A stretch of 64,000 nt of DNA. Origin: Gemmatimonadota bacterium (GTDB taxonomy: Bacteria; Gemmatimonadota; Gemmatimonadetes; JACCXV01; JAHWKZ01). The notes beneath the pieces are model-generated. The model was not told the origin of the DNA. It did not search any database and worked only from the letters and a program-made list of their open reading frames with translations. Of this stretch, positions 1 through 64,000 are shown piece by piece. The stretch spans positions 18,989 to 82,988 of the forward strand of contig DATLFH010000082.1 of NCBI GenBank assembly GCA_035524965.1. Reading direction: 5' to 3'. Made by a program: the position numbers and the translations under genes. Every line of letters begins with the position of its first letter. Positions within the stretch are counted from its first letter, which is position 1.

Positions 1-70
1 CGCCCGCTTCAGCACCAGATACAACCGGAGGAGCGGTTTATTCCGACCTCCCGGCGCGGCCGCCGAACGG

Positions 71-907
71 CTACCGGGGACGGGAGGCGAGGAGAACCGC
101 GAGGCTGTCAGCCAGGGCCTGGGCCGCGCGGCGCCGCTCGGGCTCGAGACGCGCGCCGGCCTCCAGCGTATCGCCCCAGAGAGCCAGCGCCTGCCGGGCG
201 GCGACGGTGTCGCGGTCGGCGAGCGCGCCGCGCGCCGAGGCCTCGAACCGGCTGACGTCTCGGGGCAGGACAGCGTCCCGGAGGTCGGCCTGCGCCGCGG
301 AGACCGCCAATTCGTCGGCCGCGGGCAGCTCCTTCTCGGCCATCCCGGCAGGGGCGGCTTCGGGAGCTGGCGCGGCCTCGGGGGCTGGCGCGGCCGGACG
401 GAACGGCGCCCGCTCCGGCGGACTCCCCGCCTCGGCGGGGTCCGTCCCCTCGGCGGGGCCCGTCCCCGGGGGGGCCACCTGCCGCGCCCGGGGATCCACC
501 AACCGATCGGCGTCACCGGGTCCGCGGACTCCCTCCCGGATCAGCACTCCGATCGCGATCACGGCGAGGACGGCGAGCGCCGCCTGCGGTGCGTAGGCGA
601 GAAAGCGACCCGCACCCCGGGGCGCCGGCCGGCCCGACGTACGGGCCAGAATCGCCGCCCGCTGCCGAAACCAATCCGGCTCGGGTCCCGACCGCAGGTC
701 CGCCGCCGCGTACCCCCGCTCCATCGCCGCCGCGAAGACCTCGAGATCGCCGAGCGCGGCCGCGCAGTCCGGGCAGCCGGCCAGGTGCGAGCGGACCCGG
801 GCCTCTTCCCCGGCCGCAAGCTCGCCGGTCCGGAAACGATCGAGGAGCCCCACTACGTGCCCGGCGGCGTGCTCCCCACGCTGGTGTTCCGATCGCTCGT
901 CGATCAT
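71..907 (-). CDS. anti-sigma factor (zf-HC2 type, single TM, Pro/Ala-rich periplasmic tail)
   Basis: HLAGCPDCAAAL zinc-finger motif typical of ECF anti-sigma factors. Hydrophobic segment ALAVLAVIAIGVLI. ATG at 907 overlaps the TGA of the upstream sigma gene (ATGA). PAPEAA tandem repeats near the C-terminus. Confidence 0.6.
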   Translation of the reverse strand: MIDERSEHQRGEHAAGHVVGLLDRFRTGELAAGEEARVRSHLAGCPDCAAALGDLEVFAAAMERGYAAADLRSGPEPDWFRQRAAILARTSGRPAPRGAGRFLAYAPQAALAVLAVIAIGVLIREGVRGPGDADRLVDPRARQVAPPGTGPAEGTDPAEAGSPPERAPFRPAAPAPEAAPAPEAAPAGMAEKELPAADELAVSAAQADLRDAVLPRDVSRFEASARGALADRDTVAARQALALWGDTLEAGARLEPERRRAAQALADSLAVLLASRPR

Positions 908-1551
908 CGATCCTCCCGCTCGGGTGGCCCCGGGCCCCACCGGATCCCCTTCGATTCCAGGCAGGCGCGCATCTTCTCCCGCGCCCGCGCCAGGCGCGAC
1001 ATCACCGTTCCCTCGGGAATCCCCACCGCCCGCGCGATCTCGGCGTATCCGAACTCCTCGGCGTGCCTCAGATCGAAGCACTCGCGCTGATCCGCGGGAA
1101 GTCTCTCGCGACACTCCGCCAGCGCCACCCCCAGCTCCCGGTCCTCGACGGATCGATCGGTCCGATCGGCATTGGCGATCTCCGGCGCCCGATCGGGATC
1201 CGAGAACGAAAGCAGGCCCCATAGCTTCCTGCGACGCAGGACGTTCAGGCACCGGTTCCGGGCGATCCGGTAGATCCAGGTATAGAACCGGTACTCCGGA
1301 TCGTACTCGCCGAGCCGTGCGTAGGCGCGGACGAACGCTTCCTGGACGACATCGTCCGCTTCGTCCGGATCTCCGAGGAGGCCCAGGCAGCTCCAGTAGA
1401 GTCGCCGCTGGTAGCGTTCCACGAGAACGGCGTATAGCCGCGGGTCACCTGCAGCGATTTGGGTGATGAGCGTCGCCTCGGCGGCGGCGCTCTCGCCCTC
1501 GGGCCCCTCGATCGCCTTCTGCCCGGTGCTACCCGCGGGATCGTCTTTCAT
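904..1551 (-). CDS. ECF (sigma-70 family) RNA polymerase sigma factor
   Basis: Region-2/region-4 like sequence (VQEAFVRAYARL, YTWIYRIARNRCLN, GYAEIARAVGIPEGTVMSRLARAR). Translationally coupled to the downstream anti-sigma gene. Confidence 0.8.
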   Translation of the reverse strand: MKDDPAGSTGQKAIEGPEGESAAAEATLITQIAAGDPRLYAVLVERYQRRLYWSCLGLLGDPDEADDVVQEAFVRAYARLGEYDPEYRFYTWIYRIARNRCLNVLRRRKLWGLLSFSDPDRAPEIANADRTDRSVEDRELGVALAECRERLPADQRECFDLRHAEEFGYAEIARAVGIPEGTVMSRLARAREKMRACLESKGIRWGPGPPEREDR

Positions 1552-1912
1552 TCCGCGCCCGCTGTCGCGGCGGGCGGTCGGGCAGGCGGCGGGCGAGGTA
1601 GATCCCGCCGATGAGGAGGAAGAAGCCCGCGCTGAGGAGCGCCACGCTGTGGGTCAAGAACATTTCGACCACCGGTTCGGGGCGGAACGGCAGCTCGCGG
1701 GTCCATTCGCGCGCGTGGCGGAGCTGGCGGTACCACCCCAGGATCGTCATGCCCGGGACGATGATGCCCGCTGCGGCGAGGATCCGGATGGTCGTCGCGG
1801 GCCAGATCGACCGGCGTCCGCGACCCAGCGCGTAGACGCCGAGGATCGCGAGCGCGAGCGCGCCCAGGATCGCCCAGATCGGAAGCTCAGCGAGCGGAAC
1901 CGTCCGCGCCAT
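1529..1912 (-). CDS. hypothetical small membrane protein (3 predicted TM helices)
   Basis: ATG at 1912 (MARTVPLAELPIWAILGALALAILGV...) sits immediately after the fadJ TAA (1917..1915). Hydrophobic segments present. No recognisable family. Confidence 0.4.
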   Translation of the reverse strand: MARTVPLAELPIWAILGALALAILGVYALGRGRRSIWPATTIRILAAAGIIVPGMTILGWYRQLRHAREWTRELPFRPEPVVEMFLTHSVALLSAGFFLLIGGIYLARRLPDRPPRQRARNERRSRG

Positions 1913-1914
1913 CT

Positions 1915-4158
1915 TTAGAAGCCCTCGCCCAGGGTGGGTTGAGCGTCCTCGAGCCGGCCGCCGGCCGGGCGCGATCCGCCGGCGGGGCGCAGGCTCCGCG
2001 GCCGATCGCGCGGGGTGCCGTAGAACCCCCCTTCCCAGCGGGCTCGCTCGCGCAATGCCTCGGAGGGCTCGAAGCGAGGATCGATCGCGGCCGTCCACTC
2101 GTCCAGCCGGTCGATGATGCGCGGCAGCCCGACCTCGTCGGCCCAGCGCAGGAGGCCGCCGCGAAACGGCGGCCAGCCGATCCCCAGGACGAGCGCCAGG
2201 TCGCCGTCGGCGGGCGAGGCGACGATCCCGTCCGCCAGCGCGCGAGCGGCCTCATTGACCATCGGGTACAGGCAGCGCGCCCAGAGGGCGTCGGCTTCGT
2301 AGACCGGCGCCTCGTTCCCCTCCGCCCCGGGGGGCTGGGGGAGCCCCAGCTCGTCCTTGAGCCGCGGGTCGGCTTCAAGCCGCCGGCCGTCCTTGTAGCG
2401 ATAGAACCCCCGGCCCGACTTCCGGCCCAGGCGTCCCATCGTCTCCAGCCGGTGGAGCAGGGCGTGGGGGCGCATTCGCTCTGGATACGTCGCGGAAAGC
2501 ACCCGGCCGACCCGGGCGGCGACGTCCAGCCCGATCTCGTCGAGGAGTGCGAACGGGCCCATCGGCAGGCCGAATTCCTCGATTGTCGCGTCCAGCGACT
2601 CGATCGAAACCCCCTCCGCATACAGGTGCGCGGCTTCGTTGAGATAAGGCATGAGCAGACGGTTGACCCAGAAACCGGGCCCGTCGCCGACGACGACCGG
2701 CGTCTTCCCGAGCGCGCGCGCCGCGCCGTGGAGGGTCGCGAGTGCGTCAGCCGAGGTCCGCTCCCCGCGCACGACCTCGACCAGGACCATCTTCTCGACG
2801 GGGTTGAAGAAGTGGAGGCCTCCGAACCGCTCGGGTCGCGAGAGGGCGCGGGCCAGATCGTCCACCCGGAGCGAGGACGTGTTGGTGGCCAATACCGCTT
2901 CCTCGGGGACCTGCTTCTCGGCTTCGGCCAGCACCGCCCGCTTGACTTCCGGATCCTCGAAGACCGCTTCGACCACCAGGTCCACCGTGCCGAACCCCGT
3001 GTATTTCGTGGTTCCCGAGATCCTGTGCATCAGGTCCCGGATCTCGCGCCGCGCCAGGCGTCCCTTGCTCTCCGCACGGCGTGCGATCCGGGCCGCGTGG
3101 GCGAGCCCGCCGGCCACGCGCTCCACATCCGTGTCCTTGAGGCGCACGTCGATCCCTCGATACGCCGCGACCTCGGCGATCGCCCCGCCCATCACCCCCG
3201 CGCCCAGAATCGCGATCCGGCGGATCGGCCGGGCGGTCCCGACGGAGAGCGGCCTCCGGGCCGCCTCGCCGTGACGGTAGAGCCAGATCAGGTTCCGGGC
3301 GGCGGGGGTCATCGCCAGCTCGCCGACCGCTTCCGCCTCGGCCTCGAGGCCCTGGGTCATCCCCTGCGAGAGCCCGACCTCGATCGCGTCGATCGCGGCG
3401 AAGGGCGCCGGGTAGTGACCGCCCGTCTCCTCCCGGGCCCTCTTGCGGGCCTGCGACAGGACGAGTCGGCGCCCGATCGGGTTCTTCTCGAGGAGGAGTC
3501 CCGCCAGCCCGCCTCCGCCGGGGCCGCCGGGGAGCTCCGAGCCCCGGATCGCCGCCCGCGCGACCTCATCCGCCACCGTCGTAAGCTGCGCCCGCGGCAC
3601 GGCCCGGTCGACGAGGCCCATCCGCTCGGCGGCGCGGGCGGAAATCCGTTTGCCCGTCAGGATCAGGGTGAGGGCGTTCTTCAGTCCCACGATCCGCGGG
3701 GCGCGCTGCGTGCCTCCCCAGGCGGGGAGGATCCCGAGCTGGACTTCGGGAAAGCCGAGCCGGGTCACCTCGTCCTCGCTCGCAACGCGGAAGGAGCACG
3801 CCAGCGCGAACTCGAGCCCGCCCCCGACGCACGCCCCGTGGATCGCCGCCACGGTGGGGACCGAAAGATCGGCCACACGCTGGAACACCGCCTGACCGCG
3901 CCGCGCGAGCGCCGTGGCCTCGATGCCGGAATCGATCGCCGCCAGCATGTCGAGATCGGCGCCGGCGACGAAGCTGTCGTCCTTTCCCGAGCGGAATACG
4001 ACCGCTCCCAGGTCGCCGCGCCCCGTGAGCTCGGCGAGAACCTGCTCGAGCTCGTCCAGAACCGCCCGCGACCAGAGGTTCACGCGCCGGTCCGGCATGT
4101 CAAAAACGACGTGTGCCAGCCCTTCCCTATCTACGAAGTAGTCGAAGGACGCGCGCAT
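1915..4158 (-). CDS. fadJ: fatty-acid oxidation complex alpha subunit (enoyl-CoA hydratase / 3-hydroxyacyl-CoA dehydrogenase)
   Basis: N-terminal crotonase fold (MRASFDYFVD...AIHGACVGGGLEFALAC) and C-terminal NAD-binding 3HCDH (IAILGAGVMGGAIA). The true start at 4158 (ATGCGCGCG) overlaps the thiolase TGA. The 969-aa ORF in the track has a spurious N-terminal extension. Confidence 0.85.
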   Translation of the reverse strand: MRASFDYFVDREGLAHVVFDMPDRRVNLWSRAVLDELEQVLAELTGRGDLGAVVFRSGKDDSFVAGADLDMLAAIDSGIEATALARRGQAVFQRVADLSVPTVAAIHGACVGGGLEFALACSFRVASEDEVTRLGFPEVQLGILPAWGGTQRAPRIVGLKNALTLILTGKRISARAAERMGLVDRAVPRAQLTTVADEVARAAIRGSELPGGPGGGGLAGLLLEKNPIGRRLVLSQARKRAREETGGHYPAPFAAIDAIEVGLSQGMTQGLEAEAEAVGELAMTPAARNLIWLYRHGEAARRPLSVGTARPIRRIAILGAGVMGGAIAEVAAYRGIDVRLKDTDVERVAGGLAHAARIARRAESKGRLARREIRDLMHRISGTTKYTGFGTVDLVVEAVFEDPEVKRAVLAEAEKQVPEEAVLATNTSSLRVDDLARALSRPERFGGLHFFNPVEKMVLVEVVRGERTSADALATLHGAARALGKTPVVVGDGPGFWVNRLLMPYLNEAAHLYAEGVSIESLDATIEEFGLPMGPFALLDEIGLDVAARVGRVLSATYPERMRPHALLHRLETMGRLGRKSGRGFYRYKDGRRLEADPRLKDELGLPQPPGAEGNEAPVYEADALWARCLYPMVNEAARALADGIVASPADGDLALVLGIGWPPFRGGLLRWADEVGLPRIIDRLDEWTAAIDPRFEPSEALRERARWEGGFYGTPRDRPRSLRPAGGSRPAGGRLEDAQPTLGEGF

Positions 4159-5432
4159 CAGCGCTGGCGGCGGAAGACGATCGCGCCCCCCAAGCCCCCG
4201 CCTACACAAAGGGTGGCGAGACCCCACTCGGCCCCGCGGCGCTTCATCTCGAGGAGCAGCGTCAGCGCGAGCCGCGTGCCGGTCGCCGCGATCGGATGTC
4301 CGAGCGCGATCGCGCCGCCGTTCACGTTGAGACGCTCGGGCCGGATCTCGCCGATCGGCGCCGAACGGCCGAGCATCTCGGCCGCCCATTCCCGGGATGG
4401 AAAGACCTCGAGATTTGCGAGCACCACGGCGGCGAACGCCTCGTTGAGCTCGATCAGGTCGACCTCCTCGAGCCCGATGCCGGCGCGACCCAGGGCGAGC
4501 GGCGCGGCCACCGCCGGCCCCAGCCCCATCCGCCGCGGGTCGAGCCCGGCGTAGCCGAAGGATACGAGTGTGCCCAGCGGATCGTACCCCAGCGCGCGCG
4601 CCCGGTCGGCCTCCATCAACAGGACCGCCGCCGCCCCGTCCGTGATCATCGAGGAGTTTCCGGCGGTCACGGTTCCGTGGCGGCGATCGAAGGCTGGCTC
4701 GAGCCGCGCCAGGGCCTCCAGCGACTGGCCGGGACGGTAGCCCACGTCCTCGGCCACGACGTCGGCGAAGTTGGGGGGGACGAAGACCGGCGTCACCTCG
4801 TCGGCGAAGCGCCCCCCGGCCCACGCCGCCGCCGCCCGTTCATGGGAGCCGAGCGCGTACTCGTCCTGCGATCGGCGCGAGAGGTTGAATTCCTTCGCCA
4901 GCACCTCCGCGGTCTCCCCCATGTTGAGGCCGCAGACCGGGTCCGTCAGGCCCTCGGCGAGCGCGACGACCGGCTTCAGGTGCGCGGGGCGGAGGCGGGT
5001 CGCGACGGCGACCTTGCCGGGCACCGAACGCGCGCGGCTGAGGTCGCTCATGACCCCGGCGAACTCCCCCGGATACTGGAGCGGCACCCGGGACATCGAT
5101 TCGACCCCGCCCGCCAGGACGATATCGGACTGCCCGAGGACGATCTGGTTGTAACCGTCGGTCAGGGACTGGAAGCCGGAAGCGCAGTTGCGGGCGACCG
5201 AGAAGGCCGCTACGGGAGGCGGCACCCCGGCGTAGAGCGCGGCCACGCGGGCGATGTTGGGAGCGTCCGCGGGCGGCGCGGCGTTCCCCAGGATGACCTC
5301 GTCGATTTCAGCGGGATCGATCTCCGTCCGCTCGAGGAGCTCGCGGATCGCGGTCCGTGCGAGCTCGACCGCGTCGACGCGGGCCAGCGCGGTTCCCGCC
5401 TTGGCGAACGGGGTCCGGACCCCGTCTACCAC
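4158..5432 (-). CDS. fadI: 3-ketoacyl-CoA thiolase (FadI/FadA-like acetyl-CoA C-acyltransferase)
   Basis: Thiolase motifs (VRTPFAKAG, NCASGFQS active-site Cys, C-terminal GHPIAATG...CVGGGLGGA). The start is uncertain: no ATG follows the upstream stop, and GTG at 5432 is proposed. Confidence 0.75.
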   Translation of the reverse strand: MVDGVRTPFAKAGTALARVDAVELARTAIRELLERTEIDPAEIDEVILGNAAPPADAPNIARVAALYAGVPPPVAAFSVARNCASGFQSLTDGYNQIVLGQSDIVLAGGVESMSRVPLQYPGEFAGVMSDLSRARSVPGKVAVATRLRPAHLKPVVALAEGLTDPVCGLNMGETAEVLAKEFNLSRRSQDEYALGSHERAAAAWAGGRFADEVTPVFVPPNFADVVAEDVGYRPGQSLEALARLEPAFDRRHGTVTAGNSSMITDGAAAVLLMEADRARALGYDPLGTLVSFGYAGLDPRRMGLGPAVAAPLALGRAGIGLEEVDLIELNEAFAAVVLANLEVFPSREWAAEMLGRSAPIGEIRPERLNVNGGAIALGHPIAATGTRLALTLLLEMKRRGAEWGLATLCVGGGLGGAIVFRRQR

Positions 5433-5461
5433 GACGACGCGCCGGTCGTGCCGCCAGGCGT

Positions 5462-6202
5462 CTAAAAGACGGGCTCCAGCGTGGCGTTCTCGCCGGTCAA
5501 CCGCACCGTGTCCTGGCCGCCCTCGCCCTCGACCTGGACGTTCCAGCGATACTGCTGGCTGATCGAGCCCGGCACCGGCGCGGCTCCCAGGATCCACCAT
5601 GTCCCGTTCGGGACGGTGACGTCGGCGAAGCCGTCGGGGTTCGTTTCCGCCCGCTGGAGCGGGAGGTCGCCGATCCGCAGGCTCTCCGCGCTCGCGAACT
5701 CCGCCCCCGGCCATGCGCGCTCCTCCCACGCCCGGCGCGCTTCGCGATACTCGTTCCGCACGGCGGTGTACGTGTCGGTGACCTCCTGGCACCGCGCGAA
5801 CCGCTGCTCCTCGCGGGCGACCAGCACCTGGTAGCGTTCGAACGCCGCGCGGTAGGCGTCCGAGGTCTCTCCCTCCCGTCCGGCTATCGAAGTCGCCTCC
5901 TGGCGGACCGCCTCGATGGAATCACCGGTCACGCGGTAGGCCGTGCAGACATCCTGATACGTCTGCGACAGCGCGCGGATCGAATCGGCGACCGGCGGCT
6001 CGCCGGGTTGGGTCCGGCTCTCCATCTCCTGGTAGAGCTGATCGATGTCGTAGGGGAGGATGTCGAGCGCGACGTTGGAAAGCGGTACCGTCTCCCCCTC
6101 GGCGTTCTGGCCCTGAGCAGCGATCGTCAACTCGGTTTCGGTGCTGCAGGCCACTGCCACCAAGACCAGCGCCGCGGCGCCAAAGGCTTGCCGGATTCCC
6201 AC
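5462..6202 (-). CDS. hypothetical lipoprotein
   Basis: Signal peptide with lipobox (AALVLVAVAC). Acidic/charged mature region. No identifiable domain. Confidence 0.5.
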   Translation of the reverse strand: MGIRQAFGAAALVLVAVACSTETELTIAAQGQNAEGETVPLSNVALDILPYDIDQLYQEMESRTQPGEPPVADSIRALSQTYQDVCTAYRVTGDSIEAVRQEATSIAGREGETSDAYRAAFERYQVLVAREEQRFARCQEVTDTYTAVRNEYREARRAWEERAWPGAEFASAESLRIGDLPLQRAETNPDGFADVTVPNGTWWILGAAPVPGSISQQYRWNVQVEGEGGQDTVRLTGENATLEPVF

Positions 6203-6238
6203 TCTCGACCTCCTCGGGGCTGACGTTAGACGTCCAAG

Positions 6239-7501
6239 TTATGAGCCGCTCGACGCCGGAAGCAACGCCGCGATCCCGCGCGGGACGACGTACGCCCGGA
6301 CCGGCTCGCCCTTGAAATATCTTTGTCCCAGCGCCTGGATCCGCTCCGGCGTGACCGCCTCGATCGCGGTCAGCCAGCGGTCGCCGAAGTCCTGTCCCAG
6401 GCCGTACGCCTCGTACAGCCCCAGCCGGACGGCCTGCGCCATGTTCGTCTCGGCGCCGATCAGGTAGCTGCCCTTCAAATATCGGCGGGCGGCCTCGATC
6501 TCCTCCTCCCTGACCGGCTCGTCGACGATGCGCTCGAACTCCCGCGCCAGACCGTGCGCCGCCTCACCGGCCCGGTCGGGGTCGGTGATGATGTAGGCGG
6601 CGATGAACGAGCCGTCGAGCTGGTCGTTGTAGATCGAAGACACCTGGTAGGCGAGCGAACGCTTCTCGCGGAGCTCGATGAACAGACGCGAAGACATGGA
6701 GCCGCCGAGGATCGCGTCGAGGAGCCGGGCAACCGGGTAGTCGGGGTCGTTGTAATCGGGCGCGGGATACCCGTGCACGAGGTACGCGGCCTGGCGATCG
6801 AGGTCCAGCCGTCGGGCACCCCCGAAGGTCGTGGGCGCAAACGGGCGGGGCTCAGGCGGGGCCAGCGGCGTGCGCCCGAAGGCGGCCTCCATCCGGGCCA
6901 CCAGACGGTCGGGGTCGAAGCGGCCCACCGCCACGACGATCGGTGGGATGGGGCGGTAGAATCGGCGCGCGGCTGCGATCACCTGATCCCGGTCGAATCC
7001 GCGCACCGTCTCCCGGTATCCGAGAGCGGGCTTGTGGTAGGGATGCGAGCCGTATAACTGCTCTCGAAAAAGGTCGACCACCCGCACCATCAACTGGTCC
7101 TCGCGCGCCTCGAGCGCGCCCAGCGCCTGCTCGATCTCGGTGGCGACCTCATCATCCGCAAAGGCCGGCTCGGTCAGGGTCTCCAGAAAGAGGTCGAGAG
7201 CCGGCTCCCACCCGCTCGCCGTCGCCCTCAGGCTGATCGACCCCAGATCGCTTCCCGATCCGGAGTCCAGGTCGGCACCGAGGTCGGCCAGCGCGTCGTG
7301 AAGGGCGTCCGCCGACCGGGTGAGCGTGCCGCGGGGGAGCACGCTCTGCACGAGGCTGGAGATGCCGGCCTCGGGGTCCCGCTCGTAGAGCGACCCCATC
7401 GGCAGGACCGCGCGTATCGCGACGATGTCGTTGGTCTCGAGCGGCCGCGCGAGCACCGTCGCGCCGGCCGACAGGACGTGGCGTCCGTGATCAAGCCCCA
7501 T
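6239..7501 (-). CDS. M16-family peptidase-like protein, non-catalytic partner (lacks HxxEH)
   Basis: M16 fold-like sequence without the HxxEH zinc motif. ATG at 7501 overlaps the upstream M16 gene by 11 nt. Confidence 0.65.
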   Translation of the reverse strand: MGLDHGRHVLSAGATVLARPLETNDIVAIRAVLPMGSLYERDPEAGISSLVQSVLPRGTLTRSADALHDALADLGADLDSGSGSDLGSISLRATASGWEPALDLFLETLTEPAFADDEVATEIEQALGALEAREDQLMVRVVDLFREQLYGSHPYHKPALGYRETVRGFDRDQVIAAARRFYRPIPPIVVAVGRFDPDRLVARMEAAFGRTPLAPPEPRPFAPTTFGGARRLDLDRQAAYLVHGYPAPDYNDPDYPVARLLDAILGGSMSSRLFIELREKRSLAYQVSSIYNDQLDGSFIAAYIITDPDRAGEAAHGLAREFERIVDEPVREEEIEAARRYLKGSYLIGAETNMAQAVRLGLYEAYGLGQDFGDRWLTAIEAVTPERIQALGQRYFKGEPVRAYVVPRGIAALLPASSGS

Positions 7502-8777
7502 CCGGCCCCACCCACGCGCGGACAGCCCGAGCCGGGTCCGCACGGCGGGCCAGCGCTTCGGTGGCGGCCTCCGGAGTGACGGCCGCGATCCCCGCCAGAA
7601 TTTGACGGTATGCGCCCGCATACCCGAACAGCAGCTCGAACTCGCCGAGCGTTCCGGTCATGGCCGCGTTCGTCTCGTTGTCGTACGCGAAGTCGGCAGC
7701 CAGGATCGCCTGCGCGCGCCGCACCTCATCGCCGGTCAACCCCTGTTGAGCGGCCGCTCCCATCACGCTCGCCACCTCGGCCTCGACCGTCTCCCGGCGC
7801 TCCGGCTCGAAGACCGCGCTGATCCCCAGCAGTCCGGCGCGCTGAAGGCCGTACGTCCAGGCGTTGACCGCCGTCACGAGACGCAGCTCGTCGATCAGCC
7901 GGCGGTGGAGACGCGAGGTCTCGCCCTCGCCCAGGATCGTAGCCGCCACCTCGATCGCGCAGAGCTCGGCCAATTCGTCGCGGCCGGCGGTCTGGAAGCC
8001 CCAGGCCAGATATCCCTGGCCCACGTCCATTCGCTCCTCGACGGCGGCCGGGCCGACGGGCGGCGGCTCGGGGACTGGCGGGGCGCCGTTCGCCCGGCCG
8101 AGGCCACCCAGGCGGGCCTGCACCGCGTCGACCGCAGACGCGGGCTCCACGTCCCCCGCCACCGCCACCACCAGCCGGTCGGCGCGGTAGTTCGCCCTCC
8201 AGTACTCGCGCAGGACGGTGGGCGTGATGCGATCCAGCGACGCCGGCGTCCCCAGCACCTCGCGGGCGTAGGCGGTCTCCCCGAAGGCCGCGGTCGTGAG
8301 GGCCGAGTAGAGGCGCCCGTGAGGTGAATCGTTCTTGCGCCGGATCTCTTCCTTGACAACCTGCCGCTCCCGCTCGATCTCGGGCTCGGGCAGCGCCGGC
8401 TCCACGAGATGATCCGCCAGGAGGTCCAGGGCGGTCGCGAAGTGCTCGGCCGGCGCGACGATGTAGTAGTGGGTGAATTCCATCGAAGTGGCGGCGTTGT
8501 TGTAGCCGCCCATCTCCTTGACGATCCGATCCATCGCCCCCAGCGGGTAGCGCTCGGTCCCCTTGAAGAACATGTGCTCCAGGAAATGCGAGATGCCGGC
8601 GTGCTCGTCCGTTTCGTGCAGTGCGCCGATCCCAATCCAGCAATCCACCGCCACGATGGGAAGCGTCGGGTTGGGACGAACGAGCACCCGGAGGCCACTT
8701 TCCAGCTCGGCCCGAGCGAAGGGAGCCGGGCTGGCCTCCCCGGCCCTCCCGACCCTCTCGATCCGCGGCACGCTCAC
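7491..8777 (-). CDS. M16-family zinc metallopeptidase (pitrilysin-like), catalytic subunit
   Basis: Inverted zinc motif HFLEHM (HxxEH) and GISHFLEHMFFKGT. Confidence 0.8.
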   Translation of the reverse strand: MSVPRIERVGRAGEASPAPFARAELESGLRVLVRPNPTLPIVAVDCWIGIGALHETDEHAGISHFLEHMFFKGTERYPLGAMDRIVKEMGGYNNAATSMEFTHYYIVAPAEHFATALDLLADHLVEPALPEPEIERERQVVKEEIRRKNDSPHGRLYSALTTAAFGETAYAREVLGTPASLDRITPTVLREYWRANYRADRLVVAVAGDVEPASAVDAVQARLGGLGRANGAPPVPEPPPVGPAAVEERMDVGQGYLAWGFQTAGRDELAELCAIEVAATILGEGETSRLHRRLIDELRLVTAVNAWTYGLQRAGLLGISAVFEPERRETVEAEVASVMGAAAQQGLTGDEVRRAQAILAADFAYDNETNAAMTGTLGEFELLFGYAGAYRQILAGIAAVTPEAATEALARRADPARAVRAWVGPDGA

Positions 8778-8849
8778 GCCCGAATTCTCATAGGCTGGCT
8801 CGATTCTGCGGGCTTCGAATTTGCAGCACGGAGGAGGGGACGCGTTGAA

Positions 8850-9000
8850 GGCCGCTCAAAACGGCGAAGCGACCCGCTTCGCGGGTGCCCCGGGCGTGCG
8901 AGGAGGGCGAACGACGCCTACTGAAAGTAGGCCGCGGTGAAGCCGGGTACCCACGTAGTGGGTGTAAGCAGAACGAAGAGATTCGCCGTTTTCAGCGGCC
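8850..9000. repeat. 151-bp element bounded by 19-bp terminal inverted repeats, containing internal hairpins
   Basis: GGCCGCTCAAAACGGCGAA at 8850..8868 matches TTCGCCGTTTTCAGCGGCC at 8982..9000 with 18/19 bp as a reverse complement. Internal hairpins cctactGAAAagtagg and cccacGTAgtggg. Non-coding spacer between the M16 and M23 peptidase genes. Confidence 0.5.
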
Positions 9001-9004
9001 GAGC

Positions 9005-9916
9005 CTAGTCGGCGATGGCGTCGGGAAAGATATACTTCAGCGGATTCACCGGCCGCCCATTCTCGTGCACCTCGTAGTGCACGTGTGGAGCCACCGAGAA
9101 GCCCGTCGATCCGACCAGGGCGATCACATCCCCGCGCTGGACCCCCTCCCCGGACCTGACGACGACCCGCGAAGCGTGCGAGTACGCCGTCGTGACGCCG
9201 TGGCCATGATCGATCACGACGTAGTTCCCGTGGCCGTTCTCCCAGCCCGCCTTGAGGATCCTTCCCGCCGCCGTCGCCACGATCGGGTTGCCCCGCCGTG
9301 AAGAGATGTCGATCCCGTAATGCGGCCGAACGTCATGGAAGATGGGGTGCCGGCGGTGGTGCGAGAAGGTGCTGGAGAGGAAGCCGGAGGCGGGCCAGAT
9401 CGACGGAGTGGCCGCGAAACGGGCCTTCTTGTCGACGATCGACTTTCGAACGTCGTCCATGCTGCTGGCCAGGAGCTCGCTGCGCTTCAGCAGCATGTCG
9501 AGCGAGGTCGCCATCGAACCCACCCGCCCGTCGATATCCCCGTCGACATCCCCATCCACGAGGAGAGGGTGGTCGGGGCCGCCGACCCCGATCGCCTGGA
9601 CCTCCACGGGCATCGGCGGCAGGTCGGCCACCAGCCTGAGCTCCTCCTCCCGGTCGAGCAGCGATTCCATTTCCTGACCCAGCGTGGCGACCCGGCCTTC
9701 TAGCGCGGAGATCTCACTCTGCAGCCGGGCATCCTCGACGGCCGCGCCCGTACCCCGACCCGCGTCCAGAGCCAACGCCGCGGCTCCAACGGCTAGGGCC
9801 AGCGCCCCGGCCCCGACCGTGGAGAGACCGAGTACGGTTCGGCGGCAGAAGCGGACCGACCTCACGTTGCTGTTCTCATGTGGAATGTACAATAGCGTAC
9901 CGATTCGATCTGACAC
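9005..9916 (-). CDS. M23 family metallopeptidase (LytM domain) with N-terminal coiled coil
   Basis: HYGIDI (HxxxD) and PHVHYEV (HxH) catalytic motifs. The start could be further downstream (GTG). Confidence 0.75.
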   Translation of the reverse strand: MSDRIGTLLYIPHENSNVRSVRFCRRTVLGLSTVGAGALALAVGAAALALDAGRGTGAAVEDARLQSEISALEGRVATLGQEMESLLDREEELRLVADLPPMPVEVQAIGVGGPDHPLLVDGDVDGDIDGRVGSMATSLDMLLKRSELLASSMDDVRKSIVDKKARFAATPSIWPASGFLSSTFSHHRRHPIFHDVRPHYGIDISSRRGNPIVATAAGRILKAGWENGHGNYVVIDHGHGVTTAYSHASRVVVRSGEGVQRGDVIALVGSTGFSVAPHVHYEVHENGRPVNPLKYIFPDAIAD

Positions 9917-10132
9917 CCGTCGGCCCCCCCGAAAAGACGCGCGCGGGCGGCGTTCGGCCGCCCGCAGGTATGGTCATGACGACGATGCAGGATGAACTGG
10001 GTCATGGCAGCCTAACACACCCGGGGATGGGGTGTCAACCCGTCCGGCGGCGTCGACGACCCGACCATCCGATCCTCTTTCCGATCGCTCCTGCTGCAAG
10101 AGATGTTCCACATCTGCGCAATCGGGGCGGCG

Positions 10133-11143
10133 TTAGAAGATTTCGACGTTCACAAAGCCCAGCGGATCGGCGCGGAACGCCTCCACCAATGCCGCGATCC
10201 GGCCCTCAAGTACACGGATTTGAAGATACAGTTCCTGGTCCCCGAGGAAGCGTCCGAGCGATCCGCCGCCGCCCGCCAGACGGCTCCTGAGCGCCCCCGC
10301 GTCGGCCCGCAGATCGGCGAGGGCTGCCTGCAGCTCGACCGGGTCCGACCACGGGCCGGCGGCACCGTCGAGCGCCGCCAGGTCCGCCCGCAACCGCTCG
10401 ATCTGCTGCCGCAGGGCGGGATCGGAGCGGTAGTGCGGGATGAGGCCCTCCCCTTCGTCGAGCAGGTCGAGGAGCGCCTCGGATTCATCGGCCAGCCGCT
10501 CGAGGCTCGGGTAGAGCGCCGACTCCAGGTCCAGGAGCTTCCCGGCCGTTCCACCGCCGGCCAGCATCTTGACCCTGATCTCCTCGACCTCGGCCGCGAG
10601 CACCTGCGCCTCGTTGAGCGCGCGGGCGAACTTGGCGATGATCAGGTCCCAGTCGACCGACGGGATCTCCTCGATCGTCGCCCCGGGCGGCAGCGGCGCC
10701 TCGCGGACGTCCCCGGCCGTGATCTTGACGTAACGCTCCCCCCCCATCCCCACGCTCGCCAGTTGAGCCCGTGAGCTCGGCGTGATGTAGCGCTGGAACG
10801 GCTCCTGAATCGCGAGCTCGAGGCGGATGTCGCGCGGGGCGAGCGAAGCCAGTGGGGCCGGCAGCAGCGAATCCCCGACGATCGGCGGTCGCAGCGCTTC
10901 CCGCGGAACGATCTCGAGGTTCGCGACCTCGCCCGCGGTCATCCCGCCCACCTGGACGAAGGAGCCTACCCGCACGCCGCCGGCCTCGTCCAGATCGAGA
11001 TAGAGCCGATAGGTATCGGGCATAAACGGCCCGCGCGTCGTGCCGAGAACGAGAACCGTCACCACCGCCAACCCTGCGACCGCCGACACGGCGATCCCCA
11101 GCCTGAGGTCCCTCCAGCGCCGATCCTTCGTCCTGGCCGGCAC
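10133..11143 (-). CDS. MlaD/MCE-domain protein
   Basis: N-terminal TM (LGIAVSAVAGLAVVTVLVLG) followed by an MCE fold-like region and coiled-coil C-terminus. A GTG at 11143 just after the metG stop is the proposed start; the track ORF extends further, with overlap. Confidence 0.65.
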   Translation of the reverse strand: MPARTKDRRWRDLRLGIAVSAVAGLAVVTVLVLGTTRGPFMPDTYRLYLDLDEAGGVRVGSFVQVGGMTAGEVANLEIVPREALRPPIVGDSLLPAPLASLAPRDIRLELAIQEPFQRYITPSSRAQLASVGMGGERYVKITAGDVREAPLPPGATIEEIPSVDWDLIIAKFARALNEAQVLAAEVEEIRVKMLAGGGTAGKLLDLESALYPSLERLADESEALLDLLDEGEGLIPHYRSDPALRQQIERLRADLAALDGAAGPWSDPVELQAALADLRADAGALRSRLAGGGGSLGRFLGDQELYLQIRVLEGRIAALVEAFRADPLGFVNVEIF

Positions 11144-11147
11144 GCGA

Positions 11148-12737
11148 CTAGGCCGTCCCGGCCGGCTCGAGCCGCGGGTAGAGGGGCGGGCCGACGGTGA
11201 CCTCGGCCGCATCGAGCACTCCCCAACGGAGCGCCTCCGGGCCCGGGACCTCGGGCTGTCCGAGGGACGCCAGCAGCCGGCCACAAAGCTCGGGGCTCAC
11301 CGGCCAGAGGAGTGCCGCCGCCAACCGCACCGCCTCGGCCGCGTGGAGCAGGGTCGCGGCCACCTCCGTGCGGGCATCGACCGCCTTGGCCCGCTGCCAG
11401 GGCGCGCGCCGTTCCAGGTATTCGTTGGTGGCCGACACGAGGCCCATCACCCGCCCAACGGCGGCCTGGGGCCGCCAGGCGTCCCACTCCTCGGCAACCT
11501 TCCCCCCGAGCAGCCCCTCTGCGAGCTCCCGCAACGCGGTCTCGTCCACGCCGCCGGACCCGGCCCGGCTCGGCAGCCTGCCTTCGAGGTAGCGACCGAT
11601 CATTTTCGTGACCCGGGCGTGGAGGTTGCCCAGGTCGTTCGCGAGGTCGGCATTGAGCCGCTGGACCAACGAATCGTACGAAAACGTACTATCCTGGCCG
11701 AGGGTCATCTCGCGGAGCAGATAGTACCGGACGCCGCTCACGCCGAAGACCTCGACGAGCTCTTCCGGCCCGACGACGTTGCCGGTCGTCTTCGACATCT
11801 TTCGCCCCTCCCAGAGCCACCAGCCATGGGCCAGGATCTGGCGCGGCAGGGCCCAGCCGAGGGCCATCAGGATCGTGATCCAGTAGACGGAGTGGGTCGT
11901 CAGGATGTCCTTGCCCATCAAGTGGACGTCGGCCGGATGGTCGTTCCAGGCGCCGATCGCCCGCCGGGCGCTCTCCTCGGGCGGTTCGCCGGCCATCGGG
12001 TCGACCGTCCCGGTCACGTAGTTCAGGAGCGCATCGACCCAGACGTAGGTCACGAACCGCTCGTCCCAGGGGAACGGGATCCCCCACTCCAGCCGCTCGC
12101 GCGGGCGCGAGATGCAGAGATCCCCGAGCGGTTCCCGCAGAAACCCGAGAATCTCGTTGGCGCGCGTGCGGGGAACGATGAAGCCGCTGTTTTCCCGGAT
12201 GTGCCCGACGAGTCGCTCCTGGAACGCGCTCATGCGGAAGAACCAGTTCCGCTCCTCGATCTCCTCCACCGGTCGCCCGCAGTAGGGACAACGGCCATCC
12301 GCGAGATCCTTTTCCGTCCAATACCGCTCGTCGGAGACACAGTACCATCCCCGGTAGGCGTCCTCGTAGAGGAGCGGCCGGCCGTCGGTCGTCACGCCGC
12401 TGCGGAGTCGTTCGAGCGCTTCGCGAACGACGGCCACGTGGTCCGGATCCGTCGTTCGGATGAAGCGATCGTAGCCGATCCCCAGGCGGTCCCAGGTAGC
12501 CCTCCAGAAGGGGGCCAGCTCGTCCACGTGGGCCCGCGGGTCGATCCCGCGGCGCTCGGCCGCCCTGGCGACGCTCTGACCGTGCTCGTCGGTCCCGGTC
12601 AGGAACCGCACCTCGACCCCCGTCATCCGACGGCGGCGGGCGATGACGTCGGCGAGGATCGTCGTGTAGGCGTGGCCGATGTGGGGCCGGTCGTTGACGT
12701 AGTAGATCGGGGTGGTGAGATAGTACCGGTCGGACAT
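11148..12737 (-). CDS. metG: methionyl-tRNA synthetase (short form)
   Basis: HIGH motif (PHIGHAYT), KMSKS motif (KMSKTTGN) and zinc knuckle (CPYCGRP). Confidence 0.9.
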   Translation of the reverse strand: MSDRYYLTTPIYYVNDRPHIGHAYTTILADVIARRRRMTGVEVRFLTGTDEHGQSVARAAERRGIDPRAHVDELAPFWRATWDRLGIGYDRFIRTTDPDHVAVVREALERLRSGVTTDGRPLLYEDAYRGWYCVSDERYWTEKDLADGRCPYCGRPVEEIEERNWFFRMSAFQERLVGHIRENSGFIVPRTRANEILGFLREPLGDLCISRPRERLEWGIPFPWDERFVTYVWVDALLNYVTGTVDPMAGEPPEESARRAIGAWNDHPADVHLMGKDILTTHSVYWITILMALGWALPRQILAHGWWLWEGRKMSKTTGNVVGPEELVEVFGVSGVRYYLLREMTLGQDSTFSYDSLVQRLNADLANDLGNLHARVTKMIGRYLEGRLPSRAGSGGVDETALRELAEGLLGGKVAEEWDAWRPQAAVGRVMGLVSATNEYLERRAPWQRAKAVDARTEVAATLLHAAEAVRLAAALLWPVSPELCGRLLASLGQPEVPGPEALRWGVLDAAEVTVGPPLYPRLEPAGTA

Positions 12738-12746
12738 GATACGAAT

Positions 12747-13190
12747 CTACATCGGAGGTTCGCCTGACGGGTCGGCCGGAAGGCCGGCCGCGTGCTGGGG
12801 GAGGTCGTCGGTGATCTCGTCCCAGACCGCCCGGGAGTCGACGAACGTGTGGTACTGGGGTCGGATGCCGGGATCGCCGTCGACGCTCCCCAGTCGGATC
12901 GATACTTCGGGCCCGTCGGGCCATGCGCCGCCGAAGAGGCTGGATCCGCAGCGCCCGCAGAACGCCTTGACCGCGCCCCCCTCCGGCCGGTAGACGTGCA
13001 AGCTCTCGTTCCCCGACAGGAGCCGGAAGTGCTCGCGCAACACCCGCCCCTGAGTCGACACGGCCGCGCCGGAATGCTTGCGGCAGCGCGAGCAGTGGCA
13101 GTGGCCGGCCCGCAGGAAGGGTCCGGTGACCTGGTAGCGGACCCGGCCGCAGAGGCAGCCGCCGGTGATCGTGGGGCTCTCTCCGATCAT
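12747..13190 (-). CDS. GFA-family (CENP-V/glutathione-dependent formaldehyde-activating-like) zinc protein
   Basis: CLCGRVRY...CHCSRCRK...CGRCGS cysteine pattern. ATG at 13190. Confidence 0.65.
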   Translation of the reverse strand: MIGESPTITGGCLCGRVRYQVTGPFLRAGHCHCSRCRKHSGAAVSTQGRVLREHFRLLSGNESLHVYRPEGGAVKAFCGRCGSSLFGGAWPDGPEVSIRLGSVDGDPGIRPQYHTFVDSRAVWDEITDDLPQHAAGLPADPSGEPPM

Positions 13191-13242
13191 GGACGCCGGC
13201 GCCGGTAATGACGGCGCGCCTTTGCGCGGTTGCCGCAGTCCC

Positions 13243-14421
13243 TCATGTCGCACCACCGTCGCCCGCCTGACACCCCCCGTCTGACCGCTCGAACGCCCGC
13301 AGCGCTTCCCAATACAGCAGCGTAGGGGTCACGTTGCTCCACACATGGTCGCGAACGAGGAGGAGGCTCCGCGCGGCCGCAACCAGCGCTTCCGGCCCGA
13401 GCCGCGCCGCGGCGCGGTAGCGGGGAAGGAGATCCGGGTGATGGAGGGATGGCGCTTCGGGAGCTTCCGACGCCACGAGGTGCACGGCCTCCGGACCATC
13501 CCCCGCCAGGCAAACCGCCAGCGCATCCTCGACCATCCCCAGCAGGAACTCGAACGCATGGTCGTGCTGCTCGCGGACGCGCGGCAGCTCGGCGTCCAGC
13601 AGAAGCGCGCAGGGGCTCTCTTCGCCCAACGCCCCGGCCGCGAAGAGTCGCTCGGCGAGCGCCTTGAGTCCCAGGATCGCGGGATCGGCCAGCGCCAGGG
13701 CGCGCCCCGGACGGCCGCCGGCCAGCGCGACGAGCGGGCCGGCATCTTCCCGCGAACCGTCGAGCCGCGCGTCGACGAACGCCCGCACGTCGGCGTCGTC
13801 GAGGGAGCCGACCGCAAGCGACTGGACGCGCGAATGGATCGTGTCGGGAAGCGCATCCGGACGGCTGGCAGTCAGGATGAAGCGCGACCGGGCGGGCACT
13901 TCCTCGAGGAGCTTCATCAGCATGCCGGTCGGCTCGTCGCCCAGCGGGTGCCGGTCGACATCCCCCAAAAGGAACACCTGCTCGTCCGCCTCGTAGGGCG
14001 GGCGCGCCGCCGCCCGGGAGACCGCGTGGAAATCCTCCATCCGGAACGAAGCCGGGTGATCGTATTGCGGCGCCTCGGAGGGCTCACCGGCCCGCCGGGC
14101 CAGGTCCTCGCCCCGCGCGTCCTCGCCATAGTAGGCCGCGGCCGGCCGGGGGAAGTACCAGTGGACGTCGGGGTGCACGTTGTGCGCGATCCGCCGGCAC
14201 GCCGGGCAGGCGCCGCAGGGTCCGGCTTCCCCGCCGGCCCCGGCCGGCTCCGCGCAGAGGAGCCGTTGGGCGAGCCAGCGGGCGAGGGTTTGCTTACCCA
14301 CTCCGGCCGGACCGTGGAAGAGGAGCGCCTTCCCCAACCGCCCGCGCGCGATCGCCGCGTTCAGCGCGCGCTTCAGCCCCCGGTGCCCGTAGAGTCGGAT
14401 CGGCTCTTCGATCGCCGGCAT
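13243..14421 (-). CDS. holB: DNA polymerase III delta-prime subunit
   Basis: Walker A ([12 protein letters not shown]) and zinc module ([18 protein letters not shown]). ATG at 14421 follows the upstream stop at 14433. Confidence 0.75.
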
Positions 14422-14432
14422 CCCGATCTCGC

Positions 14433-15671
14433 TCACCTCGATCTCAGCCAACCGATCGGGTCGACGGCTCTGCCCCCCTGCCGGATCTCGAAGTGGAGCT
14501 TCGGGCCGACCAGGCTCCCCGACTCGCCCACCGTCCCGACGGCCTGCCCTTTCGCGACCGGATCGCCGACCCCGAGGTGGGCACGGTCGAGATGAGCGTA
14601 GAGCGAGTAGTGGCCGCCGTCGTGGTCGACGATGACCATCAACCCGTAACCGCCGTTCCAGTCGGCGTAGGCGACCTCGCCGGATTCGACCGCTCTCACC
14701 GGCGTGCCGCGCGGCGCCTGGATGTCGACGCCGTTGTTGATGACCTCGGTGTTGTAGACCGGGTGCCGCGCACGACCGAAACGGCTGATGATGCGTCCTT
14801 CAACCGGCCAGTCGAGCGCGCCGAAGTCGCCGGTCAGCGTGGAGGCGGCTGGATCGGGCGCCTCGCGGCCGGCCGCCGCAGCCCGCCGCCGGGCCTCGGC
14901 CTCGCGCTCGGCCCTCCTGCGCTCGAGAACCGCCAGCAGCTCTCGGATCTTCTCGGTCTCCGCCTCCAGCGCCTCGGCCGCCTGGAGCTGCTCCGAACGT
15001 TCGTCCTTGACCCGCGAGAGGAGCCGCTCGCGGTCGCGCTCGGCCTCGGAGAGCGAACGCACCTGCTCGACCCGCACATTCCGGGTCTCCGAGAGATCGG
15101 CACGCGTCGCCTCGAGCCGGCTGCGGTCGGCCCGGATGCGGGCCTCCAGCAGGGCGATCTCCTCGACGAGCCGATTATCCTGCTCGGCGATGATACGCAA
15201 ATATTTGTAGCGGCTCAGCGCCTCCGCGAACGAGTCCGAGCGCAGCAGGATCTGGAAGGCTCCGAACTTACCGAGCTTGTAGATCGACCGGAGCCGCCGG
15301 CCCAGGATCTGGCGCTTGACCGTGAGCAGGTCCTGTGCCTGCGCGAGATCGCGGATGACGTCCTCGATCCGATTCCCCTGAGACTCGATCTCGACGTCGA
15401 GGGTCTCGATCAGATGCTCGGTCACCCCGAGCTCACGTTCGACCTGACGCAGGTCGCCAAGAACGCTTCTCTCGCGCCGGCCGAGTCGCGCCGCTTCCTC
15501 CCGCCGCTCCTGGATTTCCCGCTGGAGCGCCTCGAGCCGCTCCCGCTGGGACTCTACCTCCGCATCCTCCTGCGCGCGCCCCGCCGAGGGCGCGAGCACG
15601 CCCGCCGCGAGGAGCGCGGCGATGGCCACCGCCTCCCGGGCCCGGATGGAGGAACGACCGGCCGGCCGCAT
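14433..15671 (-). CDS. envC: EnvC-like murein hydrolase activator (signal peptide, long coiled coil, degenerate LytM/M23 domain)
   Basis: The C-terminal LytM domain has HxxxD replaced by NNGVDI and only one His in the HxH position (KLHFE). Lies immediately downstream of ftsX with an 8-nt gap. Confidence 0.7.
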
Positions 15672-15679
15672 CCAGCCTG

Positions 15680-16537
15680 TCACCACTTCCTGAGAAGCCG
15701 CCGAAGCGTGGCCAGCGATGCGATCGCCCCCAGCGCGCCGCCCACTACGACTCCGATTACGAGCTGGACCGGCGTGTAGAACTCGAGCGTCACCACCCGG
15801 CTCTCGATTGCGGTGAAGGTCACGGTCAGGAGTACCAGGGCAACCAGCGCCCCGATCACCCCCTTGGCGAAGCCCTCCATGACGAACGGCTGCGCGATGA
15901 ACACCGGCGTCGCCCCGACCATCTTCATGATCGCGATCTCTTCCTCGCGAGCCACCAGGACGAGGTTGATCGTAGCTCCGATCGACACGAATGCGATGGT
16001 CCCGAAGATCGCTCCCACGACGAGCCCGAGGAAGACCGACAGTCCCTGCAGGAAGTCGAGCTTCTGGACCCACTCCTCGCCGTATTTGATCTCCTCGACG
16101 AATGCGAAGCGGGCCACCCGCGTCGCGACTTCGCGGACCTGCGGATTTCGTCGATGCCCCGGCTTGAGCGCGATCTCGACGGACGCCGGCAGCGGGTTCA
16201 CTTCGAGGTCCTCGTAGAGCTCGTTGTACTCCCCCATGTCCGCGCGTGCGCGGGCGAGGGCGTCGTCCTTCGAGACGTACATGACCGAGTCGACCTCGGG
16301 GTACTCCGTCACCTCGCGCATCAGGGACGCGCTCTCGGCCGGCTCGACGGAATCCCTCAGATAGGCGATCACCTCGACCCGCTCTTCGACCTCCTGCAGT
16401 ACGCGCTCGATGTTGAGCCACACGAGCCCGAAGACCGAAAGGGTGTAGAGCGCGAACCCGATCGTGATGATCGAAAGCGCGGTGAGGAGCGGGGCTCGGC
16501 GGAAGGCGAAGAAAGCTTCCCGCGTCTTGTATCTCAT
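15680..16537 (-). CDS. ftsX: cell division permease FtsX
   Basis: Four-TM ABC-permease-like topology with a large periplasmic loop. Adjacent to ftsE. Confidence 0.8.
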   Translation of the reverse strand: MRYKTREAFFAFRRAPLLTALSIITIGFALYTLSVFGLVWLNIERVLQEVEERVEVIAYLRDSVEPAESASLMREVTEYPEVDSVMYVSKDDALARARADMGEYNELYEDLEVNPLPASVEIALKPGHRRNPQVREVATRVARFAFVEEIKYGEEWVQKLDFLQGLSVFLGLVVGAIFGTIAFVSIGATINLVLVAREEEIAIMKMVGATPVFIAQPFVMEGFAKGVIGALVALVLLTVTFTAIESRVVTLEFYTPVQLVIGVVVGGALGAIASLATLRRLLRKW

Positions 16538-16546
16538 ACTACGCGG

Positions 16547-16610
16547 AGCAGGAATGAGATGTCACACCGAGCGCGACGATGCTCAACTCCGCGACGATGC
16601 TCAACTCTGC
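16547..16610. repeat. three imperfect 18-bp direct repeats in the ftsE-ftsX spacer
   Basis: cgacgatgctcaactccg / cgacgatgctcaactctg / ctagggtgctcaactctg, read on the plus strand. Confidence 0.5.
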
Positions 16611-16618
16611 TAGGGTGC

Positions 16619-17290
16619 TCAACTCTGCGACGAGTCTCTCGATACGACTCCCCGATCGAGCTCGATGACGCGCGCGCGAGGATGTTCGTCCAGCAGCTGC
16701 CGGTCGTGGGTCACGAACAGGACCGCCATCCCCCGCAGGTTGATGTTCTTGCAGACCCGCAGGATGTCGAGCGAGACGCGCGGATCCAGGTTTCCGGTCG
16801 GCTCGTCCGCGAGCAGAATGAACGGGTCGTTGACGAGCGCGCGGGCGATCACCACCCGCTGCTGCTCACCGCCCGACAGTTCGGCCGGATAGTGGTGCGC
16901 CCGCTCTCCCAGCCCGACTGCAGCCAGCGTGCGCGGAACCGTCTCGCGGATCCGCTCGGGCGGGGCGCCGATCACCTCGAGTGCGAACGCGACGTTCTCG
17001 AGCGCCGTCCGGTTCTTCAGCAGCCGGAAGTCCTGGAACACGACGCCCAGGCGGCGGCGCAGATACGGGATCTCCCGGCGCCGGACCTTCTCGGACGAGA
17101 AACCCGACACGCGGACGACCCCCGCGGTGGGCCGTTCTTCCATCGTCACCAGCTTAAGCAGGGTCGTCTTGCCGGCGCCCGAAGGGCCGGTCAGGAACAG
17201 GAACTCGCCACGGCGGAGGTGGAAGGAGACGTCCTTGAGGGCGAGACCGGTCTTGGGAAATTCCTTGGAGACGTTCTGGAACAGAATCAT
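16619..17290 (-). CDS. ftsE: cell division ATP-binding protein FtsE
   Basis: Walker A (GPSGAGKTT), ABC signature (LSGGEQQR) and Walker B (ILLADEPT). Confidence 0.9.
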   Translation of the reverse strand: MILFQNVSKEFPKTGLALKDVSFHLRRGEFLFLTGPSGAGKTTLLKLVTMEERPTAGVVRVSGFSSEKVRRREIPYLRRRLGVVFQDFRLLKNRTALENVAFALEVIGAPPERIRETVPRTLAAVGLGERAHHYPAELSGGEQQRVVIARALVNDPFILLADEPTGNLDPRVSLDILRVCKNINLRGMAVLFVTHDRQLLDEHPRARVIELDRGVVSRDSSQS

Positions 17291-17312
17291 CCGGCGCGCG
17301 CCCGGCGCGGCG

Positions 17313-18683
17313 TCATCCGGCTGCCGAAGCGGGAAAGAGCTCGTCGAGGGTGATCCGGATGTCCACGTATACGCTCCGGCGGAGACGCTCGACGAAGGCC
17401 GCCTCGGCTCGCTCCAGTGCGAGCTGCTGCCGGATCCGGGGCGCGATCTGCTCGAACTGAATCGCCTCGCTGCCCGCCGTTCCGTGGCTGATGATCACGC
17501 TGAAACCGGTCCCCGTCTCGATGACCGTCGCCGCGCCGGAAGCGAGGCTCTGGAGTGCGCTCGCGTAAACTTCCGGGAGCTGCGACGCGGCCAGCTCGAT
17601 GATGGCGGCGGCCGCCGAGTCGCCGGGCAGGTAGGCGGCTTGCAGGCTGTCGACGTCGGCCCCCGAGAGGATGAGGTCGAGAAGCATGTCGGCCTCCTCT
17701 CGCGCCCGCTGGAGATCCTCGGGGGTGCGCTCGAAGGCGAACAGGATGTGGCGCGCCCGGACCTCGTCGGTCCGCCGGTCGGTCGCTTGGAGGAGGTGGA
17801 AGCCGAACGGCGTCTCGACCGGCCCCACGACCTCCCCCAGAGGCGCGTCGAACGCGGCGGCCTCGAACGCCGGCACCATGCGGCCCCGGCCGAACCAGCC
17901 CAGGTCGCCGCCCGCCTCGCGGCCGGTCGGATCATCCGAATGCTCCCGGGCGAGCATCGCGAAGTCGCCCCCGGCCCGGATCTCCGCGAGCACCCTCTCG
18001 GCCTCCGCGCGCGCGCTGTCCCGCGCCGCCGCCGTCGGTTTCACCGTCACCGGAAGCTCCTCGAACCGGAAGGTCTGGGGGCTCGTGCCGATGGCAGCCC
18101 GGTTCTCCTCCCAGTAGGCGCGCACGTCGGCGTCGGAAACGGGGAGCGGCCGGATCTCGTCGCGCCGGGTTTCGAGGAACGCCTGCCCGAGAAGCTCCCG
18201 GCGCTTGCGCTCCATGAGGTCCCGGCGGTAGACGGCCAGGCTTCCCCACTGGCTCTGGCCGAGCTGACGCAGAAACTCTTCTTCCGACGGGAATCGCGTG
18301 CGGATCGCTTCCAGCTCCCGGTCGGCCGCCTCCGCGACCTGCTCGGCCTCGATCCGGATCGTGGTGTCCCGTTCCGCGGCGGCCACGATGATGAGGTCCT
18401 GGATCAACTGCTCGAACGACTCGCGGGCGATCCGCTCGAACTGGGGCGTCCCGGGCGGGATCCCGAGTTGCTCGGCCAGCAGCAAGGTCTGCTCGCGCCA
18501 CTCCGACTCGAGGAGCGGAGTCGAGCCGACCACCGCCACGATCCGGTCGGTAAGGAGCGGCGCGACCGCGAGGTCCCGCTCGGGAAGGGACGGCTCCCCC
18601 GCCTGCGCCAGAACCGCACCCGGGGAAGCCGATGCGATGATCGCCAAAAGGATCGCCAGGACCCCGGGGCCGCCCACCCTCAT
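17313..18683 (-). CDS. periplasmic parvulin-type peptidyl-prolyl isomerase (SurA/PpiD-like)
   Basis: Signal peptide. PpiC domain (GGDLGWFGRGRMVPAFEAAAF...FGFHLLQ). Confidence 0.75.
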   Translation of the reverse strand: MRVGGPGVLAILLAIIASASPGAVLAQAGEPSLPERDLAVAPLLTDRIVAVVGSTPLLESEWREQTLLLAEQLGIPPGTPQFERIARESFEQLIQDLIIVAAAERDTTIRIEAEQVAEAADRELEAIRTRFPSEEEFLRQLGQSQWGSLAVYRRDLMERKRRELLGQAFLETRRDEIRPLPVSDADVRAYWEENRAAIGTSPQTFRFEELPVTVKPTAAARDSARAEAERVLAEIRAGGDFAMLAREHSDDPTGREAGGDLGWFGRGRMVPAFEAAAFDAPLGEVVGPVETPFGFHLLQATDRRTDEVRARHILFAFERTPEDLQRAREEADMLLDLILSGADVDSLQAAYLPGDSAAAAIIELAASQLPEVYASALQSLASGAATVIETGTGFSVIISHGTAGSEAIQFEQIAPRIRQQLALERAEAAFVERLRRSVYVDIRITLDELFPASAAG

Positions 18684-20131
18684 GGCGCGGCAACCGCGGT
18701 CTGGCCGGATCCCGAAAGCCCTTCCCGCAGGAGCGCCAGCACTTCGTCGTACTGGTCGGGATACCGTTCCACCGAGATCTCGGCGGCCTGCGAGTCGGCC
18801 ACCGCGCGGAAGAGCTCGCGCTGCGCACCGGCATCGTTCATCGCCTCCCGCCGCTGCGTGATCAGGATCGTGCGGATCTCTTCCCGCACCTCGTCGAAGG
18901 ATCGCCCGCGGTAGAACTCGAGGTGCTCGTCGTAATATCGCTGCACGAGCGAATCGGCCACCTCGAGCCTCCCCCGCAGGACGTCGTTCAGGTAGGCCTG
19001 CGCGTAGAGCTGCCGGACGAGATCATCGAGCTGCCCCTGGCGGACCGAGTCGATCTCCGTCTCGCCCGCGCGGGCACGGGCGAGGAGCAGCCGGCGCTGC
19101 ACGAACCCCGCCAGAGCGCTGATCATCCCGGCCTGGTCGAGGGCCGCGATCGAACGCCGGTTCCCCTCGGGCAGGACCTCGAACAGGTCCCAGATCTCGC
19201 CGAGCCGGATCACGCCGCCCTGGAAGCTCGCCAGCTCGAGCGCCCGCTCCTCGCCGGAAGGCGGCTCGCCGGCATCGATGAGCGCGTTGAGGCGGTCCAC
19301 GTTCGGCTCGCGAAATTCGATCCCGCTCGTCTCCATCATGCGGCTGACGTAGCCTTCTTCGGCGGTCTGCCGGGCGGGGATCGCGAGCTGGTCCTCTATC
19401 TCTTCGCGCATGTCGTCGAACGGGCGCTTCCGCCGTTCCTCGACCTTGATCACGTGATATCCGAACCGGGTTTCGACGACCCGCGGGAATACCTCGCCTT
19501 CGGCCCCGCCGAAAGCGGCGCTGTCGAAGGGCGCGACCATCGCGCCGCGCGCAAAGTAGCCCAGCGAGCCGCCGCGCTGGGCGCTTCCCTCGTCGCCGGA
19601 GTGCGCCTCGGCCAGAGCCGCGAAGTCGGCTCCGCTCCGGGCCTCCTCGAGGAGAGAGTCGGCCAGGGCCCGCGCGGCCTGCTTCACCGAGTCCGGCGCG
19701 GTCGGCGCCACCCCGATCAGGATGTGCCGCGCGCTGGCCTCCTCGCCGACATTCTCGTCGTACCACTCTCGAAGCTTGACCTCGTCGACCTGAACGGTCT
19801 CCCAGATGACGTCCTCGCGGAACTGATTGAGGAGCGCGGTCTCCTTCCACTCCTCGATCTGGAGGCTCTCCGCCGGGGTCAGCTCGTGCGCCTCGCGCGC
19901 TCGGCGCGCGACGAGCTCCATATCGACCATCTCGTCGACCGCCCGCTCCACGTTCTCCAGGTTGGGCTCGTATCCGGCGCCCTGCATGTACAGGGCGGCC
20001 TCGCGGGCGGTGATCGACTCGTCGCCGATCCGGGCCACGATCCGCTCCTCGGCCCCGCCGCCGCATGCGACGAGCGCACCGGACGAGACCGCGAGCGCCC
20101 ACTTCAGCGGGTGCAAGGTCCTGAGGACCAC
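18680..20131 (-). CDS. parvulin-type peptidyl-prolyl isomerase, probable lipoprotein (SurA-like)
   Basis: PpiC domain (GGSLGYFARGAMVAPFDSAAF...FGYHVIKV). Lipobox LVACGG. GTG at 20131 preceded by GAAGGAG. The stop overlaps the start of the downstream PPIase (ATGA). Confidence 0.7.
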   Translation of the reverse strand: MVLRTLHPLKWALAVSSGALVACGGGAEERIVARIGDESITAREAALYMQGAGYEPNLENVERAVDEMVDMELVARRAREAHELTPAESLQIEEWKETALLNQFREDVIWETVQVDEVKLREWYDENVGEEASARHILIGVAPTAPDSVKQAARALADSLLEEARSGADFAALAEAHSGDEGSAQRGGSLGYFARGAMVAPFDSAAFGGAEGEVFPRVVETRFGYHVIKVEERRKRPFDDMREEIEDQLAIPARQTAEEGYVSRMMETSGIEFREPNVDRLNALIDAGEPPSGEERALELASFQGGVIRLGEIWDLFEVLPEGNRRSIAALDQAGMISALAGFVQRRLLLARARAGETEIDSVRQGQLDDLVRQLYAQAYLNDVLRGRLEVADSLVQRYYDEHLEFYRGRSFDEVREEIRTILITQRREAMNDAGAQRELFRAVADSQAAEISVERYPDQYDEVLALLREGLSGSGQTAVAAP

Positions 20132-20181
20132 GGGGATCTCCTTCGGAATCGGGGTTCGACTTGGTAAAGTAAAAATGGCGA

Positions 20182-23513
<3,332 letters not shown>

Positions 23514-23514
<1 letters not shown>

Positions 23515-25511
23515 CAGCCTGCGCGGCGGAGGTACGCCTCGGTCGCGAGGCAGAGGAGCGCCAGCGCCAGCGCCCAGGGCCACAGCTCGGGCCCGCGCCG
23601 ACGGGGGAAGGCGGCTTCGCGCCAGCCCGGCCCGTCGATCGGGCGCAGGCCCGCCATCCGCCACGCCGCGTCCGGGATCGGCGTCAGGTCCCCCTCGGCG
23701 GGGTCCCCGTTCACCGCCACGTAAATCGGCTCCCCGGCCGCCCCGCGCGGCTCGATCCGGTAGAGCCCGGCCTCCTCCGGGCGGGGCGGCGCCCCCCCGG
23801 CGGCGACCTCCCACGTCCGGGCGGCGTCCCCGGCGTGGAGCGGACCGGTCACCGACGCGCCCGTGGCCGGGATCGCCAGCGGCTCGCCCGGACGGACCCC
23901 GCCCCCGCCGCGCCGCCAGCGTGGGTCCCACGCCGCGAGGGCGGCGTCCGCCACCAGCGGGAAGAGGGGGGTGGTTCCGAGCCGCGTGACCGGTGGCCCC
24001 AAAGGCACGAGCCAGAGGGCGACCGCCCCGCTAACCCAGAGCGCGGGCTCACCCGTGGCCAGGTCCCAGGTCCATTCAGGCTCCGGTCCGCCTGCCGTTT
24101 CGAGCGCCCCCCTCACCGGGGCGCGGGCGAGGAGGTGATCGGGCACCGCCGCCACCCCGTTTCCGGCCGCGCTGTTTTCGCCGCCGCTCCCTGCCCCCCT
24201 TCCGGCCCCCCGATCCGGTCGCGGCCGGCCCAGGAGCACCGTCTGGCGGCCGGCATCCCCCAGCCACCACTCGAGCCGCGGGACCGGGAGCGCCGCGGCC
24301 GGCAGCCAGTCGCCGGAGGGGACGCAGGCCGGGTCCGCGCAGGCGGGCGCGAAGAGGAGCCGGGTTCCGCCGCCCGCAAGCTCGGCCAGGAGAGCCGCCT
24401 CCTCCGGCCGGTAGGCTCGGATCGGGAGGAGCGCGAGATCGGGCCTCGCCCGGACCAGCGCGTCCAGCGAGCGGACCCGCTCCACGACCGCCCCCGGCGA
24501 GGCCGCATCCAGTGCCGCCTCCCAGAAGAGACCTCCCGGCTCGGGCGGCGCGTCCGGTGGCGCCCATCGCGCGGCCCGGTAGCTCTCCCCGCCGCCCGGC
24601 GCCGCGACGTACAGCCGGTCATCGGCCGGCAACCGGTCCGCGTCGCGGAAAGCGAAGGTCGCCGTGTCGCCCGCCGCCCAGACGGCCGGAGCGGCGGAGC
24701 CGTCGAGCGCAAGCGGTTGCAGATCGACCAGCCGTCCGCCGATCCGGCGCCCGACGACCGCGGCCGCCGGCGCCCCGAAACCCCAGGCCGAGCCGGCCAG
24801 CGCGACGGTCCCCGGCGCGACCCGCTCCGCCGCGGTCAGGCTGCGGTTGGGCCCCGCCGGCCCGCGCCATGCCCAGACCACGTGGTGTCCGGCCTGGAAG
24901 GCGGCCGCACCTTCGGGCGGGCGCGCCCCGCGGGCACCATCCGTCAACCAGTACGTCTCCGTATCTTCTTCGATCCGTCCTGCAACGGCGGTCATCGCGG
25001 CGGGCCAGTCGCTCGCCCGCGCCGACGGCCGGAGTCGCGCCAGCCGGCTCCGGAGAGCGGCCGGCGATCCTTCCCACCATCCGGCCAGACCGTCGGCAAA
25101 GGCGGCCAGCGCGAGCTCGTCGTCCCCGTCCGTCCACGACAGCAGCGTATCGGCCCGCCCGCGGATCGCCTCCCACGCCGTCGCCCCATCCACCCCCTGG
25201 CCCGCGCTGGCCGAGACGTCGACCGCGACGACGGCCCGGGTCGGATAATGGGCTGCCGGATCGCCCCCTCCGGGCCCGACCGGGCGGGCCGCGGCCAGAA
25301 CGAGGAGGACGAGGATCAGAACCCGGATGAGGAGCACCCAGCGGGAACGGGTCGGCATCCAGCGGACCGGGACCCGCCGCGCCCGTTCGAGCAGGTAGAG
25401 GGACGAGAACCGCAGCGTCTCGCCGGTCCGCCGGCCGCGCCAGGCCAGGACGAGCGGGATCAGCGCGATCGGCAGGGCCAGGAGCATCGCCGGCTGGAGG
25501 AAGCCTGTCAT
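23514..25511 (-). CDS. BatA-like protein: N-terminal double-transmembrane domain plus vWA domain
   Basis: N-terminus MTGFLQPAMLLALPIALIPLVLAW...WVLLIRVLILVLLVLAAARP (aerotolerance-type double TM). MIDAS motif AVDVSAS. Confidence 0.7.
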
Positions 25512-25605
25512 CCCGCGATTCGGGTAGAGCCCATCGACGGAAAGGGCAAACTAGGGTGCGCCACAACGTCTTAGGAGAGTTTCGCGGAACCGGCCATTCG
25601 CCGTC

Positions 25606-26534
25606 TCATCGGCCCCGCCGGCGGCGTTCCCCCAGATACCGGCGGAGGGCGATCCCCACCGGCTCGTCCGTGCTCAACGCCACGAAGTCGAACCCCCGAT
25701 CGTGAGCCTGGGCCCGGTAGGCGGCCTCCAGCCGGCCCAGGGCCTCCCCGTACCCCACCGCCAGCTCGGCCGCCCCCACCCGCAGGACCCGGCCGGTCTC
25801 GGCGTCGGCGAAGGCCCCGATCTCCTCGAGCCCGCCGAGCGTCCGCTCCGCCGGATCCAGGACATGGAGCACGACGACCTCATGTTTCCGGTGCCGGAAG
25901 TAACGGAGCCCCGGCAGGAATCGGTCGGGCGGGCCCAGGAGGTCGGAGAGGAGGATCAGGACCCCGCGCCGCGGCAGCCGCTCGGCCAGCTCGTGGAAGG
26001 GCCCCTCCGGGGCGGTCCCGCCGACCGGCCCCGCCGCCGAGAGCGCCTCCATCAGCCTCGCGCGCTGGGAGCGCCCTCCCCTCGGCGGAAGGAACGTCGT
26101 CAGCCCCGACGAGAAAGTGGCCAGACCCACCGCGTCCTGCTGCGCCAGCAGGAGGTGACCCAGCGCGGCGGCGACGATCCGCGCGTACTCCCACTTGCTC
26201 AGCCGGCCGCCCGCGCTGAACCCCATCGAGCCGCTGGCGTCCATCACCAGCGTGGCCCGCAGGTTCGTCTCCTCCTCGCTCTCCCGCACATACCAGCGGT
26301 CGGTCCGGCCGTACACCTTCCAGTCGACACGTCGCAGGTCGTCGCCGGCAGCGAACGGCCGGTGCTCGGCAAATTCGAGCGACCCGCCGCGGCCCGGGCT
26401 GCGGTGGCGCCCGGCCAGGTACCCCTCGACGACCAGCCGCGCGATCAGCTCCAGGCGGCCGAGACGGGCGAGCTCGGAGGGCGGCAGGAGCGCCGGTGAC
26501 GAGACCGGCGGCGGGCGGGTCGGGGCGGTGGGCT

Positions 26535-26538
<4 letters not shown>
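25606..26538 (-). CDS. DUF58 family protein (vWA-like, MoxR-associated)
   Basis: DUF58 core (GGSLEFAEHRPFAAGDDLRRVDWKVYGRTDRWYVRESEEE...LVMDASGSM). The start is unresolved: no ATG/GTG/TTG lies between the MoxR stop and the conserved core, so a CTG or other non-canonical start is inferred. Confidence 0.6.
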
Positions 26539-27568
<1,030 letters not shown>

Positions 27569-27572
<4 letters not shown>

Positions 27573-28384
27573 CCGCCTTCCGATCGCTTGCGTGCCACCC
27601 AGATCATCTCCTGACCGTTCTCCGTGAACGGCTGCCGGTCCCACTCCCCGTACAAGGCCTCCACTTCATAACCCGCGCGGACCAGAAGGTGTTCAATCTC
27701 GTAGCGGTGGAAGTAGCGGATCGAGAGCGGCTCGAACTCGCGCTCGATGACCCGTCCCTCGCTGTCCAGGCGCTCGTAGATGAAGGTCAGGTCCAGGACC
27801 TGGCGCACGAGGTCGTAGCGGGCGGTGAACCGCTCCCGAACGACGGCGTTGTCGTCGTCGTACGAGCGTCCTGACTCGTGGATCCGCCCCGGCGCGTCGT
27901 CCGCGGCGGCGAGGATGTCGAGCCGCGGATCGAAGACGTTGAAGACGAGCCGGCCGCCGGGGGCGAGCGCTGCGCGGATCGCCGCCAGGGCTGCGAGCTG
28001 GTCCTCGATCGTCAGGAGCGCCTGGAACCCCCGGAAGGGTATGAACGCCTGGGGAAAGGGGCGGCGGAAGGCGAACCCGCGCATGTCGGCACGGAGGAAG
28101 GCGCACCTCGCGCGCACGGCGATGTCGGCAGCGAGCAGCTTCCGCCGGGCCTGGCGGATCATCGGCTCGCTTCGGTCGAGGCCGACCGCGGCCACCCCGG
28201 CGGCGGCGATCGGGAGCGTGACCCGTCCGGTGCCGCACGCCAGCTCGAGGACCGGCCCGCCTTCGCGGCGCGCCTCCTCCACGTAGAAGCCGACGTCCTC
28301 GACCTGGCCGGCGTGGAGGGCGTCGTAGCGCGCCGCGGCGGCCGGCGTCTTCTCGTAGTAGTCGTGCATGCCGGCGCTGCTCAT
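27569..28384 (-). CDS. class I SAM-dependent methyltransferase
   Basis: Motif I (LELACGTGR) and motif post-I (VGLDRSEPM). Confidence 0.75.
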
Positions 28385-28514
28385 CGGGCAAAGATAGCGC
28401 CCGGAGCCCAGTCAGCCCCGGTCGGGCGCGGCACGTAGTCGTGGTCGCAGCGCGACGAGCCGCGAGCGAGCCGCCAGGCCCTCTCAGCGCCTCAGCGCCC
28501 GGGCTCTCAGCGCC

Positions 28515-29147
28515 TCAGCGCCCGGCCCCGCCCGGCACGCGGCAGAAGGGCACCTTCGCCTGCTGGCTCGGGGTCAGGATCGCGCAGAGCGCCTGCCGGG
28601 TCTCCTGAGCCTTCGCGCGGATCTGCCGGCGGCCTTCCCGCGCGGTCAGCTCGCCCGCCCCGACCGCCGCCCTGATCTCGCGGACGAATGCGTGGAACTC
28701 GGCGCGAAGCTCGCGGATCTGGGCGAGCTGCTCTTCGGTCAGGTCGAGGTCCGGTCGCGGGCGACCGGGACGGTCCTGGAGCAGACGGTCGATCTGCTCG
28801 TCGGTCAGGAACTGTCCCAGCGTTTCGATCAGCCGGCTGTGGACGCCCGCGATCTCCGCCCGGGCTTCCTCGCGTGAGATCTCGCCCGCGCGGAAGCGCG
28901 CGATGATGGCACGGATCTCCTCACGCGCGGCCTGGAGCGCGGCCCGCACGGCGGCCTTGTCTTCTTCCGAGAGATCGTCGAGGAAGGCGCTGCCGGCGAT
29001 CTCGGCGACGGAGATTTCCTCGAACGCCAACGGCCCGTCCTCCGGCGCGGTGGCGATCTCGCCGGCGCCTTCGCAGCCCGCCAGGAGCAGCACTGATACG
29101 GACAGGAGAAGCACCCGGGTCGAGAGCTTCGGGATCGGGAATCGCAT
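28515..29147 (-). CDS. periplasmic LTXXQ-motif protein (CpxP/Spy-like), lipoprotein
   Basis: Lipobox LLAGC. Repeated LTXXQ motifs (LTDEQ, LTEEQ, LTPSQQ) in a helical charged protein. Confidence 0.6.
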   Translation of the reverse strand: MRFPIPKLSTRVLLLSVSVLLLAGCEGAGEIATAPEDGPLAFEEISVAEIAGSAFLDDLSEEDKAAVRAALQAAREEIRAIIARFRAGEISREEARAEIAGVHSRLIETLGQFLTDEQIDRLLQDRPGRPRPDLDLTEEQLAQIRELRAEFHAFVREIRAAVGAGELTAREGRRQIRAKAQETRQALCAILTPSQQAKVPFCRVPGGAGR

Positions 29148-29384
29148 GCGCGGTCCTCCTCGCGTGAAGGGCGGGGTCCCAGGGGCACCCGATCGGGGAC
29201 CTGAGAGCGCTGCGGCCTGATATCGTTGTAGACGGTCCCGCCGGACCGTTCGTTAAGGACGACCCAGGCCGCTGCGAGGTTACCGAGCGCTGAAGGAGCT
29301 TCCCGGTCGAGCCCCCCGCTCGGCCTCCCCCGGCGGGTGCGATCCGACGAAAGTACCGGTAGATTGCGGCCGCGCCGAGGGTTC

Positions 29385-29414
29385 GTTGACGGTCCCGCGG
29401 CCGCTTGTTATTTT
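29385..29414 (+). promoter_or_regulatory. candidate sigma-70-type promoter of the atp operon (TTGACG-17 bp-TATTTT) overlapping an 8-bp stem hairpin
   Basis: TTGACG at about 29385, a 17-bp spacer, then TATTTT within the only AT-rich patch of the leader. The stem is ccgcttgt/acaagcgg. Confidence 0.35.
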
Positions 29415-29446
29415 TTTCACAAGCGGGCCGGTCCCCTCGAAGAGGC

Positions 29447-29758
29447 ATGATGATCGCGGGAAGACCCCCCGGGCGGCCGCAGAGGACGCCCGATCCGGAA
29501 GGCTCCTCGGAGCGGCAGCGTGTGATCCGCGAGGTCGGGCGCTACACGGGGCTCGGGCTCACGTGGGCGCTCTCGGTTCTCTTCTTTCTCCTGATCGGCT
29601 ACTGGCTGGACGGCAAGCTCGGAACCCTGCCCTGGCTGACGATCGCCGGCGCCTTCGCCGGCGCCGCCGGCGGGTTCGTGACCCTTTATCGAGGTCTGAC
29701 CGCGGCGGAAAAGGGCGCATCGAAAGGCAAAAGGGGCCGGCGCGTGGCCGATCGATGA
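29447..29758 (+). CDS. AtpZ/AtpI-family small membrane protein (ATP synthase operon leader gene)
   Basis: ATGATG at 29447 (the track ORF's TTG at 29405 lies inside the promoter hairpin). Two predicted TM helices. The stop overlaps the next gene (ATGA). Confidence 0.55.
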   Translation: MMIAGRPPGRPQRTPDPEGSSERQRVIREVGRYTGLGLTWALSVLFFLLIGYWLDGKLGTLPWLTIAGAFAGAAGGFVTLYRGLTAAEKGASKGKRGRRVADR

Positions 29759-30126
29759 TCGACTGGCGGTTCCTGGGTGGCATGGCGGCGTTGATGGCGC
29801 TGGCCGCCTGGCCGGCATTCCACTGGGTCGAGCGTTTCCCCGGCGGCCAGGGCGGGCTCGCCGCGGGCCTGGGCTACTCGCTGGTCAGCCTGGGGGTCGG
29901 CTACCACTGGCTCCGCCGGAATGCGTCCCGCACCATCCGCCGCTTCGCGATCGTGCTGGTGGGGGGATTCCTGGCGCGCGCCCTGGGCCTGCTCGTCTTC
30001 GCCCTCACGCTCGCGTACGCCACGGGGGTCAACCTCGCGGTCGCGCTTCTGACCGTTGTCGCGACCCATCTCGTGCTCGGGATGGCCGAGATCGTATACC
30101 TCCACCGTACGGATGCGCTGCGATGA
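29755..30126 (+). CDS. atpI: ATP synthase protein I
   Basis: Small four-helix hydrophobic protein directly preceding atpB, coupled by ATGA overlaps on both sides. Confidence 0.6.
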   Translation: MIDWRFLGGMAALMALAAWPAFHWVERFPGGQGGLAAGLGYSLVSLGVGYHWLRRNASRTIRRFAIVLVGGFLARALGLLVFALTLAYATGVNLAVALLTVVATHLVLGMAEIVYLHRTDALR

Positions 30127-30920
30127 TCCAGGCCGAGCACCATGAGGAGACCGTGGACATCGTCCACCACCTCGCCGACGCCCACGAGATCGAGATCCCG
30201 CCGTTCGGAGCGATCCATCTCCCCGAGTGGGAGCTCTTCGGGCTGGATGTCTCGATCACCAAGTACACGATCTACATGTGGGTCGCGGCCGTGCTGATGC
30301 TGGCGATCTTCATCCCCATGGCGCGCAGCCGCGGGCCGGTCCACAAGGGACTCTTCAACTTCTTCGAGGCGCTCGTCGTCTACGTGCGCGACGAGATCGT
30401 CTATACGAACATCGGCCGCGAGGAGGGACGTCCCTACGTGCCCTTCATCGCGACCCTCTTCTTCTTCATCCTCTTCATGAACCTGCTGGGACTCGTTCCG
30501 TACGGGGCGACGGCGACCGGCAGCCTGGCCGTGACCGGCGTACTGGCCCTGGCTTCGATGATCGCCATCGAGGCGAGCGGCGTGATCGTCAACGGACCGG
30601 TGAGGTACGCCAAATCGCTCGTGCCCGAAGGTCTACCGATCTACCTGGCGCCGATCATGATCCCGATCGAGATCATCGGTCACTTCGCCAAGCCGTTCGC
30701 GCTCATGATCCGTCTCTTCGCCAACATGACCGCCGGGCACGTCGTCATCCTGAGCCTGATCGGGCTCATCTTCGTGCTCAGGACCTGGTTCGTGGCGCCG
30801 ATCTCCGTCGGCTTCGCGCTGTTCATCTATCTCCTGGAGATCCTGATCGCGTTCATCCAGGCGTACATCTTCGCCGTCCTGACCGCCGTGTTCATCCAGC
30901 TCAGCCGTCACCCTCACTAA
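30123..30920 (+). CDS. atpB: F0F1 ATP synthase subunit a
   Basis: Conserved a-subunit helices including LMIRLFANMTAGH. Confidence 0.9.
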   Translation: MIQAEHHEETVDIVHHLADAHEIEIPPFGAIHLPEWELFGLDVSITKYTIYMWVAAVLMLAIFIPMARSRGPVHKGLFNFFEALVVYVRDEIVYTNIGREEGRPYVPFIATLFFFILFMNLLGLVPYGATATGSLAVTGVLALASMIAIEASGVIVNGPVRYAKSLVPEGLPIYLAPIMIPIEIIGHFAKPFALMIRLFANMTAGHVVILSLIGLIFVLRTWFVAPISVGFALFIYLLEILIAFIQAYIFAVLTAVFIQLSRHPH

Positions 30921-30937
30921 CCACAAGGAGACCCCTC

Positions 30938-31180
30938 ATGCAGGAGCTCTTCTACGGATTCGGATGGCTCGGCGCCGGCCTCGGCGCGGGCCTGGCCGTG
31001 CTCGGCGCGGGCCTCGGGATCGGGCGGCTGGCGGGCCCGGCTATGGAAGGTATCGCCCGGCAGCCGGAGGCATCGGGCGAGATCCGGCTCACGATGATCA
31101 TTGCCGCCGCGCTCATCGAAGGCGTGGCCCTGTTCGCGCTCGTGATCTGCATCCTGATGGCGCTCAACGCGCCGGCATGA
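30938..31180 (+). CDS. atpE: F0F1 ATP synthase subunit c
   Basis: 80-aa hairpin proteolipid with the conserved carboxylate ([10 protein letters not shown]). AGGAG lies 8 nt upstream of the ATG. Confidence 0.9.
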
Positions 31181-31190
31181 CCGGAGCGCG

Positions 31191-31688
31191 ATGAACCTCC
31201 TGACGCCCGATCCGGGGCTCATCTTCTGGACGATCGTCACGTTCGCGCTGCTCCTGGCGATCCTGTGGAAGTTCGCCTGGAACCCGATCCTGGGGGCGCT
31301 GGACGCGCGCGAGCAGGCGATCCAGAAGACGATCGACGACGCCGAGCGCCTGCAGGAGGAGGCCGGAAAGCTCCTGGAGGAGCACCGGGCGCAGTTGGCC
31401 CAGGCGCGGACCGAGGGAAACCGCATCCTCGACGAGGCGCGCCAGGCGGGGGAGCACATGAAGTCGGACATCATGGAGAAGGCCCGGTCCGAGGCCGAGA
31501 AGGTGATCGAGCGCGCCCACCGGCAGCTGGAGCTGGAAACCGAGCAGGCGCTCCAGACGATCCGCGGCCAGACGGCGGATCTGGTGCTCAGGGCGGCTGA
31601 GAAGGTGCTCGAGCGTTCGCTGACCGATGCCGACCACCGCCGGCTCGCCGAGGAGGCGATCGCCGAGATCGCCGAGTGGCGGGGCTAG
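31191..31688 (+). CDS. atpF: F0F1 ATP synthase subunit b
   Basis: N-terminal TM followed by a long charged helix. Confidence 0.85.
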
Positions 31689-31698
31689 GGCGCGCGCG

Positions 31699-32253
31699 AT
31701 GCCGTCGAGCACGGTAGCCCGCGTCTACGCCGAGACGCTGCTCCGCTTCGCCGAGCGCGAGGCGGCGGTCGAGCCCGCGACCGAGGGGATCGTCGCGCTC
31801 GCCCGGCTGGTCGCCGAGGATGACCGCTTCCGCCGCTTCCTCGACGCCCCCCAGATCCCGGCCGGCGTCAAGCGATCGGTCGCGCACGCCGCGTTCGAGG
31901 GATGGCTCCACCCGGTTGTGATGAAGTTCCTCGACCTGGTGATCGAGAGGCACCGTGAGCCCCTGCTGGCCGAGATCGCGGACACCTGGAACGAGCTCCT
32001 GGACCGCCGCGCCAACCGCCAGGCGGCGACGGTCACGACCGTGGCCCCGGCCGACCCGGGGCTGATCGAGCGGCTCAGGGACGCGCTCGAGCAGGCGACG
32101 GGCAAGACGATCGATCTCGAGGAACGGGTCGATCCCGGCCTCCTGGGCGGGATCGTCGTCCGGACCGGGGACCTCGTCATGGACTCGAGCCTCCGGTCCC
32201 GGCTCGCCACGCTTCGCCACCGGCTCCGCACCGCCGGCAAAGTACCGGCATGA
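31699..32253 (+). CDS. atpH: F0F1 ATP synthase subunit delta
   Basis: OSCP-like sequence (YAETLLRFA...). ATG at 31699. Confidence 0.8.
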   Translation: MPSSTVARVYAETLLRFAEREAAVEPATEGIVALARLVAEDDRFRRFLDAPQIPAGVKRSVAHAAFEGWLHPVVMKFLDLVIERHREPLLAEIADTWNELLDRRANRQAATVTTVAPADPGLIERLRDALEQATGKTIDLEERVDPGLLGGIVVRTGDLVMDSSLRSRLATLRHRLRTAGKVPA

Positions 32254-32295
32254 AACGGATATCATCCGGAGGAACCGCATGATCGGAGGAATCCC

Positions 32296-34020
32296 GTGAG
32301 CACCGATACCCGACTCCGCCCCGACGAGATCACGAGCATCCTGACGCGCGAGATCGACCGGTACAAGGCCGAGCTCGACGTCGAGGAGGTTGGCACGGTA
32401 CTCGAAGTCGGCGACGGGATCGCGCGGATCTATGGCCTGTCAGCGGCGATGTCGGCCGAGATGCTCGACTTCGGCAACGACCTCTACGGTCTGGCGCTCA
32501 ACCTCGAGGAGGACGTGATAGGCGCGGTGATCATGGGCGACTACGTCACGGTCGAGGAGGGCGACGAGGTGCGCCGGACGGGTCGCCTCATGGTCGTGCC
32601 GGTCGGCGAGGCGCTCCTGGGCCGCGTCGTCAACCCGGTCGGCCAGCCGCTGGACGGCAAGGGGCCGATCACGACCGAGCACTACCGGCCGATCGAGTGG
32701 AAGGCGCCGGGGATCGTCCAGCGGCAGCCCGTCAAGGAACCCCTCCAGACGGGTCTCAAAGCGGTCGACTCGATGGTCCCGATCGGCCGCGGGCAGCGGG
32801 AGCTCATCATCGGCGACCGCGGGACCGGGAAATCGGCGGTCGCGATCGACGCGATCATCAACCAGAAGGAGGGCGACGTCGTCTGCGTCTACATCGCCGT
32901 CGGCCAGAAGGCTTCGACGGTGGCGGCCGTCGTCGAGCGGCTCGAGAAGGAGGGCGCGATGGACTACACGATCGTCGTCAGCGCGCCCGCCTCCGTGCCG
33001 GCGCCGCTCCAGTACATCGCGCCCTACGCGGGGTGCGCGATGGCCGAACACTTCATGTACAACGACAAGAACAACAAACCCGCCACGAAGGACAGCCCCG
33101 GCCGGGCGACGCTGTGTGTCTACGATGATTTGTCCAAGCAGGCGGCGGCCTACCGGCAGCTCTCGCTGCTGCTGCGCCGGCCGCCGGGACGCGAGGCGTA
33201 TCCCGGCGACGTCTTCTACCTCCACTCGCGCCTTCTCGAGCGCGCCGCCAAGCTGTCGGACGAGAAGGGCGGAGGATCCCTGACCGCGCTGCCGATCATC
33301 GAGACCCAGGGCGGCGACGTGTCGGCGTACATCCCGACCAACGTGATCTCGATCACCGACGGCCAGATCTACCTGGAGCCCGATCTGTTCTACGCCGGCG
33401 TGCGACCGGCGATCAACGTCGGGATCTCGGTCAGCCGGGTCGGCGGGAACGCGCAGATCAAGGCGATGAAGAAGGTGGCCGGGACGCTGCGGCTCGATCT
33501 CGCCCAGTTCCGCGAGCTCGAGGCCTTTGCCCAGTTCGGCTCCGAGCTGGACAAAGCGACCCTGCGGCAGCTCGAGCGCGGCCGCCGCACGGTCGAGATC
33601 CTGAAGCAGCCGCAGTTCGAGCCGATGGAGGTCGCCGAGCAGGTGGCGGTCATCTACGCGGTGACGAAGGGCTACCTGGACGATGTCCCGGTCGAGAACG
33701 TGCGCGAGTTCGAGCAGCACTATCTCGATTACGCCCGCAGCTCGCGGGCCGAGGTCCTCCAGAAGATCGCCGAGCAGAAGGAGCTGTCCGAGGACGTCGA
33801 GAAGGCGCTCGTCGATTCGATCGAGAGCTTCCGCAAGGACTTCCACGCGGCCGGCGAGGCCAAGGTGATCGAGACGGTCCCAGGGGAGGAAGAGGAGAGC
33901 CCGCTGACCGGCGGCGGCAGCGGCGGGGCCGGGGAGGAGCCCCGCGCGGAGGATGCCGGCCCGGCCGGGGAAGCTGGGACCGAAGAGGTCGCTGTGCCCT
34001 CCGAGGCCGAGCGGAGGTAG
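32296..34020 (+). CDS. atpA: F0F1 ATP synthase subunit alpha (with acidic C-terminal extension)
   Basis: P-loop GDRGTGKS and the conserved alpha-subunit core. About 70 extra Glu/Ala/Gly-rich residues at the C-terminus. Confidence 0.95.
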
Positions 34021-34959
34021 ATGGCCAAGGCCCGCGAGATCAAGCGCCGGATCCGCTCCATCGAGAACACCCGGCAGATCACCAAGACGATGGAGATGGT
34101 GGCGGCGTCCAAGCTCAAGCGGGCGCAGGACCGGGTCGTCGCCGCGCGTCCGTTCGACGAGTTCATGCGCCAGGTGATCGCCCAGGTCCGGGAAGGGGCG
34201 CGCGAGGAAGCGGGCGAGTTCCCGCTCCTCAGGGACGAGCCGGGGACCGGTCGGGCAGGGATCCTGACGGTGACCTCCAACCGCGGCCTGGCCGGCGCCT
34301 TCAACGCGAACCTGGGCCGCGAAACCCGCCGCCTCATCGAGCGCCTGAAGGCGGAGGGCAAGACGGTCGAGCTCCACGTCATCGGCAAAAAAGGGGCGGC
34401 GATGCTCCGCTACCAGGGCCACCCGCCCGACCGCGTCATCATCGACCTTTCCGACCGGCCCTCCTACCAGGAGGCCGACGAGGTCGCCACTCCCTTGATC
34501 GACGCGTTCACCGACCGGCGGCTGGACGAGGTCCACGTGGTGTACTCCCTTTTCAAGACCCCGGTCGAGCAACGCCCGGTCGCCGTGCAGATCCTTCCGC
34601 TGCCGACGGAAGAGGAGATCGAAGAAGAGGGATCGAAGGGCGGCCGTCCGGTTTCCCAGCCTCGCCGCGAGACCGAGCGGGAGAAGGCCGGCTACGAGCC
34701 GATCTACGAGTTCCTCCCGTCCTCAGGGGCGATCCTCCACCGGCTCCTGCCCCTCTTTCTCCGCTACGGTGTCTACCGGGCGGTGATCGAGAGCGCCGCC
34801 AGCGAGCACGGCGCCCGCCGCACGGCGATGAAGAACGCGACCGACAACGCGCAGGAGATCATCCGCACGCTCACGCGCTCATACAACCGGGCGCGTCAGG
34901 CCCAGATCACCCAGGAGATCGCCGAGCTGGTGGGCGGCGCCGAGGCGCTCAAAGGATGA
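34021..34959 (+). CDS. atpG: F0F1 ATP synthase subunit gamma
   Basis: Conserved N- and C-terminal helices (MAKAREIKRRIRSIENTRQITKTMEMVAASKL...ITQEIAELVGGAEAL). Confidence 0.9.
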   Translation: MAKAREIKRRIRSIENTRQITKTMEMVAASKLKRAQDRVVAARPFDEFMRQVIAQVREGAREEAGEFPLLRDEPGTGRAGILTVTSNRGLAGAFNANLGRETRRLIERLKAEGKTVELHVIGKKGAAMLRYQGHPPDRVIIDLSDRPSYQEADEVATPLIDAFTDRRLDEVHVVYSLFKTPVEQRPVAVQILPLPTEEEIEEEGSKGGRPVSQPRRETEREKAGYEPIYEFLPSSGAILHRLLPLFLRYGVYRAVIESAASEHGARRTAMKNATDNAQEIIRTLTRSYNRARQAQITQEIAELVGGAEALKG

Positions 34960-35025
34960 AGCACGGTCCCGTTCCCGAAGCCCGGCTCGCCGACACACCC
35001 CAGGGCAGAGACCGGTCCACGGTAG

Positions 35026-36516
<1,491 letters not shown>

Positions 36517-36539
36517 ACGCCGTCGAGGGACGAACGATG

Positions 36540-36983
36540 GTGGAGACGAGAACCGAGGGGGCGGCCGCCCGCGGGGCGGGCGAGGCGGGCGGCAGGCTCC
36601 ACGTCCGGATCATCACCCCCGAGCGGATCGCCTACGAGGGCGGGGCCGACGGGGTCGTGGCGACCGCCTACGACGGCGAGTTCGGGATCCTACCCCGCCA
36701 CGCGCCGATGATGGTCGTCCTTGGGATCGGCGAGTTCCGGCTCCGGCACGGCGACCGCTACGAGTGGTTCGCGATCGGCGAGGGGTTTCTGCACGTGCTG
36801 GACGACGTCGTCACGGTCCTAACCCCCTACGCCGAGTCGGCCCGCGAGATCGGCGTCGAGACCGCCCGCCGGCTCGAGATGACCGCCGCCGAGAACCCCC
36901 TCCTCCATGGGACGATCCTGGGGGAGGAGCAGCGCCGACGCCTCGGCGCGATCCGCGAGCGGGTGGCCAGGAAGGCCCGCTAA
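36540..36983 (+). CDS. atpC: F0F1 ATP synthase subunit epsilon (about 20-aa N-terminal extension)
   Basis: Epsilon core starts around LHVRIITPE. ATG at 36540 gives a Gly/Ala-rich extension. Confidence 0.8.
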   Translation: METRTEGAAARGAGEAGGRLHVRIITPERIAYEGGADGVVATAYDGEFGILPRHAPMMVVLGIGEFRLRHGDRYEWFAIGEGFLHVLDDVVTVLTPYAESAREIGVETARRLEMTAAENPLLHGTILGEEQRRRLGAIRERVARKAR

Positions 36984-37134
36984 TTCCGGCGGTCCAGCTC
37001 CAGCCTCAGCCCCGGGATACAAATGTGGATAGATGTGGAAAATTTGAGGCGCCGTCCCGTTTACTACCTTGCAATGTGTTACTATGAAATGACTTAGCAT
37101 GCAGATGGCCGAATCCGCGTCACCCCCCGCCAAT

Positions 37135-37644
37135 TCACAAATTTCGGGCGCTCTCGGATTCCTTCTTCAAGGACCGGACGACACTTTCGTCCCTCGTTTC
37201 CGGAACGAGCTCTTCCGGCCCGCGCTCGCCGGAGCCCACCCGCAAGCGGGCCTCGTCGGCCTGTGTGAACTCCATCCGACAGCTCCCCTCGAAGAACACG
37301 CCCGGCTCGATCACGAAGGAGCGGGTCAGGACGTCGCCTTCCAGCCGGGCCCCCTTCTGGAGCTCGACCTGCTCGGTGCCCAGAACCTCCCCCTTGAACC
37401 GCCCGCCGATGACGACCGACCGGCCGCAGGCGGTCCCGCTGAACGAGCCCGCCTGCCCGATGATCAGCGTTTCCCCGACCTCGAGACGCCCCCGGAAGGC
37501 GCCGTCCAACCTGAGCGTGCCCTCGACGCGGGCGGTCCCCTCGCACTCGACCCCCGTCCCCAACAGCGAGCTCAGTCCGTTGCTCGTCCCCTCCCGCCTG
37601 GACATCGTGTCCTCCTCTGGCTCTGGTCTGAATCCCCGGATCAT
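37135..37644 (-). CDS. bactofilin (polymer-forming cytoskeletal protein, DUF583)
   Basis: Repetitive beta-helical pattern (GTLRLDGAFRGRLEVGETLIIGQAGSFSGTACGRSVVIGGRFKGEVLGTEQVELQKGARLEGDVL). ATG overlaps the TGA of the M23 gene. Confidence 0.8.
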   Translation of the reverse strand: MIRGFRPEPEEDTMSRREGTSNGLSSLLGTGVECEGTARVEGTLRLDGAFRGRLEVGETLIIGQAGSFSGTACGRSVVIGGRFKGEVLGTEQVELQKGARLEGDVLTRSFVIEPGVFFEGSCRMEFTQADEARLRVGSGERGPEELVPETRDESVVRSLKKESESARNL

Positions 37645-38450
37645 GGAAGGTAGGGCGCGGGGTCGATCGGCAGCCCGCCTCGACGCACCTCGTAATGGAG
37701 ATGCGGGATGTCGGATCGACCGCTGCTGCCGCTGGAGGCGATCGTCTCGCCGCGCTCCACGGCTTCCCCCCGTTCGACCCGCACGCGCGCATTGTGCGCA
37801 TACATCGTTTCGGTCCCGCCGCCGTGGGACAGGACTACGAAGTGCCCCAGAGCCTGGTCGTACCCCGTCTGCTTCACCGTGCCGGACCCGGTCGCCTGCA
37901 CGGCGGTCCCCGCCGGCGCGGCGATGTCGATCCCGGGGTGGCCGTCGATTCCCGTAAACCGCGCGTGGACCGTCCCCCGGATCGAGAGCGGCCAGCCCGA
38001 GGGGTCAGTCCCGCTTGCCGGCCGGGGCCCCGGCGCGGAGGCGATCGGCTCGATTCGCGCCGCGGAGGCGGTCGGATCGACCCGCGGGGCGGCCGCCGAT
38101 CCGACCGCTATCCCCGTCTCCTCCGTTCCCTTCCGTGGGATCTCAGGCATCGACAGCCCGGCCAGGAGACGAATCTGACGGTACGCCTCCTCGGTCCGCT
38201 CGAGGTTGGCCTGGAGCTCATGGATCTTCTCGTTCTCCGCCGCCAGACGTGCGTTTTCCAGTTCCAGCAGGTCGGTACGGATCGCGCGCGCCGTCAACCG
38301 CCCATATGCCAGGATCGCCGCCCCCGCGAGGAGTCCCACCGCCAACAGGCTGATCCCGGCCGTCCGCAGCCCCCGGTAAGAGAGCCGGAGCCGCCGGACC
38401 CCCCGTTCGTCGTGGGGCACCATCAGCAAGGTCAGGTATTTTTCGCTCAT
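37641..38450 (-). CDS. M23 family metallopeptidase with N-terminal TM and coiled coil
   Basis: HPGIDI (HxxxD) and PHLHYEV (HxH) motifs, intact and apparently catalytic. ATGA overlap with parB upstream and bactofilin downstream. Confidence 0.75.
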   Translation of the reverse strand: MSEKYLTLLMVPHDERGVRRLRLSYRGLRTAGISLLAVGLLAGAAILAYGRLTARAIRTDLLELENARLAAENEKIHELQANLERTEEAYRQIRLLAGLSMPEIPRKGTEETGIAVGSAAAPRVDPTASAARIEPIASAPGPRPASGTDPSGWPLSIRGTVHARFTGIDGHPGIDIAAPAGTAVQATGSGTVKQTGYDQALGHFVVLSHGGGTETMYAHNARVRVERGEAVERGETIASSGSSGRSDIPHLHYEVRRGGLPIDPAPYLP

Positions 38451-39322
38451 CGGGAAACGCGCTGGAGCCTCTCGACGATCCGCTCGAGATCCTCGAAGGA
38501 GTAGAACGCGACCTCGATCCGGCCCCTCCCCCTGGCCGTTGCACGAATCGTGACGCGGGTTCCGAGCTGCCGTTGCAGGTCCTCCTCCATCCTCTGGCGC
38601 TCGAGATCCTGCGACCTTGCGGCTGCGGGCCGTTTCCCGCCCCGGTCGCTGTTTTCCCGCCGAACGAGGCGCTCCGTCTGGCGGACTGACAACCCCCCCC
38701 GGGACGCCTTCCGGGCCAGCGCGACGAGGCGGCGCCGGTCGGCGAGGCCGAGCAAGGCCCTCCCGTGTCCCGCGCTCAGCGCCCGTTGACGGATCATCGC
38801 CCGCACTTCCTCGGACAGGTCGAGGAGCCGGAGCGCATTCGCGATCGCCGGCCGGCTCTTTCCGACCCGCTCGGCCACGTCGCCCTGGGTCAGGTCGAAC
38901 TCCTGGATCAGCCGTGCATACCCGGCCGCTTCCTCGATCGGATCCAGGTCCTCGCGCTGCAGGTTCTCGATGAGGGCGAACTCCAGCAGCTCGCGATCGT
39001 CCACCTCACGCACGAGCGCCGGCACTTCCGCCAGCCCCGACAGGCGCGCGGCGCGCCACCGCCGTTCCCCCGAGACGAGCTCATACTCCCCATCCTCGCG
39101 CGGCATCACGATCACGGGCTGCAGGACTCCGACTTGGGCGATCGATGCGGCGAGCTCGGCGAGCCCCTCGTCGTCGAACGCCCCACGGGGCTGGAACCGG
39201 TTGGGAACGATCCGCGAGACATCGATCTGCTCGACGCCCCTCTCGGCACCCCGTGCGGCTTCGACCGCCGACTCGCCTAGCAGGGCGCCCAAGCCCTTTC
39301 CGAGTCGCTTTCTCGAGCTCAC
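38447..39322 (-). CDS. parB: chromosome partitioning protein ParB
   Basis: ParB box (GERRWRAA), HTH and C-terminal dimerisation region. GTG start overlaps the parA TGA. Confidence 0.9.
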
Positions 39323-40272
39323 TGGGCGATCAGCTCCTCCGCGAGATTCATGTAACCCACCGCGCCGGCCGACAGGATATCGTAGAGGATGACGGGCTTT
39401 CCGAAGCTCGGCGCCTCGGAGAGCCGCACATTACGGGGAATGACGGTATCGTACACTTTCTCGCCGAAATACTCAACCGCCTCCTCCTCCACCTGCCGGG
39501 CCAGGTTGAGGCGCGCGTCGTACATCGTGAGCAGGACGCCTTCGATGGAGAGTCGCGGGTTGAGCTTCTTCTGGACGATGCGGATCGTGCCCAGAAGCTG
39601 CGAGAGCCCTTCCAGGGCGTAGTATTCGCACTGGATCGGTATGAGGACGGAGTCGACCGCCGTCAAGGCGTTGACCGTCAGCAGTCCGAGCGAGGGGGGG
39701 CAGTCGACGAAGATGAAGTCGTACCCGCTCCGGTGGCCATCGAGCGCGGCCTCGAGGCGGTGCTCGCGCCCGATCGCGCTGACCAGCTCGACCTCGGCTC
39801 CGAAGAGATCGACGTTGGCGGGAGCGAGGTCGAGGAACGCGATCGAAGTCGGCAGGATCGCCTCGGCGAGGGGGACGTCGTTGACGATGACGTCGTAGAC
39901 GCTGGTCCGCAGCGACTCCTTGGCGATCCCAAGCCCGCTCGAGGCGTTCCCCTGCGGGTCCAGATCGATGAGGAGGGTTCGTTTCTCGGCCGCGGCCAGG
40001 CAGGCGGCAAGGTTGACCGCGGTCGTCGTCTTGCCGACTCCCCCCTTCTGGTTGGCGATCGCGATGACGCGGGCGCTCGGAGAAGCTACGCGAATTTCCG
40101 CCGGTGCTGTTTCACGTGAAACGTCCGGGGGCGAGGCGGATGAATCGGGCCGCCCGGCATCCGCCCGCGTGACGGGCGGATCGGCGGCGAAAACCCGATC
40201 CAGCTCGTCCCCGTCCCTCCGCACGGGCGCCGGTCCATCCTTCCCCCGTTCCCGCCCGCGACCCTTCGTCAT
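39319..40272 (-). CDS. parA: chromosome partitioning ATPase ParA/Soj (with Arg-rich N-terminal extension)
   Basis: Deviant Walker A ([18 protein letters not shown]). The first in-frame canonical start is ATG at 40272; no ATG/GTG/TTG lies closer to the Walker A. The 969-aa ORF in the track is a read-through artefact. Confidence 0.8.
40108..40123. promoter_or_regulatory. parS centromere-like site (TGTTTCACGTGAAACG)
   Basis: 15/16 match to the TGTTTCACGTGAAACA consensus. It is palindromic and the only such site in the window. It lies in the parA 5' region. Confidence 0.7.
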
Positions 40273-40424
40273 CGAGCCCCGGCGGGGGGTCGACCCGGCA
40301 GGTCGAACGCGAGTCTCCCCGCTCGGCGAGTGGTCCGTCGTCGTACTATCCTCGAGGAAAAAGGTCGGCGTCGCCCGCTCTCCAAAACCCGCAATGTGCG
40401 CGACCCCTCCCGGAACCGCAAGCT

Positions 40425-42095
40425 TCAGCCGGGTGTCGCCCCAGATGCCGCTTCGGCGGCTTCCCTCTGTACGGACCGGTGAAGCCACCATTGTTGAATA
40501 AATGTGAGCAGATTCGAGAAGGTATAGTAAAGCACAAGACCCGCGGCCAGGGTCAGAAAGACGAACGTCAGGACGATCGGCATCAGGTACGTCATCGCCG
40601 CCATCCGTGGATCGGTCGCGGTCAGCTTGGACGAAGCCATCATCGTAAGCCCCATCAGGATCGGCAGGATGTAGAGCGGGTCCGGCTGGGAAAGATCCGG
40701 CAGCCAGAGGAACGCCTGACCGCGGAACTCGATGGTACCCTGGAACACGAAGAAGAGAGCGAAAAGGATCGGCATCGGAATCAGGTTCGGGAGGCAGCCT
40801 CCCAGCGGGTTGACCTTCTTCTCCCGGTAGAGCCGCATCGTCTCCTGCTGCATCCGTTGCGGATCGTTCTTGTATTGGTCGCGGAGCTGCTGGATTTCCG
40901 GCTGGAGCTCCTGCATCGCGCGGATCGAGTGATACGATTTCGTGGTCAGCGGCCACATCACGAGCCGCACGAGGAGGCCGAAGACGATGAGCACGATCCC
41001 ATAGCTGGGGATGAACTGGTGGAGCCAGAGCATCACGATCACGATCCCCTTGGCGAACGGCGTGATCATCCACCGGATCCAGGACCAGCCGTATTCGTTG
41101 ACGTCGTCGAGACCTTCGTTCAGGGTCGCCAGCCGGCGATACTCCTGCGGGCCGAGGTAGATCCGGTACGCCCCCTTGCCGGCTTCGATCGGCGAGCCGA
41201 CGATGATCTCGAAGGACGGAAGGGTGTCGCTGGCGACGCCGGCGATCGTCGTCGCGGAGAGCGGCGGACCCTGAGGCGGGGCGAGGACCATCGCCAGGAA
41301 GTACTTGTTCCGCAGCCCCGCCCAATCGATCGGCCCGCCGAGCGCCAGGGCCTCGCCGCCATCGACGTCCTTCGCCTGCCGGGTCACGATCTCGCCCCCC
41401 ACCCGGGCCACCGCCCGAAGCTGGCCATAGTCCTCGCGGGGGTTCTTCTCGTTGGATTGCAGCCGGGGCGCGATCCCGGTCACCAGGACGCCGTCGACCG
41501 GGGTGCCGAGATCGAGCTGGTAGTCGACCGCGTAATCCTCGGGATCGAACCGGTAGCTCTGCACGATCCGCCCGCCGTCCAGGTCGGCGGTGAGCGTCAA
41601 CGTCCGCGCGGAATCGCCCTCGACCAGTCGGATCGACGAGGGGCTGGCAACGAAGTCGAGCGAGTGGATCGGGACCCGCCGGTCGTCCAGGTCGGCCGCC
41701 CGGCGGAGGAAATCGGCATCGGGGGGAACCAGCTCCACCGGACCGGGAGCGGTGAAGGACGGGTACCGAATCAGGGAGGCCTGCCGGATCCCGCCTCCCC
41801 GGGGATCGATCGAAAGGCGGTAGAGCGGGGTTTCCACGATGACCGCTGCCGGACGGACGGACGGCGGCCCCGTCTCGGGCATCCCGTCCACCGGTTCCGC
41901 GGGCAGACCGGCTCCCGGCGGCTGGAGGGCCGGCGTTTCCCGGGCCTCCCGCCCGACGGGGCGGCCGGGCGCGGTCGTGTCCGCCGGCGCCACGGGCTCC
42001 GGGGGTGGGGTCATCCGGCTGTACCACCACTGGCTCGCCACCAGAACGACCGCCATCAGGACGAAGGCGAGGAGGACCCGCTTCTGATCCGTCAT
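40425..42095 (-). CDS. yidC: membrane protein insertase YidC
   Basis: N-terminal TM, large periplasmic domain and C-terminal 5-TM core ([15 protein letters not shown]). Confidence 0.9.
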
Positions 42096-42322
42096 ACCCC
42101 TCGGGCGTCCGCCGGTGGTGGCACCGGGTCATAGCCTCCCGGTCGCCAGGGATGGCACCGCAGGATTCGCCGTGCCGCGAGGCCCGCGCCGCGCGCAATC
42201 CCGTGCAACTCGATCGCCTCGAGCGCATAGGTCGAGCACGAGGGGGTGTACCGGCAGGGGGACGGAAACCACGCGGTCGCGACCTGGTAGGCCCGTATCA
42301 GGACGGTGAGGATCGCCTTCAC
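42092..42322 (-). CDS. yidD: membrane protein insertion efficiency factor YidD
   Basis: [19 protein letters not shown] signature. ATGA overlap with yidC. Confidence 0.8.
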
Positions 42323-42654
42323 GACTCCACCCGCTCCGCCAGGTCGGCCAGTGCCGATGACAGCCCGGCGTGGCTCAGGTCGTAAGCCGCGGGCCGAGCA
42401 CGCACCAGGTAATCGAGTGGCTCCGGCCGCGCGAGAAGGGTCGCGCGCATCAGCTCCTTGATCCTTCGCCGGAGACGGTTCCGCCGGACGGCGGTGCGGC
42501 CGAACTTCGGGGTGATGCAGGTCGCACGCGACCGGGAACGAGCCGCGGGTCGCCAGTAGAGCTCGAGCGCGGGCCCGGTCACACGGCGGCCACCCAGCAG
42601 GTACGCGATCTCCCGGCGCGTCGTGATGCGGCGATCCCGGGGGAGCTGTCCCAC
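42319..42654 (-). CDS. rnpA: ribonuclease P protein component
   Basis: Basic about 110-aa protein (TPKFGRTAVRRNRLRRRIKE). GTG at 42654 proposed, positioned just after rpmH. Confidence 0.7.
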   Translation of the reverse strand: MGQLPRDRRITTRREIAYLLGGRRVTGPALELYWRPAARSRSRATCITPKFGRTAVRRNRLRRRIKELMRATLLARPEPLDYLVRARPAAYDLSHAGLSSALADLAERVES

Positions 42655-42683
42655 CGGCTCCTCGCCTGCCCTGGCGCCTTCGA

Positions 42684-42845
42684 CTACTGCCGCTTCCGGA
42701 CGAACTCCGCCGAGACGGTGAGCTTCGCGCGTCCCTTCCGGCGGCGTCGCGCCAGGATCTTGCGCCCGTTGCGGGTTTTCATGCGAGCGCGGAATCCGTG
42801 TTTGTTGCGGCGCCTGCGCCGGCTCGGCTGATACGTGCGCTTCAT
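42684..42845 (-). CDS. rpmH: 50S ribosomal protein L34
   Basis: [44 protein letters not shown]. Confidence 0.85.
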
Positions 42846-43004
42846 CCGATCTCCGCGATGGAATCGATGGAATAATGATTCTATGCCCGGGAAAAGCCGG
42901 GAAAGCAACCGGAAAAGGAAGGTGAATATAGGATTTGCGCCCGCGAGGCGTCAACCGGCGAGCGGTCCGCTGGAACCGTCTGGATGGAAGCTTTGTCGCC
43001 ACTG

Positions 43005-43033
43005 TTGACAGTCCACCGACCGCTCGCTACTAT
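43005..43033 (+). promoter_or_regulatory. candidate sigma-70 promoter for dnaA (TTGACA-17 bp-TACTAT)
   Basis: Perfect -35 TTGACA at 43005..43010 and -10 TACTAT at 43028..43033 with a 17-bp spacer, about 65 nt upstream of the proposed dnaA start. Confidence 0.45.
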
Positions 43034-43099
43034 GATTTCCCTCTCGACCGCTTCGCACAATTCCAGCTCGCCATTCCCAGCCCTGCGGAGCTCACCGGG

Positions 43100-44497
43100 T
43101 TGCACTCTGCCGAATTGACCGCGCCCGAAGTGTGGTCGCTGATCCTCGCCGAGACGAAGAAAGTCGTTAGCAGTCACACCTTCAGCACTTGGCTCGAGCC
43201 CACTGAAGCGCTGGCGCTTTCCCAGGATCAGCTCCTCGTCGTTGCGAAGAACCAGTTCGCGGCGGACTACATAGACGGGCAGTACGGCGAGACGCTCGCC
43301 AGTATTGCGGAGAGCCTGTTCGGAAATGAACTCGCGATCGCCTTTCAGTCGGCCGCCCCGGACGAGTCTCCGGAAACGCCGGATCGCGGCGTGCCCTCCG
43401 ACGACATCGCGCGCCCCGCGGGCCCGGTCGCGCCCGGCGAGAGGGGCCGACTCGCGGGGAATCGCCCGGCGTATCTCGGGCTCCCGCTCAACGAACGCTA
43501 CGTATTCGATACGTTCGTGGTCGGCAACTCGAACCAATACGCTCACGCGGCATCGATCGCGGTAGCGGAGAGGCCCGGACAGGCGTTCAACCCCCTCTTC
43601 ATCTACGGTGGAGTAGGTCTTGGCAAGACGCATCTCATGCAGGCGATCGGGCATGAGATCCTGTCCTCCGCCAAGCTCGGACGCGTCTGCTATATGTCCG
43701 CCGAGACCTTCATGAACCAGATGATCGAGGCGTTGCAGTTCGGAAAGACGCTCGAGTTCCGCAACAAGTACCGCCGGGTGGACCTGCTGCTGATCGATGA
43801 TGTGCAGTTCCTGCAGGGGAAGGACGCGACCCAGGAGGAGTTCTTTCACACCTTCAACGCCCTCTATGACGCGCACAAGCAGATCATCCTCACCAGCGAC
43901 CGGCAGGCGAAGGAGATCCCGACCCTTGAGGAGCGTCTCGTCTCCCGCTTCGAGTGGGGGCTGGTCGTCGATATCAAGCCGCCCGATCTCGAGACGCGCA
44001 TCGCCATCCTCCAGCACAAGGCCGGCCGCAACAGTCTGGAGCTCCCCCAGGAGGTGCTCCTTTTCATCGCCAGCAACGTCAAGTCGAACGTGCGGGAGCT
44101 CGAGGGTTCGCTCGTCCGGCTGATCGCTGCCTCGAGCCTCAACGGTCTGGACATCACGATCGAGCTCGCGGAGGAAGTCCTCAAGAACATCCTCACGACC
44201 GAGATCCGACGCGTGACCGTGGACCGGATCCAGCACGAGGTCGCCAGCGAGTACGATGTGACGATCGAAGGGCTGAAATCGAGGCGGCGGACCAGGACCT
44301 TGACGGTCCCCCGTCAAGTGGGGATGTACCTCTGTCGCCAGCTCACCGATCTTCCGCTGGTCGAAATCGGACAGGCGTTCGGGGGGCGTGACCACACCAC
44401 CGTCATCCACGCCTGTGACAAAGTCGAGCATGAGATCCAGGACGATCGCGGCATCCGGATGCGGATCGATGCCCTGCGCGATCGGATCGCCTCTTGA
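43100..44497 (+). CDS. dnaA: chromosomal replication initiator protein DnaA
   Basis: AAA+ Walker A (GGVGLGKTHL), Walker B (LLIDDVQF) and C-terminal DnaA-box-binding HTH. TTG at 43100 with GGAG 9 nt upstream is proposed as the start; the track ORF begins at 42935 within the promoter region. Confidence 0.85.
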   Translation: MHSAELTAPEVWSLILAETKKVVSSHTFSTWLEPTEALALSQDQLLVVAKNQFAADYIDGQYGETLASIAESLFGNELAIAFQSAAPDESPETPDRGVPSDDIARPAGPVAPGERGRLAGNRPAYLGLPLNERYVFDTFVVGNSNQYAHAASIAVAERPGQAFNPLFIYGGVGLGKTHLMQAIGHEILSSAKLGRVCYMSAETFMNQMIEALQFGKTLEFRNKYRRVDLLLIDDVQFLQGKDATQEEFFHTFNALYDAHKQIILTSDRQAKEIPTLEERLVSRFEWGLVVDIKPPDLETRIAILQHKAGRNSLELPQEVLLFIASNVKSNVRELEGSLVRLIAASSLNGLDITIELAEEVLKNILTTEIRRVTVDRIQHEVASEYDVTIEGLKSRRRTRTLTVPRQVGMYLCRQLTDLPLVEIGQAFGGRDHTTVIHACDKVEHEIQDDRGIRMRIDALRDRIAS

Positions 44498-44782
44498 GGA
44501 CCGCCGCTGTTTTCGCGCGTCGTCCGTGTGGGGAAATCCTGGGGACGTGCGTGCAAAAAGCGGAGCTTCCGGGTCCGCCGCTGCGTCTTTCCTCAATGGT
44601 CGGGGTTTCATCCCCACGCTGCCGGCGGCGTCGAGTGACGCGAAGAACAGCGTCGGAACAGCGCGAGCGTCCCTTATCCGGGTGGCTTTCCACAAATTCA
44701 CGGTTCCTACTATTACTACTAGTTTTCTATTTCACAGGTAGCAGAACGGTTTCTCGCTGGGGATATCCTCGCCGGAGGTAGG
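44498..44782. promoter_or_regulatory. candidate oriC: dnaA-dnaN intergenic region with degenerate DnaA boxes and an AT-rich DNA unwinding element
   Basis: DnaA-box-like 9-mers (TTATCCGGG, cTTTCCACA, TGTGGGGAA, TCATCCCCA) and the AT-rich stretch ttcctactattactactagttttctatttcac at 44705..44737. Confidence 0.45.
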
Positions 44783-45904
44783 ATGCGCTTCACAATCGGT
44801 CAAAGCGAGTTCCTGGACGGGCTGAGCGCGGTCGCGAACATCGTACCGGCGCGAACGCCACTGCCCATCATCGGCAACCTGCACCTGGTCGCGAAGGATG
44901 ACGAGCTCGCGCTGTCGGCGACCGATCTGGACCTTTCGGTCACGATCCGGGTGTCGGCCGGCGTGGAAGAGGCTGGTCAGGTGACCCTGCCCGCGAAAAA
45001 GCTGGCTGACATGATACGCTCTCTTCCGGCGAGCCTCGTTCGAGTGCAGGGCCAGGGGGAGCACGTCACGGTGGAGTGCGAGAGCAGCCACTTTCGGATA
45101 CACGGTCTCCCTGCCGAGGACTTCCCGACATTCCCGACGCTCGACTTCCAGACGGGCTGGACGGTGCCGGCCGGGGTCGTCGAGCAGCTCGCTGCCCACA
45201 CCAGTTTCGCCGCTTCGACCGAGGATACCCGCCCCATCCTGAACGGAGTCCTGTGGGAAGTGGGGAAGGATCGGATGCAGATGGTGGCCACGAACGGCCA
45301 CCGCCTGGCGAAGTACTCCGTGGCGGTGTCCGATGGATCGAAGCGAAAAGTGCAGGCCATCATCGTGCCTCCCAAAGCGCTGGCCCAGATCGGACGGATC
45401 TTTGCGCCCGATGACGCGCTCCAGGTCGCGACCGACGAGAAGCAGATCGGGTTCAGGGGGGAGCGGGGTGTTGTGTTCAGCCGACTCATCGAAGGACCGT
45501 ATCCCAACTACGAGCAGGTGATTCCACGGGACAACGACAAGCGGGCACGGGCCGACAAGGAACGCCTCACCGGGGCGCTGCGCAGGATGGCGGTCATGGC
45601 CAGCGACCAGACGCACCGCGTTCGGCTGGCACTGGAGGACGACATGCTGCGATTCCATGTTTCGACACCGGACGTCGGCGAGGGAAGCGACCAGATGCCG
45701 GTGGCCTTCGAGGGGAGCCCGATCGAGATCGGCTTCAATGCCAGCTATCTCCTCGAGGTCCTTCGATTCGTCGATTCGAGCGAGGTCGAGATGACCCTCA
45801 AAGCGCCCGAGCGCGCGGCGATCCTCAAACCTGTCGGTTCGGGCCCCGACGACGAAGACGACGGGTTCCTGTGCCTCGTCATGCCGCTTCGTCTCCAGGA
45901 GTGA
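44783..45904 (+). CDS. dnaN: DNA polymerase III beta sliding clamp
   Basis: Three-domain clamp sequence (MRFTIGQSEFLDGLSAVANIVPARTPLPI...). Confidence 0.9.
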   Translation: MRFTIGQSEFLDGLSAVANIVPARTPLPIIGNLHLVAKDDELALSATDLDLSVTIRVSAGVEEAGQVTLPAKKLADMIRSLPASLVRVQGQGEHVTVECESSHFRIHGLPAEDFPTFPTLDFQTGWTVPAGVVEQLAAHTSFAASTEDTRPILNGVLWEVGKDRMQMVATNGHRLAKYSVAVSDGSKRKVQAIIVPPKALAQIGRIFAPDDALQVATDEKQIGFRGERGVVFSRLIEGPYPNYEQVIPRDNDKRARADKERLTGALRRMAVMASDQTHRVRLALEDDMLRFHVSTPDVGEGSDQMPVAFEGSPIEIGFNASYLLEVLRFVDSSEVEMTLKAPERAAILKPVGSGPDDEDDGFLCLVMPLRLQE

Positions 45905-46088
45905 TGGCGCCGGCGAGCAGAGAGGGAAGGCTCGCGGAAGCGCGTTCCGACGAACCCGGAGGACACGGTACGAACGAGTAGGTTAGAGCACGTTTTTCAG
46001 GGCCCCGCCGGACCGATTTCAGTGGCCGGAACCCCTTGCAACAGCTATTTTTAAGTGTGCTCTGGTCGAATCGTCCTGGGGGCTTCCG

Positions 46089-47207
46089 GTGCGGCTGACC
46101 GAAATCGGCTTCACTCACTTCCGAAATCTCGCCTCTACACGTCTCGAGGTCCCGCCTGCAGGCGCGATCCTGGTGGGAGCCAACGGGCAGGGAAAGACCA
46201 ATTTTCTGGAGGCGATCCATTACCTGGCACTCTTCCGCTCTTTCCGCGGCACCCGCCACGGCGACGCGATCGCGTTCGACGCCGAGCAGTTTCACGTCGA
46301 GGCCGACGTGCTGTACGAGGATGGCCGGTCGCGGACGATCACGGTGGCGGCCGATCGCGACTGCCGGCGGATCGCGCTGGACGGCGGTGAGGCGTTGCGT
46401 CCGGCAGAGGCGGTCGGAGCGGTGGTCGCTGTGCTCCTGGCGCCCGACGATCTGCAAATCGTGACCGGGCCCCCGGCTGAGCGACGCCGCTATCTCGACA
46501 CGATCCTGGCGCTCACGTCGCGCCGCTACTGGAACGCGCTGCAGGAATACGCGCGCACGCTGCGTCAGCGCAACGGTCTCTTGCGAATTCGATCGCGCGC
46601 GGCGGAGCTGGAGATCGAGTCGTGGGATGATATGCTGGTCGTCGCAGGCACGCCGATCGTCACCGCCCGCGCAGCGCTCGCGAGGCGTCTGGCAGCCCGG
46701 TTCGCGGAGATGGGCGGGCGCATAGCCGGCGTCGGCGAGCGATCGACTTTCGCGCTGACCTACCGTGCGTCGGTCCCGGTCGCAAAGGAGGACGACGGGG
46801 ACGCGGCGCGCGTGGCGACGGCGTGGCGAGAGGCCCTGCTCGAGCGGCGGGCCGTCGATCGCGAGCGCGGCTGGACGACGGTCGGGCCGCATCGCGACGA
46901 GATCCTGGTTCGGCTCGCCGGCCGGCCTCTGGCGCGGTTCGGCTCCCAGGGAGAGCGGCGCACGGCGGCGATCGTTCTCCGGCTCCTGCAGCTCGAGGTG
47001 CTCGAGGCCGATACCGGCCACCGCCCGATCCTCCTCCTGGACGATGTGTTCTCGGAGCTCGACCCGGGCCGCTCCGGGCGGCTCCTGGAGTGGCTCGGGG
47101 ACGCGCATCAGCGATTGGTCACCTCCCCCCGACCGCTGCCCTGGCTCGACGAGTCGCTGGCCCGGTGGACGGTGGAGGGGGGCCGGATCGCCCGGGCGGC
47201 GGCCTAG
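46089..47207 (+). CDS. recF: DNA replication and repair protein RecF
   Basis: Walker A (GANGQGKTN) and signature/Walker B (LLLDDVFSELD). Confidence 0.9.
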   Translation: MRLTEIGFTHFRNLASTRLEVPPAGAILVGANGQGKTNFLEAIHYLALFRSFRGTRHGDAIAFDAEQFHVEADVLYEDGRSRTITVAADRDCRRIALDGGEALRPAEAVGAVVAVLLAPDDLQIVTGPPAERRRYLDTILALTSRRYWNALQEYARTLRQRNGLLRIRSRAAELEIESWDDMLVVAGTPIVTARAALARRLAARFAEMGGRIAGVGERSTFALTYRASVPVAKEDDGDAARVATAWREALLERRAVDRERGWTTVGPHRDEILVRLAGRPLARFGSQGERRTAAIVLRLLQLEVLEADTGHRPILLLDDVFSELDPGRSGRLLEWLGDAHQRLVTSPRPLPWLDESLARWTVEGGRIARAAA

Positions 47208-47536
47208 TGCCGCGTAGGAGAGCGCGCGAGCGGCACGGCATCCGACCGATCGGCGACGCCCTGGACGAGCTGCTCGTCAGGGCGGGCTGGGCGCGGCCGG
47301 TCGAACTGCACGAGGTGTTCCGGTCGTGGGGTGAGCGGCTCGGGCCGGAGATCGCCCGCGCGGCCCGGCCGTACCGGATCGACGGCGACACGCTGATCGT
47401 GCGCGTCGTCAGCTCGGTCTGGATGAACGAGCTGTCGCTCCGCCAGCGGGAGATCCTGGAGCGGCTGAACGCCGGCCGCACGCACAGCGCGGTCAAGCGG
47501 CTGATCTTTCGAATCGATCCCGAAGCGAAGGGCTAA
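47207..47536 (+). CDS. dciA: DUF721/DciA-family protein (recF-gyrB gap gene)
   Basis: Conserved position between recF and gyrB. The GTG start overlaps the recF TAG (TAGTG). About 109 aa. Confidence 0.6.
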   Translation: MPRRRARERHGIRPIGDALDELLVRAGWARPVELHEVFRSWGERLGPEIARAARPYRIDGDTLIVRVVSSVWMNELSLRQREILERLNAGRTHSAVKRLIFRIDPEAKG

Positions 47537-49567
<2,031 letters not shown>

Positions 49568-49601
49568 GTCCTTCCATTCCCCTGAAGACGCCCGGAGAGC
49601 C

Positions 49602-52130
49602 ATGGCGGTAGAGCGCAGAGAGCGGATCGTCCCGCGCTTCATCGTGGACGAGATGCGAGAGTCGTTCATCGACTACTCGATGAGCGTGATCGTGGCGCGC
49701 GCGCTGCCCGACGTGCGGGACGGCTTGAAGCCGGTCCATCGGCGCATCCTCTACTCGATGTCGGAGCTGGGGCTCGTCCCCACGCGGCCCTACAAGAAGA
49801 GCGCAACCGTGGTCGGCGACGTGCTCGGCAAGTACCACCCGCACGGCGACACCGCGGTCTACGATTCGATGGTCCGCATGGTGCAGCCCTTCTCGCTCCG
49901 TTATCCCCTCCTCGACGGCCAGGGAAACTTCGGGTCGGTCGACGGCGACGCGGCGGCCGCCTACCGCTACACGGAGTGTCGGCTGGCGCCCGTTGCGACC
50001 GAGATGCTGGCCGACATCGAGAAGGGCACGGTCGACTTCGCGCCCAACTTCGACGACCGCCTCCAGGAGCCCACGGTTCTTCCTTCCCGCCTTCCCAACC
50101 TGCTGGTCAACGGCTCCTCGGGGATCGCGGTCGGGATGGCGACCAACATCCCGCCCCACAACCTGCTAGAGGTCGTGAACGGCCTGGTGGCCCTGATCGA
50201 GGACCCCGAGATCGAGCTGCCCGGGCTCATGAAGCACATCAAGGGGCCCGATTTCCCGACCGGCGGCTTCATCCTCGGCTCGGCCGGGATCCGCGACGCG
50301 TACGCGTCCGGCCGCGGCAAGGTCATGATGCGCGCCCGAGCGCTGATGGAAACCAAGGCCAACGGTCGCGAGGCGATCATCGTGACCGAGATCCCCTACC
50401 AGGTCAACAAAACGAAGGTGATCGAGCAGATCGCGGACCTGGTGCGCGCCAAGAGGGTCGAGGGAATCAGCGATCTCAGGGACGAATCGGACCGCGACGG
50501 CATGCGGGTCGTGATCGAGCTGAAGAAGGACGCGATCGGGGAGAAGGTCCTGAACCAGCTATATCAATCGACCCAGCTCCAGTGGACGTTCGGCATCATC
50601 AATCTGGCGCTCGTCGCCAACGTCCCGCGCGAGATGGGATTGAAGGAGATGCTGCGCCATTTCCTCGACCACCGGCACGAGGTCGTGGTGCGCCGCTCGA
50701 TGTTCGAGCTGGAGGAGGCCGAGGCGCGGGCCCACATCCTCGAAGGGTTGAAGATCGCCCTCGACAACATCGACGAGATCGTCCAGTTGATCCGCGCCGC
50801 CGCAGACACCGACGAAGCCAGGGCCGCGCTGATGGAACGCTTCGGCCTCTCCGAGAAGCAGGCGCAGGCGATCCTCGACATGCGGCTCGCGCGTCTCACT
50901 GGACTCGAGCGCGAGAAGCTGGAGGCCGAGTACCAGGAGCTTTTGAAGACGATCGCGCGGCTCAAAGAGCTTCTGGGCTCGGAGCGACTCCGGATGGCGC
51001 TCATCAAGGAGGAGCTCCAGGAGATCGCGGAAAAGTACGGCGATCCGCGCCGGACCGAGATCGTCTTCCACGAGATCAGCTTTTCGATGGAGGATCTGAT
51101 CGCCGACGAGGACATGGTCGTCACCTTGAGCCACGCGGGCTACATCAAGCGGATCGCCGCGACGACCTACCGGCAGCAGCGGCGGGGCGGGCGCGGGATC
51201 ACCGGGATGGGGACCAAGGAGGATGACTGGATCGAGCACCTCTTCATCGCCACGACCCACGACTACCTGCTCTGCCTGACCGACCGCGGTCGGTGCCACT
51301 GGCTCCGGGTCTACGACATCCCGCAGGGCGGGCGCGCGAGCCGCGGGCGCCCGATCGTCAACCTGCTGGAGCTCGCCGCGGAGAACCAGATCGCGGCCGT
51401 GATCAGCGTGCGGGAGTTCGACGACGCGCACTACGTCGTGATGGCGACCGAGCAGGGAACCGTGAAGAAGACGGTGCTGTCGGCGTACGGGAACCCGCGC
51501 CGGGGAGGGATCATCGCGATCAACGTGGGCGAGAACGACCGCCTGATCGATGCTCAGCTCACCGACGGCACCAACGACCTCATCCTGGCGACGAAGAAGG
51601 GACAGGCGATCCGCTTCCACGAGGAGGAGGTGCGCGACATGGGACGGGTCGCGCAGGGGGTCAAGGGAATCACGCTGCAGGGCAAGAAAGACGGCGTGCT
51701 GGGTATGGTAGTGGTGCGGAACGAGAAGAACGCGCTCTTCGCGGTCACCGAGAACGGCTACGGCAAGCGCTCGCGGATCTCCGACTACCGGGTGACCCAC
51801 CGTGGCGGCAAGGGAATCAAGACTCTCCGGCCGACGCCCAAGACCGGCAATCTCGTAGCGGTCAAGGAGGTCGTGGAGCAGGACGAGCTCATGATCGTGA
51901 CCACGGGCGGGATCATCATCCGCTTTCCGGTCCTCGGTGTGCGGATCATGGGACGCGCGACCCAGGGAGTCCGGCTCATCAACCTCGAAGAAGGACATAA
52001 GGTTGGCGACGTGGCACGCGTCGTGCTAGAAGAGGACGAGGAGGGCGCTCCTGTCGCGGGCGCGGCGGCGGCGGCCGAGGCGCTGGAGACGTTGGAAGAG
52101 CAACTCCAGCTGGAATCCAAAGAGGAGTGA
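49602..52130 (+). CDS. gyrA: DNA gyrase subunit A
   Basis: Active-site region AAMRYTE-like ([11 protein letters not shown]), GyrA box and beta-pinwheel C-terminal domain. Confidence 0.95.
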
Positions 52131-52172
52131 GCCCGGCTGAAGGCATCGGCAAAGACCTACCATCGCGAGAGC

Positions 52173-53597
52173 GTGGCAGACGGCTACATTCTCGTCGTGG
52201 ACGACGATCCCTCGATTTGCGACACCTTGACCACGATGTTGCAATTCAAGGGGTACCGCACTTCCGTCGCCCGGACGGGCCGTGAGGCGATCGAGCTAGC
52301 GCGCGAGCACCCCCCCGACCTGGTACTTCTCGACATCATGATGCCCGAGGTCGACGGCCTGGGGGTCTGCCGTGTCTTCCGTCAGGACCCGCGCCTCGAG
52401 GACGTCCGGATCCTCATGCTGACGGCCCGCAACGGACGTCAGGACGTGGTCCAGGCGCTCGAGGCCGGCGCCAGCGACTACGTTACCAAGCCGTTCTTCA
52501 TCGACGAGCTGGTCGCCCGGATCCGGACGAACCTCGAAGTCAAGCGGTACCATGACGACCTGGCCGCCATGCTTCGCATCTCGCAGGCGGTATCCTCCAC
52601 ACTGGACAGCGAGAGGGTGCTGTACACGATCGTCAGCGAGCTGGGGTCGGTCGTGCACTCGGATCGCGCCACCCTGATCAAGGTCGCAGACCAGAGTCTC
52701 GGCTACGTGGTCGCGACCCGCGACGATCCCGAGATGCGCAACAAGCCGGTGGATCTGTACGACTATCCCGAGATCCAGAAGGCGACCGCCGAGCGCCGGG
52801 TCGTGGTCATCGACGATACGCACACGGACCCGCTCCTGGCCGGCGTGGCGAGCCGGATCCCGATGCGGAAATCGGTCATGATCATCCCGCTGGTGATCCA
52901 GAAAGAGGGGATCGGCGAGTATGTGCTCCTATCCTCCCGATCGCACCGACCCTACACGGAGCCAGAGGTCAAGTTCGCGCGGGTCGTGGCGAGCGCGGCC
53001 GCCAACGGGCTCACCAACGCCGCGCTTTACGAACAGGCCGCCATCGACAATCAGCGGCTGACCACGCTCGCCAATACGGACGATCTCACCAAGCTCTTCA
53101 ACCACCGGTACTTCTACCAGCGCCTCGAAGAGGAGTTCAAGCGCGCCGAGCGCTACGACTCCGATCTCGGGCTCATCCTGCTGGACCTCGATCATTTCAA
53201 GCAGGTCAACGACACCCACGGCCACCAGCGGGGGGACTCCGTGCTGAAGGAGCTGGCCACGGTCCTGACCCGCACGATCCGCGAGACGGACCTGCTTGCC
53301 CGCTACGGCGGCGAGGAGTTTGCCGTTCTGCTGCCCGAAACGAACCTGCCGGGCGCCTTCCAGCAGGCCGAACGCATACGGCGCGACATCAAGGCCCACT
53401 ACTTCGAGGCCCTGCAAGGGAAGCCGCTGACGATTTCGTGCGGGGTCGCCTGCCTGCCGTTCAGCGTCAAGGGTTTCAAGGCGCCGCACCACCAGCAGGA
53501 CGCCTTGATCGCCTGGGCCGATCAAGCCCTGTACGACGCCAAGCGCGCGGGTCGCGACCGCTCGATCACCTCCGAACCGCGCCCCGACGGCGAGTGA
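52173..53597 (+). CDS. response regulator with REC, GAF and GGDEF (diguanylate cyclase) domains
   Basis: REC (ILVVDDDPS...DLVLLDIMMP), GAF-like middle region and GGEEF active site (RYGGEEFAVLL). Confidence 0.8.
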   Translation: MADGYILVVDDDPSICDTLTTMLQFKGYRTSVARTGREAIELAREHPPDLVLLDIMMPEVDGLGVCRVFRQDPRLEDVRILMLTARNGRQDVVQALEAGASDYVTKPFFIDELVARIRTNLEVKRYHDDLAAMLRISQAVSSTLDSERVLYTIVSELGSVVHSDRATLIKVADQSLGYVVATRDDPEMRNKPVDLYDYPEIQKATAERRVVVIDDTHTDPLLAGVASRIPMRKSVMIIPLVIQKEGIGEYVLLSSRSHRPYTEPEVKFARVVASAAANGLTNAALYEQAAIDNQRLTTLANTDDLTKLFNHRYFYQRLEEEFKRAERYDSDLGLILLDLDHFKQVNDTHGHQRGDSVLKELATVLTRTIRETDLLARYGGEEFAVLLPETNLPGAFQQAERIRRDIKAHYFEALQGKPLTISCGVACLPFSVKGFKAPHHQQDALIAWADQALYDAKRAGRDRSITSEPRPDGE

Positions 53598-54595
53598 CCG
53601 CCGGGCTGGCGATCGCGCTGGCGGTCGGGCTCGTGGTGGGTGGATTCGCGTTCCTGGGCTGGGGTCTGGTGGGATGGCTGGGCGCATGGCGACTGAATCG
53701 GCCCCCTCCCTCCCGCCCCGAGGCGAACTTCACGTTCACCCCTTGGGAGCTCGGTGTGGAGTTCGAGCCGGTGGAGCTCGAGACCGCCGACGGGGTCGCC
53801 CTCGAGGGGTGGTTCCTGCCCCGACCGTCGAGCCGGCGGGTGGTCGTGGCGATGCACGGCTACCGCGGCAACAAGGCGCAGATCCTGGGGATCTCCAGCT
53901 ATCTCTGGCGGGCCGGCTTCAACGTGCTCCTGTTCGACTTCCGAGGGCGCGGCGGCAGCCAGCGTGCGCCGTTCTCGATGGGGTGCTGGGAGGTGGAGGA
54001 TCTCGTGGCCGCGCTGGAGGAGGCGAGCGCGCGGGTCGAGGACGCCACGATCGGGCTCCTGGGGTACTCGGTGGGAGGGGCGGTGGCGATCCTCGGTGGC
54101 AGTGACCCGCGGGTCGCTGCGATCGTCGTCGACAGCTCGTTCCCCAGCCAGCGCGCGGTTCTCGAGAGCGTGGCCGCAAGGGACGCGCGCCGCGTGTTCG
54201 GGACCCGGCTCGACGGCCGACTCTTCCTGCCGGCCGTCGAATGGTGGCACCGGCGCATGGGGAAACCGGCCTTCGACGACATCGCACCCGAGGCGGCGCT
54301 GCCGGTGCTCGAGGGGACGCCGATTCTCTTCATCCACGGCACGCGGGACGGCATCGTCCCCCTGGTGCTCGCGGAACGGCTGGTGGCGGCCGCCCGCGAG
54401 CCGCACGAGACCTGGTTCGTGAACGGGGCCAGCCATTGCGGCGCATACTTCCTGGACCGCGAGACCTATTGCACCCGGGTGGCCGCGTTCTTCAGCCGAC
54501 ATCTGGGGCGCGAGAAGCCGAACCCGGCGCGTGGCGAGGTCCGCCGGACGGCGGTGAGCGTCCCGCAAGCCGGTGAGGAGCCGAAGCGCGCATGA
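53594..54595 (+). CDS. alpha/beta-fold hydrolase with N-terminal membrane anchor
   Basis: GYSVGG nucleophile elbow. HG oxyanion region (VVAMHGYRGN). The GTG start overlaps the upstream TGA. Confidence 0.7.
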   Translation: MTAGLAIALAVGLVVGGFAFLGWGLVGWLGAWRLNRPPPSRPEANFTFTPWELGVEFEPVELETADGVALEGWFLPRPSSRRVVVAMHGYRGNKAQILGISSYLWRAGFNVLLFDFRGRGGSQRAPFSMGCWEVEDLVAALEEASARVEDATIGLLGYSVGGAVAILGGSDPRVAAIVVDSSFPSQRAVLESVAARDARRVFGTRLDGRLFLPAVEWWHRRMGKPAFDDIAPEAALPVLEGTPILFIHGTRDGIVPLVLAERLVAAAREPHETWFVNGASHCGAYFLDRETYCTRVAAFFSRHLGREKPNPARGEVRRTAVSVPQAGEEPKRA

Positions 54596-54849
54596 CGCCG
54601 CCGGGGACGTTCAACGTCCGCCTCTTCGGCCCTGCGCGCGAGGCCGCAGGGGCTCCGGTCCTGGCGGTAGAGCTGGACGCGCCGGCGAGCGCCAGCGAGG
54701 TGATCGCCGCGCTCGGTCGCGCCTGCCCCGCGCTCATGCCGCTCCTCCCGAGCTCGCGCGTCGCGGTCAACCGCGCCTACGTCGAGGCGGAGACAGCCGT
54801 CGAGCCCGGCGACGAGGTCGCGATCCTGCCGCCGGTCGGCGGAGGCTGA
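54592..54849 (+). CDS. moaD: molybdopterin synthase sulfur-carrier subunit MoaD
   Basis: Small ubiquitin-like protein ending in GG (ILPPVGGG). ATGA overlap with the hydrolase. Confidence 0.75.
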   Translation: MTPPGTFNVRLFGPAREAAGAPVLAVELDAPASASEVIAALGRACPALMPLLPSSRVAVNRAYVEAETAVEPGDEVAILPPVGGG

Positions 54850-54916
54850 TTGGGCCGACTCGCGCTGACTGGCACTCCGGCGGCGGGACTGCTGCCGGCG
54901 AATTTCTGAGGCGGCC

Positions 54917-55369
54917 GTGCGCACCCACTTCGAAATCACCGAAAGCCCACTCTCGATCGAGGCCCTGGTGGCGCGCCTCGCGGACCCTTCCGCAGGGGCC
55001 GTGGCCACGTTCTCCGGTACCGCCCGCAACACCTTTGCGGGCAAGGAGGTGCGCTATCTCGAGTACGAGGCGTACAGGCCCATGGCGGAACAGGTGCTGG
55101 CCGACATCGGTACGGAAATTGCGATCCGGTGGCCGCACGTGATCGCGATCGCGATCGCGCACCGAGTCGGCCGGCTGGAGATCGGCGAGTCGAGCGTGAT
55201 CGTGGCGGTCTCGGCGCCACACCGTCGCGAGGCCTTACAAGCCTGCGCGTACGGGATCGACCGGCTCAAGGCGATCCTTCCCGTGTGGAAGAAGGAGGTT
55301 TTCGCCGACGGAGAGGTCTGGCGCGAGAACGTGTTCGGGAACTCCACGCAGGGAGGTGAGCCGCCCTGA
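54917..55369 (+). CDS. moaE: molybdopterin synthase catalytic subunit MoaE
   Basis: MoaE fold-like sequence (GAVATFSGTARN...LEYEAY...). GTG start. Confidence 0.8.
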   Translation: MRTHFEITESPLSIEALVARLADPSAGAVATFSGTARNTFAGKEVRYLEYEAYRPMAEQVLADIGTEIAIRWPHVIAIAIAHRVGRLEIGESSVIVAVSAPHRREALQACAYGIDRLKAILPVWKKEVFADGEVWRENVFGNSTQGGEPP

Positions 55370-55554
55370 TCACCGCGAACTGCCGCACCCGGCTGACGGC
55401 CGAGGACCTCGAGTTCCTCGTCGATACCCTCGCCCGGAGCCGCTCCGATCGCGACCCTCTGCACGAGCTGGCCGCGGACTCCGATTCGCTCGATCGCCTG
55501 CTCGACAGCCCGGACATTTTTTACCGGCTTCTCGAGGCCCCGCGCCTCCTCCAC

Positions 55555-56088
55555 GTGTCGCCCTATTTCTTCTACTACGTCGTCGTGCGCCGCGTTTTCG
55601 TGGACCACGGAATCGATCGCCGGGTGGCGGCCGATTATGTCGGTGCGCTCCTTTCCTATCATGTGCAGCAGCCCGAACCCGCGTCGAGCCCCGCCGGGCC
55701 CACGGTCTACCTCGTCGACCTCGTGCAGGCGATGGATTCGGCGCGCTCGCCGGAGGAGGAGTTCGCGCTCCAGGCCGGGGTGGGCGACCTCGCGCTCTAT
55801 CTCGCAGGTCTCTTCCCCGACTGGATCTATCACCGTCATACCTGCGGCCGGCGGTTGGTCGGGCTCGGTTACTACGAGGACATGGGCCGGCGCTTCTACG
55901 CCGCGGCCGCGCGAACGGAGCCCGCCCGCCGCCACGATCTCGGCGACGTGCTCGAGTTCATGGCCGCCGAGTTCCCGGCGATCCGCCAGGCGCTGAACGA
56001 TCTCGTCGACGAGCACCTTCATCTCGCCCCCCGTCCGGCGACCGTGGACGCCCTCTGCCGGCAGGCGCTCTACCGCGTCCGGAACTGA
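55555..56088 (+). CDS. hypothetical protein, first of two tandem paralogs (FFYYV motif); likely begins earlier, near 55366
   Basis: The reading frame is open from just after the moaE stop and encodes protein-like sequence (LTAEDLEFLVDTLARSRSDRDPLHELAADSD...). The first canonical start is GTG at 55555. The TGA overlaps the ATG of the next paralog. Confidence 0.45.
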   Translation: MSPYFFYYVVVRRVFVDHGIDRRVAADYVGALLSYHVQQPEPASSPAGPTVYLVDLVQAMDSARSPEEEFALQAGVGDLALYLAGLFPDWIYHRHTCGRRLVGLGYYEDMGRRFYAAAARTEPARRHDLGDVLEFMAAEFPAIRQALNDLVDEHLHLAPRPATVDALCRQALYRVRN

Positions 56089-56762
56089 TGGCCCTCCTCG
56101 GCGAGCTCCAGCGGGTCTTCGAGAACACGTACGGCCGGCCGGCGGGCGTCGACCTGGAGGCCTGCGTCGTGGGGGCGCGTCGTTTTGCCGAGCTGGCAGC
56201 CCAAAGCCCGGGCGAGCACGCGGAGATGTCGGATTGGGCGCGCTTCTTCTACTACGTCGAGCATGCGAACCTGCGGTTGGCGCTCTTCTATCGGGACGAG
56301 ATGATCGCCGCGCTGGAGGCGATCGATCCGCGGCGGTCGCTCGGCGAGTCGAACGTGCTGCCCTTTCTCGTCTTCACCGAGGAGCTGAGTCACGCCGTGC
56401 ACACGACCTACGCCTTCGGGGAGGGGGGCGCCCGGCGGGTCCACGAGCCGAGCTTCGCCGCCGAGCTCGAGCTCCTGGCGCGGATCGATGCCTATCTGCT
56501 CCTCAGGCATTTCGTGCGCGGCCTCGTGCGGCGCTACACGGCGGCCGATCGCGCGTGGGTTCGCCACCACGCGGTGACGCGTTGGGACGTTCCGTACGAG
56601 GACGAGCTCCTGGCGGAGCGGTATCAGGGTGCGGCGCGCATGGCGGCGGCGTACGTCGATCACCTGGAGACCTTGACGCCGGTGGCGCAGATCCGCGAGC
56701 TCCGCCGCTTCCGCCGGCTCTCGCTGGCCGCCAAGCGCGCCCGGATCGCACGGCTCAACTGA
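56088..56762 (+). CDS. hypothetical protein, second tandem paralog (FFYYVEH motif)
   Basis: ATG at 56088 (CTGATGG). Shares the FFYYV core and an aromatic/Arg-rich helical C-terminus with the upstream gene. The 468-aa track ORF 55356..56762 has a nonsensical Arg/Pro-rich N-terminus. Confidence 0.5.
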   Translation: MALLGELQRVFENTYGRPAGVDLEACVVGARRFAELAAQSPGEHAEMSDWARFFYYVEHANLRLALFYRDEMIAALEAIDPRRSLGESNVLPFLVFTEELSHAVHTTYAFGEGGARRVHEPSFAAELELLARIDAYLLLRHFVRGLVRRYTAADRAWVRHHAVTRWDVPYEDELLAERYQGAARMAAAYVDHLETLTPVAQIRELRRFRRLSLAAKRARIARLN

Positions 56763-58114
56763 GCGCTCGCGGGAGCGGCGCGCTCCTGACCCCGGTCGTC
56801 GCCCGCGCGCTCGGTTGGGCGGCGGCCACCTTCTACGACATCGAGCGGATCGGTCCCGCGGTTCCCGAAGGCCCCGTCCTCATCGTCGCCAACCACCCGA
56901 ACGTGTTCCTGGATGCCTTCGTCGTCTTTCGGACCGCTGGCCGGCCGGCGCGGCCGTTGGCGAAGGCGTCCCACTTCGAGAACCCCGTCTACGGGCTGTT
57001 CCTGCGGGCTCTGGGCGGCCTCCCCGTCCACCGACCGCAGGACGATCCCGCTCGCATGCCCGATAACGAGGAGACGTTCCGCGCCGCGGTGGCTGCGCTT
57101 CGCGGGGGGGACGTCGTCCAGATCTACCCCGAGGGGCGCAGTCACTCCGAGCCGGCGCTGGCGCCGCTCCGCACGGGCGCCGCGCGGATCGCGCTCCGCG
57201 CCGAGGCGGAGGCGGGGTGGAACCTCCGCCTCGCGATCGTGCCGATCGGCCTGACTTACGAGCGCAAGACCCTCTTCCGCGGGCGCGCGGCGGCGTTCAT
57301 CGGCGAGCCGTTCGGAGCAGGGGGGTATCGGCAGGCATGGGAGCGGGAGCCGGTCGCGGCCATCCGCGGGCTGACGCAGGAGATCGCGGATCGGCTCGAG
57401 GCGGTGACCCTGAACCTCACCGAAGCCGAGGACTTCGACCTGATCGAGATCGCCGAACGGTTGTACGCACGCGAGAAGGGATGGGCCGGCTGGCGCGAAC
57501 GGGAGGGCCTGGGCGGGCGCCTGCCGAGGCTGCAGGCGTTCGCGCGCGGCCTGGCGTGGCTCCGGGCGCACGATCCCGGGCGGTACCGGCGGCTGGCGCT
57601 CCGGGTCCGGCGCTACGGCCGACTGCTCGAGCGGGTCGGGGCGGGCGAAGCCGACGTGCCGCCCGAGTACCGTCGCGGCGTCGTGATCGGCTATGCGCTC
57701 CGCGAGGCACTCGCCCTCGGGATCGGCTTTCCGCCGGCCGCGGCCGGGCTGCTAGCCTGGTACGTACCTTACCTGGTCCCGCGGGTGGTCGCGCGGCTCG
57801 CCCGGCCGGAGTCGCAGGCGATCGCGACCTGGAAGCTGGCCGCGGCAATGGTCGCCTTTCCGGCCGCCTGGGTGGGATGGATCCTCGTGATCGGCTGGGC
57901 GGCCGGCGGGAAGGCGGCCCTCATCGCGGCTCTCCTGCTGCCGCCCCTCGGCCTCTTCACCCTCTGGTGGACGAAGCGCTGGGAGCGGGTACGCGAGGAC
58001 ACGGTCCTGTTCTTCCGGCTTCTATTCCGGCCCGGGCGCCGCGATCGCCTGGCCGCCTACCGCACGGTGCTCGCCGTGGAGTTCGACGCGCTCCAGCGGG
58101 AGATCACGGGCTGA
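56759..58114 (+). CDS. PlsC-family 1-acyl-sn-glycerol-3-phosphate acyltransferase with C-terminal TM domain
   Basis: HX4D motif (ANHPNVFLD), PEGRSHSE motif and C-terminal hydrophobic helices. No canonical start downstream of the previous stop; CTG at 56759 is proposed, with low confidence on the start. Confidence 0.6.
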   Translation: MSARGSGALLTPVVARALGWAAATFYDIERIGPAVPEGPVLIVANHPNVFLDAFVVFRTAGRPARPLAKASHFENPVYGLFLRALGGLPVHRPQDDPARMPDNEETFRAAVAALRGGDVVQIYPEGRSHSEPALAPLRTGAARIALRAEAEAGWNLRLAIVPIGLTYERKTLFRGRAAAFIGEPFGAGGYRQAWEREPVAAIRGLTQEIADRLEAVTLNLTEAEDFDLIEIAERLYAREKGWAGWREREGLGGRLPRLQAFARGLAWLRAHDPGRYRRLALRVRRYGRLLERVGAGEADVPPEYRRGVVIGYALREALALGIGFPPAAAGLLAWYVPYLVPRVVARLARPESQAIATWKLAAAMVAFPAAWVGWILVIGWAAGGKAALIAALLLPPLGLFTLWWTKRWERVREDTVLFFRLLFRPGRRDRLAAYRTVLAVEFDALQREITG

Positions 58115-58143
58115 TCAGGCCGGCCACCGGCCAGAACGAGGCG

Positions 58144-59520
58144 TCAGAACGGCAGCTCGATCTCGCGGAAGTTCCGGAAGACCGGGAGCCCGTACCCCCG
58201 CCCCTCAGCGGTCCGCAGCCCGTCCGGCAACGGCGCGCCGGCCGCGCCGGTGACGCCCGGAAGGTCGCCGATCGAGACGGGCGGGATCGAGGCCCCGAAC
58301 TCGGCGTTGATGACCGCGATCAGCTCGTTGGCGATGATCCCGTACCCCTTGCAGGTCGGGTGGATGCCGTCCAGGCTGAAAAGGCCGCCGGTGATGAAGT
58401 CGGTCGTCAGGAGCTGTCCGTTCGCCAGGAAGCCGTTGGCGACGATGTCGGCGAGAACGGCATTGATGTCGACGACCGCCAGGCCGTGCTTGGCGGCGAT
58501 CTGGCCGATGACCGTGTTGTAGCCCTGGACGGCTCCCGCCGCGACCGCCTGCTCCGACGCGTTCAGGACGACCGAGTTGGGGAGCGGCTGGCCGCTCCCG
58601 CCGACCGCCGCCGGCACGCCGATCCCCTGGAGCAGGAGGTCGAGCGCGTTCAGCGTGACGAGATCTCCAAGCGCGAGCGGCCCGTCGGGGCCGATGAGCG
58701 GAATCGGCTGGCCGCCGGGGCCGAGGACGGGCTGGAGGGTGGCCGGATCGACGACGACCGGCGGGATCGTCGTCATGAACGGGATCACGGTCACGTCGGG
58801 GACGTTCAGCAGGACGATCTGGTCCGTCGTGCGGCGCAGGCTGCCGATGAAGACGTCATAGACCAGGCCGAACGACGCGGTCGGGATCGGCAGCCCGGGC
58901 GCGAGCGCAGGGTCCCCGCCGCGGGTCGCGTAGCCCAGCGCCTCGTTGCTTCCCAGGAATACGGTGACGAAGGTCGCATTGCGGCGCGCCGTTTGCTCCT
59001 CCCACGTTCCGAAGCCGCGCAGGACGAAGTCGAAGAAGGCATTCCCCGACAGCGAGGTGGCCCGGCTCTCGGCGGTGAGCGCCTCGTACCCCAGCGCCCC
59101 GGGCACGCCGAGGTTGTCGTAGGGCCGCGGGAGGTCGGCATTGAGCGGCTGCCCGGCCGGCGCGGCGCGTTCGATCACGAGCGGCTGAAGGCTCACGAGC
59201 TCGAGGCGGCCCACATCCGATCCGGGGGCCGCGATGCCGGGCGAGGAGACGAGCGGTTGCTCGAAGTCCCCCTCCGCGCCGACCTGCTGGGCCAGGAGGA
59301 GAGGGTACGAACACGACTGGCCGGCCTCGCCGAGAGCCGCGCTCTGGAATCCAGCGGTCAGGGTGTTGCCGATCGCGACGTAGCGGGAGAGGTCCGCCCG
59401 TCCCGTGAGGGCCCCGGGACCGGCGGGCCCGTCGCCGTCGTCGCACGCGACAAAGGTCAGAGCGGCGCAGAGCGCGCCGATCGCAGACATCCGGAACATA
59501 AGAGCTCTCCTTTCTCTCAA
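58144..59520 (-). CDS. SGNH/GDSL-like hydrolase family lipoprotein (copy 1)
   Basis: Lipoprotein signal (ALCAALTFVAC). Block I-like IGNTLTAG. Block V DGIHPT. The ATG overlaps the TGA of copy 2. Confidence 0.6.
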   Translation of the reverse strand: MRERRALMFRMSAIGALCAALTFVACDDGDGPAGPGALTGRADLSRYVAIGNTLTAGFQSAALGEAGQSCSYPLLLAQQVGAEGDFEQPLVSSPGIAAPGSDVGRLELVSLQPLVIERAAPAGQPLNADLPRPYDNLGVPGALGYEALTAESRATSLSGNAFFDFVLRGFGTWEEQTARRNATFVTVFLGSNEALGYATRGGDPALAPGLPIPTASFGLVYDVFIGSLRRTTDQIVLLNVPDVTVIPFMTTIPPVVVDPATLQPVLGPGGQPIPLIGPDGPLALGDLVTLNALDLLLQGIGVPAAVGGSGQPLPNSVVLNASEQAVAAGAVQGYNTVIGQIAAKHGLAVVDINAVLADIVANGFLANGQLLTTDFITGGLFSLDGIHPTCKGYGIIANELIAVINAEFGASIPPVSIGDLPGVTGAAGAPLPDGLRTAEGRGYGLPVFRNFREIELPF

Positions 59521-60815
59521 AGACTATCGAAGAGCGGAACGCCGGGCAGGTCGGCGGTCCGCACGTGGGGCAGGCTCGCCCCGTATCGGTCGTTCACGGC
59601 GTCGATCAGACGGTTCGTGATCACACCGTAGCCCTTGGCGGAGAAGCGCAGCCCGTCCAGCCCGAACGCCTGGCCGGTCAGGAAGTCGGCTGTCAGCAGG
59701 ATGCCGTCCGACACCAGGCCGCCGCTCGCCACCAGGCGGACGACGGCCGCCACATCGACGACCGCCAGCTCGTGCTCGCGGGCGAGCGCCGCGATCGCAT
59801 CGTTGTAACCGGCCACGGCGTCGCGCGCCAGCGCCTGCTCGCCGGTGTCGAGGACGACGCGGTCGGGAAGCGGCGCACCGGTCCCGCCCTGCTCCTCGGG
59901 GATGCCGGTCCCCTCGGCGAGGAGCGGCCGCGCGTCGAGGGAGACCTGGTCGCCCGGATCGAGCGGGCCGTCCGGGCCCCGGAGAGGGACCGCGACCTGC
60001 CTCTGGAACGTGAGCGTGTCGCCGCTCTGGGGATCGACCACCGTCTCGATCACGGTGACCATCACCGGGTCGCCGGTCAGCGGGTTCACGACGACCGGAG
60101 GGACGGTGGTCAGGAACGGCAGCGCCGTCACGTCGGGCACGTTGAAGAGGACGATCTGATCGGTGACCGCGAGCAACTGGTCGAGAAACAGATCGTAGAG
60201 GTTCTCGAACGTGCGCACGGGCGTGGGAAGCCCCGGCGCCAGAGCCGGATCGCCGCCGGCACGCGCGTACTCGAGGACGTCGCCGGTTCCGATCGAGAGG
60301 AGCACGAAGCTCGCGTCCAGCTCGGCGGCCTGCTCGGCGAACGTGCCGCGATCCCGCAGCACGATGTCGTAGAACGGGTTGCCGCCGATCGAGGTGGCCG
60401 AGCTCCTGGCTACCGCGGCCTCGGCCACGCGCGCCCCCGGCACGCCCAGGTTGTCGTAGGGGCGGTCGAGGTCGGCGTCGAGCGGCGGGCCCCCGCGTGG
60501 AAGCCGCTCGATGACCGGCGGGAAGGCGCTCACGAGCGACAGACGGCCGCCCGTGTCACCTTCGGTGGCGATGCCGGGATCCGGGATCAAAGGTTGCACG
60601 AACGCGCTCCCGCCGGCCTGGCGGGCGAAGAGCGCCGGCACGGACGTCTCCTGGCCCGTCCGGAAGAGCGCGCCGTCGCGAGCGCCGGCGACCAGGCCGT
60701 CGCCGATCGCCACGATGCGCTCGAGATCGAGGTCGCCCGTGCGGTTCGGGAAGCTCTCGAGCGGACCCCCTTCGCCGAGGCATCCTCCGACCATGAGCGC
60801 CGCCGCGATCGGCAC
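59517..60815 (-). CDS. SGNH/GDSL-like lipoprotein paralog (copy 2, catalytic His and Ser positions substituted)
   Basis: Roughly 45% identical to copy 1 by eye (DRPYDNLGVPGA, DQIVLFNVPDVT shared). Block I is GDGLVAG. Block V is DGLRFS with no His. Lipobox MVGGC. The start is uncertain (GTG at 60815 or ATG at 60794). Confidence 0.55.
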   Translation of the reverse strand: MPIAAALMVGGCLGEGGPLESFPNRTGDLDLERIVAIGDGLVAGARDGALFRTGQETSVPALFARQAGGSAFVQPLIPDPGIATEGDTGGRLSLVSAFPPVIERLPRGGPPLDADLDRPYDNLGVPGARVAEAAVARSSATSIGGNPFYDIVLRDRGTFAEQAAELDASFVLLSIGTGDVLEYARAGGDPALAPGLPTPVRTFENLYDLFLDQLLAVTDQIVLFNVPDVTALPFLTTVPPVVVNPLTGDPVMVTVIETVVDPQSGDTLTFQRQVAVPLRGPDGPLDPGDQVSLDARPLLAEGTGIPEEQGGTGAPLPDRVVLDTGEQALARDAVAGYNDAIAALAREHELAVVDVAAVVRLVASGGLVSDGILLTADFLTGQAFGLDGLRFSAKGYGVITNRLIDAVNDRYGASLPHVRTADLPGVPLFDSL

Positions 60816-60862
60816 GAGGGCGGGCCGGCGGACGCGTGAGCCTCCGGGATCCTTCCGCGCGA

Positions 60863-61504
60863 TCAGGACCGCTCCTCGACGGGGAGGCCGGCCTTCTTCC
60901 AGGCGGGAAACCCTCCCCCCAGCACTCGAACGTGGGGATATCCGTATGCGGCCAGGATGCGGGCCGCGTCGCGCGCGCGCGCGGTTCCCTCGGCATACAG
61001 GAGGACGACCTGATCGTCCCGGACGTGGAGGTCGACGAGGTTGTCCTCCAGGGCATCGAGCGGGACCAGCTTGGCCCCCCGGATGTGCCCCTCGGTCACG
61101 TACACGGGAGCCGTTCGCAGGTCGATCACGTACCACTTCGGTCGGGCGGCCTGCATCAGCGAGTGCGCGATTCTGGGCTCCAGGATGCGGAAGGCGCCGG
61201 GCGCGTGGGGGTCGCCCGCCCCCGCTCGGGGGATGAGCTCGCGGACCTCGCCCGCAGACCGGCCGATGATGATCTGGAGCCGCCCGCCGGTGCTGTCGAT
61301 GACGTACTGGGTGTCGGCGACCCACGGGCGGGCCTCCGCGCGCTCGGGTTGCGGGCCGTCCGCCGGCCGCCCTCGGCAGGCGGCCGTCAGGAGCGTCGCG
61401 CCCAGCCCGGCCGCAACGAGCCCGGCCGCAACGAGCCCGGCCGCGCCGAGCGCGAGTCGCGGCTCAGCGGCCCGGCGCCGCAAACCGCTCCTCCTCCCGG
61501 ACAT
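60863..61504 (-). CDS. rhodanese-homology-domain lipoprotein (no catalytic Cys evident)
   Basis: C-terminal rhodanese fold (YVIDLRTAPVYVTEGHIRGAKLVPL...LLYAEGTARA...GGGFPAWKKAGLP). Signal peptide with AAGLVAAGLVAAGLG repeats and lipobox LLTAAC. Confidence 0.55.
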   Translation of the reverse strand: MSGRRSGLRRRAAEPRLALGAAGLVAAGLVAAGLGATLLTAACRGRPADGPQPERAEARPWVADTQYVIDSTGGRLQIIIGRSAGEVRELIPRAGAGDPHAPGAFRILEPRIAHSLMQAARPKWYVIDLRTAPVYVTEGHIRGAKLVPLDALEDNLVDLHVRDDQVVLLYAEGTARARDAARILAAYGYPHVRVLGGGFPAWKKAGLPVEERS

Positions 61505-61925
61505 AATCCCCGCCCGATCCCCCGGCCTTCTGATCCAGCCGGATGGACTCGATCGTCATCGAGCGGTCCATCGACTTCGCCATGTCGTAGACGGTCAGCA
61601 GCGCGACGGCGACCGCGGTCAGGGCTTCCATCTCGGCCCCCGTCCGGGCGGTGGCCACGACCTCCGCGCTCGCCCTGACCCCGGGGAGCGACGGATCGGC
61701 CTGGATCGCGATTGCGACGTGGTCGAGCGGCAGCGGATGGCAGAGCGGGATCAGGCCGGGGGTCCGCTTCGCGGCCTGGATGCCGGCTACCCGGGCCACT
61801 GCGAGCGCGTCTCCCTTGGAGAGCCGCCCCTCAGTGAGCGCCGCGAGCGCGGACTCCGACATGCGGAGCGCGCCGGAAGCGCTGGCCACCCGCCGGGTCG
61901 GCGCCTTGGCAGAGACGTCCACCAT
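61464..61925 (-). CDS. moaC: cyclic pyranopterin monophosphate synthase accessory protein MoaC
   Basis: MVDVSAKAPTRRVA...GIQAAKRTPGLIPLCHPLPL...GAEMEALTAVAVALLTVYDMAKS is closely similar to MoaC. ATG at 61925; a CTG at 61967 overlapping the accA stop is an alternative start. Confidence 0.8.
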   Translation of the reverse strand: MVDVSAKAPTRRVASASGALRMSESALAALTEGRLSKGDALAVARVAGIQAAKRTPGLIPLCHPLPLDHVAIAIQADPSLPGVRASAEVVATARTGAEMEALTAVAVALLTVYDMAKSMDRSMTIESIRLDQKAGGSGGDYVREEERFAAPGR

Positions 61926-61963
61926 CCGCGCCCGGCCGGCGGGATCGATGTGGGTCGGTCCGG

Positions 61964-62977
61964 TCAGCGGGGCGTCCGCGCGGGAACGTCCGTGCGCTCG
62001 GCGGCGTGAATCCCCGCGTCGCTGCGCCAGGCCCCCATACCGCGGTACTTCTCGCGCCGGCGGCGGATCCGCTCGTCCGGTTCCCAAGCGGACACCTCCT
62101 GCAGGTGCCGTCGCAGGGCGTCCTCGACCGCTCGCGCGGTGGCGGCGTAGTCGGTGTGCGCCCCCCCCATAGGCTCGGTGACGATCTCGTCGACGACCCC
62201 CATCTCGTAGAGGTCCCGGGCGGTGATCTTCATGGCGCGGGCGGCGAGCTCCCGCTTCTCGCCGTCCTTCCATAGGATCGCGGCGCACCCTTCGGGGCTG
62301 ATCACCGAGTAGAACGCATTCTCCAGAATCAGGATGCGATCGGTCACCCCGATCCCGAGCGCGCCGCCCGAGGCCCCCTCCCCGGTGACGACCGAGATCG
62401 TGGGCACCGCCAGCCCCGCCATCTCGCGCAGGTTCCGCGCGATCGCCTCGGCCTGGCCGCGTTCCTCGGCGCCGATTCCGGGATACGCGCCGGGGGTGTC
62501 GATCAAGGTGACGACGGGGTGGTCGAACTTCTCGGCCAGGCGCATGAGACGCAGCGCCTTCCGGTACCCCTCGGGATTGGGCATGCCGAAGTTGCGGCGC
62601 AGGTTCTCCTTCGTGTCGCGGCCCTTCTGCTGCCCGACGATCATCACCGGCCGGCCGTCGAAGCGCGCCAGCCCGCCGATCATCGCATGGTCGTCGGCGT
62701 AGCCTCGGTCGCCGTGGAGCTCGAGCCAGTCGGTGAAGCAGCGCTCGATCAGGTCGAGCGGGTAGGGGCGCCGGGGATGACGCGCGAGCTGGACGCGCTG
62801 GAGGGGGGTGAGGTGGTTGAAGATGTCTTCCTTGAGGCGCGCCAGTTTGGCGTGAAGCGTCGCCAGCTCGGCCGAGACATCGATCCCCCGCTCGCCGGCC
62901 AAGGATTCCATCTCGGCGATCTTCTCCTCGATCTCCACGATCGGCCGCTCGAAATCGAGATAGATGCCGTGCGTCAC
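61964..62977 (-). CDS. accA: acetyl-CoA carboxylase carboxyltransferase subunit alpha
   Basis: Conserved AccA core (LDFERPIVEIEEKI...GQQKGRDTKENLRRNFGMPNPEGYRKALRLMRLAEKF...). Confidence 0.9.
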   Translation of the reverse strand: MTHGIYLDFERPIVEIEEKIAEMESLAGERGIDVSAELATLHAKLARLKEDIFNHLTPLQRVQLARHPRRPYPLDLIERCFTDWLELHGDRGYADDHAMIGGLARFDGRPVMIVGQQKGRDTKENLRRNFGMPNPEGYRKALRLMRLAEKFDHPVVTLIDTPGAYPGIGAEERGQAEAIARNLREMAGLAVPTISVVTGEGASGGALGIGVTDRILILENAFYSVISPEGCAAILWKDGEKRELAARAMKITARDLYEMGVVDEIVTEPMGGAHTDYAATARAVEDALRRHLQEVSAWEPDERIRRRREKYRGMGAWRSDAGIHAAERTDVPARTPR

Positions 62978-64000
62978 GAGAACCCGCGTCCGTTGCCGCG
63001 CGCGCGCGGCGGTCCGAGGCGCACGTTCTCCGTCCCGAGGAGGGCGTGGAGCGGCTCGAGCAGGCCGGATAGCGCCACGCAGAAACCGACCTCGAGCACG
63101 GCTTCACTTTCGCCTGTATTAACGGTGATCGTGACCGGCATAGAACCCGAGTGCTGGACGAGGAGCGAGCGCACGGTTTGCAGCGTCCCTGCGTCGCACT
63201 TCTCGCGCGGGACCCGGACCTCCAGCCGGCGTTCGCCGGTCGATCCGGCTTCGGCGAGGGCCACGATCGAGCCCGCGAGCACCTTGCCGTTCTCCTCGTC
63301 GTCCCGCCGGTCGAGGCGACCGCTCACGAGCAGGGGGGTGTCGCTGTGGATGAGTGGCCGCGCCGACTCGTAGACCGTGTTGAAGGCGATTACATCGACG
63401 GTGCCGGTAAAATCTTCCAGGGTGAAGAAGGCCATCTCGTTGCCCCGCTTGTCGCGCATCCCCTTGATCCCGGTCACGACCCCGCCCAGGCAAACCTCGC
63501 AGCCGTGGGGCTGGTCCGCCAGCCCACCCGCAGTGTGGTGCGCGAACGCCTCGAGCTGGGCCCGCACCCGGTCCAGCGGATGCCCGGAGATGTAGAAGCC
63601 CAGCACCTCCTTCTCGCGTCGCAGCCGCTCCCCCGCTGGCCAGGCATCCACCTCGGGCAGGGGTGGCAGGCGGGGGCCGGCGTTCTCGGGGGCGCCGCCG
63701 AACAGCGTGAACTGTCCCCGCTCTCGCTCGGACGCCTTCCGCTGGCCGTATCCGATCGCCAGGTCGAGAACGGCCGCCTGCTGGGCGCGGTCCCCGGTGA
63801 GGTTGTCGCAGGCGCCGGCCAGCACCAGGCTCTCCAGCACGCGGCGATTCGCCTGCCGGAGGTCGATGCGGGCGGCCAGGTCGAAGAGGCTCGTGAAGGG
63901 CCCTTTCGCTGCGCGCACCGCCAGGATCGACTCGATCGCCCCTCGGCCGACGTTCTTGATCGCCCCCAGGCCGAAGCGCAGCCCCGCGGGGACCTCGGTG
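62974..64000 (-). CDS. dnaE: DNA polymerase III alpha subunit, C-terminal part (partial; continues beyond the window end)
   Basis: FGLGAIKNVGRGAIESILAVRAAKGPF (HhH/tau-binding region) and OB-fold C-terminus. The reading frame is open to position 64000. Confidence 0.85.
   Translation of the reverse strand, partial: TEVPAGLRFGLGAIKNVGRGAIESILAVRAAKGPFTSLFDLAARIDLRQANRRVLESLVLAGACDNLTGDRAQQAAVLDLAIGYGQRKASERERGQFTLFGGAPENAGPRLPPLPEVDAWPAGERLRREKEVLGFYISGHPLDRVRAQLEAFAHHTAGGLADQPHGCEVCLGGVVTGIKGMRDKRGNEMAFFTLEDFTGTVDVIAFNTVYESARPLIHSDTPLLVSGRLDRRDDEENGKVLAGSIVALAEAGSTGERRLEVRVPREKCDAGTLQTVRSLLVQHSGSMPVTITVNTGESEAVLEVGFCVALSGLLEPLHALLGTENVRLGPPRARGNGRGFS

Follow-up and report, generated by a model that had tools for sequence, protein, structure and literature searches.

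What does a short, AT-rich gap between two convergent genes, a few kilobases from dnaA, do in a Gemmatimonadota genome? The first-pass annotation of this locus had noted two DnaA boxes in the gap and had offered three readings of it: a secondary DnaA-binding locus similar to datA or DARS, the true replication origin, or a bidirectional terminator or small RNA (sRNA) region. The question reaches beyond this genome. Control of DnaA by loci outside the origin is understood mechanistically mainly in Escherichia coli (datA and DARS1/2), genetic evidence for it also comes from Bacillus subtilis and Streptomyces (PMC3245932), and much less is established about the restraint and reactivation of DnaA in other phyla. 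We examined the gap in its sequence context (the "window," that is, the whole 64-kb stretch of DNA that was analyzed) and in the corresponding loci of related genomes.

The gap spans positions 36984 to 37134, and the genes on its two sides do converge on it, as the first-pass annotation had described. To its left lies the atp operon on the plus strand, with atpD at 35071 to 36516 and atpC, the last gene of the operon, at 36534 to 36983 (Pfam PF02823, ATP-synt_DE_N). The product of atpC is a 100% match to P0001 ("ATP synthase F1 subunit epsilon [Gemmatimonadota bacterium]"). To its right, the genes for bactofilin, an M23 peptidase, ParB, and ParA follow each other from 37135 to ~40100, all on the minus strand. 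The bactofilin gene (37135 to 37605, minus strand; Pfam PF04519) is the last gene of this parA-parB-M23-bactofilin operon and has its stop codon at 37135 to 37137. Its product has 156 amino acids when read from the annotated start (169 in a longer reading of the open reading frame) and is a 100% match to P0121. Directly upstream of parA is a parS-like palindrome, TGTTTCACGTGAAACG (40108 to 40123; one mismatch to TGTTTCACGTGAAACA), the only such site in the window at up to three mismatches. Beyond parA are yidC, rnpA, and rpmH on the minus strand, and then dnaA, dnaN, recF, gyrB, and gyrA on the plus strand from ~43.1 kb; the start of dnaA lies about 6 kb rightward of the gap, the distance given earlier.

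The gap is also the AT-rich island that it had been taken for, having a GC content of 0.54 versus 0.693 in the window. No other stretches of 100 bp and 150 bp in the 64 kb are as AT-rich as its best ones (GC contents of 0.43 and 0.48, respectively). Next in rank comes the origin unwinding region at ~44670, in the spacer between dnaA and dnaN.

Two DnaA boxes of the gap form a tandem pair on the minus strand. Box c (37024 to 37032) reads CTATCCACA on the minus strand and TGTGGATAG on the plus strand, with one mismatch to TTATCCACA, and box b (37034 to 37042) reads TTTTCCACA on the minus strand and TGTGGAAAA on the plus strand, 10 bp in phase with box c. Both TGTGGATAG and TGTGGAAAA agree with TGTGGATAA at 8 of 9 positions, as had been claimed; the 1 bp that separates them (10 bp from start to start) replaces the 3 bp of the first-pass annotation. 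Together, the two boxes make a same-strand direct repeat with 10-bp phasing. At up to one mismatch, TTATCCACA occurs at four sites in the 64-kb window, compared to 1.56 expected from shuffles, and two of the four are boxes b and c. No site at this threshold is found in the dnaA-dnaN spacer or the rpmH-dnaA spacer, which bears out the earlier statement that the boxes of the gap are better than those between dnaA and dnaN. An additional perfect box found ~6 kb away in two relatives (L001 and L009) was discarded, as it falls within a coding part of the atp operon and has no conserved counterpart in the window.

The tandem pair is present in all 14 relatives that were found via the bactofilin protein, always in the gap between bactofilin and atpC and always in the form TT[T/G]TCCACA-N-[T/C]T[A/G]TCCACA. 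These 14 loci come from metagenome-assembled genomes of Gemmatimonadota or Gemmatimonadales (one is titled only "uncultured bacterium"), and all of them keep, as far as the contigs reach, the gene order recF-dnaN-dnaA/rpmH-rnpA-yidC-parA-parB-M23-bactofilin/atpC-atpD. Seven further syntenic lineages or loci, retrieved through homologs of atpC or bactofilin (L087 to L089, L090 to L092, L093, L094, L096, L097, and L099), have the pair as well. Hence the TCCACA core and the 10-bp phasing are found in 21 of the 21 syntenic Gemmatimonadota loci retrieved by protein homology, a retrieval independent of the motif. With atpC 73 to 86% and bactofilin 66 to 85% identical, the sampled relatives represent one part of Gemmatimonadota.

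Conservation extends to the individual positions of the boxes. We compiled 24 non-redundant copies of the locus, which include pattern-selected metagenome loci; the 17 pattern-selected metagenome copies count only for the central motifs described below, not for the boxes. Orthologues of box c read [T/C]T[A/G]TCCACA and those of box b read TT[T/G]TCCACA in 24 of 24 non-redundant relatives, and the TCCACA core is invariant in all 48 boxes. Among the first 15 copies retrieved by protein homology, variation within boxes b and c is limited to positions 1 and 3, and the 1-bp gap between the boxes is kept in all 15 of them as well as in the further copies. Positions 1 and 3 of the box are those at which DnaA tolerates substitutions, as seen in the E. 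coli and high-GC variants of the consensus. In a gapless alignment anchored on the tandem pair, the pairwise identity across seven independent lineages is 0.91 in the boxes versus 0.32 in the spacer, a value close to that of unrelated GC-rich DNA. Because the pair is conserved in every syntenic relative examined, its presence is far beyond chance. Judged by this alignment, purifying selection on the boxes is strong.

The pair is part of a larger arrangement. A third, weaker box, box a (37131 to 37139, plus strand; CAATTCACA, two mismatches to the relaxed consensus TTATNCACA), faces the opposite way to the pair and, in this genome, overlaps the stop codon of the bactofilin gene. In every one of the 15 protein-retrieved loci, its TGTGNAT core is located at −95 ± 2 relative to the tandem pair. 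The columns of box a also have high information in the 24 non-redundant copies, for some of which box a was included in the search pattern.

Between box a and the pair are two central motifs of the form YAA-N4-TTR. Motif 1 (37087 to 37096; AAATGACTTA on the plus strand and TAAGTCATTT on the minus strand) occupies columns −53 to −44 of the alignment, and motif 2 (37072 to 37081; CAATGTGTTA on the plus strand), an inverted copy of motif 1 that stands 15 bp from it, occupies columns −38 to −29. Across the 24 non-redundant copies, motif 1 has an A at −52 in 24 copies and at −51 in 21, and a T at −46 and −45 in 22; motif 2 has an A at −37 in 22 copies and a T at −31 in 23, and its columns −36, −30, and −29 are conserved too. 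The central motifs were in no search pattern. As calculated from the anchored alignment, the two motifs are centered on −41, the point halfway between box a and the tandem pair, and the distance between boxes a and b is ~95 bp from center to center, or about nine helical turns. The whole module (37024 to 37139) therefore consists of the tandem pair, a spacer of ~88 to 90 bp with the two central motifs, and the inverted box a. It is a module of ~135 bp, with its three conserved boxes within 116 bp, and its spacing is constant to ±2 bp while the spacer itself is random-like in identity. Beyond these shared parts, two or three weaker phased boxes are added on the atpC side in L004, L010 to L014, L087, L090, L093, L096, L097, and L099, and in some lineages the additional boxes number two to four; the window and the L001 to L009 group are without extra boxes on that side.

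We considered whether the central motifs could be the arms of a hairpin and rejected this possibility, as their variable N4 cores are non-complementary in the window and in L070. The conservation of the motifs, as read from the alignment columns, is one of positions and not of pairing. The motifs match only the CAA-N4-TTR core of the E. coli IHF consensus. No gene for HU or IHF was found in the 64-kb window with probe sequences, a search that is uninformative for the genome as a whole.

Given this architecture, we hypothesize, with moderate confidence, that the gap holds a dedicated, non-origin, oriC-proximal putative DnaA-binding module of Gemmatimonadota that regulates DnaA. Under this hypothesis, the tandem pair would be occupied by DnaA, as would, cooperatively, the inverted box a, which at ~95 bp, or roughly nine helical turns, would lie on the same face of the DNA as the pair. 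The spacer would be folded by a DNA-bending protein, or some other dimeric protein, at the central motifs, so that the DnaA molecules on the two arms would meet. Located 7.6 kb from oriC, the module would be duplicated right after initiation, and the resulting complex may then titrate DnaA or change its nucleotide state, providing a feedback on initiation similar to that of the oriC-proximal DnaA-box clusters of B. subtilis and of datA and DARS in E. coli. Each of these steps, from the binding of DnaA and of a second protein at the central motifs to the folding and to an effect on initiation of either sign, is inferred from sequence features. Because three invariant boxes are fewer than those of datA, the capacity of the module for simple titration would be small. 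A bolder proposal, which we regard as possible but doubtful, is that the module is a clade-wide and perhaps phylum-wide DnaA switch, in which a complex similar to those of datA and DARS2 is tied to the parAB-M23-bactofilin genes and couples chromosome segregation to the control of initiation.

The closest known counterparts of the module may be the oriC-proximal DnaA-box clusters (DBCs) of B. subtilis, which restrain initiation; their loss leads to early initiation and shows a genetic interaction with Soj/Spo0J (PMC3245932). Like them, the module is a set of several boxes clustered in intergenic DNA near but outside oriC, the B. subtilis clusters lying a few to tens of kilobases from the dnaA-dnaN origin. 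One of these clusters, thdF-jag, shares with the module its place in the rpmH-side, origin-proximal gene block, and both the clusters and the module are associated, functionally or physically, with a ParA/ParB system. The module differs from the B. subtilis clusters in its three invariant boxes, its rigid spacing, its inverted box, and its two additional conserved motifs. The B. subtilis clusters probably contain more boxes than the three of the module. Moreover, because the module is located at a convergent gene end, it cannot be a promoter-proximal regulator of a neighboring gene.

The comparison to the E. coli loci, which the first-pass annotation had suggested, holds in part. Of its three readings, the secondary DnaA-binding locus is the best supported, given the conserved three-box architecture 7.6 kb from the origin, but this architecture departs from the definition of datA and agrees with that of DARS only in the orientation of its boxes, and binding of DnaA to it is a prediction from sequence. 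The module resembles datA in being compact, in combining high- and low-affinity boxes with a (here putative) site for a bending protein between them, and in its location just downstream of a highly transcribed operon, where it would be duplicated early. It differs from datA in that its two central motifs form an inverted pair and agree with the IHF consensus in its core only, and it has no sequence homology to datA. The datA locus, which promotes hydrolysis of the ATP bound to DnaA and depends on a single IHF-binding site between its boxes, has five high-affinity boxes (PMC3245932), and its minimal region of 183 bp comprises boxes 7, 2, and 3 and an IHF site downstream of a tRNA operon, with read-through transcription modulating the binding of IHF (PMC5742627, PMC10950094). 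At both datA and DARS2, an IHF site stands at tuned distances from the DnaA boxes (PMC5742627, PMC10950094). The essential boxes of datA all share one direction (PMC5742627), whereas in all 15 loci box a points opposite to the pair.

The DARS loci (DnaA-reactivating sequences) have a core of three closely spaced boxes, of which box I is opposite to boxes II and III (PMC5742627). The module shares with DARS1 and DARS2 this orientation of one box against two and, with DARS2, whose IHF site is at a defined distance, a fixed position of the intervening elements. However, boxes I and II of DARS are packed for head-to-head contacts, while the opposite box of the module is ~95 bp away across the central motifs, leaving a gap of ~88 bp between boxes that is not close. 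The module is therefore best called a variant of the non-origin DnaA loci with an architecture of its own. It is short, rigid, and conserved in many uncultured Gemmatimonadota, and its three boxes and two central motifs are parts that can be mutated.

Could the conserved sites serve transcription instead? The earlier reading of the gap as a bidirectional terminator or sRNA region finds no support in this window: a scan of the window detected neither an intrinsic terminator nor a sigma-70 promoter match inside the gap, the gap folds as RNA no better than its shuffles (z = −0.26 and +1.73 on the two strands), Rfam gave no match for the window at the gathering threshold or for positions 36800 to 37350 at E ≤ 1, and no tRNA or tmRNA was found. 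One weak terminator-like site (37143 to 37158) is located inside the coding region of bactofilin. By eye, the central region of the L010 spacer contains a terminator-like hairpin that carries a T-run, and L001 has an imperfect inverted repeat at this place.

A role in transcription could also involve DnaA itself, either as a roadblock or terminator between the convergent operons or as the regulator of a promoter for an unannotated small or antisense RNA. The 28 to 40 bp from the atpC stop codon to the boxes hold no intrinsic terminator in the window and the L001 to L009 group, and an extended −10-like sequence, TGtTACTAT, is found on the plus strand at 37077 to 37085. There is also a precedent at datA, where DnaA on box 2, together with IHF, attenuates transcription that reads through from the tRNA operon upstream (PMC10950094). 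Nevertheless, we dropped TGtTACTAT as a promoter, since no −35/−10 pair stands at fixed columns in the 24 copies, and the gap offers neither a sigma-70 promoter match nor a structured or Rfam-listed RNA. Furthermore, neither an inverted box at a fixed distance nor a pair of central motifs would be needed for a roadblock, and L099 retains the module with a co-directional gene, not atpC, as its downstream neighbor. We consider a role in transcription unlikely.

The same locus in L099 indicates with which of its two neighbors the module belongs. In L099, bactofilin and atpC are separated by an inserted Tricorn/PD40-type gene (L099 positions 3287 to 4741); the module is found in full beside the bactofilin stop codon, and nothing of it is found in the 70 bp before atpC. 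Conversely, L085 and L086 have no box after atpC, where the neighbors are unrelated genes instead of bactofilin (in L085, positions 3482 to 6303, atpC is followed by unannotated genes and by ABC-transporter and GntR genes). Therefore, it is to the 3′ end of the parA-parB-M23-bactofilin operon, and not to the atp operon, that the module belongs, a linkage for which the evidence is these two cases of broken synteny.

This co-travel with the par-bactofilin operon raises an alternative in which the module organizes the chromosome, by anchoring the origin region or by coupling ParA/ParB to DnaA, and does not control the DnaA pool. The parS site 3 kb away (40108 to 40123) would fit such a role, as would the finding that the phenotype of losing DnaA-box clusters in B. 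subtilis depends on spo0J/soj (PMC3245932). However, two broken-synteny cases are a narrow basis for the linkage, the co-location may simply reflect a conserved block of origin-proximal genes, and the module has no sequence feature specific for the binding of ParB or bactofilin. We find this alternative quite improbable, and we continue to favor a module that acts on DnaA.

The possibility that the gap is the replication origin, whether a true, a second, or a vestigial one with a surviving DnaA-assembly region, deserves attention because the DnaA boxes of the gap are the best in the window and its DNA is the most AT-rich. In the basal unwinding system of bacterial origins, a single or tandem DnaA box is followed, at most 16 bp away, by DnaA-trios of the 3′-GAT-5′ type, with a typical box-to-trio spacing of 10 to 13 bp (PMC8287927). 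A tandem pair, as in the module, is the commonest arrangement of the boxes in that system, whereas the trios and the AT-rich element are absent from the module and present at dnaA-dnaN of the same window. A scan of both strands of the window found no trio array 3′ of box a, b, or c. Nor is there an AT-rich element 3′ of any of the three boxes, the flanks being bactofilin coding sequence at box a and GC-rich DNA at the pair. The AT-rich DNA of the gap lies between the boxes, 5′ of each of them, which is the wrong side.

The sole unit of box and trios on either strand of the window is located in the dnaA-dnaN spacer (44686 to 44735, plus strand), 7.6 kb from the module, and is conserved in nine relatives. 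It is composed of the box CTTTCCACA (44686 to 44694), a 12-nt spacer, the trios CTA CTA TTA CTA CTA (44707 to 44721), and an AT-rich segment (44722 to 44735), and its spacing fits the definition of the basal unwinding system (PMC8287927). The box is preceded by TTATCCggg (44674 to 44735 for the extended unit). Degenerate phased boxes, TGTGGGGAAATCCTGGGGAC, are found at 44527 to 44546, directly after the stop codon of dnaA.

Nucleotide skew and gene orientation also argue against an origin in the gap. The cumulative GC-skew check that had been suggested for the first-pass reading places the minimum at 39497, with a plateau to ~44.8 kb, and the gap is ~200 counts above this minimum; the skew is weak, noisy, and confounded by the coding strand, and as such it speaks against the gap and does not pinpoint the origin. 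The GC3 skew per gene was too noisy for placing an origin. Gene orientation diverges at rpmH/dnaA and converges at the gap. Because the operons point into the gap, both would be head-on to forks leaving it. On these grounds, we abandoned the reading of the gap as the true replication origin; the gap is very probably not an origin, and the origin likely lies between dnaA and dnaN. The placement of the likely oriC of these genomes at dnaA-dnaN, by its unit of box, trios, and AT-rich DNA, is useful for annotation.

Additional context for the origin question comes from other taxa. We scanned metagenome contigs with the pattern TGTGNAT-N{86,91}-TTNTCCACA-N-YTNTCCACA and obtained 70 loci. Seventeen of them are the bactofilin/atpC gap of Gemmatimonadota, 26 belong to lower-GC taxa and adjoin dnaA there, for the most part between dnaA and dnaN, and the other 27 lack any relative of the window genes within 3 kb, some of these resembling coding sequence. 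In L039, L045, L062, and L073, a TTTTCCACAGTTTTCCACA tandem is found inside apparently conserved coding sequence of a high-GC organism and is probably a chance match.

The seven origins from other taxa that were read have a 10-bp-phased pair ~88 bp from an inverted box, and in all seven the trios and the AT-rich element follow the inverted box. In five dnaA-dnaN spacers of unrelated lower-GC taxa (L016, L015, L032, L038, and L074), a phased TGTGGATAAcTGTGGATAA pair is followed after ~88 bp, a distance that the scan selected, by an inverted pair of boxes, then 3 to 4 nt, CTA-type trios, and an AT-rich stretch. The Gemmatimonadota module thus appears to resemble, in its box geometry, the DnaA-assembly region of a real origin minus the unwinding half. 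Because origins hold many boxes and the scan selected the spacing, this is a resemblance and not proof of common descent. A reading related to the proposed DnaA switch is that the module may derive from an origin of which the DnaA-assembly half survived and the unwinding half was lost.

That a tandem pair, an 88-bp spacer, and an inverted box abutting DnaA-trios occur in genuine dnaA-dnaN origins of other taxa is a further point in favor of an origin in the gap. Set against the missing trios and AT-rich element 3′ of the three boxes, the complete and conserved unit at dnaA-dnaN, a GC-skew minimum elsewhere, and flanking operons that converge on the gap, we regard an origin of any kind at this site as very improbable. 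Finally, although AT-rich DNA is richer in short motifs, the notion that the boxes are chance, functionless words in an AT-rich terminator gap is effectively refuted, since every syntenic relative conserves their cores and spacing against a saturated background.

Several minor observations concern the genes around the module. Upstream of dnaA is a near-consensus promoter, TTGACA-N17-TACTAT (43005 to 43033). Classic boxes for dnaA autoregulation are not evident, because the rpmH-dnaA spacer has no box at up to one mismatch. The atp operon (29386 to 36983) is transcribed toward oriC and is hence head-on to the fork from dnaA-dnaN. It forms an inverted island in a left flank that is otherwise co-oriented (900 to 29252, all on the minus strand), and the orientation of its atpC-atpD end is kept in all syntenic relatives. 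No gene passed the GC3 filter between 29252 and 31158, a region that probably encodes membrane subunits, and the start of the operon (30001 to 31000) has a GC content of 0.63 and a strongly negative GC skew of −0.10. The likely promoter of the operon, TTGACG-N17-TATTTT, is located within 29386 to 29423 and is overlapped by a conserved inverted repeat, CTTGTTATTTTTTTCACAAG, which is also found in L001 and may be an operator. We rejected TTTTTCACA at ~29413 as a DnaA site, as it is part of this inverted repeat at the atp promoter.

Follow-up and report, generated by a model that had tools for sequence, protein, structure and literature searches.

On the minus strand of the window, by which we mean the whole 64-kb stretch of DNA analysed here, four consecutive open reading frames span positions 37135–40272. 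They probably constitute an origin-proximal parAB operon that is extended at its 3′ end by a known morphogenetic module, consisting of a bactofilin and an LmdC-type peptidase. Profile searches against Pfam, which an earlier note on this DNA had proposed as a check, confirm all four genes as real (ParA, ParB, M23 peptidase and bactofilin). The features discussed below are the following:

39319–40272, minus strand: parA, Soj-type ParA ATPase, 317 aa if the ATG at 40272 is the start
40108–40123, no strand assigned: parS-like palindrome TGTTTCACGTGAAACG, one mismatch to the consensus, within the 5′ coding extension of parA
38447–39322, minus strand: parB, 291 aa, GTG start
37641–38450, minus strand: candidate LmdC-type M23 DD-endopeptidase, 269 aa, ATG start
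37611–37617, minus strand: Shine-Dalgarno-like GAGGAGG, 5 nt 5′ of the probable bactofilin start, read from the sequence
37135–37605, minus strand: bactofilin, 156 aa from the ATG at 37605

The genes parA and parB overlap by GTGA (read as caGTGAgc at 39322/39319), and parB and the M23 gene by ATGA (read as cgATGAgc at 38450/38447). Overlaps of this 4-nt ATGA/GTGA type are the commonest operon junction in bacteria and unremarkable on their own. Tight junctions are a general feature of the 20 independent four-gene loci compared; among these, a start codon at position −4 is available at the parA/parB junction in 14 and at the parB/M23 junction in 9, and in other loci the spacers are very short. 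Wider gaps between parB and the M23 gene are present in locus L021 (about 160 nt) and in Calditrichota (about 1 kb). Because the −4 starts recur across independent loci, these two overlaps are not assembly artefacts, a worry that had been raised along with them. The third overlap claimed in the earlier note, an ATGA between the M23 gene and the bactofilin gene, probably resulted from choosing the longest open reading frame. That frame reaches 37644 but contains another ATG at 37605, with GAGGAGG located 5 nt before it. In the closest orthologues, L001 and L007, the protein begins with MSKRETVNGGLNSLLGTGV, which aligns with MSRREGTSNGLSSLLGTGV of the window, and in L001 the open frame starts just four codons before the aligned methionine. 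On the basis of the GAGGAGG site, the orthologue N termini and the frame limit in L001, the ATG at 37605 is most likely the start, leaving a 35-nt spacer after the M23 gene, and a start at 37644 is unlikely.

Judged by this spacing, the four genes look like a tight unit resembling a single operon, in line with the single transcript suggested earlier. A scan of 36900–40600 for intrinsic terminators returned two terminator-like matches, no more than expected by chance, of which neither divides the genes; the coding strand inside the cluster carried no such site. The 181 nt 3′ of the bactofilin stop folded into less structure than shuffled sequences (z = +1.65), and no terminator was found there. 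Scanning the same 36900–40600 interval for sigma-70 promoters gave no promoter-like site, but such a scan carries no information in this phylum.

Together with a single parS, ParA and ParB make up a canonical chromosomal ParABS system close to the origin. The ATPase core of ParA (Pfam AAA_31, 3.3e-66; CbiA, 4e-31) starts at aa 68 behind an N-terminal extension of about 65 aa, and its translation shows the deviant Walker-A motif KGGVGKTT. ParB matched ParB_N (4.7e-34), HTH_ParB (6e-37), ParB_C (1.7e-11) and TIGR00180 (1.5e-55), and contains the motif GERRWRA. When all four proteins were scanned against NCBIfam, no equivalog was reached at cut-off, and the matches were at domain level, with none for the bactofilin. 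The gene dnaA is located about 2.7 kb beyond parA, with yidC, yidD, rnpA and rpmH in between. Exactly one parS-like site exists in the 64-kb window with up to three mismatches allowed, where 0.04 would be expected by chance. The site is thus single, as noted before, but instead of lying about 150 bp upstream it is found inside the parA reading frame, 150 nt past the proposed ATG (40272), where it encodes VSRET. A parA start after parS was considered and rejected, because there is no in-frame ATG, GTG or TTG between parS and the P-loop and because the extension peptide, with its motif ending in VSRET, is kept in L001 and L007. Other ParA proteins of Gemmatimonadota begin with a different N terminus. 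Some relatives have no extension, and in these parS lies mostly 114–138 nt upstream of the ParA core.

The product of the third gene is, in its predicted architecture, a candidate bitopic inner-membrane peptidase with every architectural feature of LmdC. LmdC is a bactofilin-recruited DD-endopeptidase composed of a short cytoplasmic tail, a transmembrane segment, a coiled coil and an M23 domain; its conserved cytoplasmic β-hairpin is the BacA-binding site, and adjacency of M23 and bactofilin genes was reported for 226 species (Pöhl et al. 2024, eLife, PMC10945521). The window protein is laid out as a predicted cytoplasmic β-hairpin (aa 5–24), a transmembrane segment (about aa 30–48), a coiled-coil helix up to aa 97, a disordered linker (aa 111–141) and the M23 domain (aa 150–269), which matched Pfam Peptidase_M23 (PF01551) with 1.8e-30 over aa 170–264. 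The transmembrane and coiled-coil segments proposed earlier are supported by a single hydropathy peak at aa 30–48 (Kyte-Doolittle 2.12) and by the AlphaFold2 model (pLDDT 85.9), which comprises hairpin strands 5–10 and 19–24 (pLDDT about 83), a helix from aa 25 to 97 and an M23 fold. The helix is continuous to aa 97 at pLDDT >90, and its sequence LELENARLAAENEKIHELQANLERTEEAYRQIR, a candidate coiled coil, is kept in homologues. Foldseek returned 5j1l_C, a chain of the Helicobacter pylori Csd1-Csd2 dimer, as the best match (2e-11). The description of the peptidase as apparently active agrees with the sequence, in which the full zinc-binding and catalytic set, H171-x3-D175, H219 and H250-x-H252, is complete and does not vary among 27 homologues.

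The cytoplasmic part is only about 29 residues long, and the N-terminal tail has a net positive charge (7 K/R versus 3 D/E). Its hairpin motif is kept within the family of this protein, and a hairpin-like motif, consisting of a hydrophobic strand, a proline or turn and an R-x-hydrophobic-R strand, recurs in the bactofilin-adjacent M23 proteins of Negativicutes, Clostridia, Paenibacillus, Thiomonas and Chitinophagaceae. Pfam searches of the protein revealed no ParB-like or other extra domain. By homology and structure prediction, the enzyme would act as a DD-endopeptidase and bind the bactofilin through its tail. The bactofilin itself matched Pfam PF04519 (1.4e-22) over 97 of 98 profile positions and, among PDB sequences, 2n3d ("Bactofilin A", 1.8e-10) and 6ria ("bactofilin", 2.1e-09).

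Both halves of this arrangement have known counterparts. As in the BacA-LmdC systems of Hyphomonas neptunium and Rhodospirillum rubrum, where very short spacing suggests an operon, the bactofilin gene adjoins the M23 gene, and the peptidase shares with LmdC the bitopic layout with tail hairpin, transmembrane segment, coiled coil and C-terminal M23 domain with all zinc ligands. The pair therefore corresponds to the published LmdC-BacA module (PMC10945521) rather than to a new PadC-like adaptor, as the earlier note had it. In contrast to BacA-LmdC, the pair in the window follows directly on parAB, lmdC and parB sharing 4 nt, and the periplasmic part of the peptidase is shorter, with one coiled-coil helix versus three predicted regions. 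Linkage of a bactofilin to chromosomal parAB is known from Myxococcus xanthus, in which parA-parB-bacM-MXAN_7474 form one operon (Koch et al. 2011, as cited in PMC3899335 and PMC5703909), and from Bdellovibrio bacteriovorus with parA-parB-bd3904, bd3904 being the bactofilin gene. The four-gene cluster of the window shares with that of M. xanthus its location close to the origin. In both organisms the bactofilin gene follows parAB immediately, whereas the window has an LmdC-type M23 gene between parB and the bactofilin gene. BacM affects cell shape and is dispensable for segregation (Koch et al. 2011, as cited in PMC3899335). Contrary to what had been assumed, the neighbour of parAB in M. xanthus is bacM and not bacNOP; bacNOP-padC form a separate operon away from parAB (Lin et al. 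2017, PMC5703909). BacNOP and PadC position ParA and ParB-parS, with the ParB-like domain of PadC binding ParA (PMC5703909). No PadC-like protein is encoded in the window, its middle gene specifying instead a periplasmic hydrolase with the short cytoplasmic tail, and profile searches across the window identified no second ParB-like, ParA-like or bactofilin reading frame. The window does encode another LmdC-like protein, at 9005–9916. The csd1-csd2-ccmA locus of H. pylori also places M23 genes beside a bactofilin gene (ccmA), and provides the best structural match mentioned above, but lacks the linkage to parAB; for CcmA and Csd1, a functional link was described that may be indirect, via regulation of Csd1 stability.

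Synteny across genomes, suggested before as a check, turned out positive. The order parA-parB-M23-bactofilin was found in 12 loci of Gemmatimonadota and in Zixibacteria, Calditrichota and a "Cytophagia" MAG (Bacteroidota). The flanks vary: in one arrangement the four genes follow yidC and precede the atp operon, in another they follow gidA or MerR and precede NIF3. The M23 and bactofilin genes adjoin each other in 20 four-gene loci and in about 12 loci with no parAB inside 5-kb flanks; pairs without parAB nearby occur in many phyla. In a neighbour-joining tree without support values, the parAB-linked M23 proteins all fell into one clade. Two more distant M23 homologues (P0094 and P0098, 34–35% identity) lack both parAB and a bactofilin gene in their vicinity; therefore, the synteny is specific to a clade and not common to all similar M23 proteins. 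Starting from parB, we found a bactofilin gene just downstream in 13 of 46 sampled loci, about a quarter of a rough sample, and in two of the parB-based loci (L108 and L117) it follows parB directly without an M23 gene. That the linkage was kept across phylum-level divergence and changed flanks exceeds what simple co-expression would lead one to expect, leaving room for a functional tie to segregation. As a separate observation, weak "M23" matches (E about 1e-6) located after parB in human-gut loci were rejected: they stem from a 182-aa transmembrane and coiled-coil protein that has no M23 domain and resembles the non-catalytic N-terminal part of the M23 profile.

In the explanation that we favour, the bactofilin would polymerise beneath the cytoplasmic membrane and capture the hairpin tail of the peptidase, by homology to BacA-LmdC of H. 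neptunium and R. rubrum. Held in this way, the peptidase would act as a DD-endopeptidase on peptidoglycan cross-links only within a defined zone, which would shape cell growth. The gene packing suggests a single transcript for all four genes that would begin near parS or upstream of it, translational coupling from parA to parB and from parB to lmdC, and, for the bactofilin, a strong ribosome-binding site of its own. Co-expression is the most likely purpose of the linkage to parAB; it would provide a shared cell-cycle timing, an origin-proximal dosage and possibly regulation that depends on ParB/parS. It seems less likely that the module takes a direct structural part in segregation, because BacM of the Myxococcus parA-parB-bacM cluster affects shape and not segregation. 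The earlier note had envisaged the M23 protein as an adaptor linking ParAB, the cytoskeleton and the cell wall. Such a physical link between ParAB and the bactofilin is unsupported, given the tail of about 29 residues, which is predicted to form the bactofilin-binding hairpin, the missing ParB-like domain and the lack of a second ParB, ParA or bactofilin reading frame.

We nevertheless weighed the possibility that the bactofilin is a scaffold for ParABS and that the M23 protein, as adaptor or partner, couples the segregation of origins to local remodelling of the wall. Here, ParB-parS or ParA would sit at the bactofilin/LmdC patch, for instance at a pole, a bud neck or a future division site. 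The retention of the four-gene order in at least four phylum-level lineages despite differing flanks, the single clade of parAB-linked M23 proteins, the share of parB loci with a bactofilin gene just downstream (13/46) and the precedent of bactofilins that organise ParA and ParB through PadC in M. xanthus (PMC5703909) all fit this idea. We consider it unlikely, however, since what the M23 protein exposes to the cytoplasm corresponds to the bactofilin-binding hairpin of LmdC and carries no extra Pfam domain, the same M23-bactofilin pair exists in many phyla without parAB nearby, and the window encodes no PadC-like second ParB. Moreover, a search for a conserved tail that could dock to ParA or ParB found both the N- and C-terminal tails of the bactofilin to vary among parAB-linked orthologues, with no common docking motif visible, and the parAB-linked BacM is dispensable for segregation in M. 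xanthus, as far as the citing literature reports. A more general version, in which the bactofilin-LmdC patch is functionally coupled to ParABS in Gemmatimonadota and related phyla of the FCB group and the same coupling underlies the parB-bactofilin adjacency elsewhere, we likewise regard as improbable. An example would be a ParB-parS complex or ParA that is captured at, or licenses, the site of bactofilin-concentrated endopeptidase. If this were true, one coordinated module would comprise both the segregation of origins and the local remodelling of the wall, be it for budding, for pole maturation or to prepare a division site.

Unlikely too is a purely historical adjacency, in which an lmdC-bac pair was inserted once after parB in an ancestor of the FCB group and never separated again, possibly with promoters of its own. 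A single ancestral event would be enough to explain the single M23 clade, and the wider parB-M23 gaps in Calditrichota (about 1 kb) and L021 (about 160 nt), the loci L108 and L117 with the bactofilin gene straight after parB and without M23, and the uninformative outcome of a simple promoter scan in this phylum are compatible with it. Yet both flanks changed while the four-gene core stayed contiguous, and the −4 start at the parB/M23 junction in 9 loci and the very short spacers elsewhere leave little room for independent promoters; furthermore, the parB-bactofilin adjacency recurs without M23 and has been described in M. xanthus and B. bacteriovorus. That the M23 protein is a non-catalytic regulator, comparable to the amidase activators EnvC, NlpD or DipM, is very improbable: the LytM domains of EnvC and DipM are among its best NCBIfam and structural neighbours, but H171, D175, H219, H250 and H252 are all present and invariant, and the NCBIfam matches are far below the family cut-offs and therefore reflect similarity at the domain level only.

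The association of a bactofilin with an LmdC-type M23 protein and that of parAB with a bactofilin (Myxococcus, Bdellovibrio) are both known already, and nothing in the locus points to a new mechanism. What the locus adds is that both are merged in one tight four-gene unit, and that this unit persists, in differing surroundings, in Gemmatimonadota, Zixibacteria, Calditrichota and at least one Bacteroidota MAG. If the linkage is merely regulatory, this would be a routine operon variant; as a comparative lead, it raises the question whether bactofilin-guided wall remodelling is systematically timed or positioned by the segregation operon. The type genus of Gemmatimonadota was named for its budding-like division. 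In Hyphomonas, budding is controlled by the bactofilin-LmdC module. Our analysis extends the LmdC-BacA module to Gemmatimonadota, a phylum for which the text of nine supplementary files of PMC10945521, including the cluster list of 226 species, contains no entry with "Gemmatimon-".

A further difference from BacA-LmdC concerns the N terminus of the bactofilin. The published membrane-targeting consensus of bactofilins is MFSKKKK (PMC12448750), and the orthologues from Gemmatimonadales, starting with MAMFTEKG or MFGKEG, are of this MF-x-K type. In the clade of the window, the N termini (MSRREGTSNG in the window, MSKRET in L001 and L007) contain basic residues and no phenylalanine. Because the MF-x-K type is missing here, membrane attachment of these bactofilins may depend on the peptidase.

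The four-gene cluster parA-parB-M23 peptidase-bactofilin is a new organisational variant uniting two known associations, with good comparative support: what is new is the combination, since each association had already been described. No paper in the literature searched treats bactofilin, parB and M23 genes together as a single cluster. The observation in the earlier note was largely correct, with one junction and the parS position as exceptions; its interpretation overstated the novelty and relied on a Myxococcus premise that does not stand. The locus lies in a replication-origin neighbourhood of a genome with ~68% GC, and an NCBI entry of a Gemmatimonadota MAG matches its M23 protein at 100% identity. 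All four gene identities were borne out by strong Pfam scores. The gene order in the window is:

end at 36983, plus strand: atpA, atpG, atpD, atpC
37135-37644 (longest ORF), minus strand: bactofilin, Pfam-confirmed
37641-38450, minus strand: M23 peptidase, Pfam-confirmed
38447-39322, minus strand: parB, with Pfam ParB_N, HTH and C-terminal dimerisation domains
39319-40272, minus strand: parA, Pfam-confirmed, a Soj-type deviant Walker-A ATPase
40425-42095, minus strand: yidC, then yidD, rnpA and rpmH, also on the minus strand
from 42935, plus strand: dnaA

The M23 protein had been proposed as an undescribed adaptor, a reading that did not hold up, as both its architecture and its pairing with bactofilins are published. 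LmdC is a bitopic DD-endopeptidase whose gene adjoins bactofilin genes in 226 species, spread over many phyla, and whose BacA-binding site is a conserved cytoplasmic beta-hairpin (Pöhl et al., PMC10945521; parAB appears there in the reference list only). The zinc and catalytic residues (H171-x3-D175, H219, H250-x-H252) were invariant across 27 aligned homologues, in which the N-terminal segment LTLLVVPHDE..VRR.RLSYR was conserved as well. Hydropathy indicated one TM segment (aa 30-48) behind a net-positive tail, and the AlphaFold2 model (pLDDT 85.9) predicted the following elements:

aa 5-10 and 19-24: beta-hairpin
aa 25-97: continuous helix spanning the TM segment and a coiled coil
aa 111-141: disordered linker
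C-terminal to the linker: M23 domain

This architecture matches that of LmdC, and a similar hairpin motif occurs in bactofilin-adjacent M23 proteins of Negativicutes, Clostridia, Paenibacillus, Thiomonas and Chitinophagaceae among the comparison loci. Because of the shared architecture, hairpin motif and bactofilin adjacency, the supposed adaptor is, as judged from sequence and model, a member of the known LmdC family beside its known bactofilin partner. The best PDB match of the model was one chain from the structure of the H. pylori Csd1-Csd2 dimer; the locus encoding Csd1 also contains the bactofilin gene ccmA.

The second association, a parAB operon with a terminal shape-related bactofilin, is already on record from Myxococcus xanthus and Bdellovibrio bacteriovorus. 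In M. xanthus it is bacM that directly follows parAB, bacNOP and padC making up an operon of their own (Lin et al., PMC5703909), so that the premise of BacNOP being encoded beside parAB was incorrect. Iniesta (PMC3899335) cites Koch et al. 2011 for the co-transcription of parA, parB, bacM and MXAN_7474, the last encoding a putative lipoprotein, and BacM is not required for segregation there. In B. bacteriovorus, parA-parB is followed by the bactofilin gene bd3904. We also sampled 80 metagenomic loci by similarity to the window ParB, 46 of which had enough downstream sequence. A bactofilin directly followed parB without M23 in 10 of these 46, parB-M23-bactofilin occurred in 3, and 33 had neither arrangement. 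This indicates that parB-bactofilin adjacency is common well outside Gemmatimonadota, in a sample biased to window-like ParB and with counts that ignore phylogeny.

The ten metagenome loci with parA-parB-bactofilin and no M23 (L093, L094, L097, L099, L101, L108, L116, L117, L139, L148) carried a short bactofilin gene; in L093 it overlapped parB by 4 nt and ATP synthase subunit genes followed. In locus L154 (4298-4846, plus strand), a 182-aa protein that combines a cytoplasmic N-tail with a single TM segment and a coiled coil began 3 nt after parB, and human-gut loci L098, L106, L110 and L159-L166 were similar. This protein type matched no Pfam family above cut-off; its resemblance to LmdC-like proteins was weak (E about 1e-6) and concerned their non-catalytic N-terminal half.

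Conservation of the full cluster was assessed by an M23-alignment scan with one genome per GTDB species, which returned 80 loci that were then searched with our own ParA, ParB, M23 and bactofilin profiles. The pair of M23 and bactofilin genes proved syntenic with parAB elsewhere: the four-gene order was present in 12 Gemmatimonadota loci as well as in a Zixibacteria MAG, a Calditrichota MAG, a Cytophagia-labelled MAG and three further bacteria. It was kept despite differing surroundings, with yidC upstream and the atp operon downstream as in the window in the comparison locus L001 (M23 47% identical), and gidA or MerR upstream and NIF3 downstream in L002 and L004 (37%). In Bacillota, Alpha- and Betaproteobacteria and Chitinophagaceae, M23-bactofilin occurred with 5-kb flanks free of parAB. 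When 91 M23 proteins were placed in an NJ tree, all those linked to parAB formed one clade; as this tree carries no support values, the clade is no more than suggestive, and it would fit one ancient fusion, retained since. A looser origin-region association was seen in L006, a Negativicutes MAG with a Bacillota-type genome (1-7356), with DUF4446-M23-bactofilin and parB 5 kb upstream.

Four-nucleotide overlaps are the commonest bacterial operon junction and carry little information on their own. Of the three that had been reported, two were read in the sequence, parA/parB (caGTGAgc) and parB/M23 (cgATGAgc). The third (ccATGAtc, 37644/37641) needs a bactofilin start at the first ATG of the ORF. 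A second in-frame ATG lies 13 codons downstream at 37605, with GAGGAGG before it at 5-nt spacing; the bactofilins of the closest orthologues, in L001 and L007, start MSKRETVNGGLNSLLGTGV, a stretch that aligns with MSRREGTSNGLSSLLGTGV of the window when read from this ATG, and in L001 the open frame extends just four codons ahead of the equivalent Met. On these grounds a start at 37644 is unlikely; the bactofilin is most likely translated from 37605, which leaves a spacer of 35 nt and gives the gene a ribosome-binding site of its own. Across 20 independent four-gene loci, in which the candidate start codon nearest each upstream stop was scored, the candidate lay at -4 in 14 for parA/parB and in 9 for parB/M23, the latter all Gemmatimonadota or relatives grouping with them. 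Most remaining parB/M23 junctions had 2-70 nt spacers, exceptions being L021 (about 160 nt) and the Calditrichota locus L020 (about 1 kb, 4009-5007, the order otherwise conserved). M23/bactofilin candidates ranged from -1 to about +100 nt. As short junctions recur in these independent loci, the tight packing is conserved and no assembly artefact.

The parS-like palindrome TGTTTCACGTGAAACG (1 mismatch, 40108-40123) is indeed single-copy in the 64 kb, but it lies 150 nt inside the parA ORF starting at 40272, not upstream of it, and encodes VSRET. Because no in-frame ATG, GTG or TTG occurs between parS and the P-loop, and the extension peptide including VSRET is kept in L001 and L007, ParA of this clade appears to have a ~65-residue N-terminal extension (window 40071-40272, minus strand) with parS within the gene. 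Other Gemmatimonadota ParA proteins are without it; their parS-like sites are non-coding and in most cases precede the ATPase core by 114-138 nt.

In the reading with the best support, canonical ParABS and an LmdC-BacA morphogenetic module would share one transcript, with parB translationally coupled to parA and lmdC to parB; a strong Shine-Dalgarno site of its own would serve the bactofilin. By homology, a submembrane bactofilin polymer would bind the peptidase's hairpin tail, and this capture would localise DD-endopeptidase activity and shape local wall growth. Most plausibly, linkage to parAB lets the genes share their timing, dosage or regulation close to the origin. Functional coupling of bactofilin-LmdC to ParABS is improbable, keeping a small chance because the linkage persists across phyla. 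The peptidase tail, bactofilin tails and window content gave no sequence sign of any physical connection with ParA or ParB: the cytoplasmic part of the peptidase has about 29 residues only, the bactofilin tails of parAB-linked orthologues show no conservation, and no PadC-like protein was found in the window.

Two tandem DnaA-box-like 9-mers, CTATCCACA and TTTTCCACA (minus strand, 37024-37042, 1 mismatch each, 1 nt apart), lie in the relatively AT-rich (54.7% GC) convergent atpC/bactofilin spacer; the whole window has only 4 such matches, and the region directly upstream of dnaA yielded none with ≤1 mismatch. The window also encodes a second LmdC-like M23 protein of 303 aa (9005-9916, minus strand), which shares 34% identity and the N-terminal motif (MSDRIGTLLYIPHENSNVRSVRF) with the parB-linked protein; it has a TM segment and a coiled coil, and its HxxxD/HxH motifs are intact. 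Its gene adjoins no bactofilin and is flanked by those for an M16 peptidase and an MlaD-like protein; by analogy with Csd1/Csd2 in H. pylori, it might share the window's single bactofilin. A third M23 ORF lies within 14436-16538 (minus strand).

Follow-up and report, generated by a model that had tools for sequence, protein, structure and literature searches.

Evidence for a translated N-terminal extension of ParA that carries the origin-proximal parS site in a sub-lineage of Gemmatimonadota

Introduction

The locus that we describe here resembles the Soj/Spo0J-parS systems of Bacillus, Thermus, Myxococcus and Caulobacter in its ParA with a deviant Walker A box, its ParB domains, its 16-bp parS, its position at the origin and its parA-parB operon. 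However, whereas the sequence NQKGG is preceded by only about 8 residues in typical chromosomal ParA proteins, the ParA encoded in the window (i.e., the whole 64-kb stretch of Gemmatimonadota DNA that was analysed) would, in its probable long form, have about 67 N-terminal residues more than the typical and the structurally solved chromosomal proteins, and the sole parS of the origin region lies in this extension rather than in an intergenic region, in parB or in neighboring genes. Intragenic parS sites as such are not new, and one inside parA is already documented in mycobacteria. The first parS of B. subtilis reportedly lies inside spo0J.

In Mycobacterium bovis BCG, one of two parS sites falls inside the parA gene, at a distance of 0.9 kb upstream of parB, and binding of ParB to this intragenic site was proposed to affect parA expression (PMC2346475). 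ParA of Mycobacterium smegmatis has an extended N-terminus, which is involved in binding to the polar protein DivIVA, an interaction specific to the genus (PMC9298525). The window is similar to M. bovis BCG in that parS falls within parA, here near the 5' end of the gene (codons 51–55 of 317, about 150–165 bp inside it), but the phylum and the sequence are different, and the gene arrangement is gidB-parA in mycobacteria and yidC-parA here. The peptide motif ARxRLxxELxxxFxxDPPVT, which characterizes the Gemmatimonadota extension, was not reported in either of the two mycobacterial papers (PMC2346475; PMC9298525).

Longer N-terminal regions are also known from type Ia ParA proteins. The ParA ATPases of P1 (ParA), F (SopA) and RK2 (IncC) carry about 100 additional amino acids at the N-terminus, and IncC occurs as a long and a short protein from alternative starts (PMC2666795). 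The type Ia N-terminal domain contains a helix-turn-helix for operator binding, whereas no known domain matches the extension in the window, for which disorder is predicted apart from an 11-residue helix; since the extension lacks a helix-turn-helix domain, the window ParA is not of type Ia. Its core is of the chromosomal Soj type, and it scores far under the cutoffs of the SopA and RepA NCBIfam models (for SopA, 55.9 bits against a cutoff of 725). Further, in contrast to IncC1/IncC2, a conserved internal start is lacking among the 12 related loci compared below. Within the literature searchable, our search for work on Gemmatimonadota partition systems found no paper.

Results

The origin region and the loci compared with it

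By Pfam matches, the gene order around the locus is bactofilin, M23 peptidase, parB, parA, yidC, yidD and rnpA on the minus strand, followed by dnaA, dnaN, recF and gyrB on the plus strand from about 43 kb, which identifies the locus as the replication-origin region. The bactofilin gene occupies positions 37135–37644, the M23 peptidase gene 37641–38450, parB 38447–39322, yidC 40425–42095 and yidD 42092–42322, with rnpA listed after yidD. The parA gene is encoded on the minus strand and stops at 39319, where parB overlaps the stop codon by 4 nt, and in its longest form it spans 39319..40272, i.e., 317 codons plus stop. The encoded ParB has an N-terminal LGKGLGALL peptide and matches ParB_N (with the sequence GERRWRAA), HTH_ParB and ParB_C, all above their cutoffs, as well as TIGR00180 (187.8 bits, cutoff 58). 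Judged by these matches, it is a ParB of the canonical type, comprising a CTP-binding N-terminal domain with the GERR box, a helix-turn-helix and a C-terminal dimerisation domain. Of the defining features of chromosomal ParABS systems, all those open to a test from the sequence were found here, namely a deviant Walker A ATPase, an adjoining ParB with GERR, helix-turn-helix and C-terminal domains, and a 16-bp parS near oriC, and on this basis the locus belongs to that family.

For comparison we used 12 clade loci, consisting of the window and 11 related loci (L081–L091) of 1–11 kb, most of which span dnaA to the atp genes. L081 was the single locus returned by a metagenome scan with the pattern DPPVTRADA; the other ten were obtained by exact protein look-up, three of them (L089–L091) being chosen on purpose because their annotated ParA is short. 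The usual gene order in the related loci is dnaN-dnaA, rpmH-rnpA-yidD-yidC-parA-parB-M23-bactofilin, the main exception being L086, which is without the M23-bactofilin pair. A tie by co-occurrence between this gene pair and the N-terminal extension was considered and dropped, since L086 has the extension, and bactofilin follows parB also in Gemmatimonadales loci in which the extension is absent (L010, L013).

The parS site

The parS-like palindrome TGTTTCACGTGAAACG is located at 40108..40123 and matches the consensus TGTTNCACGTGAAACA at 15 of 16 positions, as a preliminary description of this DNA had claimed and as our motif scan bears out. The same description called the site single, which is correct for the 64-kb window and extends to that window only: the palindrome is the sole match there at up to three mismatches, for which the chance expectation is 0.18, and also the sole match at up to four. 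At up to one mismatch, we estimate the chance expectation at roughly 0.003 per window. The coding (minus) strand reads GAC GTT TCA CGT GAA ACA, in which the palindrome begins with the third base of the D50 codon and continues through V51-S52-R53-E54-T55. The lone mismatch is the C of this Asp codon GAC, that is, the outermost position of the palindrome and the wobble base of a flanking codon.

The 12 clade loci contain 17 copies of parS, one or two per locus. The 14-bp core GTTTCACGTGAAAC is unchanged in 14 of them, while the other three have one core mismatch each, and most of the other variation falls on positions 1 and 16, the wobble bases of the flanking codons. The codons that the core imposes are seldom used in this genome, GTT accounting for 6.6% of the Val codons, TCA for 0.8% of those for Ser, CGT for 7.4% of those for Arg and GAA for 16% of those for Glu, with a joint probability of 6.5e-6. 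Because the core is kept despite these four rare codons, the parS DNA itself is under selection, and from this pattern we conclude that the DNA sequence is the constrained object.

It could still be argued that the palindrome is a chance occurrence or a relic that is not bound by ParB, with the functional centromere sites elsewhere in the genome, given that the site carries one mismatch to the consensus and that the search covered 64 kb of the genome. This is so improbable as to be hardly credible. The chance expectation is far below 0.2 matches, the mismatch lies at the outermost position, on a wobble base, the core is conserved across the clade against codon preference, and the site is found beside parB and about 3 kb from the start of the dnaA block. 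Further, the copies embedded in parA are the only parS-like sites in each of the 11 related origin loci within the 1–11 kb sampled (7–11 kb for ten of them). By these sequence comparisons, TGTTTCACGTGAAACG at 40108–40123 is a real parS site.

The ParA core and its candidate starts

The deviant Walker A box of ParA, K76-G-G-V-G-K-T-T83 (40024..40047, minus strand), is identified by sequence, domain and structure matches. AAA_31 (E = 3e-66) and CbiA (4e-31) domains begin at residue 68 of the long-form protein, and solved ParA/Soj chains align to residues 66–316, the best being 8RAY_B (E = 2e-95, residues 67–315), followed by 6IUB and 1WCV. All of these solved proteins start at a position equivalent to residue ~65. 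The extension comprises codons 1–67 (40072..40272, minus strand), and residues 1–67 have no match in Pfam, NCBIfam or the PDB sequence set.

Two canonical start codons are in frame after the yidC stop at 40425. The most upstream candidate is the ATG at 40272, which lies 73 codons before N74-Q75-K76-G-G-V-G-K-T, in good agreement with the distance of about 70 codons to the Walker A box given in the preliminary description. That description regarded it as the only in-frame canonical start, which is incorrect, since a GTG (V17, 40222..40224) is also in frame, would yield a protein of 301 codons, and has the better Shine-Dalgarno-like match, an AAGGA-type sequence about 10 nt upstream (duplex energy −8.5 kcal/mol, versus −5.0 kcal/mol for the ATG). 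However, neither codon has a strong and well-spaced Shine-Dalgarno sequence, and the scoring does not separate them. Because the stretch from ATG 40272 to the conserved motif is not conserved, the long-form start may be either of the two. In each clade locus a canonical start, usually ATG, is present upstream of the motif, mostly 10–38 codons before it. Our frame scan of the window agrees with the earlier observation that there is no in-frame ATG, GTG or TTG between parS and the Walker A box.

The parA frame is open far upstream because the DNA of the window is 69% G+C, and this produces a spurious open reading frame of 969 amino acids (39319..42228), which we rejected as a gene since it is a GC-rich open frame that overlaps yidC in another frame.

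The public annotation follows a different model. The NCBI protein HUP01875.1 ("MAG TPA: AAA family ATPase [Gemmatimonadota bacterium]") is identical in sequence but only 258 amino acids long, and starts at an ATT codon (I60, 40093..40095, minus strand). Within the same 90%-identity clusters, ParA proteins named by NCBI have 254–271 amino acids, whereas calls from JGI, ENA and Logan have 311–350, so the gap in length is systematic and depends on the pipeline. Some of the NCBI-named proteins have non-canonical starts, or starts inside strand beta-1.

Comparative evidence that the extension is translated

If only a short ParA were made, as NCBI annotates it, translation would begin at ATT 40095 or at another unusual codon, about 14 codons before NQKGG, parS would lie in the 5'-UTR or promoter, and ParB would autoregulate parAB. 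The preliminary description had offered much the same model, a non-canonical start with parS in the promoter, as one of two options, the other being a genuine N-terminal tail with an intragenic centromere. The short length of typical chromosomal ParA proteins before NQKGG speaks for such a model, and so does the fact that, in other phyla, a short parA is often closely preceded by parS. The comparison with relatives contradicts it.

First, the region upstream of the core evolves as protein-coding sequence in the parA frame. In the ungapped block of 16 codons that covers the motif, pS is 0.66 and pN is 0.21, a relation similar to that in the ParA core (0.56 and 0.145), and the relation inverts in the two shifted frames (pS 0.21–0.26 versus pN 0.38). 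The synonymous changes in the codon alignment include CGG/CGT/CGC/AGG/CGA for Arg, CCG/CCC/CCT for Pro, GAT/GAC, TTC/TTT and GTC/GTG/GTA. Second, all 17 parS copies are read in the one frame that gives V-S-R-E-T, and the linker between the motif and the Walker A box has 12 distinct lengths in the 12 loci (46–87 codons) with the frame always kept, although both counts overstate independence because the clade loci are phylogenetically related. By contrast, among the matches listed for loci of other phyla with parS up to 300 nt upstream of parA, the sites are spread over all three reading frames (about 9:5:7), the one in which parS itself contains TGA among them, and there they precede short ParA proteins whose frame closes a few codons upstream. 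Third, the 12 clade loci have no start codon near the Walker A box in common, and neither the ATT nor its position is conserved. In addition, the Shine-Dalgarno-like match of ATT 40095 is weak and too near the codon.

Comparing the N-termini of orthologues had been suggested in the preliminary description as a check, and it finds the in-frame extension, with the motif and one or two parS copies, in 12 of 12 clade loci, including the three that are annotated as short. Among the closest homologues (65–87% identity; from Gemmatimonadota or soil metagenomes), 49 of 59 have the motif and are 299–359 amino acids long, and in these long homologues the motif precedes the Walker A box and is followed by one or two copies of VSRET. 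The extension is absent from the Gemmatimonadales loci L002, L010 and L013, among the matches listed. A profile search with the extension alone (a 73-aa profile of low power) gave three significant matches, all of them ParA fragments and none from a named other lineage; the small number is due to an E-value scale that is too strict for a profile of this length. GC3 is lower in the extension than in the core (0.71 versus 0.88), in part because parS is AT-rich, and is not decisive on coding status.

Purifying selection at the amino acid level, the fixed frame of parS, the frame-keeping linkers and the lack of a conserved start near the Walker A box thus support translation of the extension, and the option of a genuine tail with an intragenic centromere is the one that is supported. 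The model in which only the short protein is made is contradicted by the same coding evidence and is very improbable; the ATT at 40095 is probably a mis-set start, and the 258-aa protein probably a truncation artefact.

A third possibility is that both forms are made, i.e., a long ParA from ATG 40272 or GTG 40224 and a short ParA by internal non-canonical initiation, as in IncC1/IncC2, with the N-terminal domain modulating oligomerisation or DNA binding. In a few relatives an ATG or GTG does follow the last parS in frame, at a distance of 24 codons from the Walker A box in L081 and of 4–5 codons upstream of it in L083, L089 and L091. However, V17 and the Walker A box of the window enclose no canonical start, the 12 loci share no internal start at a constant position, and starts 1–5 codons before NQKGG would cut into strand beta-1. 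We therefore regard two isoforms as improbable, if less so than a short protein alone.

Composition and predicted structure of the extension

The long-form reading adopted here raises the question of what the extra residues consist of. The low-complexity basic tail of the preliminary description is inaccurate as an account of the whole: richness in Arg and Lys is confined to the first ~19 residues, residues 1–67 contain about 12 basic and about 12 acidic residues, and residues 23–38 form a motif that is conserved across the lineage. This motif, E23–D38 in the window (40159..40206, minus strand), has the lineage consensus ARxRLxxELxxxFxxDPPVTxxD. In the alignment of homologues, F28, P32 and P33 do not vary, and conservation reaches at least 90% at E23, D31, T35 and D38.

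An AlphaFold2 model based on an alignment of 47 sequences gives pLDDT values above 90 for much of the ParA core and of 40–54 for residues 1–62, which are thus mostly disordered by prediction. Within them, a short helix of 11 residues (19–29), modelled at a confidence of about 54, corresponds to the first half of the motif, and the residues encoded by parS fall in segment 40–62, where pLDDT is below 50. The extension therefore probably consists of a variable N-terminus, a short helix-plus-proline motif (E23–D38) and a disordered linker. According to this model, the pentapeptide encoded by parS is placed in the disordered linker, where a fixed peptide is likely harmless. The motif, to judge from its conservation, may bind a lineage-specific partner or regulate ParA itself.

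A conserved element upstream of the long-form start

Upstream of the long form, 61 nt from ATG 40272, is a near-palindromic element, GTACGACGACGGAC (40333..40346, minus strand), with two mismatches to the clade consensus RTACGA-NN-TCGWAC. In the alignment of upstream regions this consensus usually follows TAG or TAA. Eight of 11 clade loci contain a single exact match to it, which in every case lies upstream of parA, and among the matches listed for 80 loci from other phyla there is none. Near-matches elsewhere in the window (e.g., at 11676–11689) lie inside long open reading frames and were dropped. We consider the element at 40333–40346 a candidate operator or promoter for parA. Conserved non-coding sequence at this place, ahead of the long-form start, supports the long parA, as this is where such a control element would be expected, and it is a further point against the short form as the only product. 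In the gap between yidC and parA we found neither a sigma-70-type promoter nor a terminator, and the sigma-70 consensus may not apply to Gemmatimonadota. An Rfam search of the window matched no family, and hence no known leader RNA upstream of parA.

Discussion

Taken together, we consider it probable that this origin-proximal ParABS locus encodes a long ParA of 317 or 301 amino acids with a translated extension of ~67 residues, and that the sole parS of the origin region lies in the disordered linker of this extension, where it is read as V-S-R-E-T. The disordered linker would tolerate the pentapeptide that parS imposes. From what is established for ParABS systems, ParB-CTP would load at 40108–40123, inside parA and close to dnaA, and the loaded ParB would spread over the parAB operon, while nucleoid-bound ParA-ATP dimers would move the ParB-parS complex and thereby bring about segregation. 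More speculatively, ParB loaded at the 5' end of parA could damp transcription of parAB, by analogy with parA of M. bovis BCG.

Compared with the described systems, what appears to be new is a sub-lineage of Gemmatimonadota whose origin-proximal parS has become part of a conserved, motif-bearing N-terminal extension of ParA. This extension appears to be absent from the Gemmatimonadales representatives among the matches listed, and it appears to be systematically cut off in the NCBI annotation.

A more far-reaching interpretation, which we put forward as doubtful, is that the extension is a lineage-specific adaptor, whose helix-PPVT motif acts through a partner (e.g., bactofilin, the M23 peptidase or ParB) to tether ParA or to regulate it. 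Since the first 170 bp of parA contain the sole origin-proximal centromere, the loading of the ParB-CTP clamp would then be coupled to transcription of parAB. If this were true, the arrangement of the locus would itself provide a feedback that links centromere occupancy with the supply of the partition ATPase.

The more probable reading, a long ParA with an embedded parS, has consequences that do not depend on such an adaptor. As the comparison favors the long form, about 60 residues and a conserved motif would be missing from the reference proteins. One stretch of DNA would be subject to two constraints, with a centromere acting at the DNA level and forcing rare codons at a place where a disordered protein linker tolerates them. 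In this lineage, deletion of parA or tagging at its 5' end would affect the only origin-proximal parS as well, either removing or disturbing it, and the phenotypes of parA and parS would therefore be confounded, since the one lies within the other. Finally, the conserved motif points to a lineage-specific partner of ParA or to a regulatory mechanism.

Start annotation of ParA and neighboring ORFs

The annotation of ParA in this clade is systematically split between databases. When the protein clusters of three ParA homologs (P0018, P0050, and P0062) were compared, NCBI-named proteins were 254–271 amino acids long, whereas JGI, ENA, and Logan gene calls from the same 90% clusters had 311–350 amino acids. 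The NCBI starts vary, falling on an ATT codon (40093–40095 in the window), on a Leu codon other than ATG, GTG, or TTG (in clade locus L089), or inside strand beta-1 (e.g., at MVNQKGG).

Mechanically called ORFs in the window are too long because of its high G+C content. The parA frame carries a 969-amino-acid ORF across yidC (39319–42228, minus strand). The dnaA ORF (42935–44497, plus strand) opens with a TTG codon, and the DnaA_N domain begins about 64 codons further on; the true start is therefore probably downstream of this TTG. We did not locate rpmH, which is expected between rnpA and dnaA in the window.

Variation within the parA extension

Several relatives have two parS copies within the extension, spaced 27–60 bp apart and both in the frame encoding VSRET, as in L081 (364 and 424), L088 (3963 and 4023), L090 (4937 and 4964), and L091 (4937 and 4967). 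Degenerate second copies (e.g., CGTTTCCCGTGAAACA and TGTTGCACGTGAAACG) occur in some of these relatives and encode VARET or VPRET; in the window, the second copy was either lost or never present.

In one sub-clade, a strongly basic linker patch (e.g., RRGKKKRKKR) lies right behind the parS-encoded VSRET, namely in L085 (about 5175–5300), L089 (about 3745–3860), and the ParA homologs P0006, P0008, P0046, P0048, and their relatives. This patch, which the ParA of the window lacks, could be an added element for non-specific DNA binding or localization.

A conserved element upstream of parA

A near-palindromic conserved element, RTACGA-NN-TCGWAC, often preceded by TAG or TAA, lies 20–115 nt 5′ of the long-form parA start; the window copy is GTACGACGACGGAC (40333–40346, minus strand). 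Exact matches occur once per locus in 8 of the 11 clade loci (L081, 169–182; L082, 2566–2579; L083, 2295–2308; L084, 4899–4912; L085, 4958–4971; L086, 4873–4886; L089, 3528–3541; L091, 4776–4789), and none was found in the 80 loci of other phyla searched. The element is a candidate −10 promoter region or operator of parA.

Elsewhere in the window, two palindromes resemble this element, GTACGAAAACGTAC (11676–11689, one mismatch) and GTACAATAGCGTAC (9887–9900), both apparently within long ORFs.

The parB–M23–bactofilin neighborhood

Genes for an M23 peptidase and a bactofilin follow parB in nearly all clade loci (L082–L085 and L087–L091; 37135–38450 on the minus strand of the window, 3′ of parB). 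Bactofilin is likewise two genes downstream of parB in Gemmatimonadales loci whose ParA lacks the extension (L010, 7356–7847; L013, 7547–7957). Since both groups of loci have bactofilin, the parAB-X-bactofilin synteny, reminiscent of the bactofilin-M23 modules and bactofilin-ParA links known from other bacteria, looks phylum-wide.

Follow-up and report, generated by a model that had tools for sequence, protein, structure and literature searches.

A conserved gene pair behind moaE in Gemmatimonadota encodes two unrelated proteins, a helical protein with a putative CTG start and a partner with a predicted zincin-like fold

The window, by which we mean the whole stretch of 64,000 nucleotides of Gemmatimonadota DNA that was analysed, harbours the molybdopterin synthase genes on its forward strand together with two further genes that are the subject of this study. 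The first of the series, moaD (54592..54849, + strand), encodes a ThiS-family sulfur carrier (PF02597, E=7.8e-16) that ends in PPVGGG, and its ATG overlaps the stop codon of an upstream alpha/beta hydrolase gene (ATGA). It is followed by moaE (54917..55369, +), which encodes the molybdopterin synthase large subunit (PF02391, E=1.1e-40) and has its TGA stop at 55367-55369. Between moaE and a gene for a PlsC-like acyltransferase (56759..58114, +; PF01553, E=2.4e-15, 56.9 bits) lie two consecutive ORFs on the same strand, as the initial annotation had described, and the Pfam matches of both flanking genes agree with this placement. The products are here called F1 (240 aa; 55366..56088, +), which was delimited by homologue alignment, a start-codon census and AF2 modelling, and F2 (224 aa; 56088..56762, +). 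The tight tandem packing noted earlier is confirmed by a 4-nt overlap of moaE and F1 (CTGA, 55366-55369) and by the TGATG that joins F1 and F2 (56086..56090, +), where the junction AACTGATGG places the F1 TGA at 56086-56088 and the F2 ATG at 56088-56090, an overlap of 1 nt. An ORF of 468 aa that spans 55356-56762 is, as suspected, an artefact in which the F2 frame is extended upstream through off-frame Arg/Pro-rich sequence. Neither protein has a family assignment: F1 and F2 match no Pfam, NCBIfam, PADLOC or PHROG model, in keeping with the earlier statement that their function is not known.

The acyltransferase is a lineage-specific neighbour. Its HX4D motif is found as HPNVFLD at 56894-56914, and the frame contains no ATG, GTG or TTG between 56582 and this motif, which bears out the view that the gene lacks a canonical start. 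Candidate starts are the CTG at 56759, in a CTGA overlap with the F2 stop, and the CTG at 56786, with GGGAG at 56770-56774. The junction with F2 is identical in the closest relative (L164), where the gene call leaves out the catalytic His. The suggestion that the acyltransferase is grouped with the pair did not hold, since only the window and L164 have it behind F2 and it is absent downstream of F2 in 31 other Gemmatimonadota loci.

The headline claim of the initial annotation was that the two genes are paralogues. They are adjacent and of similar length and both contain FFYYV, all of which would speak for an origin by tandem duplication, or for two halves of a single gene split by a frameshift. 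Pairwise alignment had been named as the test of paralogy, and it gave no significant similarity (BLASTP, E=22), as did the hhalign comparison of the F1 and F2 profiles, with probabilities of 2.9% and 0.4%, and of 0.3% when the gammaproteobacterial pair was compared; paralogy is thereby ruled out, and the resemblance proposed for the C-terminal halves is not detectable by the same comparisons. The pentapeptide is indeed exact in both proteins, but its reading as a conserved core fails. In F1 it occupies residues 68-72 (55567..55581, +) inside the predicted helix 66-80, whereas in F2 it occupies residues 53-57 (56244..56258, +) inside the predicted beta-strand 51-58. At least one shared 5-mer arises in 14% of composition-preserving shuffles, so the sharing is no more than expected by chance, and FFYYV is ancestral in neither the F1 nor the F2 superfamily. 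The predicted folds also differ, F1 being modelled by AF2 as an all-alpha protein of 16 helices (pLDDT 83.5) and F2 as a beta-hairpin with long helices after it. At every homologous locus, of which there are more than 100, the two are separate genes that have their own starts, and a few apparent natural F1-F2 fusions (P0317, P0332, P0287) have sequences that look like frameshifted read-through calls. Sequence comparison and predicted structure together establish that F1 and F2 are non-homologous, and an origin by duplication or by the splitting of one gene is extremely improbable.

The beginning of F1 deserves particular attention. Its reading frame (frame 1) is open from 55360, and the first ATG, GTG or TTG is a GTG at 55555. 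The in-frame TGA that bounds the frame upstream (55357-55359) is contained in a Shine-Dalgarno site of 8 nt, GGAGGTGA (55352..55359, +), which lies within the 3' end of moaE and ends 6 nt before a CTG at 55366. Loci L001-L027 all keep such a site equally far from the start position, two of them in a form that differs by one base, and the deep-branching loci L028-L031 are without the full motif. Among 32 Gemmatimonadota species the codon at the start position is CTG in 13, TTG in eight, ATG in seven and GTG in four, and the CTG persists through a deep clade in which other start codons have replaced it several times. Homologues of about 238 aa begin with MIxxNCR, for which the counterpart in the window is L-ITANCR, and conservation of the protein begins at Ile2, the next residue after the start position. 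Comparison of the first 60 F1 codons among the 13 species with CTG counts 1289, 787 and 2231 differences at codon positions 1, 2 and 3, respectively, which is the pattern of coding sequence. F1 thus combines what is looked for in a near-cognate start: a bounding stop, orthologues with ATG, GTG or TTG at the same codon, proper Shine-Dalgarno spacing and purifying selection on the N-terminus. This comparative evidence demonstrates the position of the F1 start, which is probably the rare CTG 55366-55368, missed by gene callers, and the non-canonical start foreseen for the first gene is supported by the codon itself, by the census and by the Shine-Dalgarno site.

An alternative is that the start is missing by assembly error or because the gene is decaying, and that the real product begins at GTG 55555 and has 177 aa. 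The NCBI and Logan gene calls do begin there, as does the public annotation P0001. However, 13 independent genomes at species level share the CTG, a strong Shine-Dalgarno site stands at the correct spacing from it, the 60 codons upstream of the GTG form a gap-free alignment in which most changes fall on third positions, and the residues that they encode are modelled as six helices with confidence (block pLDDT 73-91). This alternative is accordingly very improbable, and the public annotation of 177 aa is truncated. About 45 of the 120 public F1 gene calls among the matches listed begin at an internal codon, which fits callers limited to ATG, GTG and TTG. A frameshift fusion of MoaE and F1 was also considered and is unnecessary, given orthologues with ATG, GTG or TTG at the same codon and moaE stops that do not overlap F1. 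In loci with the 4-nt overlap the moaE stop codon also dictates the T and G of the CTG; in L001, L004 and L015 the CTG is free of this constraint. Initiation may instead take place at the adjacent conserved ATC or ATT. The CTG start itself is apparently maintained and not transient, as judged from its distribution among the species. When the window was scanned for missing starts with a strict GC3-based caller, F1 was the only wholly contained ORF with a long coding-like leader, so the use of CTG is not genome-wide.

The pair is far from confined to the window. The order moaD-moaE-F1-F2 is found in 31 of 31 Gemmatimonadota loci, and in most of these the moaE stop and the F1 start overlap or nearly so; with moaC and a rhodanese gene near the pair in relatives, this could indicate a role in molybdenum-cofactor biosynthesis, for example in processing or regulating MoaD or MoaE. 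Against such a role, moaDE is missing beside the pair in L032 and L033 and in Gammaproteobacteria, where the flanks are variable and consist of unrelated housekeeping genes conserved only at the level of lineages, and across phyla it largely lacks co-occurrence with moaDE. Moreover, the moaE-F1 gap widens to 70-220 nt in deep-branching Gemmatimonadota, and MoaD already ends in Gly-Gly, so that no processing is needed. We regard a dedicated role in cofactor biosynthesis as improbable.

What is conserved is the pairing itself. In most relatives F1 and F2 are spaced by -4 to +10 nt. Among 80 metagenome loci of a distant F2 subgroup, 58 have a same-strand ORF directly upstream that fits the F1 profile, and 20 of the 22 others have less than 300 nt of upstream sequence; hhalign shows homology between the upstream family of this subgroup and F1 (probability 98.4%, E=4.5e-15). 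The pair is annotated in Methylolobus aquaticus (P0480), and one F2 subgroup alone comprises more than 5,700 clusters at 90% identity. Scans of the gammaproteobacterial pair against Pfam, NCBIfam, PADLOC and PHROG gave no match, nor did those of distant F1-like proteins and of 61 F2 relatives. A role in anti-phage defence or as a toxin-antitoxin system was considered and does not fit: the pair has no PADLOC or PHROG match and resides in conserved housekeeping context. Many F1-like genes (L034-L080) are without an F2 neighbour within 6 kb, even by a broad HMM, which suggests that F1 does not always need F2. These solitary genes, from Verrucomicrobiota, Actinomycetota, Chloroflexota and Bacillota, have no F2-like ORF within 6 kb and share no common neighbour, their flanks including SMC, Fpg, cyclase, SpoIIE phosphatase and nitroreductase genes. 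Comparison across the loci that carry both genes demonstrates conservation of the pair, which appears as an ancient two-gene module of unrelated proteins.

From its model, F2 is predicted to fold like a zincin of the thermolysin type. The presumed counterpart of the zincin HExxH is EELSHAVH (56379..56402, +) with E98, E99, H102 and H105 on helix 90-118, and the candidate third metal ligand is E128 (56469..56471, +), 26 residues after H102 on helix 123-146. Both EELSHAVH and E128 are invariant in close homologues, 88 of which were compared for the former, and 61 divergent relatives retain E98, H102 and E128 almost without exception. The HExxH zinc-binding and catalytic motif of the gluzincins and other zincins (clan MA) is absent from F2, which reads EExxH (E98-E99-L-S-H102), the first His being replaced by Glu. 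In a large gammaproteobacterial subgroup the position of E99 is Gly (LEGVSHF; E-G-x-x-H), and H105 is not conserved in the wider family; these two features argue against a conventional peptidase. The only hhalign match of F2 with thermolysin aligns VFTEELSHAVH with VVAHELTHAVT in the right register but falls short of significance (probability 0.8%). A Foldseek search of the PDB with F2 gave no match (best E=0.59, TM at most 0.27), sequence-profile searches of the PDB with queries A1, A2, A5 and A6 gave matches at chance level only and none for F2, and neither F2 nor the 61 relatives matched Pfam or NCBIfam or any curated peptidase family profile.

The loss of the first zinc-binding His, the Gly at the catalytic position in the gammaproteobacterial subgroup and the variable H105 could also be read as signs of a pseudo-zincin, a non-catalytic scaffold or binding protein, in which case the pair would be structural or regulatory and not an enzyme. 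The near invariance of E98, H102 and E128 throughout the family is what would be expected of a retained metal site, and E99 is invariant among the 88 close homologues; we consider a non-catalytic F2 rather unlikely, though a good deal less so than a role in cofactor biosynthesis. The reading preferred here is that Glu98, His102 and Glu128 stand where zincins have their His-His-Glu metal ligands and may bind metal, and that Glu99, at the position of the catalytic base, may serve in catalysis.

Taken together, F1 and F2 are unrelated proteins of one conserved module, the first helical and probably CTG-started and the second probably zincin-like, with a 1:1 complex as the most likely form of association. 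Initiation of F1 at CTG 55366 would be driven by the 8-nt Shine-Dalgarno site 6 nt upstream, and ribosomes that end at the overlapping moaE stop may reinitiate on F1 by termination-reinitiation. The proteins would then assemble in the cytoplasm, where F2 may carry a divalent metal and serve either as a hydrolase or as a metal-dependent binding module and F1 would be its regulatory or substrate-recognition partner. More tentatively, and with odds that we would put somewhat below even, the pair could represent a new and widely distributed two-subunit metalloprotein, with a Glu-His-Glu (ExxxH...E) site in F2 that works only with the dedicated, novel-fold helical F1, and with a CTG start, kept for long and read by termination-reinitiation at the moaE stop, controlling the expression of F1 in one Gemmatimonadota clade.

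These two families have thousands of members in Gemmatimonadota, Gammaproteobacteria and other phyla and no entry in Pfam, NCBIfam, PADLOC or PHROGs, and their fixed pairing offers a concrete handle for the characterisation of both. If the Glu-for-His site of F2 binds metal, the known sequence range of zincin active sites would be extended, while the CTG of F1 is a clear case, seen by comparison of species, of a near-cognate start that has persisted through long evolution. Neither the metal site nor the CTG start overturns current understanding.

Among known systems the downstream gene resembles the PlsC/LPLAT acyltransferases in its PF01553 match and HX4D motif and differs in scoring below the TIGR00530 cutoff, in carrying about 250 extra C-terminal residues and in its lack of a canonical start. 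For F2 the closest known system is that of the catalytic domains of the gluzincins (clan MA, thermolysin-like; for example M1 aminopeptidases, thermolysin M4, ACE M2 and oligopeptidase F M3). F2 differs from them in having no HExxH, with the first His replaced by Glu and, in many relatives, the catalytic Glu by Gly, in the absence of Pfam, NCBIfam, PDB sequence-profile and Foldseek matches, and in its small size of 224 aa, its single domain and the helical protein gene that is its obligate neighbour. In its arrangement, and presumably in its coupling, the locus resembles overlapping gene pairs coupled by termination-reinitiation (-4 ATGA and -1 TGATG), a group in which subunits of heteromeric complexes are overrepresented (Huber et al. 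2023, PMC10666635): the overlaps of 4 nt between moaE and F1 and of 1 nt between F1 and F2 are of this kind, and relatives retain either such overlaps (-4 or -1 nt) or very short gaps. It departs from such pairs in that the -4 overlap is CTGA, with the near-cognate CTG in place of ATG, GTG or TTG. Non-AUG initiation at near-cognate codons (CUG, AUU, AUC and AUA) is documented in bacteria, and in E. coli CUG initiates at about 1-2% of AUG and is rarely annotated (Hecht et al., 10.1101/063800). The CTG of F1 is alike in standing at a homology-defined start behind a strong Shine-Dalgarno site, and it differs from the E. coli case in being the commonest codon at that position in a deep clade (13/32 species).

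The two genes that follow moaE on the forward strand, F1 (55366–56088, 240 aa) and F2 (56088–56762, 224 aa), are a genuine uncharacterised gene pair that is conserved widely. The initial annotation described them as tandem paralogs with a common FFYYV core; its observations were partly confirmed and its interpretation partly supported, but its central claim, paralogy, is refuted. BLASTP of F1 against F2 gave E = 22, and profile-profile comparison of the two families reached a probability of 2.9% over just 12 columns around FFYYV, 0.4% with broader alignments and 0.3% for the gammaproteobacterial counterpart pair. F1 is modelled by AlphaFold as 16 helices (pLDDT 83.5, pTM 0.83) and F2 as a beta-hairpin followed by long helices (pLDDT 93.1, pTM 0.91), with FFYYV predicted in helix 66–80 of the former versus strand 51–58 of the latter. 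The motif is ancestral in neither family: distant F1 relatives carry SPYMLFSILLRQ or SPFLAFAVAVER in place of FFYYV, and the corresponding strands of distant F2 relatives are unrelated. At least one shared 5-mer arose in 14% of composition-preserving shuffles. We have high confidence that neither sequence nor predicted fold relates F1 to F2 and that the pair is conserved. Three library proteins with F1-like and F2-like parts in one ORF (P0317, P0332 and P0287) were rejected as true fusions, as they resemble frameshifted read-through calls from noisy assemblies.

The order moaD-moaE-F1-F2 was found in all 31 Gemmatimonadota loci, and in two loci of other lineages (L032 and L033) F1-F2 occurs without moaDE. 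A distant F2 subgroup in metagenomes, with more than 5,700 clusters at 90% identity, had an F1-profile match directly upstream on the same strand in 58 of 80 loci, and 20 of the remaining 22 had less than 300 nt of upstream sequence. This upstream family and F1 are homologues (hhalign 98.4%, E = 4.5e-15, 135 columns). Members of the subgroup occur in Ectothiorhodospiraceae, as a protein annotated Methylolobus aquaticus and on a 5.2-Mb contig, where the pair is flanked only by unrelated housekeeping genes. Between F1 and F2, most spacings fall within −4 to +10 nt, in Gemmatimonadota and the distant subgroup alike. For many F1-like genes (L034–L080) neither an F2-like neighbour nor any common neighbour was found. 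It follows that the moaDE link is lineage-specific; the F1-F2 link is ancient, yet not universal for F1. A role in molybdenum-cofactor synthesis, in keeping with the position behind moaDE, is unlikely since the pair is independent of these genes elsewhere.

The solo F1 branch is large and spans Verrucomicrobiota, Dehalococcoidia, Bacillota and Actinomycetota; its proteins of 260–310 aa share the motifs GDxALFLTGVFPD and RRALNFxADRYL and have no Pfam match. Near the gammaproteobacterial-type F2, a gene of ~130–155 aa lies ~0.6 kb downstream in convergent orientation on the opposite strand in 41 of 80 loci (L089–L163), often with a NUDIX hydrolase next; scans of this gene against Pfam, NCBIfam, PADLOC and PHROG found nothing. 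One protein of 217 aa, P0233, shows 72% identity to F2 residues 1–127, yet has MarR/Crp-type HTH Pfam matches, and its 867-nt contig is probably chimeric or misassembled.

In this Gemmatimonadota metagenome-assembled genome (window GC ~70%), the pair belongs to a tightly packed forward-strand chain that begins with a response-regulator/GGDEF gene and continues with an alpha/beta hydrolase, moaD, moaE (54917–55369), F1, F2 and an acyltransferase (PF01553). The F1 frame opens at 55360, just 3' of an in-frame TGA (55357–55359), and ends with TGA at 56086–56088, while F2 runs from ATG 56088 to TGA 56760–56762. The F1/F2 junction, AACTGATGG, is as first described, and the 468-aa ORF at 55356–56762 is indeed an artefact, being the F2 frame extended upstream through Arg/Pro-rich off-frame sequence. 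Public proteins here are tagged VM737_10275 and VM737_10280. Stop/start overlaps recur along the chain as GTGA (53594–53597, hydrolase with the preceding gene), ATGA (54592–54595, moaD), CTGA (55366–55369), TGATG (56086–56090) and CTGA (56759–56762), a series which suggests a single long operon, putatively translationally coupled from the GGDEF response regulator to the acyltransferase.

A conserved CTG start of F1, in line with the non-canonical start first proposed, is well supported. At E≤0.001, 147 homologues of F1 were found, and all 10 named matches among the 120 listed are from Gemmatimonadota; full-length homologues have ~238 aa and an N-terminal MIxxNCR that aligns with L-ITANCR of the window. 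Across 31 species-representative Gemmatimonadota loci and the window, the codon at the start position was CTG in 13 species, TTG in 8, ATG in 7 and GTG in 4. GGAGGTGA is conserved 6 nt before it in L001–L027, with one-base variants in two loci, and the full motif is absent from the deep-branching L028–L031. In the F1 tree one deep clade is mostly CTG, at 13 of its 20 tips, and tips carrying GTG, ATG and TTG are scattered among them. In most CTG loci the start overlaps the moaE stop as CTGA, and because of this overlap its T and G are also constrained; CTG is retained in L001, L004 and L015 although the moaE stop lies elsewhere. In overlapping loci the start codon begins with the wobble base of the last MoaE codon, so CTG-to-GTG changes are silent in moaE. 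The last MoaE codon is Pro CCC or CCG in species with a −4 overlap, and CTG and GTG toggle synonymously between sister species (L008, L009 and L012 versus L006, L010, L011 and L013).

Among the 13 CTG species the first 60 F1 codons give an ungapped alignment, with 1289, 787 and 2231 differences at codon positions 1, 2 and 3 and 1227 synonymous codon differences, the pattern of translation under purifying selection; six helices are modelled here. As a stop closes the frame three codons upstream, initiation must be at CTG 55366 or, less likely, the adjacent conserved ATC, and we consider the CTG very probable. With either codon the public 177-aa call from GTG 55555 (P0001, VM737_10275) is truncated and lacks 63 conserved residues (55366–55554, six predicted helices). 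Internal-codon starts in ~45 of the 120 listed public calls are consistent with gene callers that disallow CTG. CUG initiation in E. coli reaches ~1–2% of AUG (10.1101/063800), and termination-reinitiation occurs at overlapping stops (PMC10666635); a weak CUG is likely offset by the strong SD site and by reinitiation at the moaE stop. Apart from the acyltransferase, a scan of the other ~38 ORFs found no comparable missing start wholly inside the window, and the CTG start is not a genome-wide habit.

The acyltransferase gene downstream of F2 is confined to the window and its closest relative, L164. ATG, GTG and TTG are absent between 56582 and the HX4D motif (56894–56914), and two canonical codons further upstream would require a 180–200-nt overlap with F2 and encode off-frame-looking sequence. 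Candidate starts are CTG 56759, which overlaps the F2 stop as CTGA, and CTG 56786, with GGGAG 11 nt upstream. In this region (56745–56914 of the window, 1040–1200 of L164) the 36-nt F2/acyltransferase junction is identical. The automatic call in L164 begins at a GTG within HPNVFLD and thereby loses the catalytic His.

F2 had no match in any sequence library searched, and its model none in the PDB by Foldseek. Its long helix 90–118 carries E98-E99-L-S-H102-A-V-H105 and the following helix E126 and E128; E98, E99, H102, H105 and E128 are invariant in 88 close homologues. A comparison of the F2 profile with thermolysin 139–316 by hhalign gave a sole alignment, VFTEELSHAVH/VVAHELTHAVT, at a probability of just 0.8%, in the expected register (E98=H142, E99=E143, H102=H146). 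With moderate confidence F2 has a zincin-like fold, and such a fold with an ExxxH...E site is likely but not established. In the best-supported reading, ribosomes ending moaE would reinitiate at the CTG behind the strong SD site to make F1, and F2 would be produced in step through the 1-nt overlap; tentatively, at somewhat below even chances, the two proteins may assemble into a complex, with F2 binding a divalent metal via E98/H102/E128 and F1 as its helical partner. The main rival is F2 as a non-catalytic pseudo-zincin. In 61 divergent relatives taken from 494 representatives of 50%-identity clusters, E98, H102 and E128 are still nearly invariant; a large subgroup has Gly at the E99 position, and H105 is variable. 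A variant zincin subunit is the probable identity of F2. Zincin peptidases are defined by HExxH, a motif from which F2 departs, and because of this difference F2 is assigned to none of the peptidase families.

Follow-up and report, generated by a model that had tools for sequence, protein, structure and literature searches.

Two adjacent minus-strand genes in a 64,000-nucleotide stretch of Gemmatimonadota DNA (here called the window) encode related lipoproteins that resemble SGNH hydrolases. Is the pair an active enzyme with a dead partner, as originally predicted, and on what esters would such a family act? The answer that we favor, with moderate confidence, is that the genes belong to a lipid-ester SGNH family with an old duplication, that copy 2 is a conserved non-catalytic binding or scaffold protein, and that copy 1 has probably been weakened, or at least altered, by a threonine at position 46.

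The gene pair and its surroundings

The two genes and the sequences around them are as follows.

58144..59499, minus strand: copy 1, the downstream gene (HUP01893.1, 451 amino acids), an active-type SGNH-fold lipoprotein
59443..59445, minus strand: Cys19 of the copy 1 lipobox (...LTFVAC followed by DDGDG), by sequence inspection
59500..59520, minus strand: the copy 2/copy 1 junction, with the copy 2 stop TGA (59519-59517), TTG (59520-59518), and AAGGAG before ATG 59499
59517..60815, minus strand: copy 2, the upstream gene (HUP01894.1, 432 amino acids from GTG 60815; ORF, P0057/P0221), a predicted SGNH-fold lipoprotein pseudoenzyme
60864..60866, minus strand: the ancestral copy 2 start position, now CTG, overlapping the TGA stop of the rhodanese gene and with GAGGAG in front
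60863..62977, minus strand: conserved, codirectional upstream genes (Pfam), in the same order as in related Gemmatimonadota loci
60863-61504, minus strand: rhodanese lipoprotein (Pfam), upstream of the pair
about 61464-62000, minus strand: moaC (Pfam), upstream of the pair
61964-62977, minus strand: accA (Pfam), upstream of the pair

Further upstream of the accA-moaC-rhodanese string lies dnaE. The two ORFs are paralogous, as had been proposed (BLASTP, 51% identity over 402 amino acids, E 2e-116), and the sequence blocks named in the original prediction could all be located. RPYDNLGVPGA is found in both copies, DQIVLLNVPDVT in copy 1 corresponds to DQIVLFNVPDVT in copy 2, and KGYGIIANELI corresponds to KGYGVITNRLI; GNTLT and DGIHPT are present in copy 1, and GDGLV and DGLRFS are present in copy 2. 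By inspection, the N terminus of copy 2 (...LMVGGC) is also of the lipoprotein type, and the homologues are alike in having a signal peptide, then a Cys, and then an acidic stretch.

The overlap at 59520/59517 had been described as ATGA, but the sequence reads TTGA, in which a TTG start overlaps the TGA stop. Starting copy 1 at TTG 59520 would add MRERRAL to the protein and give a 4-nt overlap with the copy 2 stop. The start called by NCBI is ATG 59499, which lies 17 nt past that stop and is preceded by AAGGAG. Eight related tandem loci have a 4-nt overlap between the stop of the pseudoenzyme gene and the GTG that starts the active-type gene.

The start of copy 2 called by NCBI, GTG 60815, has no Shine-Dalgarno sequence, and the resulting signal peptide has no charged n-region. 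The frame is open upstream as far as the ancestral start position at 60866, where the closest relative (L003) has GTG and the window has CTG. Judged by these signals, the translation start of copy 2 in the source genome is uncertain and possibly weakened. A scan of 57800-61600 for promoters and terminators found none, but such a scan is uninformative in a genome of ~70% GC.

SGNH fold and catalytic positions

Both copies have the three-layer alpha/beta/alpha SGNH fold; the AF2 model of copy 2 has a pLDDT of 94.2. The only Pfam matches of the pair were to GDSL families (PF13472 / PF00657). Copy 1 scored barely above the gathering threshold (33.1 versus 32.9 bits), and copy 2 scored below threshold for both Lipase_GDSL_2 (24.6 versus 32.9 bits) and a second GDSL model (21.3 versus 23.6). 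An NCBIfam scan gave no meaningful family for either protein. Copy 1 alone as the query in a PDB sequence search gave weak, spurious matches only, whereas a profile search of the PDB recovered the correct SGNH blocks, although weakly, with block III aligned to the GxND of solved esterases. The SGNH blocks assigned in the original prediction were upheld by family alignments (120, ~215, and ~135 sequences) and, for blocks I and III, also by the profile-to-PDB alignment. None of the solved SGNH/GDSL structures is close. When the copies are compared to members of the superfamily (Photobacterium J15 GDSL esterase [5xtu/8hwp], Legionella PlaA, Vibrio thermolabile hemolysin/VvPlpA, Pseudomonas EstA, and mammalian AOAH), the alignment covers only about half of each protein, at 10 to 20% identity, and the copies here are lipoproteins with large insertions.

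The catalytic positions, all on the minus strand and assigned from the family alignment, are as follows.

59362..59364, minus strand: copy 1 codon 46 (ACC), which encodes Thr where block I has its Ser nucleophile (GNTLT; family consensus, G[ND]SLT)
58945..58947, minus strand: copy 1 block III Asn185 (GSNE), the oxyanion-hole Asn, retained (also by profile alignment to GxND)
58360..58371, minus strand: copy 1 block V D377-G-I-H380 (DxxH), catalytic Asp and His retained
60696..60698, minus strand: copy 2 block I, Gly (GGC) replacing the Ser nucleophile (GDGLV)
60282..60284, minus strand: copy 2 block III, Gly replacing Asn (GTGD)
59646..59657, minus strand: copy 2 block V D-G-L-R, Asp kept, catalytic His replaced by Arg

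The block II oxyanion-hole Gly (NLGVPGA) is present in both copies, and the block I Ser nucleophile is present in neither. Unlike SGNH/GDSL enzymes, copy 2 is without Ser, Asn, and His, and copy 1 has Thr replacing Ser. The absence of Ser and His from copy 2 had been noted before; the family alignments confirm it and add Asn, none of the three residues being present at its catalytic position or close by. Copy 2 departs from the positions that are conserved in ≥90% of sequences at two sites. In the SGNH lipase SrL, changing Ser, Asn, or His to Ala abolishes activity in each case, but changing the block II Gly to Ala is tolerated (PMC10779480). A likewise non-catalytic SGNH-fold protein is the OSK domain of Drosophila Oskar (5a4a). 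However, OSK belongs to an unrelated lineage and is a eukaryotic RNA-binding domain, whereas copy 2 is a bacterial envelope lipoprotein encoded beside an active-type paralogue.

Copy 1 had been credited with an intact block I, but its Thr sits exactly at the Ser nucleophile. At this codon relatives L004 and L005 have AGC (Ser) and copy 1 has ACC, a single-base change in an otherwise near-identical codon context. The nucleophile column is Ser in 97% of active-clade sequences, and among roughly 350 aligned family sequences only two, copy 1 and P0243, have Thr. The protein sequence of copy 1 is identical in the NCBI and Logan assemblies, as reported there, and it departs from the ≥90%-conserved positions at only three sites. 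Thus, of the predicted pairing of an active enzyme with a pseudoenzyme, the second half stands, but because of Thr46 the label of active partner is uncertain for copy 1 in the source genome. There, copy 1 may fall short of a normal active enzyme, and the locus may now lack any fully competent esterase. In our preferred reading, a recent Ser-to-Thr change would have greatly weakened, or at least altered, hydrolysis; Thr46 could also be tolerated, or be a population variant. In any case, it is a natural variant suited to a direct comparison of T46 with T46S.

Age and conservation of the copy 2 clade

Copy 2 falls into a monophyletic Gemmatimonadota clade of 102 terminals, in which Ser occurs at the nucleophile column only in P0196. 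The catalytic columns of the active clade are S/N/H. In the pseudo clade the Ser position is G/D/A, the Asn position is variable (T/S/G/A/Q/N/H/E), and the His position is R/S/T/Y/H/G, mostly R, S, T, or Y. Across 66 genome pairs the orthologs are 67.1% identical in the pseudo clade and 68.3% identical in the active clade, and dN/dS for the nearest pairs is 0.23 to 0.26 for both genes. Purifying selection maintains the pseudo clade, and its rate of evolution is as low as that of the active-type sister. A decaying pseudogene is ruled out for copy 2 by the size of the clade, dN/dS, and the confidence of the model; from its residues and their conservation, we classify copy 2 as a conserved pseudoenzyme and not a relic.

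The branching of the pseudo clade parallels that of the active-type clade, pointing to a single old duplication; because the parallel extends across lineages, a recent local duplication was ruled out. In the Gemmatimonadota, the locus of this ancient duplication is at the end of the dnaE-accA-moaC-rhodanese string. The upstream copy lost its Ser, and usually its Asn and His too, and has since been maintained by purifying selection, as a protein that is predicted to be non-catalytic.

The conservation of the pseudo clade could also mean that copy 2 is still an enzyme, with an active site re-wired from clade-specific residues, so that the pair would be two different catalysts. Several polar residues are indeed nearly invariant in the clade but missing or variable among active-type sequences (D52, R96, R109, D194, D217, D375, Q387, K399, R424, and T425), a PHxRT motif is frequent, and the clade is conserved as strongly as the active clade. 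However, the three canonical positions vary within the clade, as expected for abandoned catalytic sites; no conserved Ser, Cys, or Thr lies near block I to replace the nucleophile; and the single losses in SrL described above were each enough to kill an SGNH lipase (PMC10779480). We consider a re-wired enzyme very unlikely. Rather, copy 2 is most likely a lipid- or acyl-chain-binding partner, or a scaffolding partner, of the active-type copy.

The tandem order of pseudoenzyme then active-type gene was found in 13 loci. The pseudoenzyme stands alone in about 12 or 13 loci, approximately half of the related Gemmatimonadota loci (incomplete metagenome-assembled genomes [MAGs] are among the sources). 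The two genes are therefore not always found as a pair, and an obligate heterodimer with the neighbor is unlikely. Where the active-type copy has been lost, the copy 2-type protein would probably act as a stand-alone binding lipoprotein.

Relatives have repeatedly lost one or the other copy at this locus, and the active-type copy of L020 is frameshifted. These losses are consistent with a locus that is decaying in the source genome, where copy 1 would be inactivated by Ser46Thr and copy 2 poorly translated after the change from GTG to CTG, so that neither gene matters much. The rarity of Thr at the nucleophile fits this explanation, as does the CTG at the ancestral start of copy 2 with no Shine-Dalgarno sequence at the next GTG. 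But both ORFs are intact, the departures from conserved sites are as few as given above for each copy, and both genes have a dN/dS of about 0.23 when compared with the nearest relatives. General decay of the locus is thus an unlikely explanation. With a rate of evolution as low as that of the active-type gene, frequent translational coupling to it, and persistence where it has been lost, the dead paralogue is a good system for studying what pseudoenzymes do in the bacterial envelope.

Linkage to fadL in other phyla and the predicted substrate

The family, which we defined as the FadL-linked SGNH lipoprotein group (~430 to 480 amino acids), contains at least 513 50%-identity clusters at E ≤1e-30 and spans five phyla. 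The homology of the gene pair to this group is full length (E 1e-80 to 1e-200 over 85 to 100% of the length, with hundreds of members). All 54 informative loci outside the Gemmatimonadota, from MAGs of Acidobacteriota, Bacteroidota, Ignavibacteria-type bacteria, and Calditrichota, have fadL (PF03349) or todX directly upstream on the same strand, and independent gene calls gave three more loci with fadL in that position. Channels of the FadL/TodX family carry hydrophobic molecules. Neither the 64-kb window nor any of some 30 Gemmatimonadota loci yielded a fadL, and so the link to lipid uptake is carried over from the other phyla.

A similar arrangement is found in Vibrio cholerae, in which the surface lipoprotein lysophospholipase VolA is co-transcribed with fadL (Pride et al. 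2013, PMC3656444). The relatives outside the Gemmatimonadota are alike in having fadL followed by the gene for a lipoprotein that is predicted, in their case, to be an acyl-ester hydrolase. The window and all the Gemmatimonadota loci differ from the FadL-VolA module in having no adjacent fadL. The likeness is one of analogy, not homology, because VolA is an 81-kDa pfam12262 lipase of the GxSxG type (PMC3656444) and the proteins described here are SGNH/GDSL. By this analogy, the fadL linkage in other phyla suggests lipid-ester hydrolysis coupled to fatty acid uptake. At the outer membrane, the ancestral protein probably cut the acyl esters of lipids from the envelope or the environment, and uptake of the freed fatty acid could then have followed, as with FadL-VolA in Vibrio.

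The substrate had been proposed to be envelope lipid or glycan esters, and of these the fadL linkage in other phyla favors lipid acyl esters. In a Foldseek search against the PDB, the top matches of copy 2 were all SGNH lipid esterases. The lipid-acting structural neighbors include PlaA, AOAH, thermolabile hemolysin/VvPlpA, and EstA. Carbohydrate-acting enzymes also rank high, namely, CE16, Axe2, other acetyl-xylan esterases, and the peptidoglycan O-acetylesterase Ape1. These neighbors, like the earlier proposal, fit a family that acts on O-acetyl esters of glycans (peptidoglycan, exopolysaccharide, or xylan-like), with the neighboring fadL importing some other hydrophobic or amphipathic product. 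However, SGNH enzymes that act on lipids are placed just as high, and the identity of the structural neighbors says little about substrate because every SGNH enzyme shares this fold core. The gene also lies directly downstream of fadL or todX, encoding a channel for hydrophobic molecules, in every informative locus outside the Gemmatimonadota. Glycan esters are thus less favored, and we doubt that they are the substrate.

A bolder extension of the lipid-ester reading is that the dead clade has become a new envelope protein that binds lipids or fatty acids, or hands them over, taking on part of the job of FadL, and that Thr variants such as copy 1 are working enzymes with altered chemistry. Such a role would explain why the pseudo copy is retained more consistently than the catalytic one and why it can stand alone. 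If this were so, the Thr variants would not be broken but would be, for example, slow-turnover hydrolases or acyl-transfer enzymes. We regard this extension as improbable.

Literature searches on FadL with SGNH/GDSL lipoproteins, SGNH pseudoenzymes, FadL in Gemmatimonadota, and Ser-to-Thr nucleophiles found no paper on the family. The strict fadL-SGNH two-gene cassette across phyla gives this unnamed family a functional lead. It suggests that the coupling of a hydrolase to fatty acid uptake, as in Vibrio VolA, has arisen independently from another fold. The chemistry is predicted, and the findings for the gene pair do not overturn current views.

Genes for acetyl coenzyme A carboxylase subunits also occur near members of the family (accA in Gemmatimonadota and accC-accB in Ignavibacteria-type loci). 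Because this adjacency is confined to those two lineages, we consider it incidental and not a functional link.

A tandem pair of SGNH-fold lipoprotein genes

The interval 58144-60815 of the window, which is from a Gemmatimonadota MAG and has a GC content of ~70%, is filled by two minus-strand ORFs identical to NCBI proteins annotated "hypothetical protein":

58144-59499 (-), copy 1, the downstream active-type gene, 451 aa, HUP01893.1 (VM737_10290)
59517-60815 (-), copy 2, the upstream gene, 432 aa, HUP01894.1 (VM737_10295)

The original prediction of two adjacent paralogous genes was borne out by BLASTP (51% identity over 402 residues, E 2e-116), and all of the motifs that it quoted were found. 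Inspection of the N-termini revealed lipoprotein-like signal peptides with a lipobox Cys in copy 1 (...LTFVAC), in copy 2 (...LMVGGC), and likewise in their homologues.

The genes had been described as joined by an ATGA overlap at 59520/59517, but the junction sequence (...CTT TGA GAGAAAGGAGAGCTCTT ATG) gives the 4-nt overlap as TTGA, with a TTG start. The NCBI start of copy 1 is the ATG at 59499, with AAGGAG in front. Because 8 related tandem loci have a 4-nt overlap between the upstream gene's stop and a GTG start, an overlapping start for copy 1 is plausible, and it is indistinguishable from the start at 59499. The start of copy 2 is uncertain. In the window, its ancestral start position (60864-60866), which the rhodanese gene's stop overlaps, reads CTG; no Shine-Dalgarno sequence precedes the annotated GTG at 60815 (60813-60815), and starting there leaves the signal peptide with no charged n-region. 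In locus L003, which holds the closest relative of copy 2 (78% identity) and has cleanly lost the active-type copy, the ancestral start is GTG, overlapping the rhodanese stop and preceded by GAGGAG.

Pfam GDSL matches were weak (33.1 bits versus a cutoff of 32.9 for copy 1; 24.6 bits, under the cutoff, for copy 2), and an NCBIfam scan of the two proteins gave no family match. AlphaFold2 models made with family alignments as input were confident (pLDDT of 91.8 for copy 1 and 94.2 for copy 2). Every top Foldseek match in the PDB, for both models, was an SGNH/GDSL esterase, in agreement with the predicted fold. The superposable part was ~180 to 240 of ~450 residues, and no closely related solved structure was found in the PDB; the models depict SGNH cores with large insertions. 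The family profile matched block I with iGDSiT, and block III with GxNDV, in solved SGNH enzymes. Three family alignments (120, about 215, and about 135 sequences) gave the usual blocks as G[ND]SLT, NLG(A)VPGA, GNND, and DGVHP[TS], and upheld the earlier block assignment.

Active-type proteins of Gemmatimonadota are extended at the C terminus by a low-confidence tail of ~35 aa that ends in a conserved ..LP.FR.F..I.LPF-like motif (window 58147-58250, residues about 417 to 451 of copy 1), whereas pseudo-clade proteins end directly after LPG[VI]PL.

A conserved pseudoenzyme clade

Copy 2 aligned with Gly, Gly, and Arg at the catalytic Ser, Asn, and His positions, and the Gly of block II and the Asp of block V are retained. 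For the SGNH lipase SrL, a single Ala substitution at any of Ser, Asn, and His eliminates activity, and the Gly of block II can be dispensed with (PMC10779480). Searching with copy 2 yielded ~100 clusters of closer relatives at 90% identity, and these formed a single clade of 102 terminals in a neighbor-joining tree. Only one terminal (P0196) has Ser in the nucleophile column; the others have G, D, or A. The Asn position holds T, S, G, A, Q, and others, and the His position mainly R, S, T, or Y, with some H. Such varied replacements have the look of abandoned catalytic positions. Sites where the pseudo clade lacks the 90% or higher conservation of the active clade include S46, L47, N185, H380, and P381, which are the catalytic residues and their immediate neighbors, plus about ten sites elsewhere.

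Ortholog identity across 66 genome pairs was 67.1% for pseudo-pseudo versus 68.3% for active-active comparisons, NG86 dN/dS was 0.23 to 0.26 for the nearest pairs of both genes, and the pseudo clade has near-invariant residues of its own (D52, R96, R109, D194, D217, D375, Q387, K399, R424, and T425). The pseudo clade is thus under constraint. Thus, as originally predicted, copy 2 appears from sequence to be a pseudoenzyme, and a conserved one. The clade-specific polar residues could instead reflect rewired catalysis, but the variability of the former active site disfavors this possibility.

A large subgroup (e.g., L021, L023, L026 to L028, L030, and L080) has Asp at the nucleophile and Arg at the His position (GDD.., GTSD, DGARFT). 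The two may occupy the dead active site as a salt bridge, although their co-occurrence may reflect shared ancestry. Outside the Gemmatimonadota pseudo clade, the nucleophile was independently lost or changed in P0243, P0265, P0272, P0325, P0331, and P0336 (block I variants GDTLT, GDALT, GDNYV, GDDLM, GSNMM, and GDRYT), and some of these proteins retain Asn and His. Thus, loss of catalytic residues is recurrent in the family.

Threonine at the nucleophile position of copy 1

The nucleophile codon of copy 1 is ACC (Thr), whereas AGC stands in the same codon context in its nearest relatives. Of about 135 diverse representatives, only P0243 (GDTLT) shares Thr in this column, and none was found in the remaining homologues or loci examined. 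The protein is the same in the NCBI and Logan assemblies, which disfavors an assembler artifact, although the underlying reads may be the same. At positions at least 90% conserved in the active clade, copy 1 deviates at two other sites, one of which, E186, is common to its closest relatives. Replacing Ser with Thr as the nucleophile of Ser-His hydrolases usually lowers the rate by orders of magnitude. Thus, while nearly all other conserved positions are kept, the label of active partner is doubtful for copy 1 in this genome. Given Thr46 and the uncertain copy 2 start (GTG to CTG), the locus may be functionally weakened here; local decay would account for both features, but the two ORFs are intact and conserved.

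Genomic context and proposed function

In Gemmatimonadota, spoU, DUF4837, dnaE, accA, moaC, and rhodanese genes form a codirectional string with the SGNH gene(s) last; moaE, moaD, a hydrolase gene, GGDEF, and gyrA/B are convergent to it.

Arrangement of SGNH genes in Gemmatimonadota
Pseudo copy, then active-type copy: 13 distinct loci, including the window
Pseudo copy alone, with downstream space for a second gene: about 12 to 13 loci
Active-type copy alone: 1 lineage

In one tandem locus (L020:479-3372), the active-type copy is spread over two frames (blocks I to III in one, block V in the other), by either a frameshift or a sequencing error. The locus-gene tree has two mirrored, congruently branching clades, which indicates one old duplication, after which the active-type copy was lost at least three or four times independently and the pseudo copy once.

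The family also occurs in MAGs of Acidobacteriota (Thermoanaerobaculia, Vicinamibacteria, and Holophagales), Bacteroidota, Ignavibacteria-type bacteria, and Calditrichota. A FadL/TodX-family gene lies directly upstream on the same strand in 54/54 non-Gemmatimonadota loci with upstream sequence (cassettes in L031 to L090, e.g., L042:4642-7314, with Pfam Toluene_X at E 9e-76), and independent gene calls placed fadL there in 3 more loci. Because the surrounding genes vary, fadL-SGNH is a self-contained two-gene cassette. Neither the window nor any of the Gemmatimonadota loci examined contained a FadL-like ORF.

The family consists of SGNH-fold lipoproteins, and its active members have all of the catalytic residues in place, with FadL as partner. 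Those members would cleave lipid acyl esters at the outer membrane and feed FadL. The original prediction allowed lipid or glycan esters; carbohydrate esterases are among the structural neighbors, but linkage to fadL points to hydrophobic products and favors lipid. The sole described parallel that we found is fadL-volA of Vibrio cholerae, in which the surface lipoprotein VolA, a lysophospholipase, frees fatty acid for uptake (PMC3656444). The likeness is one of analogy, since the VolA fold is different (pfam12262).

The dead Gemmatimonadota copy most likely still serves in binding or as a scaffold. Where both copies are present, translational coupling suggests that the two work together, and the survival of the dead copy without the active-type one points to a further, independent role. 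Tandem pairs of an enzyme and a pseudoenzyme paralogue are already well known, as are SGNH hydrolases. We found no paper on this lipoprotein family; the Gemmatimonadota pseudo-SGNH clade, the fadL-SGNH cassette across phyla, and the Thr-nucleophile variant appear to be undescribed.

Several neighboring features were also observed:

60863-61504 (-), rhodanese-domain gene upstream of copy 2; its product has a lipoprotein-type N-terminus (..LLTAAC)
56780-58111 (+), PlsC-type acyltransferase gene (PF01553), convergent to copy 1; its product has a long hydrophobic C-terminal region
L001:7802-8014, L002:7817-8014, and L005:6479-6679, conserved small ORF between the rhodanese and pseudo-SGNH genes

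The acyltransferase gene is also in L003 but not in other Gemmatimonadota loci. The small ORF (65 to 70 aa, two CxxC pairs, ..ACYRCGS..ICRxCLxRVEAQNE..) occurs in some Gemmatimonadota and was found in neither the window nor L003. Acetyl-CoA carboxylase genes, absent beside the SGNH module from most Acidobacteriota loci, adjoin it in two lineages (L042, L050, L059, L060, L066, L068, L071, L074, L086, and L087; window 61964-62977). The order is mutS2-accC-accB-fadL-SGNH-SPOR in Ignavibacteria-type MAGs and dnaE-accA-moaC-rhodanese-SGNH in Gemmatimonadota.
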